From an uncultured Actinomycetes bacterium (GTDB lineage: Bacteria > Actinomycetota > Thermoleophilia > Gaiellales > Gaiellaceae), in assembly GCA_963772855.1 (NCBI GenBank), contig CAVYYY010000003.1, forward strand, positions 568,290 to 632,289: a stretch of 64,000 nt of DNA. The letters run 5' to 3'. Both the position numbers and the translations under genes were made by a program. The notes beneath the pieces were generated by a model. The model saw only the letters and a list, made by a program, of their open reading frames with translations. It had not been told where the DNA came from and searched no databases. Positions 1 through 64,000 of this stretch are shown piece after piece (within the stretch, counting starts at the first letter, position 1; each line of letters opens with the position of its first letter).

Positions 1-2
1 CT

Positions 3-836
3 CTAACCCGCGGACGGCTTGCGGCCGCTTGCGATCTTGATCGACGCCGGGACGGCGTACGACGCCCCGCGTCGCCACGGCTCCAGCCGCACCTCCAGCG
101 AGTCGCGGATGAGAGCACCTTGCCCCTCGTTCGCGGCTCGCAGCAGTGCACCCGTGCGGACCGTGCCCTCGACGAGCCCTGCGATCAGGTCCTCCGCAGA
201 GCGGAGCGGCAACTCGAACGAGACCGCGTCGACCTGGACCTCTGTGAAACCCGCATCGCGCAGGAGAGCGGCGAAGACGAGGTCGTCCGCGAACTGGAAG
301 AACGACGGGCCCGCTGGGATGCCCGTGGGCGGAGGAACGTCCGCGTCGGCGACGGCTCCGAGGATTGCCGCGAAGAACGGCGAGCGATCCGGCGCGTCCC
401 ACGTCGAAAGCGCGAGGCGTCCGTCTGAGACGAGCACTCGCGCAAACTCGAGCGCAGCTCGCGCAGGCTCGCCGATGTGCTGGATGACAATGTTGCCGAC
501 GGCTGCATCGAACGATCCGTCGGCGAACGGCAAGCGCGTCGCCGGGGCTTGGACGAACTGCGCGGTCGGATGCCGTCGTGCGGCAATCTCGACCATCGCA
601 GCAGCAACGTCCACGCCGGTCGCAATCGCTCCACGCTCGACGGCGCGGCCCGCGGCATCCCCCGAGCCCGCTCCGACATCGAGGACGCGCGCGCCACGCT
701 CGACCCCCGCGGCATCGAGCAACGAGTCGATCGCCCGACGTGTGATCGAGCTCCAATGCTCTTCGTACTCGGACGCGACGGCCTCCCAGCCGGACGCCTC
801 GTAGGCGTCGAATGCATCCGCGTAGTAGTCGGTCAC
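3..836 (-). CDS. class I SAM-dependent methyltransferase
   Basis: Supplied ORF 3..1142 (-) was trimmed to the GTG at 836..834 (VTDYYADAFDAY...), because its upstream part is only the antisense of two tRNA genes. SAM motif I VLDVGAGSGDAA and downstream FDAAVGNIVIQH are visible. Confidence 0.8.
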   Translation of the reverse strand: MTDYYADAFDAYEASGWEAVASEYEEHWSSITRRAIDSLLDAAGVERGARVLDVGAGSGDAAGRAVERGAIATGVDVAAAMVEIAARRHPTAQFVQAPATRLPFADGSFDAAVGNIVIQHIGEPARAALEFARVLVSDGRLALSTWDAPDRSPFFAAILGAVADADVPPPTGIPAGPSFFQFADDLVFAALLRDAGFTEVQVDAVSFELPLRSAEDLIAGLVEGTVRTGALLRAANEGQGALIRDSLEVRLEPWRRGASYAVPASIKIASGRKPSAG

Positions 837-907
837 GTCCGGGAAGTATGAAAGAACACCGCCGCCGAACGGCCCGAGAAACGCCCCGCTATCCTGCGCA
901 CGAGCGA

Positions 908-981
908 GGTGGCGGTAGCTCAGTTGGTAGAGCCCCTGGTTGTGGTCCAGGTGGTCGTGGGTTCGAGTCCCATCCGCCACC
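908..981 (+). tRNA. tRNA-His (anticodon GTG)
   Basis: Hand-folded cloverleaf. It has an encoded G-1, acceptor GTGGCGG/CCGCCAC, anticodon stem CCTGG/CCAGG with loop TTGTGGT, and T arm GTGGG-TTCGAGT-CCCAT. No CCA is encoded. Confidence 0.9.
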
Positions 982-989
982 CTTTCCAG

Positions 990-1061
990 GGCCCCGTAGC
1001 TCAGCGGATAGAGCGACGGACTTCGAATCCGTGCGCGGAGGTTCGACTCCTCCCGGGGCCA
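990..1061 (+). tRNA. tRNA-Arg (anticodon TCG)
   Basis: Hand-folded cloverleaf. Acceptor is GGCCCCG/CGGGGCC, anticodon stem ACGGA/TCCGT with loop CTTCGAA, and T arm GGAGG-TTCGACT-CCTCC. No CCA is encoded. It lies 8 nt after tRNA-His. Confidence 0.9.
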
Positions 1062-1113
1062 TTGGCAACTGCGGCCGTAAGAGCGGCGATCGCACGGCGC
1101 CGGCTCTGAGACA

Positions 1114-1578
1114 ATGACCCGTCCGATGCCGCCGACCGACAATCCGACGTACGCGCGCCTCGAAGACCAGATTCAGTGGTACGAGCAGAAGAGCGGGTTC
1201 AACCACCGGCGATTCGTCACGATTAAGGGAGCGCAGCTGCTCGCCGCAGCCGCCATTCCCGTGATCGCGACGATCGACAGTCCGGCCGCGGTCGCCGCGG
1301 CCCTGGGAGCGGCGGTCGTCGTGCTCGAGGGTTTCCAGCAGCTGAACCAGTACCAACAGAACTGGAGCTCCTTCCGCTCGACGGCGGAGGCCTTGAAGCA
1401 CGAGAAGTACCTGTATCTCGCCTCCGCGGGGCCGTACCGTCACTCGCGACGAGCTGTCCCGCTGCTCGCGGACCGGATCGAGGGGTTGATCTCGCAGGAG
1501 CACGCCAAGTGGGTGTCGGCTCGCGAGGAAGCTGCGCATGCGCTAGCCGAGGCGGACGACGACGGCGCTGCCGGCTAG
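1114..1578 (+). CDS. DUF4231/SLATT-family 2TM protein (SMODS- and SLOG-associating 2TM effector-like)
   Basis: 154-aa ORF. Two hydrophobic helices (AQLLAAAAIPVIATI, AAVAAALGAAVVVLEGF) are followed by QNWSSFRSTAEALKHEKYLYLA, which I recognise as the DUF4231/SLATT signature. It is first in a tight three-gene cassette. Confidence 0.7.
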   Translation: MTRPMPPTDNPTYARLEDQIQWYEQKSGFNHRRFVTIKGAQLLAAAAIPVIATIDSPAAVAAALGAAVVVLEGFQQLNQYQQNWSSFRSTAEALKHEKYLYLASAGPYRHSRRAVPLLADRIEGLISQEHAKWVSAREEAAHALAEADDDGAAG

Positions 1579-1622
1579 CGCCCGGGCTTGTAAGCCGTAG
1601 TCCGCCGCGCAAGACTTCTCGC

Positions 1623-2753
1623 GTGAGCGACGAGCCCCAAGGCGGGGGAGACGCTCCGGAAACGCCGCCGTCGACCCCGCAGGCTTTTCACATCTTCGTC
1701 AACTACCGGCGCGAGGACACTGCCGGCCACGCCGGCAGGCTGTACGACGCGCTGTCCGAGCGCTTCGGCGAGGACCACGTCTTCATGGACATCGACAAGA
1801 TCCATCCGGGCGAGGACTTCACGCAGGCCGTCGAGGCGAGTGTGGGAACCTGCGACGTCCTGCTCGCGCTGATCGGGCGGCACTGGATCGACGTGAAGGA
1901 CAACGAGGGCCGGCGCCGGATCCAGAAGGCGCACGACTGGGTCCGCATCGAGATCGAGACGGCGCTCGCCCGCGCCGAGACGCGCGTGATCCCGACGCTC
2001 GTGCAGGGCGCGGAGATGCCCGCGCCTGACGAGCTGCCCGGACCGCTTCGCAAGCTCTCCGTGCGCAACGCCGTCGAGTTGAGCGACATCCGCTGGCACT
2101 CCGACGTGAGCCACCTGATCGAGTATCTCGAGGGGCTTGCCGGGCCGCGTGCGACGCCTGCGCCGGCGCCGCAGGCGCGCAAGCCGGAGGCGGTCGCCGG
2201 CGATGAGCCGAAGCGGACGCGCCCGCGCTGGCTCGTCCCGGCCGGCGTCGTCGCGGCATTCGTCGTCGCTGCGGTCGTCGCCGTCGTCGCGCTCACGGGC
2301 GGCGGTGGCGGAAAGGACCCGGCCGAGGCGGCATACGTTCGGCAGACGGACACTCTGCTCTCGCACTCCGCCGCGACGAAGGGCGATCTCAACGCGGTGA
2401 TCAAGAGGGTCCAGAACAATGCGATTACCCGCGACCGGGCGCTGAGCACCATCGGTCAGATCATCGGCGAGCGTGAAACGCTGGCAGGAAGCCTCCCCGT
2501 CGACACGCCGCAGGCATTCCAGCATGCGCAGCAGTTGCTGAAGGAGTCGATTCAGGCCTCGAAGCGAGACGACGAGGCGGTGAGAGACTGGATCGTGGCC
2601 GTCTTCGACGATGCGGACAATGCTCCCGCACTTGCTGCCAGGTACCACGAGCTCAGCGGAACCGCCTCGAATCTGAAAACGCAGTTCCTGGACGAGTACA
2701 ACGGCCTTCGCAGCGAACGGCTCGGGCTGGAGCCGACCAACCCATCCTACTGA
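1623..2753 (+). CDS. TIR-domain protein with one TM helix and a C-terminal extracytoplasmic helical domain
   Basis: Supplied ORF 1509..2753 was trimmed to the GTG at 1623. TIR_2-like core runs FHIFVNYRREDT...DIDKIHPGEDF...DVLLALIG...HDWVRIEIETAL, with Glu at W+4 as in catalytic TIRs. It is followed by KRTRPRW + LVPAGVVAAFVVAAVVAVVAL (TM) and a ~140-aa helical tail. Confidence 0.8.
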   Translation: MSDEPQGGGDAPETPPSTPQAFHIFVNYRREDTAGHAGRLYDALSERFGEDHVFMDIDKIHPGEDFTQAVEASVGTCDVLLALIGRHWIDVKDNEGRRRIQKAHDWVRIEIETALARAETRVIPTLVQGAEMPAPDELPGPLRKLSVRNAVELSDIRWHSDVSHLIEYLEGLAGPRATPAPAPQARKPEAVAGDEPKRTRPRWLVPAGVVAAFVVAAVVAVVALTGGGGGKDPAEAAYVRQTDTLLSHSAATKGDLNAVIKRVQNNAITRDRALSTIGQIIGERETLAGSLPVDTPQAFQHAQQLLKESIQASKRDDEAVRDWIVAVFDDADNAPALAARYHELSGTASNLKTQFLDEYNGLRSERLGLEPTNPSY

Positions 2754-2756
2754 AGC

Positions 2757-4344
2757 GTGTCCGACGGTAGGATCGCGTTCAGGCTCCGGGTCGGCGTCAC
2801 GGGGCATCGCGTTCTCGAGGACGAGGACTGGCTGGCGGCGCGCGTCCGCGAGGCGCTCGTGCTCGTGCGCCGCCGCGTCGGTGCCAAGCCGGCGACCCCG
2901 GTGCATCTGACGGTCGTCTCCTCGCTCGCCGAGGGCGCCGACCGGCTTGTCGCGCGGCAGATTCTCCGCGAGGAGGAGGGCGCGCTGTTGGAAGCGCCGC
3001 TGCCGCTCCCACGCGATCGCTTCCGCCGCGACTTCGCGACGCAGGAGTCGGTCGATGATTTCGACGAGCTACTCGAGCGTGCGGTCACGGTCATAGAACC
3101 GGGCCCGCTGGCGACCGCGGAGGAAGGGTACGCCGAGGCCGGACGCTACGTCGTGGAGCGCAGCGACGTGCTGTTCGCACTGTGGGACGGCCTGCCGGCC
3201 CGCGGCGAGGGTGGGACGGCGGACATCGTGGACTACGCCGCCGCGAGAGGGAAGCCGACCGTGTGGATTCATACCGGCGGCGACCTCGAGGTCGACGATC
3301 GGCTGGGCGAGTCGGTGGCACGGCGCGCTCTCGCGCGACTGGACGAGTTCAACCGGGCGACGGTGTCGTCACAGGGCGTGTCGGACCGCCTCCGGGGCCT
3401 GCGCAGGCTGGACGAGTCGAGCGGCACCGCCGCGACCGAGGCGATCGGCCGGGACGAGGCGGACGCACTGAGCGCCTGGATTCTCCCGTACCTGATCCGG
3501 GCCGACCTCCTTGCGCTCCGGTATCAACGCTGGTTCCACCGCTTGACCGCTTGCGCTCTACCTCGCCGCCGCCGCCGCCGTGGCGGTCGTCGCCGTGCAG
3601 TCGTTCGTCTTCCCCGGACAGTCTGCAATCGTCTGGATCGAGGTCGTGCTCCTGACGCTGCTCGTGGCGGTCGTCTTCTACGGGCGTCGGATCCGGCTGC
3701 ACGATCGCTGGCTGTCGTACCGCTTCCTGGCGGAACGGTTCAGGTCAGCGTTCTTTCTCGCGGCCGCCGGGCTCGGGCAGCGACGCGAGGGCGGGCTCTC
3801 CCGCGTCGGCGGGAGGGACGCGGGGGCGGAGTGGGTCCAGCACGCGTTCACCGAGGTCTGGAACGCACGGCCGCAGGTCGACGTCCACGCGAACGTCGAG
3901 CGCCTGCGCGCATTCCTCGCCGAGCGGTGGATCCATGAGCAGCGACGCTACTACGCCCGCGCGAAGCTACGGTTCGATCGCCGGCGCCGCTTGCTCGTCG
4001 CAGGAATCTACTGCGCGTTCCTGACGACGATCGCCGCCGCGGTCCCGCACGCGCTCGGCGTCGGTGAGGAACGGGGGATCGACAAGCTGTTCGCAATCCT
4101 CTCGCTGTCTCTGCCCGCGCTCGGCGCCGCTTTCAGCGGACTGCTCGCACAGCGGGAGTACCAGCGCAACTCCGAGCGCTACCGCTGGATGGAGCAGTCA
4201 CTCGACGTCGTCGCAAACCGGATGAGCCAGGCTCACGACGAGCTCGAGATCCGCCGCATCGCCGCGGATGCGGAAGCGACGCTGCTCCAGGAGAACCGCG
4301 ACTGGATGGGCGTCATGCGGTTCCACGACTTCGAGCTGAGCTGA
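2757..4344 (+). CDS. SLOG-domain / SLATT-domain fusion protein; reading frame broken near 3547-3560
   Basis: ORF 2757..3938 N-terminus has a SLOG/LOG/DprA-like Rossmann pattern (VGVTGHR, SSLAEGADRLVA, LFALWDG, GEGGTADIV). The +1 frame (ORF 3580..4344, open from 3547) continues with TM helices and a second SLATT-like module (YYARAKLRFDRRRR, two helices, REYQRNSERYRW). The GTG start lies 3 nt after the TIR stop. Confidence 0.7.
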
Positions 4345-4355
4345 AACCTGTTTGC

Positions 4356-5539
4356 CTACCGGTGCGCTCCGGGCAGGGCGTCCGGATGTGACGTCATGCC
4401 GTGCATGTCCCGGGCCGGCGATCTTGTGCTCTGCTGCGCGGCCGCCGAACAGCGCCACGGTGAGCGCGGCGGCGCACAGCATGCTCAGTGCGATCGGAAG
4501 CGACGTGGCATCGGCGACGAAACCGATCAACGGCGGGCCGACGATGAAGCCCATGTAGCCGAGCGTGAAGACCGCGGCGAGGGACGGTCCGGCGGGGGGA
4601 CGCGGCCCGCTGCGCTGAACAGCAGCGGCACGGCGTTGGCGATTCCGACGCCCACCAGCGCGAACCCCGCGACGGCGAGGGACGCGTTCGCGATCAGGAG
4701 CGTGGCGCCGAGCGCGACTGTCACGACTGCCATCCCGGCGGAGAGCAGGCGTCCCGGCGCCCCAGCGCCGCGCGAGACCGTCGCCCGCGAGTCGCGCGAG
4801 CGCCATTCCGAGGGAGAAGCCCGCGAAGCCCGTCGCGGCCGCGGACGCGCCGCCGTCGAGGTTGCTTCTGAGGTAGATCCCGCTCCAGTCCGCCATGGCG
4901 CCTTCGGTCACCATCACGAGGAAGCAGAGTGCGCCGATTAGCAAGACGCCGCGTGAGGGCGAGGCGAAGCCGGCCGGGCCGTGCTCGGAGTGCGCGGACG
5001 CGGATCCCAGCCGGGTTGTGATCGCGAGCGCCGCGAGCCAGAGCAGGCACCCGGCGACGAGAGCCCTCGACCCGCGCGTCGACGCCTGCATGCACGGCGA
5101 GGGCGACCCCGGCCGCTCCCGCGAGCCCGCCGAAGCTCCAGCCGGCGTGGAGCGATGACATTATCGGGACGCCGAGGGTCCGTTCGACGGCCACGCCGTG
5201 TGCGTTCATGGCCACGTCCATTGCGCCGTTCGCCGCCCCGAACACGAGCAGCGCGACGCCAAGAGTGACCGGCGAGGGCGCGAGCAACGGTAGAACGAGC
5301 AGCGGCACGAACACGAGCGTGAGCGCACGGGTCGTCGCGGCACTCGAGCGGCGGTCGAGGACCTGGCCCGTGAGCGGCATCGCCAGCATCGCACCGAATG
5401 CCATGCAGAGCAGGCCCAGACCGAGGACGCTCTTGGAGACGTCGAGGCGGTCCTGCACGAACGGGATCTGCCCGGCCCAGGTGCCGACGATCGCGCCGTT
5501 GACGAAGAAGGTGCCAAAGGTCGCCGCCCGCGGCGTCAT
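4356..5539 (-). CDS. MFS transporter; at least 3 frame breaks (~5090, ~4730, ~4560), 3' end uncertain
   Basis: Hydrophobic 12-TM-like translation is spread over ORFs 4721..5539, 4198..5091 and 4527..4733 (MTPRAATFGTFFVNGAIVGTW..., GVLLIGALCFLVMVTEGAMADW..., AVFTLGYMGFIVGPPLIGFVAD). The end at 4356 assumes a further shift; as written, the last frame runs to 4198. Confidence 0.6.
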
Positions 5540-6797
5540 GGTCGGATCAGATCACGTCACGCCGCGACGACTGCCGTACGATGCGCCCCTGACGTCTGCA
5601 GGCGAGATCCGCGGTCTGGCCGAGCGGTTCACGAGGGAGCCCGTTGCGCGCTCGTCGCTGGCGCTGGTCTTCGACGAGAGCATCGCCTCGTCGGTCGAGG
5701 TGCTCGTCGAGGGCCGCAACTTCTATCCGCCGATGCTCGAGGACATTGCCTCGGCGTCGTCCTCCATCCACATCAACCAGTTCGGCTTCAGACCCGGCGT
5801 CGTCGGCGACTCGTTCGCCGAGGCGCTGAGCGCGAAGGCGCGTGAAGGCGTCACCGTCAGGCTCGTCGTCGACCAGCCAGGGGTCCGACCCTGACGGCGG
5901 CTCGCGTGCGTTGTACGAGCGGTTGACGGACGCCGGTGTTCACGTCTGCGTCGTCCGCGCGACGAAGTTCCGCGTCCCCTCAGGGCCGATCGACGGCGGG
6001 GGCCCGACACGGTGGAACCTCGGCGCGCTGGGACACATCGACCATCGCAAGCTCGTCGTGATCGACGGACGGGTTGGCTGGGTCGGCGGCGCCGGCATCG
6101 AGGACCACTTCCAGGACGGTCGCTTCCACGATCTGTTCGTCCGCATGACCGGGCCCTTGGTGGCGCAGCTCCAGCTCGTCTTCCTCGCGAGCTTTCGCTG
6201 GCTCGGCGGGTCGATCGACACCGCTGAAGTCGATGCACTCTTCCCGGAGCAGGATGAGGGCCGGATCCGGTCCCCGCAGTCGTCCTGCACAACGCGCCCG
6301 GAAGGTGCGGCCCATCTCCGATGCGATCGCGGCACTGCTCGAGGGCGCACGCGAGACGCTCGACGTCGTCAATCCCTACGTGACCGACCGCGGGATGATC
6401 CGGCGAATCGAGCAGGCTGCACGGCGTGGTGTCCGCGTGCGACTCTTCGTTCCCGCGAATGCGAACAACTGGGCGTGCGCCGCCGCGCAGCAGTTCCACC
6501 ACCCGGCACTGCTCGACGCGGGCGTTCGCATTCTCGACTACCCGACGATGCTGCACGCAAAGGCGTTCGTGCGGGACGGCGAGGAGCTCGTCGTCGGGAC
6601 GTGCAATCTCGAGGCGTGGAGCCTCAAGCGCTTCTTCGAGATCGATCTCCAGTGTTCGGTCCGAGCGTGTCGCGGCGGCGTTCGACGACGCGTTCAGCAC
6701 GCCGGCGGAGGCGTGCTCCGCTCCAGGTCGCCGCCTGACCGGCCGGAAGGAGCGCGCGCGCGCGCTCCTCTTCTCCGTCCTGTCTCCCTTCCTCTAG
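5538..6797 (+). CDS. phospholipase D / cardiolipin-synthase-like protein with two HKD motifs; 3-4 frame breaks
   Basis: Pieces lie in ORFs 5208..5894, 5842..6738, 6233..7033 and 6426..6797. HKD motifs are HIDHRKLVVIDG...GGAGIED and MLHAKAFVRDGEELVVGTCNLE. Breaks are near 5880, 6262-6305 and 6650. Confidence 0.7.
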
Positions 6798-7165
6798 CGG
6801 GAGCGCTGCGACGCGGCGTACTCCTCCGCGACGCTCTTCGGCACCGTGAAGGCCCATGCCTCCTCGACGAGGTCGCGCGCCTCGTCGGCGTCGATCGCGT
6901 CGAGCCGGACGTGGGCCCAGTGGTATCGCATGTCGGACTCGCCGGGCAGCGAGAACTTGTCAGGCTCGGACTCGACGAGCGCATTGCGCCAGTCCTTCGG
7001 GAACGCGAAGCCCATCGTCTTGCCGTCGCGTGAGATGGACAGGTAGACGATGCGGCCGACCCGGAATTTGACGCGGCCCCGCACGAAGCCCTCGCTGCTG
7101 CGCGGCAGCGGAGTTGCGAAGGCACGGATCTCGTCGACCGTCACCATGGCGCTCGTCGCAACCAT
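6794..7165 (-). CDS. MmcQ/YjbR-family DNA-binding protein
   Basis: 123-aa ORF. The pattern FRVGRIVYLSISRDGKTMGFAFPKD...MRYHWAHVRLD is typical of YjbR/MmcQ-like proteins. The start may instead be the second Met (7147). Confidence 0.6.
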   Translation of the reverse strand: MVATSAMVTVDEIRAFATPLPRSSEGFVRGRVKFRVGRIVYLSISRDGKTMGFAFPKDWRNALVESEPDKFSLPGESDMRYHWAHVRLDAIDADEARDLVEEAWAFTVPKSVAEEYAASQRSR

Positions 7166-7322
7166 CAGGATAGGCAGAGGTGAGTGGGCGGCCCCACCGT
7201 GCGCGGTAGAAGCCGGATCCGGCGCGGTTCTCCCCGGAAGCCGCCCCTGTCCTAGAGACGGCTTACCACCGCTGAAAGTTGGCCACAGCCGGTGGCTGCG
7301 AGGGCTACTCTGGTCACCGTCC

Positions 7323-7408
7323 GCGGGCGTGGCGGAACTGGCAAACGCGCCGGGTTTAGGTCCCGGTGGGATTCACGTCCCTTAGAGGTTCGAGTCCTCT
7401 CGCCCGCA
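7323..7408 (+). tRNA. tRNA-Leu (anticodon TAG), long variable arm
   Basis: Hand-folded cloverleaf. Acceptor is GCGGGCG/CGCCCGC, anticodon stem CCGGG/CCCGG with loop TTTAGGT, a class II variable arm (GGGATTCACGTCCC), and T arm AGAGG-TTCGAGT-CCTCT. Confidence 0.9.
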
Positions 7409-7424
7409 TGCGCAGCATCAGCGG

Positions 7425-8012
7425 TCAGCTCGCGGCGTCGACGCCGTCGAGGAGACGCCAGTTCCCCTCGAGCGCTGCCTCCGCGGCAGCGACCAGGCGG
7501 TCCGCGTCGTTCGCCGGACGCCCCGCGAGGGCCTCCGCCGACCGGGCGGCGTGCTCCAGGTCGCGCTCGGCGTGCAGCTCGAAGTACGCCGTGCCGGCGG
7601 TGTCCGGAGTGAAGCCGTAGTGGTCGACGAGGCCGGCAAGCTTCGTGCGCGAGACGGCCGGTTGGCCGGACTCGACCGCGTAGAGCACGGCGCGAGCCTC
7701 AACGGGATCGTCCACGGCCCAGGCCGCGACACAAGCTTGGGTCTCCGACCTCGGTGGCCGGTTGAGCGCGGCGCCGAGCTGCGCGGCGAAGTCGTCCCAG
7801 AGCGCAACATGCTCGCGCTCCTCGTCGGCATGCTCCGGATCGCCGCCGCAACGGGCGGCGTCCGCCAGGGCGACGACTGCCTGGCGATACTCGCCCGCGT
7901 AGAACGCCAGTTCCTCGTGCGTGAGCTCTCCTCGCTCCCAGCGGAGATAGAACGGATGATCCAGGACGTTCCAGCGGGCTCGCGCCTCGTCGATTCGTTC
8001 GATCACGCTCAT
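7425..8012 (-). CDS. heme-oxygenase-like fold iron-containing redox enzyme (TenA/PqqC/CADD family)
   Basis: ORF 7425..8183 was trimmed to the ATG at 8012, which has AGGAAG upstream. N-terminal HPFYLRWERGELTHEELAFYAGEY matches this family's pattern. Confidence 0.65.
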   Translation of the reverse strand: MSVIERIDEARARWNVLDHPFYLRWERGELTHEELAFYAGEYRQAVVALADAARCGGDPEHADEEREHVALWDDFAAQLGAALNRPPRSETQACVAAWAVDDPVEARAVLYAVESGQPAVSRTKLAGLVDHYGFTPDTAGTAYFELHAERDLEHAARSAEALAGRPANDADRLVAAAEAALEGNWRLLDGVDAAS

Positions 8013-8055
8013 GGCTTCCTTTCGCCTCGTGAACCCCGCCCGATCGTATCCGCAG

Positions 8056-8640
8056 TCAAGAGGTCGCAAGGCGCCTGATTCCCGCCACCGCCCGGCTGAC
8101 TGCGTCCTCGTCGAAGAGGTACGGCGTCGCATTCGCGAGCTGGTGGGCGGGCCCGTCGAGGTCGTCGGAGCCGTCCGCCGCATTGATGGCGTACCGAAGC
8201 GGGATCTCGTGCGTCACCACCAGGATCGACGTCTCCGGCCGTCCGAGGAGCTTCTCGAACGCGTTTGCGTAGCGCCGCGCCGCGTCGAAGAGCGACTCGC
8301 CGCCCGGAAAGGCGTCCGCATGTGTGTGCTCACGCTTCCAGGCGCGGTACTCCTCGAGCGAGGAGCCCTCGAGATCGCCGACGTCGATGTCGTCCAGCAG
8401 CGGCTCGACCTCGACGGGGACGTTGCGATCCCCAAGGGCGATCGCCGCGGTCTCGTGCGTCCGCTCGAAGCGGGTGTGGACGCACAGCTCGATCGGGACG
8501 TGCGCCACCTGCTGTCCGAGCAGGAGCGCCTCCTCCCGGCCCTTCTCGGTCAGCGCGACCGGCACCCCTGGATCGCCGTTGATGCGGTTCTCGAAGTTGA
8601 GCGTCGATTCGCCGTGGCGCGCGATGACGTAGAGCCGCAC
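8056..8640 (-). CDS. histidine phosphatase family protein (phosphoglycerate mutase-like)
   Basis: 194-aa ORF with the N-terminal catalytic RHGES motif (LYVIARHGESTLN) and a downstream VVTHE motif. Confidence 0.8.
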   Translation of the reverse strand: MRLYVIARHGESTLNFENRINGDPGVPVALTEKGREEALLLGQQVAHVPIELCVHTRFERTHETAAIALGDRNVPVEVEPLLDDIDVGDLEGSSLEEYRAWKREHTHADAFPGGESLFDAARRYANAFEKLLGRPETSILVVTHEIPLRYAINAADGSDDLDGPAHQLANATPYLFDEDAVSRAVAGIRRLATS

Positions 8641-8678
8641 GGCTCCGGAGGCTAACTGCCGTTTGGTCTAATGGCCGC

Positions 8679-10022
8679 ATGAGCGCGCAGGTCGAGGAGC
8701 TGGCGGACAACAAGGTCCGGCTGACGGTCGACGTTCCCCGCGAGGACGTGCACCACGCCGTGGAGCATGCGGCGTCCGACCTCGCCGAGAGCGTGAAGAT
8801 CCCGGGATTCCGCAAGGGGAAGGTGCCGATGCCGGTGCTCGTCTCCCGCATCGGCAAGGAACGCCTGTACAGCGAGGCGATCGAGAGCCACATCGGCAGC
8901 TGGTACGGGAACGCCGTCGCGATGACGCGGATCCGGCCGGCGGAGCAGCCGGAGCTCGACTACGAGCTCCCGGACTCGGATTCCGAGGACTGGCGCTTCA
9001 CCGCGACGGTCTCGGTCCTCCCGACGCCGGAGGTGCCCGACTGGTCGAAGCTCCAGGTGCCGTACGCCGAGCCCGAGATCCCCGAGGACATCGTGGACCA
9101 CGAGCTCAATGTCCTCCGCTCGACCGTGGCCGAGCTCGCCCCGGTCGAGGACCGGCCGACGCAGCTCGGCGACACGATCGTGGTCGATCTCGAGGCGGAC
9201 GACGGCGGTGGCCAGCGCGACTACGTGGTCGAGCTCGGGACCGGACGGCTGCTGGAGGAGCTCGAGGAGCAGCTCGTCGGCATGGCGTCCGGCGAGACGA
9301 AGGAGCTCGAGCTCGATCGGCCCGGCGAGGAGGAACCGGCCTCGATCCAGGCCACCGTCAAGGAGATCAAGGAGAAGGTGCTGCCGGAGCTGGACGACGA
9401 GCTCGCGCGCTCGGCGTCCGAGTTCGACACGCTGGACGAGCTGCGCGCCGAGATCGGCGAGCGCCTGCGCGCGCAGCTGGAACTGGAGGCCGACGAGGCC
9501 TTCCGGCGCGCAACCGTCGACCGCCTCGTCGAGGCGGCGGCCCCGCAGGTCTCAGGCCCGGTCGTCGACGCCCGCACGCGCGGGCTCCTGCGCGAGCTCG
9601 ACACGGTGATGCGGCGCAGCGGGACGACCCTCGACACGTATCTCCAGGTCTCGGGCGACTCGCCCGAGAATCTCGTCGCGAGATTGCGCGAGCAGGCGGC
9701 CGCATCTGTCGCCGGCGAGCTCGTCCTCGAGGCGATCGCGGACCAGCTCGGGATCGAGGTCACGGACGAGGAGGTCGACGCGGCCTTCCGCGAGCGATTC
9801 GACGAGCCGGAGAAGATCATCGAGCAGGCGCGCGAGGCAGGCGCCTACGACGCCGAGCGCGAGACCATGCGTCTGGCCCGAGCCCTCGACCGCGTCACGG
9901 CCGACGTCGAGCGCATTCCGCCCGAGCAGGCGGCTGCGCGCGAGGCAATCTGGACGCCCGACAAGGAAAAGCCCAAGACGGAGACGAAACTGTGGACCCC
10001 CGGCAGTAAGGAGCCAGCCTAA
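8679..10022 (+). CDS. tig: trigger factor
   Basis: 447 aa. The ribosome-binding signature [10 protein letters not shown] sits in the N-domain, the C-terminus is acidic, and the gene lies upstream of clpP-clpX. Confidence 0.95.
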
Positions 10023-10024
10023 AA

Positions 10025-10609
10025 ATGAGTCCTCTCATCCCGATGGTGATCGAGCAGACCTCGCGCGGCGAGCGATCGTTCGACATCTACTCGCGTCTGC
10101 TCAACGAGCGGATCATCTTCCTCGGCACTCCGATCGACGACCAGATCGCCAACCTCATCGTGGCGCAGCTGATCCATCTCGAATCCGAGGACCCCGAGAA
10201 GGACATCCAGATCTACATCAACTCGCCGGGCGGCCAGGTGTACTCCGGCCTCGCGATCTACGACACCATGCAGTACATCAAGCCCGACATCCAGACGACC
10301 TGTATCGGGATCGCGATGTCGATGGGCGCGATCATCCTGGCGGGCGGGACGAAAGGAAAGCGGGTCGCGCTGCCGAACGCCAAGATCCTCATCCACCAAG
10401 TTTCGGGCGGCTTCCAGGGGCAGGCGACCGACATCGAGATCCAGGCCCGCGAGACGATCAACCTCAAGAGGCGCCTGGAGGAGATCCTGGCCGAGCACAC
10501 CGGGAGGCCGCAAGAGCAGGTGGCGAAGGACATGGAACGGGACTATTTCCTGACTTCGCAAGAAGCACAGGAGTACGGCATCATCGATAACGTGATCGCG
10601 CATCGGTAG
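10025..10609 (+). CDS. clpP: ATP-dependent Clp protease proteolytic subunit
   Basis: 194 aa with canonical ClpP sequence ([27 protein letters not shown] containing the catalytic Ser). Confidence 0.97.
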
Positions 10610-10642
10610 ACGGCCGGGGCGCAGTCGGTTAAAAGGAGAGAC

Positions 10643-11922
<1,280 letters not shown>

Positions 11923-11926
<4 letters not shown>

Positions 11927-12724
11927 CCCGGCCCGGCTTCCACCAGGCGCAGCATCTCGTCGCGCGGCCCGCGCTGGTCGTGCACGCTCTCGAGCCACCA
12001 GGTCGCCCCGGCATTCGCAAAGGCTGCGATCTCCCAGTGGCTCGACTCGCCGAGGACGGCGACGTCGAATCCGTCGAGAGGCCGCAGGGTGGAGACGACC
12101 TCCAGGCCGCGCGCAACGTCGTCCGGCGTGGCGCCGAACTCCGGCGGGTACGCGCTGTCGGGGATCCAGCCGTCCCAGCGGGCGGCACGGCGGACCGACG
12201 GCGGCTTGTTCCCGCCGATCCAGATCGGCACCCGGTCCTGCACCGGCGTCGGTGCGAGCGTCACGCCGTCGACCGTGTAGTGCTCGCCGTGGTGGCTCAC
12301 CTCCACCCCTGACCACAGCTGGCGCATGAGGTCGAGACCCTCGTCGAGCATCGCCGCGCGCGACTTCGCGTCCGTCGGTTCGCCGAACTTTCCGAACTCC
12401 GAGGCCGAGCCGCCGAGCCCGGCCCCGAAGATCACGCGTCCGCCGCTGAGGACGTCGAGCGTCGCGACCTGGTTGGCGAGCACCTGCGGCCGGCGCCGGG
12501 CGACGGGCGTCACGGCCGTTCCGAGCCGAAGACCCTCCGTCTTCGTCGCGATCGCAGCCAGCGTCGCTCCACGGGTCCGCGGCCGGCGGTCCCCAGACGA
12601 ACGCGAGGTGATCCCAGAGGAAGATCCCGTCCCAGCCGTTCGCCTCGGCGGCCTGCGCAACCTCGATTGCGACGTGCGGATCGGAGTACGAGCCGACGTT
12701 CGCGAGGCAGATCCCGTGGCGCAT
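11923..12724 (-). CDS. LLM-class (luciferase-like) flavin/F420-dependent oxidoreductase; one frame break ~12575
   Basis: The N-terminus [16 protein letters not shown]...[11 protein letters not shown] lies in the frame of ORF 10871..12916. The remainder ([40 protein letters not shown]) lies in ORF 11923..12735. Confidence 0.75.
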
Positions 12725-14421
12725 GTCCGTGACATTAGAGTCCGGCGTCGTGGAGTTCACCACGCGACCCGAGCTGCGCGGGACGTTCGGAATGGTGACG
12801 TCGACGCACTGGCTCGCCTCCGCGGCGGGGATGGCCGTGCTCGAGCGAGGCGGGAACGCGTTCGACGCGGCCGTCGCGGCGGGCTTCACGCTGCAGGTCG
12901 TCGAGCCGCACCTCAACGGCCCCGGCGGAGAGGTGCCCGCGATCTTCTACTCGGTCGAGCACGGTGAGCCGCTCGTCCTCTGCGGCCAGGGAGTCGGCGC
13001 CTGCCGCGGCGACGATCGACCGCTACCGCGCGCTCGGCCACGATCTGATTCCCGGCACCGGCGTTCTCGCCGCGTGCGTCCCCGGCGCCTTCGGCGGGTG
13101 GCTGTTGATGCTCCGGGACTTCGGCACCTGGCGCCTCGAGGACGTGCTCGGTTCGCGATCGACTACGCCGACGGCGGCTTCCCTGTGGTCGGCCGGCATT
13201 CGCGCGTCGATCGAGCGTCAGCGCGAGCTGCTCGCGACCTGGCCCGCGTCGAGCGAGCTCTATCTCCCTCCCCCGGCGGTCGGCTCGCAGATGCGGAACC
13301 GACAGCTCGCCGCGACGTACCGCAGCATCCTCGACGAGTCGCGCGGCGGCTCACGCGAGGAGGAGATCGACCGGGCGCGGGAGGTCTTCTACGAGGGCTT
13401 CGTCGCAGACGAGATCCATCGCTTCTGCGAGGACGAGGACGGGCTCCTCACGCGCGATGACCTCGCCGGCTGGCGTGCGACACTCGAGCAGCCGGTCACG
13501 TACGACTACCGCGGGGTCACCGTGTGCAAGACCGGGCCGTGGGGATCGGGCCCCGTCGCGCTCCAGCAGCTCGCTCTGCTCGAGGGCTTCGACGTGGCGG
13601 AGCTCTCGGAGGAAGAGTTCGTCCACGTCGTCATCGAGTGCGCGAAGCTCGCCTTCGCGGATCGCGACGCGCTGTACGGGGATGCCGACGTCCCGCTCGA
13701 GACGCTTCTGTCGGCCGAGTACAACGACCGGAGGCGCGCGCTCGTCACTGACGACGCGTCAGGAGAGTACGAGCCCGGTCTTGGTCGGCTGCCGTCGATC
13801 GTGGAGGTGCAGCCGATGGCAGGCGCCGGCGAGCCGACCCGCGGCGACACCGTCCATCTCGACACCGCCGACCGCTGGGGGAACATGGTTTCGGCGACGC
13901 CGAGCGGCGGCTGGCTCTACGGGTCGCCGGTGATCGGGGCGCTCGGCTGGCCGCTCGGGACGCGAGCGCAGATGTTCTGGCTCGAGGAGGGTCTGCCGTC
14001 GTCGCTCCGTCCCGGCGCCCGCCCACGAACGACGCTCTCGCCGGGGCTCGCGCTGCGAGACGGGAAGCCCTGGCTCGCGTGGGGAACTCCCGGCGGCGAT
14101 CAGCAGGAGCAGTGGGCGTTCCACGTCTTCCTGCGCCACGCCGACCGCGGCATGAATCTCCAGGAGGCGATCGATGCACCCGAGTTTCACACCGACCACC
14201 TGATCTCGTCGTTCTACCCGCGCGACTTCAGTCGGCTGTCGCTGGACGTGGAGGGGCGCTTCGGCGACGACGTCGTCTCGGGACTTCGCGCCCGTGGGCA
14301 CGACGTCACCGTCGGTCCTGACTGGGCGTGGGGGCGCGTCGAGGCGATCGAGTCCGCCGACGGCCAGCTGCGCGCGGCGGCGAGCCCGCGCGGCATGCAG
14401 GGGTACGCCGCGGGGCGCTAG
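12723..14421 (+). CDS. ggt: gamma-glutamyltransferase family protein; about 3 frame breaks (~12990, ~13150, ~13190)
   Basis: N-terminus RPELRGTFGMVTSTHWLASAAG is in ORF 12723..13460, and the rest is in ORF 12964..14421. The autoprocessing-site context GDTVHLDTADRWGNMVSATPS is present (nucleophile Thr). Confidence 0.8.
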
Positions 14422-14457
14422 AAACACGCGCGCGCGGCGGGGCTAGGATCGCTGCGC

Positions 14458-16870
14458 GTGATGGAGCCGCTGTACACACCTCACGGCGTCGAGGAACGCT
14501 GGCAGCGCACCTGGGAGGACGAGGGCCATTACAACGCCGACCCCGACCCGTCGCGCGAGAGCTTCGTCATCGCGCATCCGCCGCCGAACGTCACCGGCGA
14601 CCTCCACCTCGGCCATGCGCTGCAGCTGTCCCTCGCCGACACGATCGTCCGCACGCGCCGCATGCAGGGCTACAACACGCTCTTCCAGCCCGGCTTCGAC
14701 CACGCGGGGATCTCGACCCAGAACGCCGTCGAGAAACATCTCGCGACCGAGGGGAAGACGCGGCAGGACCTCGGCCGCGAGGCGTTCGAGACGCGCGTCT
14801 GGGAGTGGCTGCGCGAGTACGGCGGCAAGATCATGTTCCAGTTCCGCCGGACCGGCGCCTCGCTCGACTACCGCCGCGAGCGCTTCACGATGGACGACGC
14901 GTACGTGCGCGCGGTCATGCGCTACTTCGTCCATCTCTACCGGAAGGGCTGGATCTACCGGGCGAACAGGATCATCAACTGGTGCCCGTTCCACCAGACG
15001 TCGCTCTCCGACCTCGAGGTCGCGCACGAGGACGTCGACGACGCGCTGAGCTACGTGCGCTACGCGTTCGCCGAGGCCGAGGGGCACATCACGATCGCGA
15101 CGGTGCGGCCAGCGACGATCCTCGCGGACGTCGCGGTCGCGGTGCACCCAGAGGACGATCGCTATCGCGACCTCGTCGGCCGCGACGTGATCGTCCCGTT
15201 CGTCGAGCGACGCGTGCCGGTGATCGCCGACGAGCGTGTCGAGCGCGACTTCGGCACCGGCGCGCTCAAGGTCACTCCTGGACATGACCCCTTGGACTAC
15301 GAGATCGGCCTCGCTCACGGCCTCCCGGAGCTCACCGTCATCGGTCCCGACGGGCGCATGAACGAGGAGCGCCGGCGAGCTCGCCGGGCTCACGCAGGAG
15401 GAGGCGGACGAGCGCGTGCTCGACTGGCTCAAGGAGCACGACCAGCTCGAGAAGCGCGAGTCCCACCGCCATTCGGTGGCGCTCTGCGACCGGTGCAAGA
15501 GCCGGATCGAGCCGCGCATCTCGCTGCAGTGGTGGTGCTCGATGGACGAGCTCAGGCAGCCGGCGCTCGAGGCCCTCCGCACGGGACGTGTCCGGTACCA
15601 CCCGGAGTCGCAGCATCGCTTCGCGATTCAGTCGCTCGAGGACGCGCCGGACTGGAACATCTCCAGGCAGATCTGGTGGGGGCACCAGTTGCCCGTGTGG
15701 GAGTGCCCGGACGGCCACGTCACCGTGGCGGAGACCGATCCCGAGGCATGTGCCGACTGCGGCTCGACGAAGCTGACGCGTTCGACCGACGTTCTCGACA
15801 CATGGTTTTCGTCGGCGCTCTGGCCCTTCGCCACGCTCGGGTGGCCCGACGACACGGAGGACCTCCGCGCCTTCTACCCGGGAGACCTGAACACGACGGC
15901 GCGGGACATCATCCGCCTCTGGGAGAACCGGATGATCTTCTCCGGGCTCGAGCTGATGGGCGACGTGCCGTTCACCGACGTCGTCATTCACTCGACCGTG
16001 CACGCACCGACCGGCGGCCGGATGTCGAAGAGCCTCGGCACCGGGATGAACCCGCTGGCCGTCATCGACGCCTACGGCGCCGACGCGATGCGCTACGGGC
16101 TCATGAAGATGGCGTCTGCGCAGGACGTGCGCTTTTCGGAGGGCGCGATCGAGGAGGGCCGCAAGCTCGCGAACAAGCTCTGGAACGTCGCGCGCCTGAT
16201 CATCGCCGCGTCCGAGGGCGTGGAGCCGGACGAGCGTCCGACCTCGCTCGAGGAACGCTGGATCCTCGCGCGGCTCTCGCAGACGCAGCGGCGTGTCGAG
16301 GACTATCTCGACGAGTTCGACTTCTCACACGTCGTCGGTGAGCTGTACCACCTCACGTTCGACGACTTCTGCGACTGGTACGCGGAGTCGGTGAAGGGGA
16401 GGCTCTACGACGGTGACGCCGATGCGCGCGCGACAGCGACCGCTGCCCTCGAGCGCCTGCTCAAGCTCCTGCATCCCGCCATGCCGCACGTCACGGAGGA
16501 GATCTGGACGAACCTCCCGTCGCGCGCGTCGCGCCTCATCGTCGCGCCGTGGCCTGAGGCGGGGGAGGAGAGCGATGCCTCGGCGCTCGTCCGCACCCAG
16601 GAAGCCGCCGAGATGTACCGCCGAAGCGCTGTACGCGTCCCGCTCGACGGTGAGGAGCTCCGCATCTTCGAGGCCGTGGTGCGTCCCGGAACACAGGAAG
16701 GCGACGGCGATGCCGTAGCCGAGATCGCACGCCTCCGCAAGGAGGTCGCGCGGGCGGAGGGCATGCTCGCGAACGCGCGCTTCGTGCAGAACGCTCCGGC
16801 CGAGGTCGTCGAGGCGGAGCGGGAGAAGCTCGCGCGCTACCAGCGGGAGCTCGATGTCCTCCGCAGCTGA
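14458..16870 (+). CDS. valS: valine--tRNA ligase; one frame break ~15366
   Basis: ORF 14458..16341 carries PPPNVTGDLHLGHA (HIGH). ORF 15416..16870 carries GRMSKSLG (KMSKS) and the C-terminal coiled coil. The junction lies at ...DGRMNEE / AGELAGLTQEEADERVLDWLKEH. Confidence 0.92.
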
Positions 16871-17963
16871 CTACGTGGAGTCATTGAGCCCGTGGCCACG
16901 GGACGGCTTCGGGCTCGACCGGATACGGGCGCTGCTACGCGAGCTCGGGGACCCACAACGGGCCTACCCCTCGATCCATGTCGTCGGGACGAACGGCAAG
17001 TCGACGGTCACGCGGACGACGGAGGAGCTGCTCACCCGGGAAGGGCTCGTGGTCGGCGCGTACTTCTCGCCGCACGTGCGCAACTGGAGCGAGCGGATCC
17101 GGATCGGCGGCGACGAAGCCGACTTCGAGCGCGCCGTCGCGCGCGTCCGGCCGGCGGCCGAGCGGCTCGATGCGACGCAGTTCGAGCTCCTGACGGCGGC
17201 AGCTCTCGTCGAGTTCGCCGAGTCCCGAGCCGACATGGCGGTGGTGGAGGCCGGCCTCGGCGGCCGTCACGACGCGACGAACGTCCTCGAGTCGCCCATT
17301 CAGGTCCTGACGAACATCTCGCTCGAGCACACCGACGTCCTCGGCACGACGCGCGAGGCGATCGCCGCCGAGAAGCTCGCGGTCGTGCAGCGCGGCGCTA
17401 CTGTGATCCTCGGAGAGCCTGAGTGGGAGGGCATGTCGCGTGACAACGGAGCGGGCCAGGTGGTCCACGCGGGGCGGAGCAACCTCGCCCTCGCGCTCGC
17501 GGCGGCCGAGGCGTTTGTCGGCCGGCCCGTGGAGGGCCACGTGGACGTCGATCTTCCGGGGCGGCTCGAGCGCCGGAACGACGACCCGATCGAGATCTGG
17601 GACGGAGCGCACAACCTCGGGGGCGTCGGCTACGTCCTCGCCCGCCTGCCCCACGCGCGCTACGTCATCGTGGCCTCGATCCTCGCCGACAAGGACATCG
17701 ACGGCATGCTCGCCGCCTTCTCCGCCCTCGGCGACCGGCTCGTCGCCACGACCTCCAGCAGCGACCGGGCCGTATCGGCCGCGGATCTGGCCGAGCGGGC
17801 AAGGCCGTACTTCGGGCACGTCGAGGCGGTCGAGAGCCCCGTGGAGGCGGTGGCGCGCGCCCGGGCCCTCGGAAAACCGCTGCTCGTCACCGGCTCCCTT
17901 TACCTCCTGGCCGATCTGTCCAAGGATGAAGGACGACGATGGCGAACGTTGGCGACAGGTTGA
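16854..17963 (+). CDS. folC: bifunctional folylpolyglutamate synthase / dihydrofolate synthase
   Basis: 369 aa with P-loop VGTNGKSTV and Mur-ligase-like domains. It overlaps the valS stop by 17 nt, and valS-folC synteny is conserved. Confidence 0.9.
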   Translation: MSSAADYVESLSPWPRDGFGLDRIRALLRELGDPQRAYPSIHVVGTNGKSTVTRTTEELLTREGLVVGAYFSPHVRNWSERIRIGGDEADFERAVARVRPAAERLDATQFELLTAAALVEFAESRADMAVVEAGLGGRHDATNVLESPIQVLTNISLEHTDVLGTTREAIAAEKLAVVQRGATVILGEPEWEGMSRDNGAGQVVHAGRSNLALALAAAEAFVGRPVEGHVDVDLPGRLERRNDDPIEIWDGAHNLGGVGYVLARLPHARYVIVASILADKDIDGMLAAFSALGDRLVATTSSSDRAVSAADLAERARPYFGHVEAVESPVEAVARARALGKPLLVTGSLYLLADLSKDEGRRWRTLATG

Positions 17964-18052
17964 CCGTCTTCGCGGTCGCGGTGTTCGTCCTCGCCGCGAT
18001 CGTCGGGCTCGGCTTCCTCGCGGGGTATCTGATCGGAAGAATGCTCTTGTGA
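17939..18052 (+). CDS. possible 37-aa single-TM micro-protein
   Basis: ATG..TGA ORF that I read by eye ([37 protein letters not shown]); it is below the ORF-track cutoff. Its stop overlaps the next gene's GTG (GTGA). Confidence 0.3.
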   Translation: MANVGDRLTVFAVAVFVLAAIVGLGFLAGYLIGRMLL

Positions 18053-18588
18053 TCGCCAGCACCTTCAGCGGAATCCACGACTTCTTCGCCTCCGGCACGT
18101 GGGAGGTCATCCGCAACCTGCTGCTCTTCTTCCTCGTCGTCTTCTGGCTGGCGGTCGGCTACTGGGTCTACAAGGACGCGCGGCGGCGGATCGAGGACCC
18201 GGTGCTGATCGCGATGGCGGTCGTCCTCGGCCTCATCCCGCCGTACATCGGGGCGCTCGTCTACATGCTCTTCCGGCCGCCCGAATACCTCGAGGACGTC
18301 CGCGAGCGCGAGCTCGAGATCAAGGCCATGGAGGAACGGCTGTCGCGCCGCGACCTCTACTGCCCGGTCTGTCGCGCGGAGGTCGGCGCCGACTATCTCG
18401 TCTGTCCGGTGTGCACGACGAAGCTCCGCCAGGCCTGCGCGACCTGCAAGTCGCCGCTCGAGGCGCTGTGGCAGATCTGCCCCTACTGTGAGACGCCGGT
18501 CGAGCCGGCGACCGTCGACTTCCCGACGTTCGAGGTGCGGCCGCCGAAACGGCGGCGCCGTTCGGAGCGCGGGCAGGCGGGCGGCTAG
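18049..18588 (+). CDS. membrane protein with PLDc_N-like 2TM N-domain and C-terminal double zinc ribbon
   Basis: This is the second half of ORF 17440..18588, starting at the GTG at 18049. TM segments are [18 protein letters not shown] and [18 protein letters not shown]. Four CxxC pairs follow (CPVC, CPVC, CATC, CPYC). Confidence 0.65.
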
Positions 18589-18614
18589 CGCTCGGGACTA
18601 GACTTGCGCGGCCC

Positions 18615-19034
18615 GTGGCCGTGGAACGCTCGCTGATCCTGATCAAGCCTGACGCCGTCGAGCGGCGGCTGGCCGGGGACATCCTCGGCCGCATCGAGCG
18701 GCGCGGCTTCACGATTCGCGCCGGGAAGCTCCTTCACGTGGACCGGGAGCTCGGCGAGACGCACTACGCCGAGCACCGCGAGAAGCCGTTCTTCGGCGAG
18801 CTCGTCGACTTCATCACCTCCGGGAGCACCTGGGCGCTCGTCGTGGAGGGCGAGGGCGCGATCGCGACGATGCGCAAGACCATCGGGGCGACCAACCCGG
18901 CGGACGCGGAACCGGGCTCCATTCGCGGCGACCTCGCAGTTGCGATGCCGGACAACCTCGTCCACGGCTCCGACTCACCTGAGTCCGCCCAGCGCGAGAT
19001 CGCGCTCTGGTTCCCCGACGATGAGCTCGCCTAG
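18615..19034 (+). CDS. ndk: nucleoside-diphosphate kinase
   Basis: 139 aa. [12 protein letters not shown] and NLVHGSDS (catalytic His) are canonical NDK motifs. Confidence 0.95.
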
Positions 19035-19803
19035 CTCGGACCTGCCGGACAGCGTCGCCAGAAACGTCAGCGACTGGACGAAGGCGAACGCCGACTTCAC
19101 CGACGCCAAGGCGGCGGACGAGTGGGGCAAGGAGGAGATCGAGTGGGGCGTCTTCGGCGTGCGCGAGAGCGACGTCGGTGCGCTCGGTGACGTCACGGAC
19201 AAGGACGTCGTCGAGCTCGGCTGCGGGACCGCGTACTTCTCGGCGTGGCTCGCGCGACGCGGCGCGCGCCCGGTCGGCGTCGACCCGACGCCGGCGCAGC
19301 TCGCGACCGCGCGCAGGATGCAGGAGGAGACCGGCATCTCGTTCCCGCTCGTCGAGGCGGCCGCCGAGAGCGTCCCGCTTCCCGACGAGTCCTTCGACCT
19401 CGTCCTCTCCGAGTACGGCGCGTCGCTGTGGGCCGTTCCGGAGCGCTGGCTCGCGGAGGCGTCACGCCTTCTCCGGCCGGGCGGCCGACTCGTCTTCCTC
19501 ACGAACTCGATCCTCGTGATCCTGTGCTCACCCGACGAAGGCATGGCGGAGGAGCGGCTGCACCGGCCGCAGTTCGAAGGCCTCTACCGCACCGAGTGGC
19601 CCGGCGAGGAGGGCGTCGAGTACCACCCGACGCACTCGGAGTGGATCCGCTTGCTGCGCGACAACGACTTCGAGGTGGAGGCGCTGCACGAGCTGCAGGC
19701 GCCGGGGGACCGCAGCACGCACATCTACTACGATTACGTCTCCGCCGAGTGGGCGCGCAAGTGGCCGTGCGAGGACTTGTGGGTCGCAAGCAAGCGTGGC
19801 TGA
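19021..19803 (+). CDS. class I SAM-dependent methyltransferase
   Basis: ORF 18940..19803 was trimmed to the ATG at 19021. Motif I is [12 protein letters not shown], followed by FDLVLSEYG and [11 protein letters not shown]. Confidence 0.8.
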
Positions 19804-20392
19804 CGCTCCGCCTGCACCTCCACTCCTCTTGGCGTCGACGTCGCCGCAGCGCAGAGCGATCCTCGAGCAGCTGCACATCCCGTTCGACGTCGTTCCTCCG
19901 CGCTACGAGGAGGAGACGCCCGAGGTCGCCGATGCCGTCGCAGTCGTGCGGATGCACGCGGCGGCGAAGGCGCGATCGGTCGCCGCCGAGGCCGACGGCC
20001 GACCGGTGCTCGGCGTCGACACCGCGGTCGTTCTCGACGGCGTGATCTACGGGAAGCCGACGGATGCCGGCGACGCCGAGCGGATGCTGGAACGGCTGAG
20101 CGGCAAGACGCACCTCGTCGTCTCCGGGCTTTGCCTGCGCACGGAGGCGTGGGAGGACGTCGAGCACGAGGCCACTCGCGTGTCGTTCCGTGGGCTCACC
20201 CCGCGCGAGCTGGGGACGTACGTGGGCAGCCACGAGTGGGAGGGACGCGCAGGCGCGTATGCGATCCAGGCACGGGGGGCAGCGCTCGTCCGAAGCATCG
20301 AAGGCGACTACCTCAACGTCGTCGGCCTGCCAGCCTCACTCCTCGTCCGGCTGCTCGCGGACCGCTTTTCCGGGGTCTACGGCTTCGGTTGA
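19796..20392 (+). CDS. maf: Maf-like nucleoside triphosphate pyrophosphatase
   Basis: 198 aa. LLLASTSPQRRAILEQL and YAIQ...GDYLNVVGLP are Maf signatures. The gene sits upstream of mreBCD. Confidence 0.9.
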   Translation: MADAPPAPPLLLASTSPQRRAILEQLHIPFDVVPPRYEEETPEVADAVAVVRMHAAAKARSVAAEADGRPVLGVDTAVVLDGVIYGKPTDAGDAERMLERLSGKTHLVVSGLCLRTEAWEDVEHEATRVSFRGLTPRELGTYVGSHEWEGRAGAYAIQARGAALVRSIEGDYLNVVGLPASLLVRLLADRFSGVYGFG

Positions 20393-21466
<1,074 letters not shown>

Positions 21467-21507
21467 GGCTGGCGCTTCCCGGTGGGGTCGCTAACCTAGG
21501 CTCTCTC

Positions 21508-22437
21508 GTGCCTCGAAACCGCTCTGCCGGCGCGGTGCTGGGCTCGTCCGCACCGAGACCGAGACCCCAGCCCTTCTCCTCACGCAACCGGTCGACCCTC
21601 CGCCGTCGACTCGTGGTGGGCGGTCTCGTCCTGGTCTCGCTCATCCTCATCACGGTCTCGTTCAGGGAGTCGTCGACAGGCGCCCTGCATCGGGTGGAAG
21701 GCGCCGGCGCGACCGTTCTGCGCCCGTTCGAGGTGGCCGCGGAGCGCGTGGCCAGGCCGTTCCGCGACGTCTACGGCTACTTCGCCGGTCTCGTCCACGT
21801 GAAGCAGGAGAACGAGAAGCTCAAGGCACAGGTCAACGAGCTTCGCCAGGCCGCGATCCAGGGCGCCAACGCGCGGGAGCAGTACGCGCACCTCCTCGAC
21901 CTCCTGCGCTTCATCGACAGCCCCGTGTTCCCGGCCGACTACCGACCCGCGAACACGAGGATCATCGGCTGGTCGAATGAGTTCGAGCAGCAGGTGATGA
22001 TCGCGGCGGGCTCCGACAACGGGATCGGACAGGACACTCCGATCGTCACGAGCGACGGCCTCGTCGGACGCGTCACCCAGGTCACCGGCAACGCCGCCCA
22101 GGTGACGCTACTCACCGACGAGAGCAGCGCGGTCCCGGCGCGCGACCAGAAGTCGGGCGCGGTCGGGCTCGTGCGCCACGGCCAGGGCGAGGGCTCTTTG
22201 ATCCTCGACCTCGTGATGAAGGATCGGCGCATCGACGTGGGCGACACCATCGTGACCGCGGGCACGCGCTCGAGGCAGTACCCGTCGCTCTTCCCGCGCG
22301 GCATCCCGATCGGGGTCGTGACACAGGTCGGCCAGAGCGACACGGCGCCGTACAAGCAGATTCAGATCGACCCGTTCGTCGACTTCTCGTCCCTCGACGC
22401 TGTCACTGCGCTGGTCTCGCGGAAGAAGGCTCGCTGA
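21508..22437 (+). CDS. mreC: rod shape-determining protein MreC
   Basis: This is the second half of ORF 20737..22437, starting at the GTG at 21508. It has an N-terminal TM, the coiled coil ENEKLKAQVNELR, and the beta-domain DGLVGRVTQV...TAGT...FPRGIPIG. Confidence 0.88.
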   Translation: MPRNRSAGAVLGSSAPRPRPQPFSSRNRSTLRRRLVVGGLVLVSLILITVSFRESSTGALHRVEGAGATVLRPFEVAAERVARPFRDVYGYFAGLVHVKQENEKLKAQVNELRQAAIQGANAREQYAHLLDLLRFIDSPVFPADYRPANTRIIGWSNEFEQQVMIAAGSDNGIGQDTPIVTSDGLVGRVTQVTGNAAQVTLLTDESSAVPARDQKSGAVGLVRHGQGEGSLILDLVMKDRRIDVGDTIVTAGTRSRQYPSLFPRGIPIGVVTQVGQSDTAPYKQIQIDPFVDFSSLDAVTALVSRKKAR

Positions 22438-22952
22438 TGCTCGCGGACGGTCTCAAGGCCGCGGCCCTGCTCTTCTTCGTCGTCGTCGTCCAGCTCTCGA
22501 TCATCGCGAACGTCGAGATCCTCGGCGGCCATCCGAACCTCTTGCTCGTGACGCTCGTGTGCGTCGCGCTTTTGCGCGGCGCGATCTTCGGCGCCGTCGC
22601 CGGCTTTTGCGCCGGTCTCCTACTCGACACGGGCGTGTTCGGCACGCTCGGATTCACCGCACTGCTGCTCACGCTCGCGGGCTACTGGACGGGCCGCTAC
22701 GGGGAGACGACCGGCCGCGACCGCGCGCACGCGCCGCTGCTCTCCATCGCCGTCATTACCGTGCTCTACCAGGTCGCCGCGCTGGTGCTGCGGTTCATCC
22801 TCGGCGAGCATGCGCCGGCGAGCCACATCTTCGGCGGGCTCGTGCCGACCGTTTTCCTGAACCTCATCCTCACCGTGCCCGTCTACGCTCTGACGAGCCG
22901 GCTGCTGCGTCCGCGCGAGTGGGTCCCCCGCGAGGTGCGCCTCCTTGGCTAA
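22437..22952 (+). CDS. mreD: rod shape-determining protein MreD
   Basis: 171-aa polytopic membrane ORF. Its start overlaps the mreC stop (TGATG), and its position matches conserved synteny. Confidence 0.8.
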   Translation: MLADGLKAAALLFFVVVVQLSIIANVEILGGHPNLLLVTLVCVALLRGAIFGAVAGFCAGLLLDTGVFGTLGFTALLLTLAGYWTGRYGETTGRDRAHAPLLSIAVITVLYQVAALVLRFILGEHAPASHIFGGLVPTVFLNLILTVPVYALTSRLLRPREWVPREVRLLG

Positions 22953-24979
22953 GCGCACGCTGTCGCGAAGGTTCCTTCCGCCGGACCCTCGGGTCGAGGA
23001 GCCTTATCGGCTGACGCCGCGTCTTGCGGTCCGCATCGGCGTGCTCGGGATGCTGGCTATCGCCGTCTTCGCCGTGCTCTTCCTGCGGCTCTGGTCGCTT
23101 CAGATCCTGAACGGCGAGCAGCTGCTGAAGCGCGGCGCAAGACAACCAGCGCCGTGACGTCCGCATCCAGGCGCCGCGCGGGCCGATCGTCGACCGGAAC
23201 GGCCAGGTCCTGGTGACGAACGTCCCGGGCACCGCCGTCCAGATCTGGCAGTCCGACCTGCCCAAGCAGAAGGCGGTGCGCTTCCGCGAGCTGCGGCGCC
23301 TCGGCCGGGTGCTGCACGTCCCGGTCCGCCAGATCCTCGCCACCCTCCACCGCCACCGGAACGACCCGCTCACCCCGGTGAAGATCAAGGAGGGCGTCCC
23401 GAAGATGCAGGTGCTCTACCTCAAGGAGCGTGCCGAGGACTTCCCGGGCGTACAGATCGCATCGACATACCTGCGGTACTACCCGCACAAGCAGCTCGGG
23501 GCGCACGTGCTCGGCTACGTGAGCGAGATCTCAGCCGAGCAGCTGAAGGCCCGGCGGGGTCAGGGGTATCGCGGCGGCGACACCATCGGCCAGACCGGGA
23601 TCGAGGCGTACTACGACCGCTACCTCCGCGGCACGGCCGGGCTCGCCCAGCTCCGCGTCAACTCCCTCGGCAAGCCGCTCGGGCCGGCGCAGACGAAGGT
23701 CCTCCCGCACGCCGGCAACGCGGTGCGGCTCACGCTCGACGTCCGGCTGCAGATGGCCGCCGAGGAGGCGCTGCGCTACGGGATCGACCGGGCGCGCAAC
23801 TCCAACTGCTACGGATGCTGGAACGCGAACGGCGGCGCCATCGTCGCGCTCGACCCGCGCGACGGGTCGGTGCGTGCGCTCGCGTCCTATCCGACCTACC
23901 GCCCCTCGCTCTTCACGGGACGCGTGCGCACGAGCGCGCTCGACGCCGCCGGGCTCACGTCGCGGACGGCGAAGGCGGCGAACTACCCCGCGCTCGACCG
24001 CGCGATCGACGCCGCGTATCCGCCGGGCTCGACCTTCAAGCCCGTCACTGCGCTCGCGGCGATGCAGGAGCACATCCTCCAGCCCTTCGAGTCGCTTCCG
24101 TGCACGGGCTCGTACGAGGTGCGCGGCGACAACGGCGTCATCTACACGTTCAAGAACTGGGATCCGTTCGTGAACGAGGCGATGACCCTGCCGACCGCGC
24201 TCGCCGCCTCGTGCGACACCTACTTCTACCAAGTGGGCTACCGCTTCTACGGGATGCCGGCCGATCGCGGGCCGCGCCTGCAGCGCTGGGCCAGCCGCTT
24301 CGGGTTCGGCCAGTCCACGGGCATCGACCTCGGCGCCGAGGTACCCGGCCTGCTGCCGACGCCGAAGTGGCGGCGCGAGACGTACACGCGGAAGACCGAC
24401 CCGAAGGAGTGGCGCGTCGATCGCCTCTGGAAGCCGGGTGACTCGATCCAGCTCGCGATCGGCCAGAAGGACCTGTTGGTGACGCCGATGCAGATGGCCC
24501 GGTTCTACGCCCTGATCGCCAACGGCGGGCGACTCGTGACGCCGCACATGCTGCTCGACGTCGAGCAGCCGTCGGCGAACGGTCAGCGCGGGCGCGCGCT
24601 GCCCACGTCGCCTTCGCCCGCGCCCGAGCCGACGAACGTCGACGCGCAGGCACTGCAAGTCGTGCGCGACGGCCTCTACGAGGCGACGCACTACTCGTTC
24701 GGCACGGCATCGTCGATCTTCGGCAATTTCCCGATCCCGATCTCCGGGAAGACGGGAACGGCCGAGAAGGTCATCGATCCGGGCGACGGCTACCCGCGGA
24801 CATTCGACCAGGCCTGGTTCTGCGGCTACGGGCCGTCCGACTCGCCGGAGCTCGTCGTCTGCGCGATGATCGAGAACGGCGGCCACGGCGGCGACGTCGC
24901 GGCACCAGCGGCGTTGAAGGTCTTCGAGAAATTCTTCGGCAAGCAATCCGTCCAGACCGGGCCGATCCACACCGACTGA
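22945..24979 (+). CDS. mrdA: penicillin-binding protein 2 (elongasome transpeptidase); one frame break ~23130
   Basis: ORF 22945..23157 gives the TM anchor and LQILNGEQ. ORF 23213..24979, whose frame is open upstream, gives AQDNQRRDVRIQAPRGPIVDRNG. The active site is PPGSTFKP, with later SGKTGTAE. Confidence 0.9.
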
Positions 24980-26173
24980 TGGTCGACTACGTCTCCAACG
25001 GGAGAGCTGCGGCGCGCGCACGACGGCGAGAGACCTCAGAGGTCGCCTCGTTCGTGCGGCGGCTGGACTGGGTGCTGATCGGGTCGGTCGGAGCCGTCGT
25101 GGGCTACGGGCTCTGGGCGATCGCGGGGATCACGGAGCACGACGTTGCGGGCGACCCGAACTACTACCTCACCCGCCAGGTCGCCTTCGTCGTCATCGGA
25201 ATGATCGGGCTGGTCGCTGCGCTGCTGATCGATCCGGACGTCTACCGGACGCGCTGGCGCTACATCTTCGGCGGGACGACCGGCGTGATCGCGCTCGTCA
25301 TCCTCCTCGGCTCGGCGAGCCGAGGATCGAAGCGGTGGCTCGACCTCGGCTTTTTCCGCTTCCAGCCGTCGGAGTTCGGGAAGGTGCTGTTCGTGCTCGC
25401 GCTCGCGGGCTTCCTCGCCGAGCGCTCACGCCGCCTCAACGAGTTCCGGACGACGCTCACCGCCCTCGGGCTCGCGTCGATCCCGATCTTCCTCGTCTTC
25501 GTCCAGCCCGACTTCGGCACTGCACTGGTGTACTGCGCCGCCGTCGGGGCGGTCCTGTTCGTGGCCGGGACGCCCTGGTTCCACATGGGGCTGCTGCTCG
25601 CGGGAGCGGTCGGCCTCGGGGTGCTCGTCCTCGCGGTCCTGCCGTCTCTCGGCATGCCGGTGCTCAAGAGCTACCAGCAGCACCGCATCACCGGGTTCGT
25701 CAATCCGGACAGCGACCCGGGCGGGACGACGTACAACGTCACACAGTCGAAGAACGCCATCGGCGCGGGACAGTGCTGCGGCCGCGGCAGTCGACAACGC
25801 GACGCAGACGACACTCAACTTCCTGCCGGAGCATCACACCGACTTCGTCTTCGCCTCGCTCGCCGAGCAGCGCGGGTTCGTCGGCGCCGCCATCCTCCTG
25901 ATGCTCTACCTGCTGGTCGTGTGGCGCGGCTTCCGGATCGTCGCCATCGCCCGTGATCCGTTCTCCGCGATCGTCGCGGGCGGGCTGGTCTTCGCGCTCC
26001 TCTTCCAGATCTTCGTCAACGTGGGGATGACGATGGGCATCGCGCCGATCACGGGCATCCCGCTCCCATTCGTCAGCGTCGGGGGGTCGTCGATGATCGC
26101 CAACCTGCTGGCGGTCGGCCTCCTGCTCTCGATCCACGTGCGCGCCCGCGGCGCGCGGCGTCAGGGAAGCTAG
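24979..26173 (+). CDS. rodA: rod shape-determining protein RodA (SEDS glycosyltransferase); one frame break ~25790
   Basis: ORF 24979..25956 carries FQPSEFGK and QPDFGTAL. The +1 frame plus ORF 25901..26173 continues with LNFLPEHHTDFVFASLAEQRGF...PFVSVGGSS. Confidence 0.9.
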
Positions 26174-26370
26174 GCCGCCTCCGCGGCGGGCTTGAGCTTC
26201 GCCCGGCGGGTCGTGATCGCGCGGAGCCGCTGCGACAGCCGCGCCCAGGCCCAGGGCTCGACCTCCTTGTACCGCAGCACCGATTGACCGCGGGTCGCCT
26301 CCAGGTACTCGAACCAGGCGTCGGCCTCCTCGATCAGCAGCAGTTCGTAGGCTTCTCGTTGTCCGGCCAC
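26170..26370 (-). CDS. hypothetical 66-aa protein
   Basis: ORF with a GTG start preceded by GGGAGGTG at about 7 nt. The composition looks normal (not the Arg/Ala-rich off-frame type). It is convergent with rodA. Confidence 0.5.
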   Translation of the reverse strand: MAGQREAYELLLIEEADAWFEYLEATRGQSVLRYKEVEPWAWARLSQRLRAITTRRAKLKPAAEAA

Positions 26371-26565
26371 CAGAGGTCACCTCCCGGTCGCTTGATGGCC
26401 GAAGCGTAGGACCAGGACCGGACAGCGCGGCCACGGTGGGCCGCCAGGCCGGTTGCTAGCCTGTGTGGAGATGTTCATCACCATCCATCACGACCCGCCG
26501 CGCACGCTCCGCGCCGCCTCACTCGCAGGCGTTGCTGCAGCGCGCGCGCACGAAGGAGATTTCGC

Positions 26566-29258
26566 TTGCGTTTGTTTCGACGAAGAAAGACGTCCGAGGA
26601 GCAGGCGCCTACCCTGGCTGCCGCTCCCGCTGCAACACCCCAGCCCGTAAGCAGCGAGCCCGCCGCGGAGGCGGGACAAGAGAGCGCGACAAAGCCCAAG
26701 CGCCGCCGAGGCAGCCGGGGCGGTCGCGGTCGTAGCCGCAAGACCTCGGCCGAGGCGAAGGCCAAGACCGAGACGGCCAAGCCAAGACCAAGACCGAGGC
26801 CAAGCCCGAGGAAGAAGACCGGCGCCGCGAAGCCCGAGCGGAAGCGCCGCGGACCGGAAGACCGCGTCGCAGGGGCGCGAGCGCGCTCAGCCGCGCCGCC
26901 GCCGTGAGCCGCCACGCCGCGCGCCGCTCCCAGAGGCGAAGCGCGAGTTGCTCGTGTCCGTCGACGTCGGCGAGCAGCGCGTCGCCGTCCTCGAGGACGA
27001 CCGGGTCGCCGAGGTCTACCTCGAGCGGCCGGAGCGGCGCTCGATCGCCGGCAACATCTACCTCGGCACGGTCGACAACGTCCTGCCGGGCATGGAGGCC
27101 GCGTTCATCGAGATCGGCCTCGAGAAGAACGGGTTCCTCTACGTCGACGAGATCGTCACGCCCGAATTGGAGGGCAAGGCCCGGCACGGCAAGAAGATCC
27201 AGGACCTGATCAGCCGGGGCCAGAGCATCATGGTCCAGGCGGTCAAGGATCCGATGAAGACGAAGGGTGCGAGGCTCACGACCGAGATCTCGCTGCCGGG
27301 GCGCTTCGTCGTCTACCAGCCGAACGGCGACGGCTTCGGCGTCTCGCGCCGGCTCGACGACGACGAGCGCACGCGGCTCAAGGACATCCTGAAGGGTCTC
27401 GACCTGAAGGGCGGAGGCGTGATCGTCCGCACGGCCGCCGAGGGCGCGTCCCCGGAGGACATCGAGCGCGACCTCGTCTTCCTCCAGAAGCTCTGGAAGG
27501 CGATCGACGCCCAGGCAAAGAAGGCGAAGCCGCCGACGCTGCTCTACCAGGAGGCCGAGCTCCCGCTTCGCGTCACGCGCGACCTCTTCACGGACGGATT
27601 CGAGAAGGCCTACGTCGACAACGATCGGGCCTTCAAGCGGATCGTCGGCTACCTGAAGAAGACGTCGCCGCACATGGTCGAGCGCGTCGTGCGGTACAAG
27701 GAGAAGGAGCCGCTGATGGAAGCGTACGGCGTCGACGCGGAGATCAAGTCGACGCTGAGCCGCAGGGTCGACCTTCCCTCCGGCGGCTATCTCATCTTCG
27801 ACTACGCCGAGGCGTTCACCGTCATCGACGTGAACACGGGCCGCTTCGTCGGCTCCCGTTCGAAGTCTTCCGGCGCACGGCTCGAGGACACGATCACGAA
27901 GAACAACCTCGAGGCGGTGAAGGAGGTCGTACGCCAGCTGCGACTGCGCGACATCGGCGGGATCATCGTCATCGACTTCATCGACATGGCGAACCCGAAG
28001 AACCGGGCTGCCGTCGAGGAGGCGCTCCGGACCGAGCTCGAGCGCGACCGGACGAAGACGTACGTCGTCGAGATCTCGCCGCTCGGGCTCGTCGAGATGA
28101 CGCGCCAGAACGTGACCGACGGCCCGCGCGAGGTCATGACGAGGAAGTGCCCCACCTGCGGCGGCGACGGGATCGTCATCTCGGAGGCGTCGGCGGCGGT
28201 CGAAGTCGAGCGCCGGCTGCGCGCGCTCGCGGCGGGCTCACGCCACCAGGCGTACCGCGTCGAGGTCGCGGCAAAGGTCGCATCGGCCCTGATCGGACCG
28301 GGCGCGTCGCGGCTCATCGAGCTCGAGGATCAGACACGGCGGCGCTTCTACCTCGTGTCCAAGGACGACGTGCATCTGGACCACTTCCTCGTCCTCGCCG
28401 AGGGCAAGCGCGAGGAGCTCGCCGCGCACGGCCCGGTCGAGGAGGGCGCGACGGTTGAGATGAAGCTCGTCGAGGTCGGTCTCCGCGACCCGGCGGCCGG
28501 CGTCGGGAAGGTCGACGGCATCGACGTCTACGTTGCCGACGCGGCGAAGCTCGTGGGGAAGAAGGTGAAAGCCGAGATCGTGCGCGTCGTCGACGGCACC
28601 GCCTACGCGATTCCGGCCGGCCGCGTCGCCGCGGCCGCCGGGCCGATCACGGCCGAGACGGAGGCCGAGAAGCCGACGCGCAAGCCCGCGGCCAAGAAGG
28701 CCGAGGCCGGCCCGGTCGAAACCACGTCCGAGAACGACGCAGAGCCGATGAGCGAGGAGGACGAGGACGACGTCGACGAGGAGGACGTCGACGAGCCGGC
28801 GGCCGAGGTCGAGGCAGTGGCGGACGGGGAAGCGAAGCCGAAGAAGAGGACGCGGCGCGGTACGCGGGGAGGTCGCGGCCGGAAGCGGAAGACCGCGGCG
28901 AAGTCTGCGGCGGCCACGTCGAACGGCGCAGGGGATCCTGAGGAGGCCGTCCCCGTCGTCGCGAAGATCCACGTCCCGGCCGACGACATCGAGGTGCGGG
29001 AGGAGCCCGAGTCCGATTCGCGTGTCCGGACCCGAGGTGGCGTCGGACGACGAGGCTCCGAAGCCGAAGAAGAAGACCCGCCGTGGTACGCGCGGAGGAC
29101 GCGGGCGCAAGCGGAAGACGGCGGCTGCCGTCGCATCGAGCTCCGAGGAGGCCGCACAGAGCGCCCCGGCGGAGGCGGATTCCGAGCCGGAACCTGCCGG
29201 CGAGTGGGACTACGTCCCGATGTCGGAGTGGGGCGAAGACGGCGAACTGCGCCGCTAG
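26566..29258 (+). CDS. rne: ribonuclease E/G family (RNase E) with Arg-rich N- and C-terminal extensions; at least 2 frame breaks (~26800-26905, ~29015)
   Basis: The TTG start follows GAAGGAGA. The S1 domain is [23 protein letters not shown], and the catalytic core includes IVIDFIDM and CPTCGGDG. Arg-rich [22 protein letters not shown] modules occur. The C-terminus is in ORF 29022..29258. Confidence 0.9.
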
Positions 29259-29311
29259 CGTCCGCTACACTTCACGCGCTCGCGGGCCCCACGGGCCCGC
29301 ATTTTCACGCC

Positions 29312-29876
29312 ATGGCTGCCACGAAAGACTCCTACGCGATCATCTCGCTCGGCGGGAAGCAGTACGTCGTCCACGAGGGCGAGCGGCTGCTCGTCGACCG
29401 CCTGAAGACCGACGAGGGCAAGACGTTCCACCCGGACGTCCTCTTCCTCGGCGGCGACGGCGAGGGCACGCTCGCGCCGAAAATCGCAGGTGACCGCGAA
29501 GGTCGTCGGCCACGTGCTTGGCGACAAGATCCGCATCGGCAAGCGCCGGCCAAGACGGGCTATCGCAAGCAGACGGGGTTCCGCGCGCATCTCTCGCAGA
29601 TCGAGATCCAGTCGATCGGCGGCGGCCGGAGCGCCGGCGCCGCGAAGGAGGCGCCCGCCCGTAAGGCGAAGGAAGAGCCGGCCGAGGCAGCCGCTGCCGC
29701 AGCAGCCGCCGCGGGGATACGCCGACTTCACGGTCGCCGACATCTCCGAGAAGTCCAAGCGGTGGAAGGTGGAGCAACTGCAGGCGGCACTCGAGTACGA
29801 GCAGGAGCACGCAAAGCGAAAGGGAGCGATCGCGGCACTCGAGTCCGCGCTCGCCACGAAGCAGGAGAGCGAGTAA
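29312..29876 (+). CDS. rplU: 50S ribosomal protein L21 with a ~85-aa C-terminal extension; ~3 frame breaks (~29485, ~29545, ~29715)
   Basis: [24 protein letters not shown] lies in the long frame-2 [21 protein letters not shown] in ORF 29490 and [18 protein letters not shown] back in the long frame-2 ORF. The tail ends in ORF 29490..29876 and overlaps rpmA (TAATG). Confidence 0.85.
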
Positions 29877-30136
29877 TGGCTCACAAGAAGGGACTCGGCT
29901 CGTCGCGGAACGGCCGCGACTCGAACCCGAAGATGCTCGGCGTGAAGATCTTCTCCGGCCAGGAGGTCAAGGCCGGGATGATCCTCGTGCGCCAGCGCGG
30001 GACGAGGTTTCGGCCCGGAGCGGGAACGGGCATCGGTCGCGACGACACGATCTTCGCGACGCGGCCGGGGACGGTCGCCTTCCGGACGAGCGGCGAGCGC
30101 CGCTTCGTCTCGGTCGTCGAGAACCAGGACTCCTAG
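29876..30136 (+). CDS. rpmA: 50S ribosomal protein L27
   Basis: [24 protein letters not shown]... is canonical L27. It forms the end of the long frame-2 ORF 26948..30136. Confidence 0.95.
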
Positions 30137-30900
30137 CCCGGCACGGTCCCGGCGGCCGCCCAGGCACGGGCGGTGATCCGGAAGGGCTCGTCCCCGACAC
30201 CGAGCCGTCGGCGATACGCGTCGTGCAGCGCCGCACGCTCGTCCTCGTCCAGCGAGACGCAGAACGCACCCGCCGGGCCGATGCCTGCGGTGAACGGCGC
30301 CCAGAGATCCTCGAAGCCGTCGTAGTCCCCGGCGGCGACGATGGCGTCGAAGCGGACGTCTTCGAGCCCGCACTCCCGCCAGAGCCGGGCGAGCCCGCCT
30401 TCGTCGCACCAGTCCATCATCGGGCCCTCGTCCTCCGTCGGGCGCGCGTACCGGGTCGACTTCGCGCGCGGCATCCCAGAAGACTCGTAGGAGAGTCATC
30501 TCTCCCGCGTAGTCCCAGACCGAGGCCGCGACGACGCCTCCGGGCTTCGTCACGCGCGACAGCTCCCGGATCCCGGCGCGCGCGTCTGTCATGAAGTTCA
30601 CGACCAGCTGCGAGAGCGCGGCGTCGAACTCGCCGTCGTCAAACGGCAGGCTCTCCGCCTTCGCCACCACGACGTCGACTCCCGGCAGGCGCGAGCGGCA
30701 GGCCTCGACGAACGGCTCCGACGGGTCGGCGGCGCTGACGTTCTCGGCGCCGAGGCGGCCGACGAGGGCGGTCGTGAGCGCACCGGGACCGCAACCGACG
30801 TCGAGCGCGCGCATGCCGTCTCGCACGCCTGCAAGGTCGATGAGCGCTGCTGCCAGCTGCGGCCCGTAGCGTCCGACGTGTCGGTCGTACGCGTCTGCGG
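30133..30900 (-). CDS. class I SAM-dependent methyltransferase; frame break ~30470 and no canonical start found
   Basis: Motif [13 protein letters not shown] and [15 protein letters not shown] are in ORF 29255..30826, and the C-terminus is in ORF 30133..30474. Homology-like sequence ([23 protein letters not shown]) continues upstream to ~30900 without an ATG/GTG/TTG. Confidence 0.65.
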
Positions 30901-30948
30901 ATACCTGAAACGTGCGGCCAGTCTACGCAGCGGTTGTACCGTTCGCGC

Positions 30949-32143
30949 ATGTTCCACGACCGGGCGCGAATCCGAGTGCAGGCAGGACGAGGGGGCGACG
31001 GGAGCCTCCACTTCCGCCGCGAGAAGCACGTGCCGAAGGGAGGTCCCGACGGGGGTGACGGCGGTCCGGGCGGGGACGTCGTCCTGGTCGCCGACCCGGA
31101 TCTGCGCGACCTTTCGTCGTTCCGCGCCCGCAGGTGGTTCCGCGCCGAGAACGGCGAGCCGGGGCGGGGCGCCCTGAAGCACGGCGCGACCGGCGGCACC
31201 GTCGAGATCCGCGTCCCAGTGGGAACGCAGGTCCTCGACGAGGACGGCCAGCTCATCGCCGACCTCGCCGCGGCCAGCGCCCGGGTCGTCGCCGCGCGCG
31301 GAGGTCTGGCCGGCCGCGGCAACAAGCGGTTCGCCTCGCCGACGCGCCGGACGCCGCGCTTTGCCGAGACCGGGCTGCACCGGGGAGGAGGCGACGCTCG
31401 ACCTCCGTCTCAAGCTGCTGGCGGACGCCGCCCTCGCCGGCCTGCCGAACGCGGGCAAGTCGTCGCTCCTCGCGCGCATCTCCAACGCGCGGCCCAAGGT
31501 GGCGGACTATCCGTTCACGACCTGGCGCCGATCCTCGGCACGGTCGACGCGCCCGACGGCACGCGCCAGCTCACCGTGGCCGACGTACCCGGCCTCATCG
31601 AGGGCGCGAGCGAGGGTGTCGGGCTGGGCCACGAGTTCCTCGCGCACCTCGAGCGCGCGAACCTTCTCCTGCACGTGATCGACTCGTCGGAGGACGACAC
31701 GGCCGAGCGCTTCGAGACCATCGACCGCGAGCTCGCCGCGTACGGAGCGGGGCTGGAGCAGCGACCGCAGGCCGTCGTGCTCAACAAGATCGACCTCCGC
31801 CCGGACGAGCCGCGCGTTCGATGTCGCCGACGAGCGCATCGTTCGCGTGTTCCGCGTCTCGTGCGCGACGGGCGCCGGAATCGAGGAGCTCAAGCGCGAG
31901 CTCTTCGAGCTCTGCCCGCCGCAGGCGCCGGTCGAGGACGCCGGCGACGGGCTCGTCGACTTCCTCGTCTACCGGCCTCGTCCCGGCGGACGTCGCTTCC
32001 GCATCCTGCGCACCGACCGCGGCTTCCGCATCGCCGGCGACGTGCCGGACGACGAGGCCGAGCTCGACGCCGCGCTCAAGGCCGCGGGCGCGCGCAAAGG
32101 CGACGAGGTCGAGGTCGACGGCGAGGTCATGGAGGTCCAGTGA
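30949..32143 (+). CDS. obg: GTPase Obg/CgtA; 3 frame breaks (~31385, ~31525, ~31815)
   Basis: The Obg fold is [40 protein letters not shown]1 [11 protein letters not shown] is in ORF 31361, and [10 protein letters not shown] and NKID are in the first frame. The C-terminal domain is in ORF 31847..32143. Confidence 0.9.
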
Positions 32144-32709
32144 CGGGGCTGCTCGGCGGGACGTTCAACCCCCCCCACAACGGCCACCTCGCTCTAGCGC
32201 GCGCCGCCGAGCAGCAGCTGGAGCTCGGCCGCCTCGTCGTGCTCGTCGGCGAGCGGCCCGGTCACAAGGAAGTACAGCTGGACGCTCGCCACCAGGCTGC
32301 GGCTCGCCCGGGCGGCGTTCCCAGACCACGAGGTCGAGCTCGACTCGTACGAGCGGACGGTCGACATGCTCCGCGACGGGCACTGGCGCGATCCGGTCTT
32401 CCTGCTCGGCGCCGACGAGTTCGCAGACTTCATGACGTGGAAGGATCCGAACGGCGTCGTCTCGCAGCGCACGACTCGCCGTCGCGACGAGGCCCGGGTA
32501 TCCGGTGGAGCGGCTCGACGACGTGCTGCGACAGCTCGACCGGCCAGACCGAGTCCAGTTCTTCGAGATCGAGCCCTGGCCGGTCTCGTCGACGCGAGAT
32601 CCGGGATCGAGTCACCAGCGGGGAGCCGATCGACGGGCTCGTGCCCCCGGCGGTTGCCGCCCTGATCGACTCACTCGGCCTCTACCGTGGAGCGCCGGGG
32701 CCTCGTTAG
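32140..32709 (+). CDS. nadD: nicotinate-nucleotide adenylyltransferase; about 3 frame breaks
   Basis: The GTG overlaps the obg stop (GTGA). The motif is GGTFNPPHNGHL. Later pieces (FLLGADEFADFMTWKDP; RVQFFEIEPWPVSS; EIRDRVTSGEPIDGLVPPAV) lie in three different frames. Confidence 0.85.
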   Translation: MTGLLGGTFNPPHNGHLALARAAEQQLELGRLVVLVGERPGHKEVQLDARHQAAARPGGVPRPRGRARLVRADGRHAPRRALARSGLPARRRRVRRLHDVEGSERRRLAAHDSPSRRGPGIRWSGSTTCCDSSTGQTESSSSRSSPGRSRRREIRDRVTSGEPIDGLVPPAVAALIDSLGLYRGAPGPR

Positions 32710-32805
32710 ACTTCGCGCCGACCGAGAGGATTTGAAGCCACACTGACGTCACTCGAACACGCGCGCCGCATCGCCGCCCTGGCCCAGGACAAGCTGGCCC
32801 AAGAC

Positions 32806-33096
32806 GTGGTCATCCTCGACATGCGGCCGGCCTGCTCCTACACGGACTACCTCGTCATCTGCACGGGACAGAACCCGCGCCAGACGGCGGCGATCTACGA
32901 CGAGGTCCAGTCGGGCATGAAGCACGGCGACGTGCGCCTTTTGCCGAAATCCGTCGACGGTCAGCGAGAGGCGACGTGGATCGTCGCCGACTACGTCGAC
33001 GTCGTCCTGCACGTCTTCACTCCCGACGCGCGCGACTACTACCGCCTCGAGGATCTCTGGGGCGACGTGCCGTCGGTCGAGCTCGCGATCGCCTAA
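32806..33096 (+). CDS. rsfS: ribosome silencing factor RsfS; true start probably upstream (~32743)
   Basis: The sequence DVVILDMRPACSYTDYLVICTG...DYVDVVLHVF...YYRLEDLW is canonical RsfS. In-frame, family-like sequence (SLEHARRIAALAQDKLAQD) precedes the GTG at 32806, but only a CTG codon is available there. Confidence 0.85.
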   Translation: MVILDMRPACSYTDYLVICTGQNPRQTAAIYDEVQSGMKHGDVRLLPKSVDGQREATWIVADYVDVVLHVFTPDARDYYRLEDLWGDVPSVELAIA

Positions 33097-34670
33097 CAGC
33101 GCGCATCGAGGCGCACGAGCGCCGCGCACGCCGTGCCGCGAAGCTGTTCGGCATAGACATGCGCGCCGGCCGTGTGCGCGAGCGGCGGTCCGGCGGTGCG
33201 GAGCATGGCCGCCACGGCGCCGAGCGCCGAGCGGCCGGGTTCGAACGGGCCGTTGCTGCGCAGGATCAGCCAGGAGTCGAAGGGATGTGCGTCGATGCCG
33301 GATGCGTGAAGGCGGCGCACCGCGCCCGCAGCGATTCCGTCCGGAAGCGGGAGCGAGACGTAGACCGCCTGCGCCTCGTCGATCCGCGTCGCGCCGCGTG
33401 CGAGAGCGACCGGCTCGCGCGCGAGCGCGCGCGCATTCGCGGATGCCGGAAGTCCCGCAAGGAAGACGGGTGAGTACGGATAGAGGACGTCGCCGCGTGT
33501 GACGTGTGCGCGCAGCCAGTCGGCCGGGGCGGCAACAGCCTTCTCGTCACCTGTCGCGATCGTCCGCGGATCGGGGATCGCCGACGGAACCAGCAGCGCG
33601 GCGAGCACGACCGCGACCACGGCCGGCGTCCTTAGCGGCGCCGGCAGTTGCGCGGCCACGGTGGCGACGCCCACGGCGACGAGGGCGATCCAGAGCGGGA
33701 GCATGAAGATCAGGTGGCGTGGGCCGAGCCGGTCACTCGTGAGCCCGGCCGCCCCGGCAACCCCGAGCGCAAGCGGCGGGAAGACGATGCCGACGGCGGC
33801 GAGCGCGGCGACGGGCGGCCGTCTGCGTCCCAGCACGACAGCGCCCACGCCGGCGAGAGCGACGAAAGCTGCAAGCCCGAGCCCACGACCTCCCGCGCTG
33901 CCTCCGAGCGCGCGCAGTGTTGCTTCCGCGGCCGAGTAGCCGCCGCTGAGGTCGGCACCGGCCTCGGGCGTGTAGCGATCCGAGAGTCGAAGATCGGTGA
34001 GGAGCAGCGGGACGGCGAGGACGGACACGCACAGCACAGGGATCGCGGCGCGCAAGGGTCGTCCGCGCCAGAGCACGAGTGCGACCGCGGCTTCCGAGGC
34101 GACGAGGAAGACTCCAAACGGATGAACCGCGACGGGAAGCAGGGCAGCGGCCGCGGCGGCGAGCGACGTGCGGCGGGTCGGGCGGTCTACGGCACGCACG
34201 AAGAGGTCGACCGCGAGCACGCTTGTGCATGCGAAGAGCGAGTACATGCGGCCGAACGTCCCATAGACCCCGAGCAGCTGCGATGTCGACGCAAGGGCGG
34301 CCGCGGTGAGCCCGGCGAGATGTCCGTTCAGACGGCGCCCGAGGTCGTAGCAGAGCGGAACGGTCGCGAGGGCGAAGAACACCGACAGCCAGCGAAGCGC
34401 GTCGGGCGACGTGTCCACCGCGAGCGCGAGGTGTGCGAGCACGAAGTGGAGCGGAGCGCCTCCTCGATCCAGGATGACCGTCCGCAGGACGTCGCCGAGC
34501 GGACGTGCGGAGATCAGCCCGGCGACCGCCTCGTCCTCGTGGAGCGGCGCGCCCGCGACGTCCGGAACGAGCCGGACGAGGAGCAGCGTCGTCAATCCCG
34601 CCACCGCGAGCGGCAGCGCGAAAGAGGTCGCGCTCCGCAGCGCGTGGCGTTCGAGTGCGGCGGTGCTCAA
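33093..34670 (-). CDS. GT-C fold membrane glycosyltransferase (family 39 / ArnT/PMT-like)
   Basis: Intact 525-aa polytopic ORF with more than 10 hydrophobic segments. It has an acidic first-loop motif (PLHEDEAV) and a soluble C-terminal domain. Confidence 0.6.
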   Translation of the reverse strand: MSTAALERHALRSATSFALPLAVAGLTTLLLVRLVPDVAGAPLHEDEAVAGLISARPLGDVLRTVILDRGGAPLHFVLAHLALAVDTSPDALRWLSVFFALATVPLCYDLGRRLNGHLAGLTAAALASTSQLLGVYGTFGRMYSLFACTSVLAVDLFVRAVDRPTRRTSLAAAAAALLPVAVHPFGVFLVASEAAVALVLWRGRPLRAAIPVLCVSVLAVPLLLTDLRLSDRYTPEAGADLSGGYSAAEATLRALGGSAGGRGLGLAAFVALAGVGAVVLGRRRPPVAALAAVGIVFPPLALGVAGAAGLTSDRLGPRHLIFMLPLWIALVAVGVATVAAQLPAPLRTPAVVAVVLAALLVPSAIPDPRTIATGDEKAVAAPADWLRAHVTRGDVLYPYSPVFLAGLPASANARALAREPVALARGATRIDEAQAVYVSLPLPDGIAAGAVRRLHASGIDAHPFDSWLILRSNGPFEPGRSALGAVAAMLRTAGPPLAHTAGAHVYAEQLRGTACAALVRLDARC

Positions 34671-34700
34671 GAGCTGCTCCGCCGCGGACCCTAGCTCGCG

Positions 34701-35168
34701 CTATCCGTCGGTGTGTTTCAGCGCCGACTCTCGCCGTTGAGCGTCGTCGAGCGAGAGCTCGCCGGAACACACCATGTCGTTGAGCTCGTTCTCGACCCTG
34801 TCGACCTGGGCGGCCCGCGGATACGGCTCGGGCCAGAGGTTCCGCGGGTCGGTCGGGTGGCCTCCGAGCTCGAGGCTGATCAAGTGGTCCTCCTGGTAGT
34901 CGGACAGCGAGCCGCCGACGCCGTATTGACGCATTTGTCTCCGTTTCAGCTCGTTCGTGTAGCTCGTCGGCGGGCGGATCGTCCTCGTCCATCCCCGCGT
35001 GCAGATCGTGCTGTCGATCGTCGCCTGCGTCACGACCGGGTTGAGCACGCCGGGCGAGCGCACCGGATCGGCCGGATACGGCCCGCGGGAGTTGGAGTGA
35101 CGAGGCGCGAACAGCGCGACTGCAAGGACGAGGAGCGCGAGTGGAAGCAGGACGGCGCGGTGGCGCAT
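34701..35168 (-). CDS. secreted His-Me finger (HNH-like) nuclease-family protein
   Basis: ORF 34701..35426 was trimmed to the ATG at 35168, because its upstream part is antisense to tRNA-Ala. It has a signal-peptide-like N-terminus (MRHRAVLLPLALLVLAVALFAP) and the motif DYQEDHLISLELGGHPTDPRNLWP. Confidence 0.55.
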   Translation of the reverse strand: MRHRAVLLPLALLVLAVALFAPRHSNSRGPYPADPVRSPGVLNPVVTQATIDSTICTRGWTRTIRPPTSYTNELKRRQMRQYGVGGSLSDYQEDHLISLELGGHPTDPRNLWPEPYPRAAQVDRVENELNDMVCSGELSLDDAQRRESALKHTDG

Positions 35169-35258
35169 GTCGTCGAGGGTGAGGGCGCCCGCACGTCGCC
35201 GCAAGATGGCCCGCCCGGACAAAGCCCCTTCGGCCCGGCCGCTAGACTGCCGCGGTAC

Positions 35259-35331
35259 GGGGCCATAGCTCAGCTGGGAGAGCGTCGCGCTGGCAGCGCG
35301 AAGGTCGCCGGTTCGAGCCCGGCTGGCTCCA
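35259..35331 (+). tRNA. tRNA-Ala (anticodon GGC)
   Basis: Hand-folded cloverleaf. Acceptor is GGGGCCA/TGGCTCC including the G3:U70 identity pair, anticodon stem TCGCG/CGCGA with loop CTGGCAG, and T arm GCCGG-TTCGAGC-CCGGC. Confidence 0.9.
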
Positions 35332-35352
35332 CTAGTACGATCCGCGACCGAG

Positions 35353-37246
35353 ATGAGGTTTCGCCGTCTCGCCGTCGCGTTCTTCCTCGCGGCGGCCGTC
35401 TGCACGACATCGGGCGCGGGCGCCATGGTGCATGCAGCACCGGCCTCAGCCGTTCGCGTCGACGAGCTCGGTTTCGCGCCGGCGGAGGCAAAGATCGCCT
35501 ACCTTCTCGGCAACTCGACGCAGCCGGTCTCCTTCACCGTGGTGGACTCGGCCGGCAAGACCGTCTCCTCCGGTAACGCCGGCGCCAGCCGCGGTCGCTG
35601 GAACGCGCGCTACGCAACCGTGCGCCCGCTCGACTTCTCGTCCGTCAACCATGTCGGCACGTACACCGTGCGTGCGGGCGGCGCGGTGTCCGCTCGGTTC
35701 CGTGTCGCCGCGGCGTCAGACCTCTTCCGGCCGAGAGTGCGCGAGGGCGTCGCGTTCTTCACCGCCCAGAGGGACGGCGCCCGCGTCATCCCCGGCTCGC
35801 TCGACCGGCGACCGTCGCATCTCAACGACCGCCGCGCGCGACTGTACGACTGGCCTCGTTACGAGAGCGCTGACAGCGACGTCATCCTCGGCCGTTCGCT
35901 CGTTCCGCTCGGAGGAAGACCGGTCGACCTCGCCGGCGGCTGGGTCGACGCGGGCGACTTCATCAAGTTCGCGCACACGACGGCGTACGCGGACACACTG
36001 CTCCTCGCAGCACGACGCGCGCTGGGCGCGAACGCACCTGCCGCGCTCGGCCCTGAGACCCGCTTCGGGCTCAACTGGCTCGGGAAGGCGTGGGACCAGC
36101 GGCGCAAGGTGATGTACATCCAGGTCGGCATCGGCTCGGGCAACAAGCAGGGCACGTTCTACGGCGACCACGATCTCTGGCGCCTGCCGCAGCGCGACGA
36201 CCGGCTCCCGGGAGGAAGCAAGACCCGTTACCTCCGCGAGCGGCCCGCGTTCCGCGCGAACAAGCCCGGGACGAAGGTGCCGCCGAATCTCGCCGGCCGG
36301 GTCGCCGCCGCGTATGGACTCGCGGCGCAGGTCGACGCGCATGACGCGGCCGAAGCTCGCTCGGGCCGAGCTCGCGCAGGGCGCTTCGGCCTTCGCCGCA
36401 GCGAAGACTTCCGGCGTCCGCCCTGCCGATGTCGTCACCGCGCTGCCGCACGCCTTCTATCCGGAGTCGTCCTGGCGCGACGACCTCGAGCTCGGTGCCG
36501 CCGAGCTCGCGCTCGCAGGACAGGAGCTCGGCGACGACCGCGCGGGCACCTGGTTGCAGTCCGCCGCGCACTGGGCTGATGCGTATCTGGGCGAGAAGGA
36601 CCGGGACACGCTCAACCTCTACGACACGAGCGCGCTCGCGCACGCGGACCTGATCAAGGCGATGAGGGCGGCGCCGGGGCACAGCGGGCTTGCCGTCACC
36701 GAGTCGCGGCTCCTGGACGACCTGCGCGCGCAGCTGGACAAGGGCGTGGCGCGCAGCCGGAAGGATCCCTTTGGCGCCGGGGCTGTCTACGACGACTTCG
36801 ACGCGGCGCCGCACACGTTCGGGCTCGATCGCGACCGCGCGGCTGTACCACGCACTCACGGGTGACGGCCGCTACGACGCGTTCGCCACTGCGCAGAGGA
36901 ACTGGGCGCTCGGCGGCAATCCGTGGGGCGTGTCTCTGATGGTCGGCGTGGGACGGGACTTCCCGCACTGCATGCAGCACGTTGTCGCCAATCTCTCGGG
37001 CAGCGTGAACGGGAGGCCCCCCTCCTGCGCGGTGCGGTCGTCAACGGGCCGAACGACGCGTCGCTCTTCTCCGACGGGCTCGGAGACCGGTTCGACACGA
37101 TGCGCCCGTGTCCGGCGCGGGGTGACCGCTATGCCCCGTTCACGGGCCACGGCAGCCGGTTCGTCGATGACGTCCGCTCGTGGCAGACCGTCGAGCCGGC
37201 GATCGACTTCACGGCCGCGGCCGTGCTGGCCTTCGCGCTGAGCTAG
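35353..37246 (+). CDS. secreted glycoside hydrolase family 9 endoglucanase with N-terminal Ig-like domain; 3 frame breaks (~36340, ~36840, ~37020)
   Basis: It has a signal peptide. The GH9 signature [12 protein letters not shown] is in ORF 35353..36579. Later parts ([13 protein letters not shown]; [14 protein letters not shown]; VVNGPN...[15 protein letters not shown]) lie in ORFs 36314, 36690 and 36923. Confidence 0.8.
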
Positions 37247-38292
37247 CCCAGCGGCTCGCCGAGCGCCGCGAGCTCTCGGCGCTCCGCCAGCCGGTTCAGC
37301 GCCTGCGCCTCGATCTGCCGCACGCGCTCGCGGGTCAGGCCGAGTTTCCGGCCGATCTTCTCCAGCGACTGCGGATCTCGGTCGCCGTTCATCCCGAACC
37401 TGAGCTTCACGACCTCGCGCTCGCGCTCGGGCAGCGTCTCGACCGCGTCCCGAACCGCGCTCTCGCTGAGACTGACGTGGACTTCCTCCGACGGCTCGGC
37501 ATCCTCGCCGGCGATGAGGTCGCCGAAGCTCGAGTCTCCATCCTGGCCGACCGGGCGGTCGAGACTCGTGACGGCGCGAGCAGCTCCGCGGACCTCCTGC
37601 ACGTGCTTCAGCGAGAGTTTCGCCCGGTCGGCGATCTCCTCGGCGGTCGGGTCGCGCTCGAGTTGTGAGATCAGCTCCCGCTCGGCGCGTGCGATCTTCT
37701 GCTCGCGCTCGACGATGTGCACAGGGATGCGAATCGTGCGCGACTTGTTCGCGACGCCTCGCTGCACCGCCTGGCGTATCCACCACGTCGCATACGTGGA
37801 GAACTTGTAGCCCCGGCGCCAGTCGAACTTCTCGACCGCGCGGATGAGGCCGATGATCCCCTCCTGGATGAGGTCGAGGAGCGAGATGCCGTGTCCCTGG
37901 TACTTCTTCGCGATCGAGACCACGAGCCGGAGGTTGGAGTTGACCATCAGGTCCTTGGCCTCGCGGTCGCCGAGCTCGATCCGCTTCGCGAGCTCGACCT
38001 CTTCCGCGGCCGTCAAGAGCTTGTAGCGGCCCGCCTCGTTGAGAAAGAGCTGGAGTGCGTCGGTCGTCGCAACGGCCAGGTCGCCGTTCACGTACGTGCT
38101 GTCCTCGGCTCCCGGGCGCGCGCAGTCGTCTGTCAGAGGAACGCTGCGCTCCTCGAGCTGCTCGAAGAAGCCCGTCACCTGATCCTCGTCGAGCTCCGCC
38201 TCCTGCAGGAACTCGCTCACGGCCGAGAGGTTGAGGCAACCCTGCTCCTCGCCCTGCTCGAGCAACGCCTGAAGACGCTCGTCAGCCACCAT
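37243..38292 (-). CDS. RNA polymerase sigma-70 factor, RpoD/SigA (group 1/2) type
   Basis: Intact at 349 aa. Region 2 is [37 protein letters not shown]...YATWWIRQA, with region 3 and region 4.2 ([20 protein letters not shown]) also present. Confidence 0.92.
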
Positions 38293-38417
38293 TTTGCGCT
38301 CCTCTCCCCAGTTCGTGGGATCGGCTAACTCGGATTCTCACTCCTCGCACGAAGGCGTGCATCCCCCGTCACAGGTTGACGCGTACGGTCGACGAGATCC
38401 CACCCAGGAGGACGCCC

Positions 38418-39788
38418 ATGCGCCGACCAACCATCCGGTCGCTGGCGGGGGGAACGGCCGGGATCGCCATCGGAGTGCTCTTCGGCATCGCCCTCACGGG
38501 CATCTCTGCCGGAGAGATCAGCCCGCCGCCGGCTTCGCCGACGGTCGAGGCAGCCCATCTGCCGCCGCTGCTGACGGTCCCCGGCGAGCCGGTGACGCTG
38601 CGCTACGCGATCGTCTGCGCGCCGCGCGACGACGGCCTCCCCTGCGACGGCGCGGGCGACGTCTACGTGCGCGCGGGCCAGACCGGCGTGTTCGAGAAGC
38701 TCCCCCTGCAGCGCGGAGCGAGCTCCCTGGACGGCCGCTACTCCGTGACGTTGCCGGGGCGCGTGAGCTCGTTCGCGACCGGCTTCTCCTACTACGCGGT
38801 GCTCCGCGACCGTGCGAGCGGCGCCCAGGTCGTCGTCCCATCGGGAGGGGCGTCCGCGCCGCAGCGGAGCCTCCCGTTCCGCAACCTGGCGAACGTCTCG
38901 CTCGGTGCGCACGCGTTCGGGCGCACGCGCGCGCCGGACGAGCGCGTCGTCGCCGCGCCGTGGGGGAGCGGGGTCGGCCAGGCCGGGCTCGCCGGCTCCC
39001 GCGAGCTCGGGCTTGTCGGGCCCTCGTCGTTCGACGTCACCGACGACGGGACGGTGACGCTCCTCGACCAGGTCAACGGCCGACTCGAGCGGTGGTCGCA
39101 CGGAACGGTCACCGCCACCTCCGTCGACGTGAACGGCGACATCGCCGACCTCGTGGTGGAGAAGGACGGCTCGGTCGACGTCCTCGAGTCGCCGACACGG
39201 GCGACGCCGGCGCCGATGCTGCGGAGCTTCTCCGCGACTGGCGCCCCGAAGTGGGCCCGCCGCCTGTCCGACCGGACCTGGTCGAGGCTCGCTCTCGGCC
39301 CCGACGGCCCGGTCGTCCAGCAGGAGCCGTCCGAGCAGTGGCTGCCTGCGGCCGTGGCCGGCGAGGCGCTCGACCGGGCAGAGCAGGCTCGCCGCGGACG
39401 GCCCGGGCGCCGCATCGCAGGCAATCGTGAGCTGGTCGTCGACCGCGTCGGCCCGAGCGAGCTTCGAGTCGCGGAGGTCGGAGCGTCCGGAATGACGCGC
39501 TCGTGGCGGATCACGAGCCAGACGCCGCTCGGAGAAGTCCAGCTCGCCGAGCCGCTGGACAACCGCATCGTCCTGGTGGTGAAGACGTACACCGACGATG
39601 CGAGCGAATACGTCCTCCTCGTGCTGGACCGCAGCGGCGCCGTCAGCCGGCTCTCCCTCGATGCCTTGGAGTGGGCTGAGAGCGCGCCGCTCGCGCGCTT
39701 CCGGCTTTCAGGCACGTCCCTCTATGAGCTCGGCTCCTCGCCGAACGGCCTGTTCGTCAACCGCATCGACTTGGAGGTGAACCCATGA
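38418..39788 (+). CDS. membrane-anchored/secreted hypothetical protein (beta-rich, possibly propeller-like)
   Basis: ORF 38376..39788. I prefer the ATG at 38418 because AGGAGG lies 7 nt upstream. There is an N-terminal TM (GTAGIAIGVLFGIALTGI) and I recognise no family. Confidence 0.6.
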   Translation: MRRPTIRSLAGGTAGIAIGVLFGIALTGISAGEISPPPASPTVEAAHLPPLLTVPGEPVTLRYAIVCAPRDDGLPCDGAGDVYVRAGQTGVFEKLPLQRGASSLDGRYSVTLPGRVSSFATGFSYYAVLRDRASGAQVVVPSGGASAPQRSLPFRNLANVSLGAHAFGRTRAPDERVVAAPWGSGVGQAGLAGSRELGLVGPSSFDVTDDGTVTLLDQVNGRLERWSHGTVTATSVDVNGDIADLVVEKDGSVDVLESPTRATPAPMLRSFSATGAPKWARRLSDRTWSRLALGPDGPVVQQEPSEQWLPAAVAGEALDRAEQARRGRPGRRIAGNRELVVDRVGPSELRVAEVGASGMTRSWRITSQTPLGEVQLAEPLDNRIVLVVKTYTDDASEYVLLVLDRSGAVSRLSLDALEWAESAPLARFRLSGTSLYELGSSPNGLFVNRIDLEVNP

Positions 39789-40393
39789 GGGCGTTCGCTC
39801 TCGCGCTCGGAGCCGGCCTCGTTCTCGCCGCGTGCTCCGGAGCCCAGGCGTACCACCGCTTCTGGACGAGGTGCAACACGGACGCGCCGACGTTCATGAC
39901 GACGATGACGCGCGACGCCGCCCAGGACTATGCCAATGCCGCACGCTACGACGGCTACCAGTGGGGCGGAGGCTGTTGGAACTACGACGACGTCGACTCC
40001 TACCCCGCCGATCCGCCGGGCGACGCGTCGACGCACGGAGAGGGCGGTGACTGTTCCGGGCTCGCGTTCAAGACCTGGCGCGAGTCGGTCGACGAGTGGC
40101 GCGACGGGCGCTACTACTGGTACGCCCTGCGGAACGTGCACGGGCCGTACTCGGCCGCCCGCTTCAAGGACGGCGCCGGCGCTCCGAATCATCAGATTGC
40201 CAAGTCGACCGCGGGCGTGATGGACGCGTTCGCGAGCGCCAATCACATCGGCCTTGTCTTCTTCCGGTCCGTCTACGGTGGTGACCAGATCGTCGAGGCG
40301 AAATGCGAGTCGTGCGGGACGAACATCTTCTTCCGCACATACCGCAGCGATCCCGGCTACGGCGGAGTGGCGAGATGGGGCTGGACCGGCTGA
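39785..40393 (+). CDS. lipoprotein with NlpC/P60-like cysteine-peptidase motifs
   Basis: The lipobox is LVLAAC. A candidate catalytic Cys lies in GGDCSGLAFKTW and a His in NHIGLVFF. The start overlaps the upstream stop (ATGA). Confidence 0.55.
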   Translation: MRAFALALGAGLVLAACSGAQAYHRFWTRCNTDAPTFMTTMTRDAAQDYANAARYDGYQWGGGCWNYDDVDSYPADPPGDASTHGEGGDCSGLAFKTWRESVDEWRDGRYYWYALRNVHGPYSAARFKDGAGAPNHQIAKSTAGVMDAFASANHIGLVFFRSVYGGDQIVEAKCESCGTNIFFRTYRSDPGYGGVARWGWTG

Positions 40394-41034
40394 GTGGCAC
40401 CGTGGCCATTGCGTTGCTGCTCCTCGTCCCCCTCGGATGCGACGACGACTCCCCCGGGCCGCTTCGACTGCTCGACGGGAGCGCCGCCGCGGAGTTCGAG
40501 CCTGTGCCTGGGAGTGTCGTCGCATCTGGACGCGAGCTCCGCGGCACCGCCCTGGGCCGCCGCTTCATCCTCTGCCGTCCCGAGAGCGTCGGGGCCGACA
40601 CGCTCGTAGTCGAGCGGATCGGCGTCGTCGGCGAGAGCCTGACGTTTGCCGACCGCGACCGCCGCACGCTCTATGCGTGCGACGGCGGCATCGACGCCAC
40701 AGGCGAGCGCGATCCACCGTGGTGCAGCAGTTCGGCCGGCAAGCTCTTCGACGGTCGGCTGCTCGATCCGCGGCTCGACGTCGGCTGCCGCGACCGGGAG
40801 GGTCGCCCGCTCGCCTACGCGTGGGTCGAGCCGGTCGCCGGCGCTCGCTGGATCGGGGTCGAACAGGGCGGCTTCACCGAGGTGTACGAGGTGCTCGGCA
40901 GGCTGCCCGTGCGGGTTGCGACGCGGCGGCGGATCGACCTCTCGCGATCCACGGCCACGTTCGGTGTGACGCAGTACTCCGGCGCCGGAGTCCCGCTGAT
41001 CCGAGGGGATCTCGAGGCGGCGGTTGCGGGCTGA
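40375..41034 (+). CDS. hypothetical lipoprotein
   Basis: ORF 40303..41034 was trimmed to the ATG at 40375. The lipobox is LLLLVPLGC. It overlaps the previous gene by 19 nt. Confidence 0.5.
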   Translation: MGLDRLSGTVAIALLLLVPLGCDDDSPGPLRLLDGSAAAEFEPVPGSVVASGRELRGTALGRRFILCRPESVGADTLVVERIGVVGESLTFADRDRRTLYACDGGIDATGERDPPWCSSSAGKLFDGRLLDPRLDVGCRDREGRPLAYAWVEPVAGARWIGVEQGGFTEVYEVLGRLPVRVATRRRIDLSRSTATFGVTQYSGAGVPLIRGDLEAAVAG

Positions 41035-41058
41035 GGAGGCGGGTAAACTCGCAGGACC

Positions 41059-41301
41059 GTGTGGGAGCTGATCTGGCTGATGGTGATCATGAAGATCCCC
41101 ATCCTGTACCTCTGCTGGGTCGTCTACTGGGCGATCAAGGCGGAGCCCCGGCCCGAGGAGCCTGCGTCGCTCGTGCCGGCCGAGGACAGCCCCGGCGGTG
41201 GCGACGGCTGGCGCCCGACCCGGCGCCCGCGCCGGCCTGGTCCGCACGGCCGGCCGACCCGTACGTACGCGCGCACGCGGCGGACACCGGTCAGGGCATG
41301 A
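41059..41301 (+). CDS. small membrane protein, basic Pro/Arg-rich tail
   Basis: 80-aa ORF with the N-terminal TM IWLMVIMKIPILYLCWVVYWAI. It is co-directional with its neighbours. Confidence 0.4.
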   Translation: MWELIWLMVIMKIPILYLCWVVYWAIKAEPRPEEPASLVPAEDSPGGGDGWRPTRRPRRPGPHGRPTRTYARTRRTPVRA

Positions 41302-41564
41302 CGTCGACGCCGACGCCGTACGAAGAGAGCAGGCCGGCGGACACCGTTGCGGGCCTCCTCGCGGCCCTCTCGATCTTCGCGAGCGCCATCGGGATCGCGT
41401 GGCGTCCTCTGCGGCTGATTCCGCTCGCGATCCTGCTCGCCCTGATCGCCCTCGCCATCGGCGGACGACACGAGCGTCTCGCGGGATGGGCCGTCTACAT
41501 CGGCGCCGCCTCGTTCGTGCTCGGAATGGCGGCCGCCGTCATCACGAGCAACCCGCTCTGGTAA
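41298..41564 (+). CDS. small 3-TM membrane protein
   Basis: ATG at 41298 inside ORF 40254..41564. The hydrophobic segments are VAGLLAALSIFASAIGIAW, LIPLAILLALIALAIGG and AVYIGAASFVLGMAAAVI. Confidence 0.45.
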   Translation: MTSTPTPYEESRPADTVAGLLAALSIFASAIGIAWRPLRLIPLAILLALIALAIGGRHERLAGWAVYIGAASFVLGMAAAVITSNPLW

Positions 41565-41601
41565 CGGCGATCACGCTGGTCCCGCTGCTACAAAGGACCA
41601 C

Positions 41602-44439
41602 GTGACGGACGTCGACGGACTCAACGCTGGCTTCGCGCGCGACCTGCTCGAGGACTATCTCGAGAACCCGGACGCCGTCCCGACCGAGTGGCGCCAGCTG
41701 TTCGAGAGCGGGGACAGCGACGTCGTCGCGACGCATCCCGGGCTCGTCCGGCTCCTCGAGCTCGCCGGCAACGGCCACACCGAGGCCCCCGTCGCGCCCG
41801 CGCCGCCCAGCCCGCCCGCGCCGGAGCCCGTCCCTGCGCCGCCGGCCGCGGAAGAGCGCCCCTCGGACGAACTGCTCGGTGCCGTCGCCGCGGCGATGGC
41901 ACTCGTGAAAGCGCATCGGATGCACGGGCATCTCGCCGCCCGGCTCGACCCGCTCGGGTCGGAGCCGCCGGGCGATCCCGCGCTCGAGCCCGAGCGGCTC
42001 ATCCCGAAGCTGACGCCCGAGCTGCAGGCGCAGGTTCCGGCCGGCGTCCTCAGGCTCTATGTCCCTGGTGAGACGCTCGCCGACGCCCTCCCGAAGCTGA
42101 GCGAGACGTACTGCGGGACGATCGCGTACGAGATCGAGCACATCGCCGAGCACGAGAAGCGCATGTGGCTGCGCCAGGCGATCGAATCGGGACGGTACCG
42201 CCAGCCTCTCACCGACGAGGAAAAGAAGAGTCTGCTCGGCCAGCTTTCCCGCGTCGAGGCGTTCGAGCAGTACCTCCGGCGCGCGTTCCTCGGCCAGAAG
42301 CAGTTCTCGATCGAGGGGCTCGACGTGATGGTGCCGATGCTCGACCAGACGATCGAGCTCGCCGCCGAGAACGGCGCACACGAGGTCGTGATCGGGATGG
42401 CCCATCGCGGCCGGCTCAACGTCCTCGCGCACACGCTCGGCCTGGGCTACGACTCGATTCTCCGGGAGTTCGAGGGTGAGCGCACGATCGAGGCGGTCGT
42501 CGCCACCGACGAAGGCGGCACCGGCGACGTGAAGTACCACCTCGGCGCGGAGGGGACACGTTCGACTCCGGCGGGCGAGATCACCGTCACGCTCGCTGCG
42601 AACCCGAGCCATCTCGAGGCGGTCGACCCCGTCGTCGAAGGCCGCGCGCGAGCCGAGCAGACCGACCGCTCGACCCGCTACGGCCTCCACGATCCGGCCG
42701 TTGCGCTGCCGATCCTCATCCATGGAGACGCGTCGTTCCCCGGCCAGGGCGAGGTCGCCGAAACCCTCAACCTCGCGGGGCTCGAGGGCTACTCGGTCGG
42801 CGGGACGCTCCACCTGATCGCGAACAACCAGGTCGGCTTCACGACCGATCCGAGCGAGGGGCGCTCGACGCGCTACTCGAGCGACCTCGCGAAGGGCTTC
42901 GACATTCCGATCGTCCACGTCAACGCCGACGATCCCGAGGCTGCGGTCTCAGCCGTCCGGCTCGCACTGGCGTACCGGCGCCGCTTCGAGAGCGACGTCG
43001 TCGTCGACCTCGTGGGCTACCGCCGCCACGGCCACAACGAGCAGGACGAGGCGGCCTACACGCAGCCGTTGATGGCGGTGCAGGTCGCCGAGCACCCGAC
43101 CGCCCGTCAGCTGTTCGCAGAGCGGCTGATCGCCGAGGGCGCCGTCACTCCCGAAGAGGCCGACGAGCTCGTTCGGGACGTCACCTCGGAGCTGAAACAG
43201 GCGCACGAGGCCCTGAAGGCGACGTTCGGGACGCCGCCGGCGCCGGAGGGAAAGATCCCGTTCTCGGTGGGCGGCGAGGTCGTGACCGCGGTCGCCGCCG
43301 ATGCCCTGCGATCGCTCAACGAGGAGCTTCTCCGCGTGCCCGACCACTTCACCGTGCATCCGAAGCTGAAGGGGCAGCTGGAGCGCCGCTTGCAGACGAT
43401 CGAGGACGGCGGGATCGACTGGGGACAGGCCGAGGCGCTCGCGTACGGCTCGCTTCTCACCGAGGGCATCCCGATCAGGCTCACGGGGCAGGACACACAG
43501 CGCGGGACCTTCTCCCACCGGCACGCCGTCCTCCACGACGCGCAGACAGGGGAAATCTTCACGCCGCTGCAGAATCTCGACGAGGCGACCGCATCGTTCG
43601 AGATCTACAACTCGCCGCTCTCCGAGTACGCGTGCCTCGGGTTCGAGTACGGCTACTCGGTCGCGGCGCCGGAGGCGCTCGTCCTCTGGGAGGCTCAGTT
43701 CGGCGACTTCGTCAACGGTGCGCAGATCGTGATCGACCAGTTCATCGTCGCCGGCCTCTCGAAGTGGCGCGAGACGACGCGGCTCACGCTGCTCCTGCCC
43801 CACGGCTACGAGGGCAACGGGCCCGAGCATTCCAGCGCGCGGCTGGAGCGGTTCCTCCAGCTCGCCGCGCAGGAGAACATCAGGGTCGCGAACCCTTCGA
43901 CGTCCGGCCAGTACTTCCACCTCCTCCGGCGGCAGGCGCTCGACGCTGCGGGGCGGCCGCTCGTCGTGATGACGCCGAAGGGGCTACTGCGCCTCAAGCA
44001 GGCCTCGACGACGCTGAGCGAGCTTGCGGAAGGCTCTTTCCAGAGCGTCATCGATGACCCGTCCGCCGGGCGGGACGAGGTGACGCGCCTGGTGCTCTGC
44101 TCCGGGAAGCTCTACTACGACATCGTCGGCCACGAAGCGCGGGCGGAGGCGCATAACGTCGCGGTCGCGCGGATCGAGCAGCTCTATCCCTTCCCGGTCG
44201 AGCCGTATGCGGCGCTCGTCGCCGGCTACCCGAACCTCCGCGAAGTCCGCTGGGCCCAGGAGGAGCCGCAGAACATGGGGGCGTGGCGGACGATCCGCCA
44301 CCGCCTCGAGGCTCCGCTCCTCGAGAAAGGGATTCCGCTCGCGTACACGGGCCGTCCGTGGCGGGCGAGCCCGAGTGAGGGCTATCCCACCGCGCACCTG
44401 CGGGAGCAGGACCGCATCGTGCGCGCCGCCTTGACCTAG
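41602..44439 (+). CDS. sucA: 2-oxoglutarate dehydrogenase E1 component
   Basis: Intact at 945 aa. N-terminus is NAGFARDLLEDYLENPDAVP, with the ThDP-binding regions (GMAHRGRLNVL, IHGDASFPGQG) and the C-terminal transketolase-like domain. Confidence 0.93.
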   Translation: MTDVDGLNAGFARDLLEDYLENPDAVPTEWRQLFESGDSDVVATHPGLVRLLELAGNGHTEAPVAPAPPSPPAPEPVPAPPAAEERPSDELLGAVAAAMALVKAHRMHGHLAARLDPLGSEPPGDPALEPERLIPKLTPELQAQVPAGVLRLYVPGETLADALPKLSETYCGTIAYEIEHIAEHEKRMWLRQAIESGRYRQPLTDEEKKSLLGQLSRVEAFEQYLRRAFLGQKQFSIEGLDVMVPMLDQTIELAAENGAHEVVIGMAHRGRLNVLAHTLGLGYDSILREFEGERTIEAVVATDEGGTGDVKYHLGAEGTRSTPAGEITVTLAANPSHLEAVDPVVEGRARAEQTDRSTRYGLHDPAVALPILIHGDASFPGQGEVAETLNLAGLEGYSVGGTLHLIANNQVGFTTDPSEGRSTRYSSDLAKGFDIPIVHVNADDPEAAVSAVRLALAYRRRFESDVVVDLVGYRRHGHNEQDEAAYTQPLMAVQVAEHPTARQLFAERLIAEGAVTPEEADELVRDVTSELKQAHEALKATFGTPPAPEGKIPFSVGGEVVTAVAADALRSLNEELLRVPDHFTVHPKLKGQLERRLQTIEDGGIDWGQAEALAYGSLLTEGIPIRLTGQDTQRGTFSHRHAVLHDAQTGEIFTPLQNLDEATASFEIYNSPLSEYACLGFEYGYSVAAPEALVLWEAQFGDFVNGAQIVIDQFIVAGLSKWRETTRLTLLLPHGYEGNGPEHSSARLERFLQLAAQENIRVANPSTSGQYFHLLRRQALDAAGRPLVVMTPKGLLRLKQASTTLSELAEGSFQSVIDDPSAGRDEVTRLVLCSGKLYYDIVGHEARAEAHNVAVARIEQLYPFPVEPYAALVAGYPNLREVRWAQEEPQNMGAWRTIRHRLEAPLLEKGIPLAYTGRPWRASPSEGYPTAHLREQDRIVRAALT

Positions 44440-44446
44440 CGGGCCG

Positions 44447-44644
44447 CTACGGCTTGGGCTTGTGGCGGGAGCGCATCCGCGAGCTCGCCTCGAGGACGCG
44501 CGCTGCCACTTTCGGCCCGTGGATGCGGGCGATGTTGAGCACCTGCTTGCGCTGCGCGGGTGGCAGTCGGCGCCAGATGTCCCAGGCGGTGAGGGCGATT
44601 CCGAGCGGCCCAAGACGTCGACTCGGCCTCAGCACGGCCGCCAT
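44447..44644 (-). CDS. hypothetical small basic protein
   Basis: 65-aa ORF, co-directional with and 13 nt downstream of the Pro-rich gene. No family recognised. Confidence 0.35.
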   Translation of the reverse strand: MAAVLRPSRRLGPLGIALTAWDIWRRLPPAQRKQVLNIARIHGPKVAARVLEASSRMRSRHKPKP

Positions 44645-44657
44645 CCTCGCACAGGGC

Positions 44658-45437
44658 TCAGGGCTTTTGCTTCGTGCCCTTGTCCGGGAGGGGCTGCTGC
44701 GGCGCGGCCGGCATTGACGAGGTCGTCGGGGGAGTCGTCGGCGCCGCGGGTGGCGTGGTGGGGGGAGCCGCAGGCGTCGAAGGCGCCGAGGACTGCGCGT
44801 TCGGCTTCCCGCTGTTGTCGCACGGCGGCGGCGGAGGGATGATGCCGCGCTTGACTGCGTGCGTGATCTTGTCCTCGATCCGCTGCTTGATCGTCTTCTT
44901 CGGGTGATCGGGGTCAGGCTCGGGCTCCGGCTCGGGCTCAGGGGTGGGATCGACCGGAGGCTGAGGCTGCGAGGGGGGTGGCGACGAGGCGAGGTCGCGA
45001 GTGCTGGTGCTGGGCGTCGGGGCCGGGCTCGGAGCAGGGGTGGGAGTGGGCGTCGGTGAGGGACTGGGCGAGGGCTGAGGCGTCGGCGCGGGAGCCGGCT
45101 TCGGGCGTGGGGACTTGCCCGCTCCGGCGGGCTTGAAGACGGCGTTGCCGCCGGCAGCCAAGGCCGAGCCGCCGGAGGCGCCGGCGTGGACGGCCGCTAG
45201 GCTTGCCGCACGTGCGATTTGACGCTCCCGAGCAGCCGCAGCAAGCCGGTCGAGGCCGGCCCTGTCAGCTCCGGACCGTGCAGGGGCACGCACGGAGCGC
45301 TCCAGCGATGATGGCGGGGCGGTCAGGCCACGGCCGGGGCCCTGATCGGAGTCGAACAGGGTCGGTAGACCCATCGCCGTGGAAATTGCTCCCGTCATCA
45401 GCGCGGCGGCTAGGACGCGCGCGCACATTTCCCTCAT
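44658..45437 (-). CDS. secreted proline/threonine-rich low-complexity protein
   Basis: 259-aa ORF with a signal-like N-terminus (ARVLAAALMTGAIS). It has long PxP/PT/PEPEPEP tracts and one short ordered island (KKTIKQRIEDKITHAVKRGII). Confidence 0.55.
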   Translation of the reverse strand: MREMCARVLAAALMTGAISTAMGLPTLFDSDQGPGRGLTAPPSSLERSVRAPARSGADRAGLDRLAAAARERQIARAASLAAVHAGASGGSALAAGGNAVFKPAGAGKSPRPKPAPAPTPQPSPSPSPTPTPTPAPSPAPTPSTSTRDLASSPPPSQPQPPVDPTPEPEPEPEPDPDHPKKTIKQRIEDKITHAVKRGIIPPPPPCDNSGKPNAQSSAPSTPAAPPTTPPAAPTTPPTTSSMPAAPQQPLPDKGTKQKP

Positions 45438-45511
45438 GGAACTCCCCTGATTGCCGATACCTGGATCAAGGGATGTATCGGCAGTAGGCCGGGAGGACTT
45501 GAAGGGAAGCC

Positions 45512-47284
45512 GTGGGTAGTTTCAAGGTCAAGCTCGTTGTCTACTTTCTGCTGCTCTCGCTCTTGCCCCTCGCAGCCGCGTTCTGGGGCTTCTCGACGGT
45601 TGCCAACCGTAGCGAGACTCGGCGGGTTGATGCACGACTACAGGCGGGTCTCCGTGCGACGCTGGCCACGTATCAAGAGCAACTAGGGGCCGCCGACCAG
45701 GCTGCTGCCCGGCTCGCGCGAAATCCCTCGTTCCAGCGAGCGCTCTTCCGACACGACCGACGCGCGCTCGAGGCGATGCTCCGCACGAGGCCCAATCTGT
45801 CCGTGGAGGGCACCGACGGTTTCCGGGTCGGACGCAGGCCGCAAACGGCGGCCGTCCGGCAGGTCGCGGTGGTCGGGCCGAAGGGCAGCACCCAGGGGGC
45901 CGTGATTGCCTCGGTTCCCCTCGACGGCGCGCTCGTCCGGCGCCTCGAGAACCGCTCGGGTCTCCAGAAGAAGGACAACGTCATCCTGGTCGAGGGCGGA
46001 CGCATCGTCGCCGGGCCGCCCGGCGTGCGAGGCCCGTTCAGCGTCCTGACCGGGAAGACCCGGACGGTGCCGATCGCCGGCACCCGTTACCGCGTGTTGG
46101 TGGCCGACACGCTGGAGCGGCGCCGCGCCGCAACCCTCGGCGTCATCACTCCGCAGGCGCAGATCGACGCGGCCAATCGCGCCGCGACGACCCGCCTGCT
46201 CGTCGGGCTCATCGCCTCGCTCCTCCTCGTGGCCTGCGTCGCCTACATCGAGGGCCGCGCGATCGTGCGCACGATCCGCCGCCTCGTCGACGCCGCCCGG
46301 GCGATCGCGCGCGGCGACCTCAAGCAGCGCGTTCCAGTCCAGGGTCGCGACGAGCTCGCTCTCCTGGGCCGAACGTTCAACCAGATGGCCTACCAGCTGC
46401 AGACGAGGCTCGACGAGCTCGAAGCCGAGCGTGGCCGCCTGCGCGACGTCATCTCCCGGTTCGGTGAGGCCCTGGGGGCCACACACGACGCCGACCAGCT
46501 GATGCGTCTCGTGGTCGAGGCGACGATCGAGGCGACCGGCGCGTCCGGCGGAGTCCTCGTCGGCACGACGGGGAAGCTCGTGAAGGCCGGCTATCCGGAC
46601 AAGGGCGGAGAGCGCATCGAGGTGCCGCTCCAGGCCGGGACGACGAACTTCGGTTCACTGATCCTGTTCGGCGACCACTTCGAGGAGGAGGACCGGATGA
46701 CGGCCGTGTCGCTTGCCTCCCAGGCGGTCGTGGCGCTGGACAACGCCCGCCTGCACCGCATCGTCGAGCGGCAGGCTCTCGTCGACGGCCTTACCGGCCT
46801 TCCGAACCGGCGTCAGTGCGAGGAGACGCTCGCCGACGAGCTCGCCCGCGTCGAGCGCTTCGGCGGCCCGCTCGCTGTCGTCGTGGCCGACCTCGACTGG
46901 TTCAAGGACGTCAACGACCGCTACGGCCATCCCTCGGGCGACGCGGTGCTGCGCGAGTTCGCGGCCCTGCTCCAGGACACCGTCCGGGACGTCGACCTCG
47001 CAGGCCGCTGGGGCGGAGAGGAATTCCTCCTCGTCCTGCCCGGCACCGACCTCACGGGCGGTGCGCAGGTGGCCGAGCGGATCCGGGTCGCCCTCGCGGG
47101 ACGGATCGTCCTGTCGGCCTCCGGGACCCCGATGCCGGTCACGGCGAGCTTCGGCGTGGCAGCGACGCCGCCGGCGAGCACCGCCTCCGAGCTCTTCGCG
47201 GCGGCAGACGCGGCCCTCTACGAGGCGAAGCGGAGCGGGAAGAACCGGGTTCAGACCGCCGCCGCGCCCGTCACGCATCCGTAA
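45512..47284 (+). CDS. sensor diguanylate cyclase (2TM periplasmic sensor - HAMP - GAF - GGDEF)
   Basis: Intact at 590 aa. HAMP is LKQRVPVQGRDELALLGRTFNQMAYQL. The GGDEF domain includes DGLTGLPNRR and the active site RWGGEEF, with an RDVD I-site 5 residues upstream. Confidence 0.9.
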   Translation: MGSFKVKLVVYFLLLSLLPLAAAFWGFSTVANRSETRRVDARLQAGLRATLATYQEQLGAADQAAARLARNPSFQRALFRHDRRALEAMLRTRPNLSVEGTDGFRVGRRPQTAAVRQVAVVGPKGSTQGAVIASVPLDGALVRRLENRSGLQKKDNVILVEGGRIVAGPPGVRGPFSVLTGKTRTVPIAGTRYRVLVADTLERRRAATLGVITPQAQIDAANRAATTRLLVGLIASLLLVACVAYIEGRAIVRTIRRLVDAARAIARGDLKQRVPVQGRDELALLGRTFNQMAYQLQTRLDELEAERGRLRDVISRFGEALGATHDADQLMRLVVEATIEATGASGGVLVGTTGKLVKAGYPDKGGERIEVPLQAGTTNFGSLILFGDHFEEEDRMTAVSLASQAVVALDNARLHRIVERQALVDGLTGLPNRRQCEETLADELARVERFGGPLAVVVADLDWFKDVNDRYGHPSGDAVLREFAALLQDTVRDVDLAGRWGGEEFLLVLPGTDLTGGAQVAERIRVALAGRIVLSASGTPMPVTASFGVAATPPASTASELFAAADAALYEAKRSGKNRVQTAAAPVTHP

Positions 47285-47372
47285 CGGTCCCTACACTCCG
47301 GCTGTGGAAAAGTCCGCCGCGGGATAAAATCCTCCCGCACGGCAGCACATCGCCCCCCACACAGGAGACTCC

Positions 47373-47690
47373 ATGCCGGTTGAGACCCCGTCGATCTTCG
47401 CGAAGGTCATCCAGGACCACCTCGAGTTGAAGGAGCGGAACTCGAAGCTCGAGGACACCATGCCCATCGGCCACTACGTGGCGAGCGATCCGTTCGACAA
47501 CCATCCCCTCTTCAAGACGGAGGAGCAAGCCCGCATCGAAGAGACGATGGACGGCACCCAGCCGGCGGTTGTCGAGACGGCCGCGCTCGCGTGGCCGGGC
47601 GAGGAGACGGTGGAGCGCGTGGACGGCGACTCGTCGGAGGAGAACGGCGACCTCTGGGGCAAGAGCCGCGACTTCGACTGGGGCGACTGA
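47373..47690 (+). CDS. hypothetical acidic 105-aa protein
   Basis: ATG preceded by AGGAGA at 5 nt. The composition is coding-like and no family is recognised. Confidence 0.55.
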   Translation: MPVETPSIFAKVIQDHLELKERNSKLEDTMPIGHYVASDPFDNHPLFKTEEQARIEETMDGTQPAVVETAALAWPGEETVERVDGDSSEENGDLWGKSRDFDWGD

Positions 47691-47733
47691 CGCCGCGTTA
47701 GGCTAGGCCTTCCGACACGACCGGGAGGCTGAG

Positions 47734-47928
47734 ATGAAGAAACTCCTGCTGGGATTCGGCCTTGCGGCCGGAGTCGCGTACGGCGTGAACCGCTGGCTCG
47801 CCGCGCCGCAGCCGCATCCGTCCTGGGAAGAGACGGACAACGACCCGGAGGACCTCAGCTCCGATCTCGCCCAGCGGGCCCGGGAGGCCGAGGGAGCTCA
47901 GGCGGCCGAGGAGACCCCGATCACCTGA
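47734..47928 (+). CDS. hypothetical 64-aa membrane-anchored acidic protein
   Basis: ATG preceded by GGGAGG. It has an N-terminal hydrophobic helix (KKLLLGFGLAAGVAYGV). I prefer it over the overlapping antisense ORF 47698..48042. Confidence 0.5.
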   Translation: MKKLLLGFGLAAGVAYGVNRWLAAPQPHPSWEETDNDPEDLSSDLAQRAREAEGAQAAEETPIT

Positions 47929-48158
47929 GCGGGCCGGGACGACCTCCAGGTCGTCGACGAAGGCCTCGAAAAGCGCCTCGCGCTCCGGGATTGCCGCGGA
48001 TCCGCCGAACGGGTGATGCGCCGCGAGGCCGTGGGCTCTCATCGCACGTCCGAGGAACCCTCAAACGGGGGATTCCAGGGGCCCTTCCGTCCGTTTTGCT
48101 GTGTTTTCGGCTCTAGAAGGGGGATCCCACTGCGGCCGGAAACTCCAACCTCGACCCC

Positions 48159-50843
48159 ATGAGCGACCACGCACTACCCCTGCGACTCGTCCTGGACGCC
48201 GCGGCGCCCTCACCCGCGCCGGAGCCCACGGCGCTCGTCGAGTCGTACCGTCGGCTCGCGGACGTCTTCCACGACGTCCTCGCGGAGCAGAGCCTCGACG
48301 CGCTCCTCGACCGGATCGCGAATGCGCTCGCCGACCTCGTTCCTCACGACTCGTTGACCATCTACGAGGCGGACGAGCCGCTGCGGATGCTGAGCGCGGT
48401 CTGGGCGCGCGACAAGTGGGCGGACAAGATCCTCGCCGACAAGTGCCCGTTCGGCGCTGGGCTGACGGGCTGGGGAGTCGAGCATCGGGAGCCCGTGCGC
48501 GCGAACAAGGCGCACCTCGACCCGCGCACTGAGACCGTCGCCGGCACGCCGGACGACGAGCCCGAGGCGCTGATCACGATCCCGTTGATCGCGCGCGGCT
48601 CGATCAAGGGTGCGCTGAACATCTACCGGCTCGGCGAGGAAGCGTCCTTCGACGACGACGAGTTCGAGCTTGCGAAGCGGTTCGGCGATGCGGCCGCGCT
48701 CGCGCTCGACAACGCGCAGATCCGTGCGCGCCTCGAGCACCAGGCGCAGACCGATCCTCTCACCGGCCTCTACAACCACCGGGCGTTCCACGAGCACCTC
48801 CGTCGAGCGCTGGCGAGCGCGAGCCGTTCGCACGAATCCGTGAGCGTCCTCATGCTCGACATCGACGACTTCAAGCGCGTGAACGACGTCTACGGCCACG
48901 GCTCCGGCGACGAGATCCTCCGCAGCCTCGCGGAGACCCTGAAGCAGGCGGTCCGCGCATCCGACGTCGTCTACCGCCTCGGCGGTGAGGAGTTTGCGAT
49001 CGTGATCGCGTCCCACACACCCGAGAGCGCGGAGCGCCTGGCCGACCGCCTGGTCGAACGGGTCGAGCGCGCGGCGTTCGATCCCGCGGGGAGGATCACG
49101 ATCTCTGTCGGGCTGGCCCGCGGGCCGGAGCACGCGATGAACCCGCGCGAGCTCATCGCCTGCGCGGAGGCCGCGATGATGACTGCGAAGACGCGCGGCA
49201 AGAATCAGATCGTCCTCTACGACGAGAGCTCCCTCGAGCGCCCGAGTGGCGACCTGATGCCGTCGACGCGCGACGTCCGCTCGGTCGCGCACCTCAAGAT
49301 GCTCCAGAGCCTCGGCGGAAAGATCAACCGCATCAACGACGTGCGCCAGATCGGCCACGTGATCGCTGCGGAGCTGCGCTCGCTCATCGACTACCACAAT
49401 TGCCGCGTCTCGCTCGTCCAGGGCGACGACGTCATCCCGATCGCGTTCGTCGGCCAGTTCACGAGCGAGACTCAGGAGCCGCTCGAGATCCTTGCGTGCA
49501 AGGTGGGGCAGGGAATCACCGGCCGTGTCGCCGAGACCGGCGAGTCGCTGCTGATCCCCGACGCGGCGAACTGCGAGTTCGCGCGCATCCTGCCCGGGAC
49601 CGACGCGATCGACGAGTCCCAGGTCGTGGTGCCGCTGAGGTACGGCACCCGTGTGGTCGGCGTGATCGTGATCTCCAAGCTCGGGCTCGACCAGTTCGAC
49701 GAGGACGACGTCCGCCTGCTCGAGGTGCTCGCCGGCCATGCAGCCGTCGCGCTCGAGAACGCGTCGCTCTACGAGGCCGCGCGCAAGGAGGCCGAGCGCG
49801 CGACCGCGCTGCTCGAGTTCAGCCGAGAGCTCTCCTCGGCAGACGGGATGGACGAGGTCGTGGCGCGCATCGTCCAGCTGTCGGCCAGGACGCTCGGCTG
49901 TCCCCGCGTCTCCGTCTGGTTCCAGGACGCCGCGGGTGACGAGATCTCCGTCCGTGCGACACACGGGTACTCCAGCGCCGAGCGGGAGGATCTCTCCCGG
50001 ATGCGTTTCGACCATGTCGCCGCCGCGGAGTTCCTCGCATGCAAAGAAGCGTTCGTCGTCGACGAGGACCAATACCGCACGATCATGGGCAGCTACGAGT
50101 TCGGTGAGTTCAAGCCGTTCGGAATCGCGCCGCTCACCCTCGATGGCGGCCGTCTCGGCTGCATCGTGGTCGCGCCGCCCGAGGACGGCGAGTTCACGCA
50201 GCTCCATCTCCGGCTCCTCGCCGGCATCGCGCACCAGGCGCGGCTCGCCCTCACGAACGCCGGAAACTTCACCAGCCTCGAGAAGACGTTCATCGAGACC
50301 GTCGAGGCGTTGGCGAACGCGCTCGAGGCGAACGACGAGTACACGTCGTCACACGCTCGCTGGATCACGGACCTCTCGCTCAAGGTCGGCCAGGGGCTCG
50401 GGCTCGACATGCGCGCGCTGAAGCGACTCGAGCTCGGGGCGCTCTTCCACGACATCGGGAAGATCGGGATTCCCGAGACGATCCTGTCGAAGCCCGGCCC
50501 GCTCAGCGACGAAGAGCGCAAGATCGTCGAGAAGCATCCGGAGCTGGGGGAGAAGATCATCGCTCCGATCGACCGGCTCGAGGACGTGCGGCCGATCGTC
50601 AGGCACTGTCACGAGCGCTACGACGGCGCCGGCTATCCGGACGGGCTCTCCGGCGATGCGATCCCGATCGAGTCGCGGATCATCCTCGTCTGCGACGCGT
50701 TCCACGCGATGACCACGGACCGGCCCTATCGCCGCCGCCTTCCGGTCGAGGAGGCCGTGCGCCGGCTCGAGGAGGGCGCAGGCACCCAGTTCGACCCGCA
50801 CGCGGTCGAGGTCTGCGTGCGGCTGCTCGCCGAGCTCGCCTAG
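48159..50843 (+). CDS. multidomain c-di-GMP enzyme: GAF - GGDEF - GAF - GAF - HD-GYP
   Basis: Intact at 894 aa. The GGDEF domain has DPLTGLYNHR and RLGGEEF with an RASD I-site. The HD-GYP domain has SSHARW, LFHDIGKIGIP, HPELG, HCHERYDGAGYPDGL and CDAFHAMTTDRPYR. Confidence 0.9.
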   Translation: MSDHALPLRLVLDAAAPSPAPEPTALVESYRRLADVFHDVLAEQSLDALLDRIANALADLVPHDSLTIYEADEPLRMLSAVWARDKWADKILADKCPFGAGLTGWGVEHREPVRANKAHLDPRTETVAGTPDDEPEALITIPLIARGSIKGALNIYRLGEEASFDDDEFELAKRFGDAAALALDNAQIRARLEHQAQTDPLTGLYNHRAFHEHLRRALASASRSHESVSVLMLDIDDFKRVNDVYGHGSGDEILRSLAETLKQAVRASDVVYRLGGEEFAIVIASHTPESAERLADRLVERVERAAFDPAGRITISVGLARGPEHAMNPRELIACAEAAMMTAKTRGKNQIVLYDESSLERPSGDLMPSTRDVRSVAHLKMLQSLGGKINRINDVRQIGHVIAAELRSLIDYHNCRVSLVQGDDVIPIAFVGQFTSETQEPLEILACKVGQGITGRVAETGESLLIPDAANCEFARILPGTDAIDESQVVVPLRYGTRVVGVIVISKLGLDQFDEDDVRLLEVLAGHAAVALENASLYEAARKEAERATALLEFSRELSSADGMDEVVARIVQLSARTLGCPRVSVWFQDAAGDEISVRATHGYSSAEREDLSRMRFDHVAAAEFLACKEAFVVDEDQYRTIMGSYEFGEFKPFGIAPLTLDGGRLGCIVVAPPEDGEFTQLHLRLLAGIAHQARLALTNAGNFTSLEKTFIETVEALANALEANDEYTSSHARWITDLSLKVGQGLGLDMRALKRLELGALFHDIGKIGIPETILSKPGPLSDEERKIVEKHPELGEKIIAPIDRLEDVRPIVRHCHERYDGAGYPDGLSGDAIPIESRIILVCDAFHAMTTDRPYRRRLPVEEAVRRLEEGAGTQFDPHAVEVCVRLLAELA

Positions 50844-51946
50844 TTCTGACGTCGCGTACCCGAGAGGGCGTCGAGCCCCTCGGAGAAGCTCACGTACGGA
50901 GTCGCGGGCGGCGCGGCGCTTCGCTCGAGACGTCGCTCCTCGTCCCCGAGCGCCCGCTCGCCGCGGCTGAGCGCCTCTTGCCGGGCTGCGAGGCCGGCCT
51001 GCGCGCGGACGACCTCCGCCTCGCGTCCCGCGATCGCGTTCTCACGTCCTGCGATCGCGTTCTCGCGTCCCTTCAGCTCGGCCTCGCGTGCCGCGAGCCG
51101 TGCTTCGGCCTCGTCGACTCGTGCGAGCTCACGCTCACGCGCGTCGAGAGCTCCTGCGCGGGCATCGACCTCGGCCAGACGCTCTGCGAGGTGGCGTTCC
51201 TGCTCTCCCACGCTGCGCTCCGCATCGGTGCGCTCGATCGAGGCCTCCTGCTCCGCGGCCTCGAGAAGCGCGGCACGCCGGTCGAGATCGTCGCTCGCGC
51301 GTGCAATCTCCTGCCGTGAAGCCTCTCCTGACGCCTGCAGCTCGGACTGCGCCTCGGCAAGCTCGCGCTGCCGCTTCTCCAACTCGCGCTCCCGCTCGTG
51401 CATCCGCGCGAACGAGCTCTCGAGCTCGGCCTTCCGTCGTTCGTGCGCGGCCTGGGCCTCGCCGTGCTGCGCCTCTTTCGCCGTCAGCGCAACAAGGGCG
51501 TCCTCGATCTCGATCTCTCGCGCCCGCAAGGCAGCTTCGCGTGCCGCGACGTCGCGCTCACGAGGCGCTAGCGCGTCGGCCTGCGCCTGGACGTCCGCCT
51601 CTCGTCGCTCGAGCAACTCCTCGGTGTAGGCGTGGTCTGCGTCGGGCGTCGGCTCGGCCGGTTCGGCGCGCTTCAGCCTGAGCCACGACTCCCGCCGGCG
51701 GTCGCCCGACTCGGCGAGGTCACGTTCGCGCCGCTCGACCTCGAGCTCGCGCCGCGAGACGTCGGCGGCGCGCTCGCGCAGCGCGCGCTTCATGTCCTCG
51801 AGCTCGACCAGCTGCTGCGTCTTCTGCTCGCGTCGCTGGTCGGCGAGGCGGCGCGCCAGCTCGTGCAGCTCGTTGCGGTCCGGCTCGTCCGGCTGGGCCC
51901 ATGTGCCCTCCCAGCCCTCTTCCCACGCGTCCCCCCGGTGCTCCAT
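50840..51946 (-). CDS. Glu/Arg/Ala-rich coiled-coil protein
   Basis: 368-aa ORF dominated by heptad-like charged repeats (RERELEKRQRELAEAQSEL). It contains a tandem GRENAIA duplication. Confidence 0.6.
   Translation of the reverse strand: MEHRGDAWEEGWEGTWAQPDEPDRNELHELARRLADQRREQKTQQLVELEDMKRALRERAADVSRRELEVERRERDLAESGDRRRESWLRLKRAEPAEPTPDADHAYTEELLERREADVQAQADALAPRERDVAAREAALRAREIEIEDALVALTAKEAQHGEAQAAHERRKAELESSFARMHERERELEKRQRELAEAQSELQASGEASRQEIARASDDLDRRAALLEAAEQEASIERTDAERSVGEQERHLAERLAEVDARAGALDARERELARVDEAEARLAAREAELKGRENAIAGRENAIAGREAEVVRAQAGLAARQEALSRGERALGDEERRLERSAAPPATPYVSFSEGLDALSGTRRQN
51029..51070. repeat. 2 x 21-bp near-perfect tandem repeat inside the coiled-coil CDS
   Basis: The plus strand reads cgcgatcgcgttctcacgtcc / tgcgatcgcgttctcgcgtcc, with 2 mismatches. 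It encodes GRENAIA-GRENAIA. Confidence 0.85.
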
Positions 51947-51999
51947 GCCCAGAGCGTAGCGCGGTCATTCGGCGGCAAGGCGACGGCGCGGAAGAACAG

Positions 52000-54462
52000 C
52001 TAGCTGCTGATCACGACCCGGCGTGCGCCGTCACGCTGGACGCGGACGGCGTAGTCGCCGCCGCCCAGCGGCTCGGCGGTGAACGTTCCGCCGAGGGCGC
52101 GCGCCGGCCGGAAGCGCAACCGCAGGGTCTCCGCGCCGGCCGGATCGAATGTGCGGTACGCGACCGTGTTTCGTCCGTACGACACCGTCTGGACGACCGA
52201 CGTCGAGCCGAGCAGATGGTTCTGACGGAGCGGCGCGAGCTCGGGGATCGCCGCCATGGCCCAGTTGAAGCTGCGGAGGTAGTCGCCGTACCCGTCGCTG
52301 AACCAGTACGTGTTCGTCGGCCGCCGTCCGCAGCAGGAGATGCGCCCGTCCGACCCCGCGAAGTACGTCGCGTAGTTCAGCGAGCGCACGGCGAGCTCGC
52401 GCGCCCGCACGTCTCCCGTGCGGGCGTAGAGCAGCGCATTCACGGCCGCCCAGCGTGATGTCGTGCTGCCGAGGCCGACGCGTGAGCAGCAACCCGGCTT
52501 GCCCGGCGCACGTTGCTCGTCGATCGCCCAGGCGCCGTCGAAGGGACCGCGTCCGAAGCGTGCGCGCACGTACTGCAGCAGCGCCCCCGTGTGCTCCTTC
52601 CAGAGTGGGTCGCGATCGGAGTGTTCGAGCAGATAGAGCGCGGTCAGCGTCGGCGGAACCTGGTTTCGGCTCGCGCGGTTGTACGGCACGTCCTCGTAGA
52701 AGCCGCTCCAGTCGTTGCGCGGAAGCTGGACGCGCAAGAGCCATGACCACGCGACGTTGCGGGCGCGCTCGTATGCGGGGACGTCTCCTGCGCCGAGCTC
52801 GATCAGCTCGTCGAACAGCTGTAGCGGGCCGACCACCGCGCCGCCGAACTGCGCACCGTCCAGGACGGCGCCCGTCCGCGCGTTCACGCGGAACGGCCAC
52901 GGAGTGTGCGTCGCGTCGCCGGCCCTGACGTGGCGGGCGAGCGCGTTCGCCGACGCGATCGCGGCCGTGAGGTATCTCCTTTCTCCTGTCAGCTCGTGGA
53001 ACTGGAGGTATCCGCGGCCGAGGAGGCCGACCTTGTCCGGCTCCGTCCCGCCGTAGAAGCGCCGGGGCATCCCCGCGAGGCAGCGGCCGTACGTCCTGTC
53101 GCCTGCGCAGCTCGTCGCGAACGGAACACGGGGCCAGGCCCAGCCTCGAGGGGTCGTTCCGTGTGCAAGCTGGTAGTCGAGGACTCCGCGCACGGCGGCG
53201 ATCGCGCGGCGATCGCCGGAGTACGGATACCAGGCGACGAGGGAGTCCACGAACGATGCGTTGAGGAACGCGGGATTGTGCTGCCAGTAGACGCCGCGCA
53301 GGGTCGTGCCGTCGAAGACCGCGTAGTTCGCGTAGACCTTCGCTCGCGTTCTCGGGTCGACCGGGACGCGGCGCTCGATGAAGTTCCACCCGAGGCGGAG
53401 GACGCGGTCGTACCCGAGCCCCGCGCTCGGTCGGTACCACGCGAGGAGCCGTCCGCTGCCGTCCTTGACGGCCGCGTGCCATGGGAGCAGCGGATGGACG
53501 AGGCGCGCCGGCGCGCGAGTCATGGCGGCCGCGCGTGTCGGCAGCAGCCCGAATTGTCTCAGCGCTGGGATGAGCATGAAGTACGGACGCATGTCGGCGG
53601 AGTGCGGCCAGCTCCCGGTGAACGTCTGGAGCGGCGCCACAGGATTCAACCGCTCCAGCGTGCGGACGAGTCTCACCGATTGGCCTCGCGCCGGCACGAC
53701 CCGGTCCGCGCCGCTCCACCACAGCTGCAACGGGACGCCCGACAGTGCGATCGCGCGCGCATAGTGGATCGGGCTGCGCGCCGCATAAGCGTGCGGACGC
53801 GTGCGCGGCGTGCCTCCGACTTCGCGGACGGCGAGCCTCCTCAGTCCCGCGCCGAGCGTGCTTCGCCATCCCGACAGACAGCGCCGGTTGCAGCGGAGCC
53901 GTGAGAAGTCGCGGTAGCGCCGCGCGAGATCGGTGACCGCATCGAACGCCGCTGCGCCGGCGAGCACCGAAGGATGCCGCGCGAGGAGGAGCAGCGTCTC
54001 CTGCCCGCCCATGCTCGCGCCGAATGCATAGACGCGGTCGCGCCGAATGCGCAGCCAGGGGATCGCGCGCGTGACGATGTCCGGCATTCGCGCCAGGTCC
54101 TCGACCTGTCCGCGGTATCCCCACGAGAACCGGCGGAGTCGTCGACCCTGCCCTTCGGGGTTGACGACCGCGAATGGCCCGAGGGCGGGGAGGTTGCCCC
54201 AGCGGTCGACGTTCTCCATCGCGGACACACCGCGGCCGTGCGGCGAGATGACGAGCGGAAGCGGTGGGTTGCGATCCGGCCCGTACCAGTCCGGGAGAAC
54301 GACGTGCGCTGCGCGTCGTTCTCCGTCGTGTGTTCGATACTCGATCGTCACGACGCGCACGTGCACTTCATCCCAGCCGTTGCGCGACGCAGGGCTCGCA
54401 CTCGCTCCGCCGGCTGCAACGGACAGTACGAGGAGCACGCAACAGAGACCTCGGCGGCCCAT
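52000..54462 (-). CDS. secreted alpha/beta-hydrolase (esterase/peptidase-like) fused to a large uncharacterised C-terminal domain
   Basis: Intact at 820 aa with a signal peptide. The N-terminal ~270 aa carry the nucleophile elbow GASMGG. The C-terminal ~530 aa are Trp/Tyr-rich, possibly an alpha/alpha-barrel (inference). Confidence 0.6.
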   Translation of the reverse strand: MGRRGLCCVLLVLSVAAGGASASPASRNGWDEVHVRVVTIEYRTHDGERRAAHVVLPDWYGPDRNPPLPLVISPHGRGVSAMENVDRWGNLPALGPFAVVNPEGQGRRLRRFSWGYRGQVEDLARMPDIVTRAIPWLRIRRDRVYAFGASMGGQETLLLLARHPSVLAGAAAFDAVTDLARRYRDFSRLRCNRRCLSGWRSTLGAGLRRLAVREVGGTPRTRPHAYAARSPIHYARAIALSGVPLQLWWSGADRVVPARGQSVRLVRTLERLNPVAPLQTFTGSWPHSADMRPYFMLIPALRQFGLLPTRAAAMTRAPARLVHPLLPWHAAVKDGSGRLLAWYRPSAGLGYDRVLRLGWNFIERRVPVDPRTRAKVYANYAVFDGTTLRGVYWQHNPAFLNASFVDSLVAWYPYSGDRRAIAAVRGVLDYQLAHGTTPRGWAWPRVPFATSCAGDRTYGRCLAGMPRRFYGGTEPDKVGLLGRGYLQFHELTGERRYLTAAIASANALARHVRAGDATHTPWPFRVNARTGAVLDGAQFGGAVVGPLQLFDELIELGAGDVPAYERARNVAWSWLLRVQLPRNDWSGFYEDVPYNRASRNQVPPTLTALYLLEHSDRDPLWKEHTGALLQYVRARFGRGPFDGAWAIDEQRAPGKPGCCSRVGLGSTTSRWAAVNALLYARTGDVRARELAVRSLNYATYFAGSDGRISCCGRRPTNTYWFSDGYGDYLRSFNWAMAAIPELAPLRQNHLLGSTSVVQTVSYGRNTVAYRTFDPAGAETLRLRFRPARALGGTFTAEPLGGGDYAVRVQRDGARRVVISS

Positions 54463-54591
54463 CGTCCCGATGATTCCACCGGTTTCGCCGTCTCACAAGA
54501 GGCCGCGGCAATCCGAAGCCCTCGCGGCTGCGTACGTCGGTTCTGAGGGGTCGAACCGCCGGCCCCGGCCCACCTTGGAGGGAGGAATTCC

Positions 54592-55428
54592 GTGAAGAGG
54601 TTGCTGTTGATCGTCGGGGCCGCCGCGCTGGCCGCAGCTCTGACCATTGCGGGCGGGGCAGGGGCGCGGAGCCAGGCGAGCACGGCCCGCATCGCCGCCG
54701 CGATGACCGCCGCGAACGAAATACCGACGCCGAAGGGCGACGTGAACGGCGCACGAGGAGTATTCACCGCGATGCTGACGAAGACCGACTCCGGTGCGTC
54801 GATGGCGTGGAAGCTGGACTTCTCCAACCTGAGCGGCAACGCGATTGCCGCACACGTCCACGTCGCCGACCGCGGGAAGTCCGGTCCGGTCCGCGTGCCT
54901 CTCTGCGCACCGTGCACGAGCGGCACCACCGGCACTTCGAACATCGACGCGGCAGTGCTCGACGCGATCCAGACGGATCGCGCCTACGTGAACGTCCACA
55001 CGGTGCAGAACCCCGCCGGCGAGATTCGTGACCAGGTCACGCTCGTCGCCAACGCGACGACGGCTATGCGAGCGTCGCAGGAAGTGCCAAAGCCGAAAGG
55101 CAACGTGAGGCGTGCGTCGGGGATCTTGACGGCGGCCGTGACGAGGTCCGGCTCGACCGGCGTGCTCACGTGGCGCCTGACGTTCAAGCGCCTGACGGGC
55201 CGCGCGCTCGCAGCCCACATCCACATCGGTGCACGCGGCAAGGCGGGACCGGTGGTCGTCCCGCTCTGCACGCCGTGCAGAACGGGCGCCCGCGGTCGCG
55301 CGACCCTCAGCGCGGCCGTGCTCTCCGCGCTCGAATCCGGCCGGGCGTACGTGAACATCCACACCAAGCGGAACCCGGCCGGCGAGGTGAGGGGACAGAT
55401 CAGAGCCCTTGCTTTGACGGTCTCCTAG
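54592..55428 (+). CDS. secreted protein with two tandem CHRD domains
   Basis: 278 aa with a GTG start after GGAGGGAGG and a signal peptide. Two ~120-aa repeats each contain AAHVH/AAHIH, a CxPC pair and AYVNVHT/AYVNIHT...NPAGE(I/V)RGQ. Confidence 0.75.
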   Translation: MKRLLLIVGAAALAAALTIAGGAGARSQASTARIAAAMTAANEIPTPKGDVNGARGVFTAMLTKTDSGASMAWKLDFSNLSGNAIAAHVHVADRGKSGPVRVPLCAPCTSGTTGTSNIDAAVLDAIQTDRAYVNVHTVQNPAGEIRDQVTLVANATTAMRASQEVPKPKGNVRRASGILTAAVTRSGSTGVLTWRLTFKRLTGRALAAHIHIGARGKAGPVVVPLCTPCRTGARGRATLSAAVLSALESGRAYVNIHTKRNPAGEVRGQIRALALTVS

Positions 55429-55441
55429 ACCTCGGTGTGAC

Positions 55442-55485
55442 GCGGGGCCCGGCTTCTTGCCGGGCCCCGCTCGTCTCTCTTTTGC
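55442..55485 (+). terminator. intrinsic terminator between convergent genes
   Basis: A perfect 12-bp stem GCGGGGCCCGGC / GCCGGGCCCCGC with loop TTCTT is followed by TCGTCTCTCTTTTGC. It lies 14 nt after the CHRD gene stop. Confidence 0.75.
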
Positions 55486-55497
55486 TTGTCCCGAGCC

Positions 55498-57657
55498 CTA
55501 GCAGGGCTGCGACGGGAACTTGTTGCCCGAGTTGATCGGGCCGCGTGCCGCCGGACCGCCGGTGCTTGGAGTCGGCGACACCCACAGCGGACGCTGCTTC
55601 GCAGGGCAGAGCGTCGAATTCATGACGCCCGAGTTCACCGAGTCGCCGATGGTGGCCGACGTGTCGAACGGGCCGTCTGCGCGACCCGGGTAGCGGCCGA
55701 TGTAGCCGGAGACGAACTTGATGTTCGTCGGCGACGGGTTCGAGCCGTTGACGAAGAAGCCCGAATGGCCTCCGCCCTTGATCGTGACTCCGCTGAACGT
55801 GATGTTCGAGCCGCCGGAGATCTGGATCGCGTCCTGGTGACAAGCGATGTTGGCACCCTTGGCGGGGAGCGTGATCGTGCCGCCCGCGATCGTCAGGTTC
55901 CGCGCCGAGCCGTCGATGCCGTCACACCGGCTGTTCGTGATGGCGATCTTCGCGATCCGGCCCGTGCACTCCGGCATGAGGTGCACCGCGTCCTTCTGCG
56001 TCGACGCGGCGGTGATCGTGACCTGGAGCAGCGTCAGGTTCACCGGTCCTCGGCACCACCAGCTTCCATTCGTGCGGACGACCGATCCCGTGAGCGTCGA
56101 GCTCCACGGCTTCGGCTTCCCTGCCGGCCCCGTCGAGGAGGCAGTCGACGAGCCCTTCTTCGTGCTCGTCGTCGTTGTTGTTCGCCTTGTCGTCGTCTGC
56201 TGCTTCGACGACGAGGCCAACGCTGCCAGCCTGGCCTTGCACGCCGGCTCCTTCGGGTTGCACGGAAGTGTCGGGTTCGGGTCTACCGCTGCAGAGCCAA
56301 AGCCTGCGATCGTCGCTCCCGTCGCAACGAGGTTGTTCACGGTGACGGTGACGGCAGCCGAGGTCTTCGAGTTGCCGGCTCCGTCGACCGCACGGGCGCT
56401 GAGCGTGTGCGGGCCGTTTGAGAGTGAGGTCGAGTCGAACGAGACCTGATACGGCGCAGTGCCCGTGTTCGCGATCTGTGTGCCGTCGAGAAGGAAGCCA
56501 ACGCTGTAGACGCCGACGTTGTCCGAAGCGTTCGCAGCCAACGTCACCATTCCGGTCAGTGTCGCTCCGGCGCGGTGAGACCTCATCGAGACGGTTGGTG
56601 CTGTCGTGTCGGGAGCCGGTGGCGTCTGGTTGTTGACCGTGACCGAGATCGCCGCCGTTGTCTTCGAGTTCCCGGAGCTGTCGACCACACGGGCACTCAT
56701 CGTGTGGGCGCCGTTGTTGAGAGACGTCGAGTCGAGCAAGAGCTGGTAGGGCGCGCTCTTCACTGTCTCCATCTGAATCCCATCAACATAGAAGTCGACG
56801 TGATCGACGGCGACGTTGTCGGCGGCGTTCGCAGAAAGCGTCGCCGGCCCGGTCAGTGTCGTCCCGGCCGCCGGAGAGGTCAAAGACACGCTCGGAGCCG
56901 TTGTGTCGGGCGGAGGTGCAGCTGTCGTGGTTGTCGTCGGCTGCGGAGGCGGAGCGGCAGTGGTTGTGGTAGTGGCAGGCGGCGGAGCGGCAGTGGTTGT
57001 GGTGGTAGCGGGCGTCGGCGGCGGGGTCGGGTTGGGAGTGACGTCCGGCGGTGCCGGCGCATCGGCGTTGTTATCGATCAAGGAAAGATCGTCGATCGTC
57101 ACCGCCCCTGTTGATTGCAAACCCATGCCGACGGAGAGATTGCTGATGCCGCCAGGCAGGGCCGGCGTTGTCCAGCTCGCGTTCGTCCACGTATCCGAGC
57201 TGGGAAGCCGCGGCGATTGCGCCCACCCGCTGTAGCCTCCTGTCGAGGCGCCACGGGTGAAAGCGAAGATCACCGGCTGTGTCGCGCCTTCGGTCTTGTA
57301 CCAGACGCTGACCGTGTAAATGTGTCCTTGCGTCGCCCCTGGCGAGCAGCTGTTGTTGAACGCGCTCACGAGTGTGCGGCCACCGTTCGTCAGGCTCGTT
57401 ACCTCAAGCCTTTCAGCGAAGCTTCCACTGTGAGCGTCACCTGTGTGCTTCCAACTGAAGGTGTTGGTGCCGTATCCCCCGAGCACATAGCAGCTCGGTG
57501 CGCCTCCTGCTGCTGACTCGAGCGACGGGTTCTGTACGAGGTTGCTGCCAGCGCCGAGTGCACTTCCGCCTGTGAGGACGACGGCGCTAAAGACACCTAC
57601 GGCGATGAGTATGCGCGTGAGCGCAAAACTTTGGCGGCGGGTTTTCATTGTGGGCAC
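55498..57657 (-). CDS. secreted CBM(4/9-like) - PT linker - 2 x Ig-like - right-handed beta-helix protein
   Basis: Intact at 719 aa with a signal peptide. It has an N-terminal jelly-roll-like carbohydrate-binding region, a (TTTTTAAPPP)x3 linker, two ~93-aa repeats (DTTAP.VS...VTVNN), and a C-terminal beta-helix-like region (NLTIAGGTITL..., ISGGSNITFSGVTIKGG). Confidence 0.7.
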   Translation of the reverse strand: MPTMKTRRQSFALTRILIAVGVFSAVVLTGGSALGAGSNLVQNPSLESAAGGAPSCYVLGGYGTNTFSWKHTGDAHSGSFAERLEVTSLTNGGRTLVSAFNNSCSPGATQGHIYTVSVWYKTEGATQPVIFAFTRGASTGGYSGWAQSPRLPSSDTWTNASWTTPALPGGISNLSVGMGLQSTGAVTIDDLSLIDNNADAPAPPDVTPNPTPPPTPATTTTTAAPPPATTTTTAAPPPQPTTTTTAAPPPDTTAPSVSLTSPAAGTTLTGPATLSANAADNVAVDHVDFYVDGIQMETVKSAPYQLLLDSTSLNNGAHTMSARVVDSSGNSKTTAAISVTVNNQTPPAPDTTAPTVSMRSHRAGATLTGMVTLAANASDNVGVYSVGFLLDGTQIANTGTAPYQVSFDSTSLSNGPHTLSARAVDGAGNSKTSAAVTVTVNNLVATGATIAGFGSAAVDPNPTLPCNPKEPACKARLAALASSSKQQTTTRRTTTTTSTKKGSSTASSTGPAGKPKPWSSTLTGSVVRTNGSWWCRGPVNLTLLQVTITAASTQKDAVHLMPECTGRIAKIAITNSRCDGIDGSARNLTIAGGTITLPAKGANIACHQDAIQISGGSNITFSGVTIKGGGHSGFFVNGSNPSPTNIKFVSGYIGRYPGRADGPFDTSATIGDSVNSGVMNSTLCPAKQRPLWVSPTPSTGGPAARGPINSGNKFPSQPC
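56908..57009. repeat. ~30-bp tandem repeats encoding the Thr/Ala/Pro linker
   Basis: Plus-strand units ggcggagcggcagtggttgtggt(a/g)gt(g/a)gc recur three times, with the third copy degenerate, and encode TTTTTAAPPP. Confidence 0.7.
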
Positions 57658-58330
57658 CGCCCTTCAGTCTCGACTACGAGCGCTGCGCCCAGACCACATA
57701 GACGCAGCAGGGTGCTAGGAGTCCTCATCTCTCACCTCGCTGCAAGGACGACCACCGGCGCTGTCGAGCGGGGGAATGGAGCGCCACTACCTGGGCTGGC
57801 AACTCCGTGGCGACGGCGGCTGTCCGGGTCGGATTGCCTTTCGAGCCAGACTTACAGAGCGATCGGATAGAGCGCAAGAATCGGCCATTTGCAGGAGTCT
57901 TTCGATCGCTACCTGCGGAAACCCTGCAAGATCTACCCGAATCGCACACGGTGCGGGGCAGTTTCGACAAGCTCCGAGAGTCCCACCTGAGCAGGGGTTT
58001 CGCGGGCCGCACAACATCCTCGCGGACGCGGCGCATCCATTCAGACGTCCCAGTTCGGGCTTTGGTTGCGGTTGTCCAGTTCGTAACAACCGGAAAAAGT
58101 CGCAAAATGGGAAGATTTCACAACGCGAACTGCTCGCCCAGTCGGGGTGAGCGTTCGGAGGAGCTTGACGGCCGGATGCCGGTCTGAGATGGTCGTCCAG
58201 TCAAGTCCTGTGGGCCTTCGGGTTCGCGGGACTTGGCGTTTATAGGGGCTCTTTTCGCGGGTTTGCCGCAGTCGATGTACGGTCCGCACCGGATGGGCAA
58301 TCGCGTGCGCGGCGGGAAACTCGGGCCACC

Positions 58331-59938
58331 ATGACGAAGCGCATCCTCATCGCGGGTGCAGGCGTGGCGGCGCTCGAGGCGGCCTTGGCCCTCCGCGCCC
58401 TCGCGGAGGAGCGGATGGACGTCGAGCTCCTCGGGCCCGAGCCGCACTTCTGGTACCGCGCGCTGTCCGTCGCGGAGCCCTTCGAGCTGGGCGAGGCGCA
58501 TCGGTACGAGCTCGGCGAGCTCGCCGAGCTCGCCGGCGCGACGTTCACGCTCGGCGCACTCGAGGGAGTCGACGCCGATCGCCACGTCGCCCAGACGTCC
58601 GTCGGGGACATCGCCTACGACGTTCTCATCGTCGCCGTCGGCGCGATTCCCACGCCCGCCGTCGGCGGTGCGCTCACCTTTCGCGGGCCTGCCGACAGCG
58701 AGCGGCTTCGCGGCCTGCTCGACGAGATCGAGCGTGGCGAGGTCAAGCGCCCCGCATTCGTCGTACCCTCCGGCGCGGTCTGGTCGCTGCCGGTCTACGA
58801 GCTGGCGTTGATGACGGCCGCGCGCGCGGCCGACCGCGAGCTCCACGGAGTCGAGGTCGTGCTGGTGACCCCCGAGGAGGAGCCGCTGCAAATCTTCGGC
58901 CCGGCGGGCAGCGCTGCCGTCGCGGAGATGCTCGAGGCGCGCGGCATCGAGGTGCACACCGGCACCTACGTGGAAGGCTTCGTCGACGGCGAGCTGCAAC
59001 TCGTGCCGGAAGGCAAGATCGCCGCCGATCGCGTTGTCGCGCTGCCTCGCCTGCGCGGCCCGCGGCTTGGCGGCCTGCCGCAGACGGTCGAGGGCTTCGT
59101 TCCGATCGACGCGCACGGTCGCGTTCGCGGGCTCGAGGACGTCTACGCCGCAGGCGACATCACGACCTTTCCCGTCAAACAGGGCGGAATCGCCACCCAG
59201 CTTGCCGACACGGCCGCGCAGGCGATCGCCGAGAGCGTCGGCGTCGACGTCCATCCGGAGCCGTTTCGCCCGGTCCTGCGGGGGCTTCTCCTGACGGGCG
59301 GGAAGCCGAGCTACCTCCGCCGCGAACTTGCGGAAGCCGGCCTGGCCGACGCGGCAGGCCCGGAGCCGCTGTGGTGGCCGCCGGCCAAGATCGTCGGCCG
59401 GCATCTCGCACCCTTTCTCGCAGGCTTTGCCGGGATAGAGAGCCCGCCCGAGCCGACGTCGCGCCCGGGGATGGTCCACGTCGATCTCGACCTCCTCGCC
59501 GCCGAATCGCCGCCTCGCATTCCGTCCCAGGACCTCGAGGGCGTGGGCGAGACGGTGCGCGATGCCATGTCCGCAGACCCGATCGTGGTCGCACCCGAGG
59601 ACACTCTCGGCGAAGTGGCTGAGAAGATGCGCGCCGGGGAGGTGGGCTCCGCCGCCGTATCCGACTACGGACGCCTGATCGGGATCCTCACGTCCCGCGA
59701 CCTCCTGCGGGCATTCGCCGGCCGGGCGCATCCGAGCGAGGCGCGCGTCCGCGAGTGGATGACCGCTGAGCCGGTCGCCGTCCCTGCCTCCGCGCCGGTC
59801 GAGCTCGCGATCGGGCTCATGAACGAGTACGGCATCCACCACCTGCCGGTGGTTGAGGGAGAGCGCCCAGTCGGGATGCTCGGTTACCGCCAGGCTCTGC
59901 GCGTTGCGCGCGGCCGCGGTGTCGGCCTCGGCTTCTAG
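58331..59938 (+). CDS. FAD-dependent pyridine-nucleotide-disulfide oxidoreductase (SQR/NDH-2-like) fused to a C-terminal CBS pair
   Basis: Intact at 535 aa. The Rossmann motif is ILIAGAGVAALEAALAL and the second FAD motif is VYAAGDITTFP. The last ~130 aa form two CBS repeats (VRDAMSADPIVVAP..., VREWMTAEPVAVPA...HHLPVV). Confidence 0.75.
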   Translation: MTKRILIAGAGVAALEAALALRALAEERMDVELLGPEPHFWYRALSVAEPFELGEAHRYELGELAELAGATFTLGALEGVDADRHVAQTSVGDIAYDVLIVAVGAIPTPAVGGALTFRGPADSERLRGLLDEIERGEVKRPAFVVPSGAVWSLPVYELALMTAARAADRELHGVEVVLVTPEEEPLQIFGPAGSAAVAEMLEARGIEVHTGTYVEGFVDGELQLVPEGKIAADRVVALPRLRGPRLGGLPQTVEGFVPIDAHGRVRGLEDVYAAGDITTFPVKQGGIATQLADTAAQAIAESVGVDVHPEPFRPVLRGLLLTGGKPSYLRRELAEAGLADAAGPEPLWWPPAKIVGRHLAPFLAGFAGIESPPEPTSRPGMVHVDLDLLAAESPPRIPSQDLEGVGETVRDAMSADPIVVAPEDTLGEVAEKMRAGEVGSAAVSDYGRLIGILTSRDLLRAFAGRAHPSEARVREWMTAEPVAVPASAPVELAIGLMNEYGIHHLPVVEGERPVGMLGYRQALRVARGRGVGLGF

Positions 59939-60049
59939 CCGCCCTGCGGGAAAACCGAGGGGACATCTGTGGGCATCTGCGGAGGCCGGACCGCCGCGCG
60001 CTTCCTACCTTGGACTCAACGACAAGAGTCAGAAGGAGATCACCTCGCC

Positions 60050-61228
60050 ATGGCTTCATATCCCGCCACTGAGCATCACCACACCCGAGCGTCGGACACG
60101 AGCTCGGGCGCGTTCTGGATGGTCGCCACCGTCCTGCTCGGCCTCCTCGTCGCCGTCATCGGCTTCTTCGCGCTCCTGATGTGGGCGGACGCCCACAACT
60201 CGCGCAGCGCGTCGAACGACGGCGCTGCGGCGTCGAGCGCCAACTCGACCGCCGACATGCCCGGCATGGACATGTCCGGTACAGCAACCGCGAACGGCGC
60301 GCTCACGAGCTACGCCGGCGCGTCGCCGGCCAATGCCGACACTCTCGCCGCGGCGCACAAGGCGTTTCCCGCGGCGCTTCCCGCTGCGCCGGCGGGCCCC
60401 GTCGCGAACGTGAACCTCGTCCTTAAGGACGTCACAGTCGAGGTCGCTCCGGGGGTCAAGTACGCCGCATGGGCGTGGGCCGGCGGCGCCCCGGGCCCGG
60501 TGATCCACGTCCGCCAGGGCCAGCAAGTCAAGATCACGCTGACGAACAACGGTGCGATTCCGCACTCGGTGGACTTCCACGCCGCGCGCATCGCACCCGA
60601 CAAGGCGTTCGGCGACGTCATGCCGGGGAAGTCCGTGAGCTACACGTTCCGTGCGAACGATCCGGGCGTTTTCATGTACCACTGTGGCACCAAGCCGGTC
60701 CTGATGCACATCGCCAACGGGATGTACGGCGCGATCGTCGTCGAGCCGAAGCCCGGAGTGCTGCCGAAGGCCGACAAGAACTACGTCCTGGTCGCGAGCG
60801 AGTGGTACCTCGGCTCCGACGGGCTCAAGTCGCCGGCGCAGTTCAACATGGCGAAGGCGCACGCGCGGCAGCCCGACTGGATGACGTTCAACGGCTACGC
60901 CGGCCAGTACGTCGCGCACCCGCTGACCGCAAACCCGGGCGAGCTCGTTCGCTTCTGGGTCGTGGACGCCGGTCCCTCGATCGACACCGACTTCCACATC
61001 GTCGGCACGATCCTCAACACCGCGTATCCGTTCGCCGACATGAATCCGGCCCACGCCCTGCACAACGTGCAGACGGCGCCGGTTCCCGCGGGCGGCGGCG
61101 GCGTGTTCGACGTCAAGATCGACGAGCCCGGCCTCTACCCGTTCGTCTCCCACGCCTTCGCGGCAGTCGACCAGGGCCAGGTGGGCCTGCTCAACGTCGG
61201 CAACGCGAAGGGGACGATGTCCCACTGA
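60050..61228 (+). CDS. membrane-anchored NirK-like two-domain cupredoxin (copper nitrite reductase family)
   Basis: ORF 59969..61228 was trimmed to the ATG at 60050, which follows AGAAGGAGA. Cu-ligand patterns are HSVDFH and YHCGTKPVLMHIANGMYG (type 1 Cys/His/Met plus type 2 His). There is an N-terminal TM helix and a Met-rich linker. Confidence 0.7.
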   Translation: MASYPATEHHHTRASDTSSGAFWMVATVLLGLLVAVIGFFALLMWADAHNSRSASNDGAAASSANSTADMPGMDMSGTATANGALTSYAGASPANADTLAAAHKAFPAALPAAPAGPVANVNLVLKDVTVEVAPGVKYAAWAWAGGAPGPVIHVRQGQQVKITLTNNGAIPHSVDFHAARIAPDKAFGDVMPGKSVSYTFRANDPGVFMYHCGTKPVLMHIANGMYGAIVVEPKPGVLPKADKNYVLVASEWYLGSDGLKSPAQFNMAKAHARQPDWMTFNGYAGQYVAHPLTANPGELVRFWVVDAGPSIDTDFHIVGTILNTAYPFADMNPAHALHNVQTAPVPAGGGGVFDVKIDEPGLYPFVSHAFAAVDQGQVGLLNVGNAKGTMSH

Positions 61229-61233
61229 ACGCG

Positions 61234-61947
61234 GTGCGTCGGCTCCGAACTCCCCAGAAGCGGTTCGGAGCGGTGCTCGTCACCGCTGCGGCGCTTGCAA
61301 CAGTGCTCATCGGCGCCAGCCAGGTCAGTGCGCGCCAGGACGCACCCGCGGAGCGCGCCGCACCCGTCACCGCTCTGCAGAAGACGGCAGCTTTCGCCGG
61401 GATCGAGCAGCGCGGCGCCACGCTCGGCTCGCCCAACGCGCCGGTCACGCTCGTCGAATACGCCGACCTCCAGTGCCCGTACTGCGCCGAGTGGGCGCGG
61501 ACGGCACTGCCCGTCGTCGTCGACCGCTACGTCCGCACGGGCAAGGTGCAAATCGTCTTCCGCGGCCTCGCGTTCATCGGGCCGGACTCGGAGCGCGCGC
61601 TCCGCGCAGTCGTCGCGGCGGGACGCCAGGACCGGCTCTGGGACCTCGTCCATGCGCTCTACACGAGCCAGGGCATGGAGAACTCGGGATGGGTGACCGA
61701 CGGGCTCGTCCGGGCGGTGGCCGGTCAGATCTCCGGCCTCGACGCGGACCGGCTCCTCGCCGACCGCTGGGCTCCGCGCGTCTCGCCCGAGATGAGGAGC
61801 GCGGCGGTTGCGGCCCGCGCAGCCGGCGTCAGCGGCACGCCGTCCTTCGAGATCGGCCCGACCGGCGGGCCGCTCCAGCTCCTGCGCGTGAGCTCGCTCG
61901 GGCCCGGGGGCATCACGCCCGCTATCGAGGAGGCCCTCGCCCGATGA
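61234..61947 (+). CDS. DsbA-family thioredoxin-fold protein
   Basis: This is the tail of ORF 60469..61947, starting at the GTG at 61234. It has an N-terminal anchor, the active site CPYC in VEYADLQCPYCAEW, and GVSGTPSF (cis-Pro loop). Confidence 0.8.
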   Translation: MRRLRTPQKRFGAVLVTAAALATVLIGASQVSARQDAPAERAAPVTALQKTAAFAGIEQRGATLGSPNAPVTLVEYADLQCPYCAEWARTALPVVVDRYVRTGKVQIVFRGLAFIGPDSERALRAVVAAGRQDRLWDLVHALYTSQGMENSGWVTDGLVRAVAGQISGLDADRLLADRWAPRVSPEMRSAAVAARAAGVSGTPSFEIGPTGGPLQLLRVSSLGPGGITPAIEEALAR

Positions 61948-62405
61948 CCGAGCGCACGATCCGCCTCGTCGCCGGGATGTTCGCCGCCGCCGGCGTGGCG
62001 ATCACGACCTATCTGCTCGTCGCGCGGCTGACCGACAGCGCGCTCGTCTGCACGACCGGCGGCTGCGAGACGGTGCAGTCGTCGCGGTACGCGGAGGTCC
62101 TCGGAATCCCGGTCGCGGCCCTGGGCCTCGTTCTCTTCCTCGGCCTTCTGGCGTCGGCAGTCGCGAGGGGCGAGTGGGCGCGGCTGATCGGTGCCACTCT
62201 GGCACTCTCGGCCTTCCTCTTCAGCACGTACCTCTTCGTCGTCCAGATCGCCGTTCTGGGCGCCATCTGCCAGTGGTGCGTCGCGACCGACGTCGTGACG
62301 ACCGCCATCGCGGCGTTGTTCCTCCTCCGTCTCCTGGGCGCCGGAGGGCGCACGGAGGGCCGCCTGCGTGTCGTGCGGCTGTACAGCACGCCGCCAGGCG
62401 CTTGA
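61944..62405 (+). CDS. vitamin K epoxide reductase (VKOR) family protein
   Basis: ATG at 61944 overlaps the DsbA stop (ATGA). It is a 4-TM protein with loop cysteines CTTGGC and the active-site CQWC in the last helix. Confidence 0.8.
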   Translation: MTERTIRLVAGMFAAAGVAITTYLLVARLTDSALVCTTGGCETVQSSRYAEVLGIPVAALGLVLFLGLLASAVARGEWARLIGATLALSAFLFSTYLFVVQIAVLGAICQWCVATDVVTTAIAALFLLRLLGAGGRTEGRLRVVRLYSTPPGA

Positions 62406-62439
62406 CCCGCCGCCCCGGGTCGTTTATTCATACTGGACA

Positions 62440-63348
62440 GTGCGCGCTTCTCACGACCCGCGTCTGACCGTGGGGTTGATCGGTCTCGGCAACATGGGGT
62501 CGGCATTCGCAGAGCGCCTCCTGGACGCGGGCTACGAGCTGGTCGTCTTCAACCGGACCTCGGACAAGGCGAAGCCGCTCGCAAAGCGCGGCGCGATCAC
62601 GGCTGGAACAGCGGGGGAGCTCGCCGGCGGGGTCGAGGTTGTCCTCACGTCGCTCGCGAACGACGAAGCCTTCGAGGCGGTCGCGGACGAGGTGATTGCC
62701 GCCGCGAGGCCAGACACCGTCCTCGTGGACATGAGCACCGTGTCGCCCGCCGCGTCGGTCCGCGTCGCCGCGCTCGCGGAGGCCGCTTCGGTGCACTACC
62801 TGCGCGCGCCCGTCAGCGGCAACCCGACGGTCGTGCGCGCGGGCAACCTCAGCTTCATGGTCTCTGGCCCGGCGGAGACGTTCGAGCGGGTCGAGCCCGT
62901 CATCCGCGCGATCGGCCCGACCGTCCATCTCGTCGGGGACGGAGAGCAGGCCCGAATCGTCAAGCTCGCGATCAACCTCATGATCGGGGGCATCGTGCAG
63001 CTGATGTCGGAGGCGGTCGTGCTCGCAGAGGCCTCTGGGGTCGCGCGGAAGGACATCATGGAGGTCATGGGCAGCTCCGCCGTCGCGGCGCCGCTCGTCA
63101 AGTACAAGACAGAGCCGCTGCTGCACGACGACTATTCCGCGACGTTCACGACGGCGCTAATGGAGAAGGACATCGACCTCGCGCTCGACGCAGCCGAGGA
63201 TGCGGGCGTGCAGCTTCCCGTGACGCAGGAGATGAAGGGGCTCCTCCGCGACGCGATCGACGCCGGGTACGGCGACGACGACTTCCTTGCGCTCTTCCAG
63301 CACCTGCGGAGCGCTTCCCGTCATCCCGATCAGGAGGTAGTGCGGTGA
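62440..63348 (+). CDS. NAD(P)-dependent oxidoreductase, 3-hydroxyisobutyrate dehydrogenase family
   Basis: ORF 62368..63348 was trimmed to the GTG at 62440. The motif is VGLIGLGNMGSAFAERL, with downstream VDMSTVSP, APVSG and the KLAINL helix. Confidence 0.85.
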   Translation: MRASHDPRLTVGLIGLGNMGSAFAERLLDAGYELVVFNRTSDKAKPLAKRGAITAGTAGELAGGVEVVLTSLANDEAFEAVADEVIAAARPDTVLVDMSTVSPAASVRVAALAEAASVHYLRAPVSGNPTVVRAGNLSFMVSGPAETFERVEPVIRAIGPTVHLVGDGEQARIVKLAINLMIGGIVQLMSEAVVLAEASGVARKDIMEVMGSSAVAAPLVKYKTEPLLHDDYSATFTTALMEKDIDLALDAAEDAGVQLPVTQEMKGLLRDAIDAGYGDDDFLALFQHLRSASRHPDQEVVR

Positions 63349-63350
63349 GC

Positions 63351-64000
63351 ATGCGAAAGAGATCCGTCGGCTCGCCCGACGCGACGCGGGCGGTGGACTG
63401 GGAGCAGCGCATCGACTTCCCCCGCCTGCGCCAGGACCGCCTCGACCGCGCAAAGGCGGCGCTCGAGGCGTCGGATCTCGGGGCAGTCCTCCTGTTCGAC
63501 CCGAACAACATCCGCTACGTCACGAGCACGCACATCGGCGAGTGGGCGCGCGACAAGAACGCGCGCTTCGCCCTCCTCCCGCGCGGCGGCGACCCGATCC
63601 TGTGGGACTTCGGCTCGGCGGCGAAGCACCATCAGCTGTTCGCCCCGTGGCTCCCGCCGGAGAACTTCCGTGCCGGCGTGGCGCCGATGCGCGGTGCGAT
63701 GCCGGTCGAGACGGGGATCCCGGACCGCCTCGGCACGCGCATCGCAAACGAGCTGCGGGAGTTCGGCCTCCAGGACGAGCCGCTCGGCGTGGACATGGCC
63801 GACCTCGTCACGATCGAGGCGCTGCAGCGGGCGGGCGTCCACGTCACGGACGGGTCGCGGGTCCTCCTGGAGGCGCGCAAGATCAAGACGGCGCAGGAGA
63901 TCGCGCTGCTCGACCAGTCGGCGGGCCTCGTCGACGCCGTCTACGACGAGATCTACCGGATGCTTCGGCCCGGCGTGTACGAGCACGAGATCGTGGCGCG
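63351..64000 (+). CDS. M24-family metallopeptidase (Xaa-Pro aminopeptidase/creatinase-like), 3' partial at window end
   Basis: I read this frame by eye; it is open to the window end and is not in the ORF track. The sequence runs MRKRSVGSPDATRAVDWEQRIDFPRLRQDRLDRAKAALEASDLGAVLLFDPNNIRYVTS...EARKIKTAQEIALLDQS. The antisense ORF 63330..63986 was rejected. Confidence 0.7.
   Translation, partial: MRKRSVGSPDATRAVDWEQRIDFPRLRQDRLDRAKAALEASDLGAVLLFDPNNIRYVTSTHIGEWARDKNARFALLPRGGDPILWDFGSAAKHHQLFAPWLPPENFRAGVAPMRGAMPVETGIPDRLGTRIANELREFGLQDEPLGVDMADLVTIEALQRAGVHVTDGSRVLLEARKIKTAQEIALLDQSAGLVDAVYDEIYRMLRPGVYEHEIVA

Follow-up and report, generated by a model that had tools for sequence, protein, structure and literature searches.

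Three co-directional genes that follow a pair of tRNA genes in the window (the whole 64,000-nucleotide stretch of DNA that was analysed, from a soil actinobacterium) probably constitute a Thoeris-type module for nucleotide signalling, with all of its components located in the membrane. The genes encode a free-standing SLATT protein (g1), a membrane-anchored TIR protein (g2) and a protein in which a SLOG-fold domain is joined to two SLATT-type transmembrane (TM) hairpins (g3). This reading is favoured because of the domain identities, the invariant Glu110 of the TIR domain, the conservation of the trio, the linkage of g3 homologues to TIR genes, the existence of a TIR-SLOG fusion and the precedents set by known Thoeris systems. 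Counted against it are the housekeeping flanks of the locus, the silence of PADLOC, a SLOG assignment made at the level of fold, the invariant acidic residues of that domain, the failure of comparable operons in E. coli and the dissimilarity of the TIR domains of the catalogued '4TM SLOG' systems. A Thoeris-like model had been put forward in a first-pass annotation of this DNA, and it stands as the best explanation of what the locus is likely to do.

All three genes are on the forward strand, with 52 nt separating the tRNA-Arg gene from g1 and gaps of 44 nt between g1 and g2 and 3 nt between g2 and g3 (Table 1). On rechecking, these distances and the gene coordinates agreed exactly with the first-pass annotation, and all of the motifs quoted in it were present in the sequence. 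The two tRNA genes scored 65.9 and 70.3 bits with the Rfam tRNA model. No tRNA-derived direct repeat was found flanking the cassette and no sign of an integration event was seen at the tRNA genes, which are regarded here only as context and not as demonstrated members of the system. The genes flanking the trio in the window (methyltransferase, MFS, PLD and YjbR) were classed as housekeeping, while PADLOC returned nothing for g1 or g3.

Table 1. Features of the tRNA-trio locus; positions are those of the window.
Feature	Position (nt)	Strand	Basis
tRNA-His(GTG)	909-982	+	ARAGORN, Rfam tRNA match
tRNA-Arg(TCG)	990-1061	+	ARAGORN, Rfam tRNA match
g1, 2TM SLATT protein, 154 aa	1114-1578	+	Pfam/NCBIfam profiles, hydropathy
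g2, single-pass membrane TIR protein, 376 aa, GTG start	1623-2753	+	TIR_2, AF2, Foldseek, hydropathy
g2 TIR domain, aa 24-177	1692-2153	+	TIR_2, SARM1 match
g2 TM helix, aa 204-222	2232-2288	+	Hydropathy
g2 C-terminal five-helix bundle, aa 233-367	2319-2723	+	AF2
g3 whole, frameshifted; 528 aa when repaired	2757-4344	+	ORF, homologue comparison
g3 N-terminal part, aa 1-264, frame 0	2757-3548	+	AF2, Foldseek
g3 one-base insertion	3547-3548	+	DNA alignment to contig L001
g3 C-terminal part, aa 265-528 of repaired protein, frame +1	3550-4344	+	SLATT_1, DUF4231, hydropathy
g3 first TM hairpin, aa 267-285 and 289-307	3556-3678	+	Hydropathy, DUF4231
g3 second TM hairpin, aa 412-430 and 444-462	3991-4143	+	Hydropathy, SLATT_1

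The DUF4231/SLATT identity proposed for g1 was borne out above curated thresholds in both Pfam (DUF4231, 4.4e-23, 82 bits; SLATT_1, 2.9e-10; SLATT_3, 3.2e-8) and NCBIfam (SLATT_1, 7.2e-33, 113 bits against a cut-off of 41). By hydropathy, aa 34-52 and 53-71 form its TM helices, with both termini predicted to be cytoplasmic; use of a start codon at 1126 would shorten the protein to 150 aa. The best 120 of its 1963 homologues all share at least 64% identity with it. Profile-profile comparison aligned g1 with the first TM hairpin of g3 (probability 84%, E 7.7e-6), making g1 a free-standing SLATT hairpin related by descent to that part of g3. At other loci, g1-like SLATT genes adjoin TIR-WD40 genes.

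The product of g2 has a SARM1-like TIR domain, its catalytic glutamate intact, and a single TM helix that anchors it in the membrane. The earlier TIR call was upheld by Pfam (TIR_2, E 1.7e-12, 48.3 bits against a cut-off of 28), and the SARM1 TIR domain was the top PDB sequence match (E 3e-5, 23% identity). The AF2 model (pLDDT 85.2 overall, >90 in both folded domains) again ranked the SARM1 TIR domain first in Foldseek (E 1e-6, TMt 0.80-0.82, rmsd 2.4-2.7 Å) and also matched AbTir TIR structures. The glutamate at W+4, to which the first-pass annotation had assigned the catalytic position, is Glu110 (in DWVRIEIETAL); it aligns with the catalytic E642 of SARM1 (in DWVHKEI) and is invariant across 48 homologues. 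A disordered linker lies between the TIR domain and the TM helix, the positive-inside count is four K/R ahead of the helix and one after it, and the C-terminal helical bundle, which is conserved among homologues, is predicted to be located outside the cell. Both the membrane anchoring and this conserved, predicted external domain had been missed previously. SARM1, a human NADase that also produces canonical cADPR, the type VII Thoeris signal, resembles g2 in TIR sequence and fold and in the aligned catalytic glutamate, but has ARM and SAM domains that are absent from g2, where the TM helix and helical bundle are found instead.

In g3, a Rossmannoid domain predicted to have the SLOG fold spans approximately aa 8-185 and is followed by a helical linker. 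Its motifs comprise GVTGHR, SSLAEGADRL and WDG..RGxGGTA, with GVTGHR and RGxGGTA invariant or nearly so in the family, and the acidic residues E59, D62, E79 and D137 are invariant. The first-pass SLOG call found support at the fold level only. The N-terminus matched none of the curated SLOG sequence models of Pfam, NCBIfam and PADLOC at E<=1 and gave no match in PDB sequence searches, with sub-threshold Pfam matches among g3 relatives to YpsA in 2/62 and to YAcAr in 4/62. In contrast, its AF2 model (pLDDT 90.3, pTM 0.88) matched YpsA (2nx2, E 5.8e-4, probability 1.0, TMt 0.67) and the SLOG domain of BcThsA (7uxs/6lhx, probability 0.93-1.0) in Foldseek. The second SLATT module that had been proposed at the C-terminus corresponds to the second hairpin (SLATT_1, 2.2e-10, 41 bits against 26.3), after which the cytoplasmic helices include REYQRNSERYRW, while the first hairpin matched DUF4231 in the repaired protein (2.8e-5, 24.9 bits against 24.7). 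Repaired g3 aligned end to end with homologues of 526-530 aa (60-64% identity, E about 1e-200).

The broken frame of g3, already implied in the first-pass annotation, is accounted for by one extra C at 3547/3548, the reading passing from frame 0 (2757 to about 3545-3548) to frame +1 (from 3550). The window has CC where a 96%-identical contig (L001) has a single C, and relatives read RLT-LALY across the site. The extra base is most likely an assembly (consensus) error and not biology, because a short-read Logan contig (ERR12036786) with a g1 identical to that of the window carries an intact 528-aa gene, along with an intact 376-aa gene. It is very improbable that the cassette is a decaying pseudogene locus with a real frameshift and a system inactive in this organism. 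Although g3 is split in the window and interrupted g3 and g2 genes also occur in the related contigs L001 and L084, the site of interruption differs from one long-read contig to the next and the extra base lies within a C run. Moreover, 28 of the 30 indels between the window and L001 over 6.8 kb are single-base, including some in the neighbouring MFS and PLD genes, which are themselves split in the window.

The trio behaves as one linked set. Gene order is unchanged, and spacing nearly so, in L002-4, L085/L087, L088, L089-92 and one Logan contig, so that the co-conservation which the first-pass annotation had set as a check extends to at least four other lineages with at least three different flanking contexts. 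The g3 family usually adjoins TIR genes. With an iterated TIR profile, a TIR gene was located within 3.5 kb of the g3 homologue in 50 of 79 loci from 79 species (42 on the same strand), and among neighbours of g3 homologues from different species TIR_2 was detected upstream in 28/76 and downstream in 14/76; a TIR-SLOG fusion protein (P0387) also exists. The g3 SLOG clade comprises 9,935 clusters at 50% identity, mostly in soil Actinomycetota, Chloroflexota and Acidobacteriota.

In the window and its Gaiellaceae-type relatives the trio lies among topA, sigma-70, lexA, tRNAs and trigger factor, and not in defence islands. On the Gaiellaceae-type contigs it starts 14-22 bp after a HisKA_3 sensor kinase gene and is followed about 17-27 bp downstream by a gene for a DUF7847/UPF0259 membrane protein; both are absent beside the trio in the window and in L002-4 and are therefore outside the conserved unit. 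More distant g3 homologues have as neighbours genes for TIR-STAND proteins that bear WD40 or TPR repeats and, in one instance, for the R subunit of a type I restriction enzyme. TIR-STAND proteins and type I restriction enzymes are typical partners of conflict systems.

In the proposed mechanism, infection or another trigger, perhaps sensed via the C-terminal helical bundle, would cause the TIR domains of g2 to oligomerise and convert NAD+ to a cyclic-ADPR-type signal. This signal would bind the cytoplasmic SLOG domain of g3 and possibly also cytoplasmic pockets of g1, if the type VII effector ThsH is taken as a model. Ligand binding would lead the SLATT helices to oligomerise or open, permeabilising or depolarising the membrane, with growth arrest or death ahead of phage progeny release. 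The g1 protein could act as a second, independent effector or co-assemble with g3. A membrane-anchored TIR protein with a predicted external domain raises the possibility of receptor-like activation, in which the external bundle would detect an envelope event (phage adsorption, wall damage or another external cue) and activate the cytoplasmic TIR domain, whose product would gate a hetero-oligomeric pore of g1 and the two SLATT hairpins of g3. Such outside-in activation is unlikely and, to our knowledge, would be without precedent among bacterial TIR systems. If true, it would mean Thoeris-like sensing from the outside, or a bacterial counterpart of Toll-like-receptor topology, as opposed to the sensing of a cytoplasmic phage protein.

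A physiological role has also to be weighed, in which the trio would be a non-phage membrane-stress or programmed-dormancy module, with the g2 bundle sensing an envelope or environmental cue, TIR-made nucleotides gating SLATT channels and regulation possibly resting with the two-component system that adjoins the trio in relatives. The close spacing of the kinase and DUF7847 genes on Gaiellaceae-type contigs, the core-gene flanks there, matched by housekeeping flanks in the window, and the conserved, predicted external domain of g2 are all consistent with this, but the locus lacks both the kinase and the DUF7847 gene in the window and in L002-4, distant g3 homologues sit beside TIR-STAND and restriction genes, and all bacterial TIR-plus-effector operons characterised to date are anti-phage. 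On balance a physiological role is doubtful.

The direction of signalling could be reversed, with the g2 TIR as an effector that depletes NAD+ once switched on by the SLATT and SLOG-SLATT proteins, which would serve as sensors or regulators in the membrane. The nearest relative of the TIR domain by sequence and fold, SARM1, is an NAD+-depleting executioner, and among bacterial TIRs many, in CBASS, Pycsar and pAgo systems, serve as NADase effectors. Those systems, however, have a separate signal synthase or nucleic-acid sensor, none of which was found here, SARM1 makes canonical cADPR too, and SLOG and SLATT domains are known or predicted to be signal receivers and membrane effectors, respectively, making the reversed direction improbable. 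Least probable is an enzymatic role for the g3 SLOG domain, for instance as a LOG-like N-glycosidase, in processing or destroying the TIR product or in making a second messenger. The domain could be catalytic and not purely a sensor because of its invariant acidic residues; in addition, its GGT motif resembles the PGGxGT motif of the LOG family, eight family members have weak Pfam matches to nucleoside 2-deoxyribosyltransferase and certain SLOG clades are catalytic. Nevertheless it is YpsA and the ThsA SLOG sensor, itself non-catalytic, that the domain resembles most in fold, and not LOG enzymes, and fusion to a membrane effector suits a receiver.

The Thoeris systems of bacteria are related to the TIR immune signalling of plants and animals, and new Thoeris effectors and signals have each so far brought new chemistry. 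If functional, the trio would show two membrane effectors driven by one signal, or by two, and would rescue a predicted Thoeris type, unsuccessful in E. coli, by directing attention to native-like three-gene operons and actinobacterial hosts. Coverage of the Actinomycetota, Chloroflexota and Acidobacteriota by defence-system experiments is sparse.

Linkages of SLOG-SLATT and TIR domains were reportedly predicted by comparative genomics in 2015 by Burroughs, Zhang, Schaffer, Iyer and Aravind. The trio shares with CBASS 2TM/SLATT effectors and predicted SLATT systems the proposed use of SLATT as a nucleotide-gated membrane effector but differs in that its putative generator is a TIR and not a SMODS/CD-NTase; no CD-NTase/SMODS cyclase, which CBASS with a SLATT/2TM effector would have in the operon, was matched among g1, g2 and g3, and none is among the flanking genes. 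As in Thoeris generally, a TIR gene is in an operon with an effector bearing a predicted signal-binding module. The logic of a TIR generator and a SLOG receiver is that of type I Thoeris (ThsB TIR with ThsA SIR2-SLOG), in which the ThsA SLOG domain binds 3'cADPR (10.64898/2025.12.03.692087). However, a Pfam search matched no SIR2 domain, the NADase part of the type I effector, in g1, g2 or g3, the predicted output here is SLATT-like membrane hairpins and the identity between the g3 and ThsA SLOG domains is only about 11-14%.

The pairing of TIR with SLATT has been validated as type VII Thoeris, also reported in Actinomycetota, in which the TIR protein is ThsB, the effector is ThsH (SLATT) and the signal is canonical cADPR (Yirmiya et al., bioRxiv 10.64898/2025.12.03.692087, December 2025 preprint). 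The trio resembles type VII in that the TIR gene adjoins that of a small SLATT membrane protein (g1, 44 nt upstream), g1 and ThsH being alike by domain, but differs in its order (SLATT-TIR-SLOG/SLATT), in the third gene and in the membrane-anchored TIR with its predicted external domain. The g2 TIR is SARM1-like and SARM1 forms canonical cADPR, a further point of likeness.

TIR with 'SLOG and 4TM' ('4TM SLOG') has been catalogued as a putative Thoeris type with eight TIRs in Tables S1 and S2, and two such operons (Streptomyces sp. GKU 895 and Ca. Nitrospira nitrosa) did not protect E. coli (Yirmiya et al., 10.64898/2025.12.03.692087), which may be explained by the heterologous host. The g3 protein is built likewise, from an N-terminal SLOG domain and four TM helices, and its gene adjoins a TIR gene, a likeness drawn from the architecture label of Table S2, whereas the catalogued operons are said to consist of two genes and to lack a free-standing SLATT protein. 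By phmmer, the g2 TIR showed no significant similarity to the five TIRs compared, out of eight listed, of the '4TM SLOG' cluster 2691454909, and its sole match among 29 Table S1 TIR domains was type III TIR4 (E 4.7e-6). The novelty claimed in the first-pass annotation for TIR with SLOG-SLATT is weakened because this work covers both type VII and 'SLOG and 4TM'; no earlier description appears to exist of the combination of three genes or of the membrane-anchored TIR. Under a single TIR, the trio brings together SLATT, an effector class validated in type VII, and SLOG and 4TM, a class catalogued but so far unvalidated.

The TIR protein of the cassette matches TIR_2 above the Pfam threshold and in PDB sequence searches its best match was the SARM1 TIR domain (E 3e-5), bearing out the original TIR call, with DWVRIEIETAL in the protein lying opposite DWVHKEIVTAL in SARM1. 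Counting positions along the chain places Glu110 on the catalytic Glu642 of SARM1 and this residue is invariant in 48 homologues, so that the glutamate four residues after the tryptophan, proposed in the first-pass annotation as catalytic, holds its position. An AF2 model (pLDDT 85 overall, above 90 in the folded parts) separates the protein into the TIR domain, a single TM helix and a C-terminal five-helix bundle, and Foldseek with this model returned the SARM1 TIR domain at the top (TMt ~0.8, rmsd 2.4-2.7 Å) followed by AbTir. Based on the positive-inside rule the TIR domain is predicted to be cytoplasmic with the bundle outside the cell. No Pfam family matched the bundle, which is conserved only in the ~40 closest TIR homologues. 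NCBIfam gave only a sub-threshold match of the TIR protein to 'Thoeris type III ThcB4', and the PADLOC search proposed at the outset yielded only a weak and partial ThsB1 match for the TIR protein and no match for either of its partners.

The free-standing SLATT gene encodes the two-helix DUF4231/SLATT protein originally described, matching Pfam DUF4231 (4.4e-23), SLATT_1 and SLATT_3 as well as NCBIfam SLATT_1 (7e-33), with hydropathy placing a pair of neighbouring hydrophobic helices at aa 34-52 and 53-71. With 1963 homologues found and the top 120 all at least 64% identical, the protein is by sequence comparison highly conserved; one relative, 82% identical, carries the NCBI label Gaiellaceae.

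The third gene is interrupted in the window, running in frame 0 to 3545 and in frame +1 from 3550, with an extra C at 3547/3548 relative to the 96%-identical contig L001; the frameshift was placed by direct DNA alignment to L001, a GC3-phase scan being too noisy. Logan contig ERR12036786 (3,608 bp) carries an identical SLATT gene, a gene for a TIR protein of 376 aa and an unbroken third gene of 528 aa. Alignment of the window with L001 over 6.8 kb shows 30 indels, of which 28 are single-base and many fall within genes, the neighbouring MFS and PLD-like genes are likewise split, each into ORFs that overlap in different frames, and L001 and a further contig, L084, are also broken, at positions other than those in the window. 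Taken together these observations indicate that the frameshift is probably not real. The split neighbours and the indels against L001 suggest that numerous indel errors in the consensus affect the source assembly of the window, L001 or both, and the names of L001 and L084 look like the output of a long-read assembler. Programmed frameshifting was rejected given the intact gene in a short-read assembly and the single-base indels scattered through the neighbouring genes.

With the extra C removed the third protein is 528 aa and aligns over its full length with homologues of 526-530 aa (60-64% identity, E ~1e-200). Hydropathy resolves its C-terminal half into four TM helices forming two hairpins; the first matches DUF4231 and aligns with the free-standing SLATT protein in profile-profile comparison (E 7.7e-6), while the second, together with the helices after it, matches SLATT_1, as expected of the terminal SLATT module described initially. 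The N-terminal 200 aa matched no curated model in Pfam, PADLOC or NCBIfam, and PDB sequence searches with either the full profile or a SLOG-only profile returned no SLOG relative, with sub-threshold YpsA or YAcAr matches appearing in a few relatives. The AF2 model (pLDDT 90.3, pTM 0.88) matched YpsA, a founding SLOG protein, in Foldseek (E 5.8e-4, probability 1.0, TMt 0.67). The structural comparison with ThsA suggested earlier also gave a match, to the SLOG domain of BcThsA including its 3'cADPR complex (probability 0.93-1.0). Since these structural matches come without a curated-model or PDB sequence match, the modelled N-terminus is SLOG at the level of fold but belongs to a divergent clade, and the SLOG assignment stands in that form.

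Features of the cassette, its neighbours and related loci
Feature	Sequence	Position	Strand	Remarks
tRNA-His	window	909-982		upstream of SLATT gene
tRNA-Arg	window	990-1061		upstream of SLATT gene
SLATT gene	window	1114-1578	+	154 aa
TIR gene	window	1623-2753	+	GTG start; 376 aa
TIR domain	TIR protein	aa 24-177		AF2 model; disordered linker follows
TM helix	TIR protein	aa 204-222		AF2 model; single
Five-helix bundle	TIR protein	aa 233-367 (window 2319-2723)		AF2 model; confidently modelled
SLOG-SLATT gene	window	2757-4344	+	split by extra base; SLOG fold and four TM helices
MFS transporter	window	4721-5539, 4198-5091	-	split; overlapping ORFs, different frames
Two-domain PLD-like gene	window	5208-5894, 5842-6738, 6233-7033	+	split; overlapping ORFs, different frames
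HisKA_3 sensor kinase	L085	133-1554		
HisKA_3 sensor kinase	L088	5063-6496		
HisKA_3 sensor kinase	L089	5602-6978		
Neighbours of SLOG-SLATT homologue	L005	2740-5661 (minus strand), 7609-9363		

The three genes are co-directional, with spacers of 52, 44 and 3 nt counted from tRNA-Arg, exactly as first annotated. The same order with near-same spacing recurs in related loci (L002-4, L085/L087, L088 and L089-92) that encode a SLATT protein of 146-148 aa, a TIR protein of 360-393 aa and a SLOG-SLATT protein of 526-529 aa, indicating from gene order that the trio is a unit and answering in the affirmative the earlier question of co-conservation. The flanks vary: the window has tRNA, MFS and PLD genes, L002 has a GMC oxidoreductase and a DUF5615 gene, and the Gaiellaceae-type relatives have a HisKA_3 kinase ending 14-22 bp 5' of the SLATT gene, with its GerE-type response regulator encoded divergently, and a DUF7847/UPF0259 membrane protein of 229-240 aa ~17-27 bp 3' of the SLOG-SLATT gene, with topA, sigma-70 and lexA nearby. 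The kinase and the DUF7847 protein were discounted as core components, both being absent from the window and L002-4.

G+C content is 65-72% throughout, with no compositional break at the cassette in the G+C profile. A direct-repeat search around the cassette found no tRNA-derived repeat and thus gave no sign of integration as an island at the tRNA genes. A promoter and terminator scan found no sigma-70 promoter or terminator on the plus strand, the only two terminator-like matches, no more than chance, lying on the minus strand upstream of the tRNA genes. Elsewhere in the window, at 9750-11500, G+C falls from ~0.71 to 0.61-0.65 over ~1.5 kb, and no Rfam family was found there.

Relatives of the SLOG-SLATT gene number at least 577 when a single genome is scanned for each species, and they come from Actinomycetota, Chloroflexota, Acidobacteriota, Deltaproteobacteria and one Methanoculleus. 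Among 79 fetched loci a TIR domain was found within 3.5 kb in 50, on the same strand in 42, using an iterated profile, and TIR_2 was the commonest family among immediate neighbours in a Pfam census (28/76 upstream, 14/76 downstream), often as STAND-type TIR-AAA_16 proteins with WD40 or TPR repeats; a narrow HMM built from relatives of the TIR protein had under-counted these neighbours (~13/79) and was corrected by the census and iterated profile. The SLOG clade comprises 9,935 clusters at 50% identity, mostly of ~530 aa, with variant architectures including tandem SLOG-SLOG-SLATT, STAND-SLOG (P0363, 1187 aa, with a STAND-type NTPase), TrkA_N-RyR-SLOG (P0490, 771 aa) and one TIR-SLOG fusion (P0387, 810 aa). 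RyR-domain proteins also lie downstream of SLOG-SLATT homologues in 6/76 loci. An adjoining free-standing SLATT gene is largely limited to the clade of the window, outside which such genes pair with TIR-WD40 genes. In L093 (4298-5447), L094 and L095 a SLATT gene ~70% identical to that of the window is found near patatin, CHAP/PG-binding, HicB and MazE genes; in L093 and L094 it follows a non-TIR protein without a Pfam match (233 aa, and 270 aa end-truncated, respectively), the stop of this upstream ORF immediately preceding the SLATT start, and this may be a different SLATT-based system.

The Thoeris-like model of the first-pass annotation is retained as a predicted system. In the most likely mechanism the TIR domain would make a cADPR-type signal, received by the SLOG domain and perhaps also by the SLATT proteins on their cytoplasmic side, upon which the SLATT helices would disrupt the membrane. 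On the question of defence islands raised in the earlier annotation, no obvious island surrounds the trio in the window, L002 or the Gaiellaceae-type contigs, and the housekeeping context leaves room for a role unrelated to phage. In L005, a locus on a Chloroflexia chromosome, the SLOG-SLATT homologue has a type I restriction R subunit (EcoEI_R_C, ResIII) on one side and a TIR protein of 585 aa on the other, a context that, unlike that of the window, looks like a defence island.

A role for SLATT as a membrane effector regulated by ADPR derivatives, and for SLOG as a sensor, was predicted earlier by Aravind and colleagues. A recent survey of TIR operons named Thoeris types V-XI, of which type VII pairs a TIR with the SLATT effector ThsH, is triggered by canonical cADPR and has been validated in both E. 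coli and B. subtilis, while 'SLOG and 4TM' was catalogued as an unvalidated effector class with eight TIRs listed, two such operons giving no defence in E. coli (Yirmiya et al., bioRxiv December 2025, 10.64898/2025.12.03.692087). The TIR plus SLATT class is already known, and the SLOG-4TM pairing is a catalogued one. The trio shares TIR and SLATT with type VII but adds a SLOG-SLATT gene, and shares SLOG with four TM helices with the 'SLOG and 4TM' class, although its TIR had no detectable relation to five of the eight TIRs listed for that cluster. Both the combination of three genes and the TIR, anchored in the membrane and carrying a predicted external domain, appear to be new.
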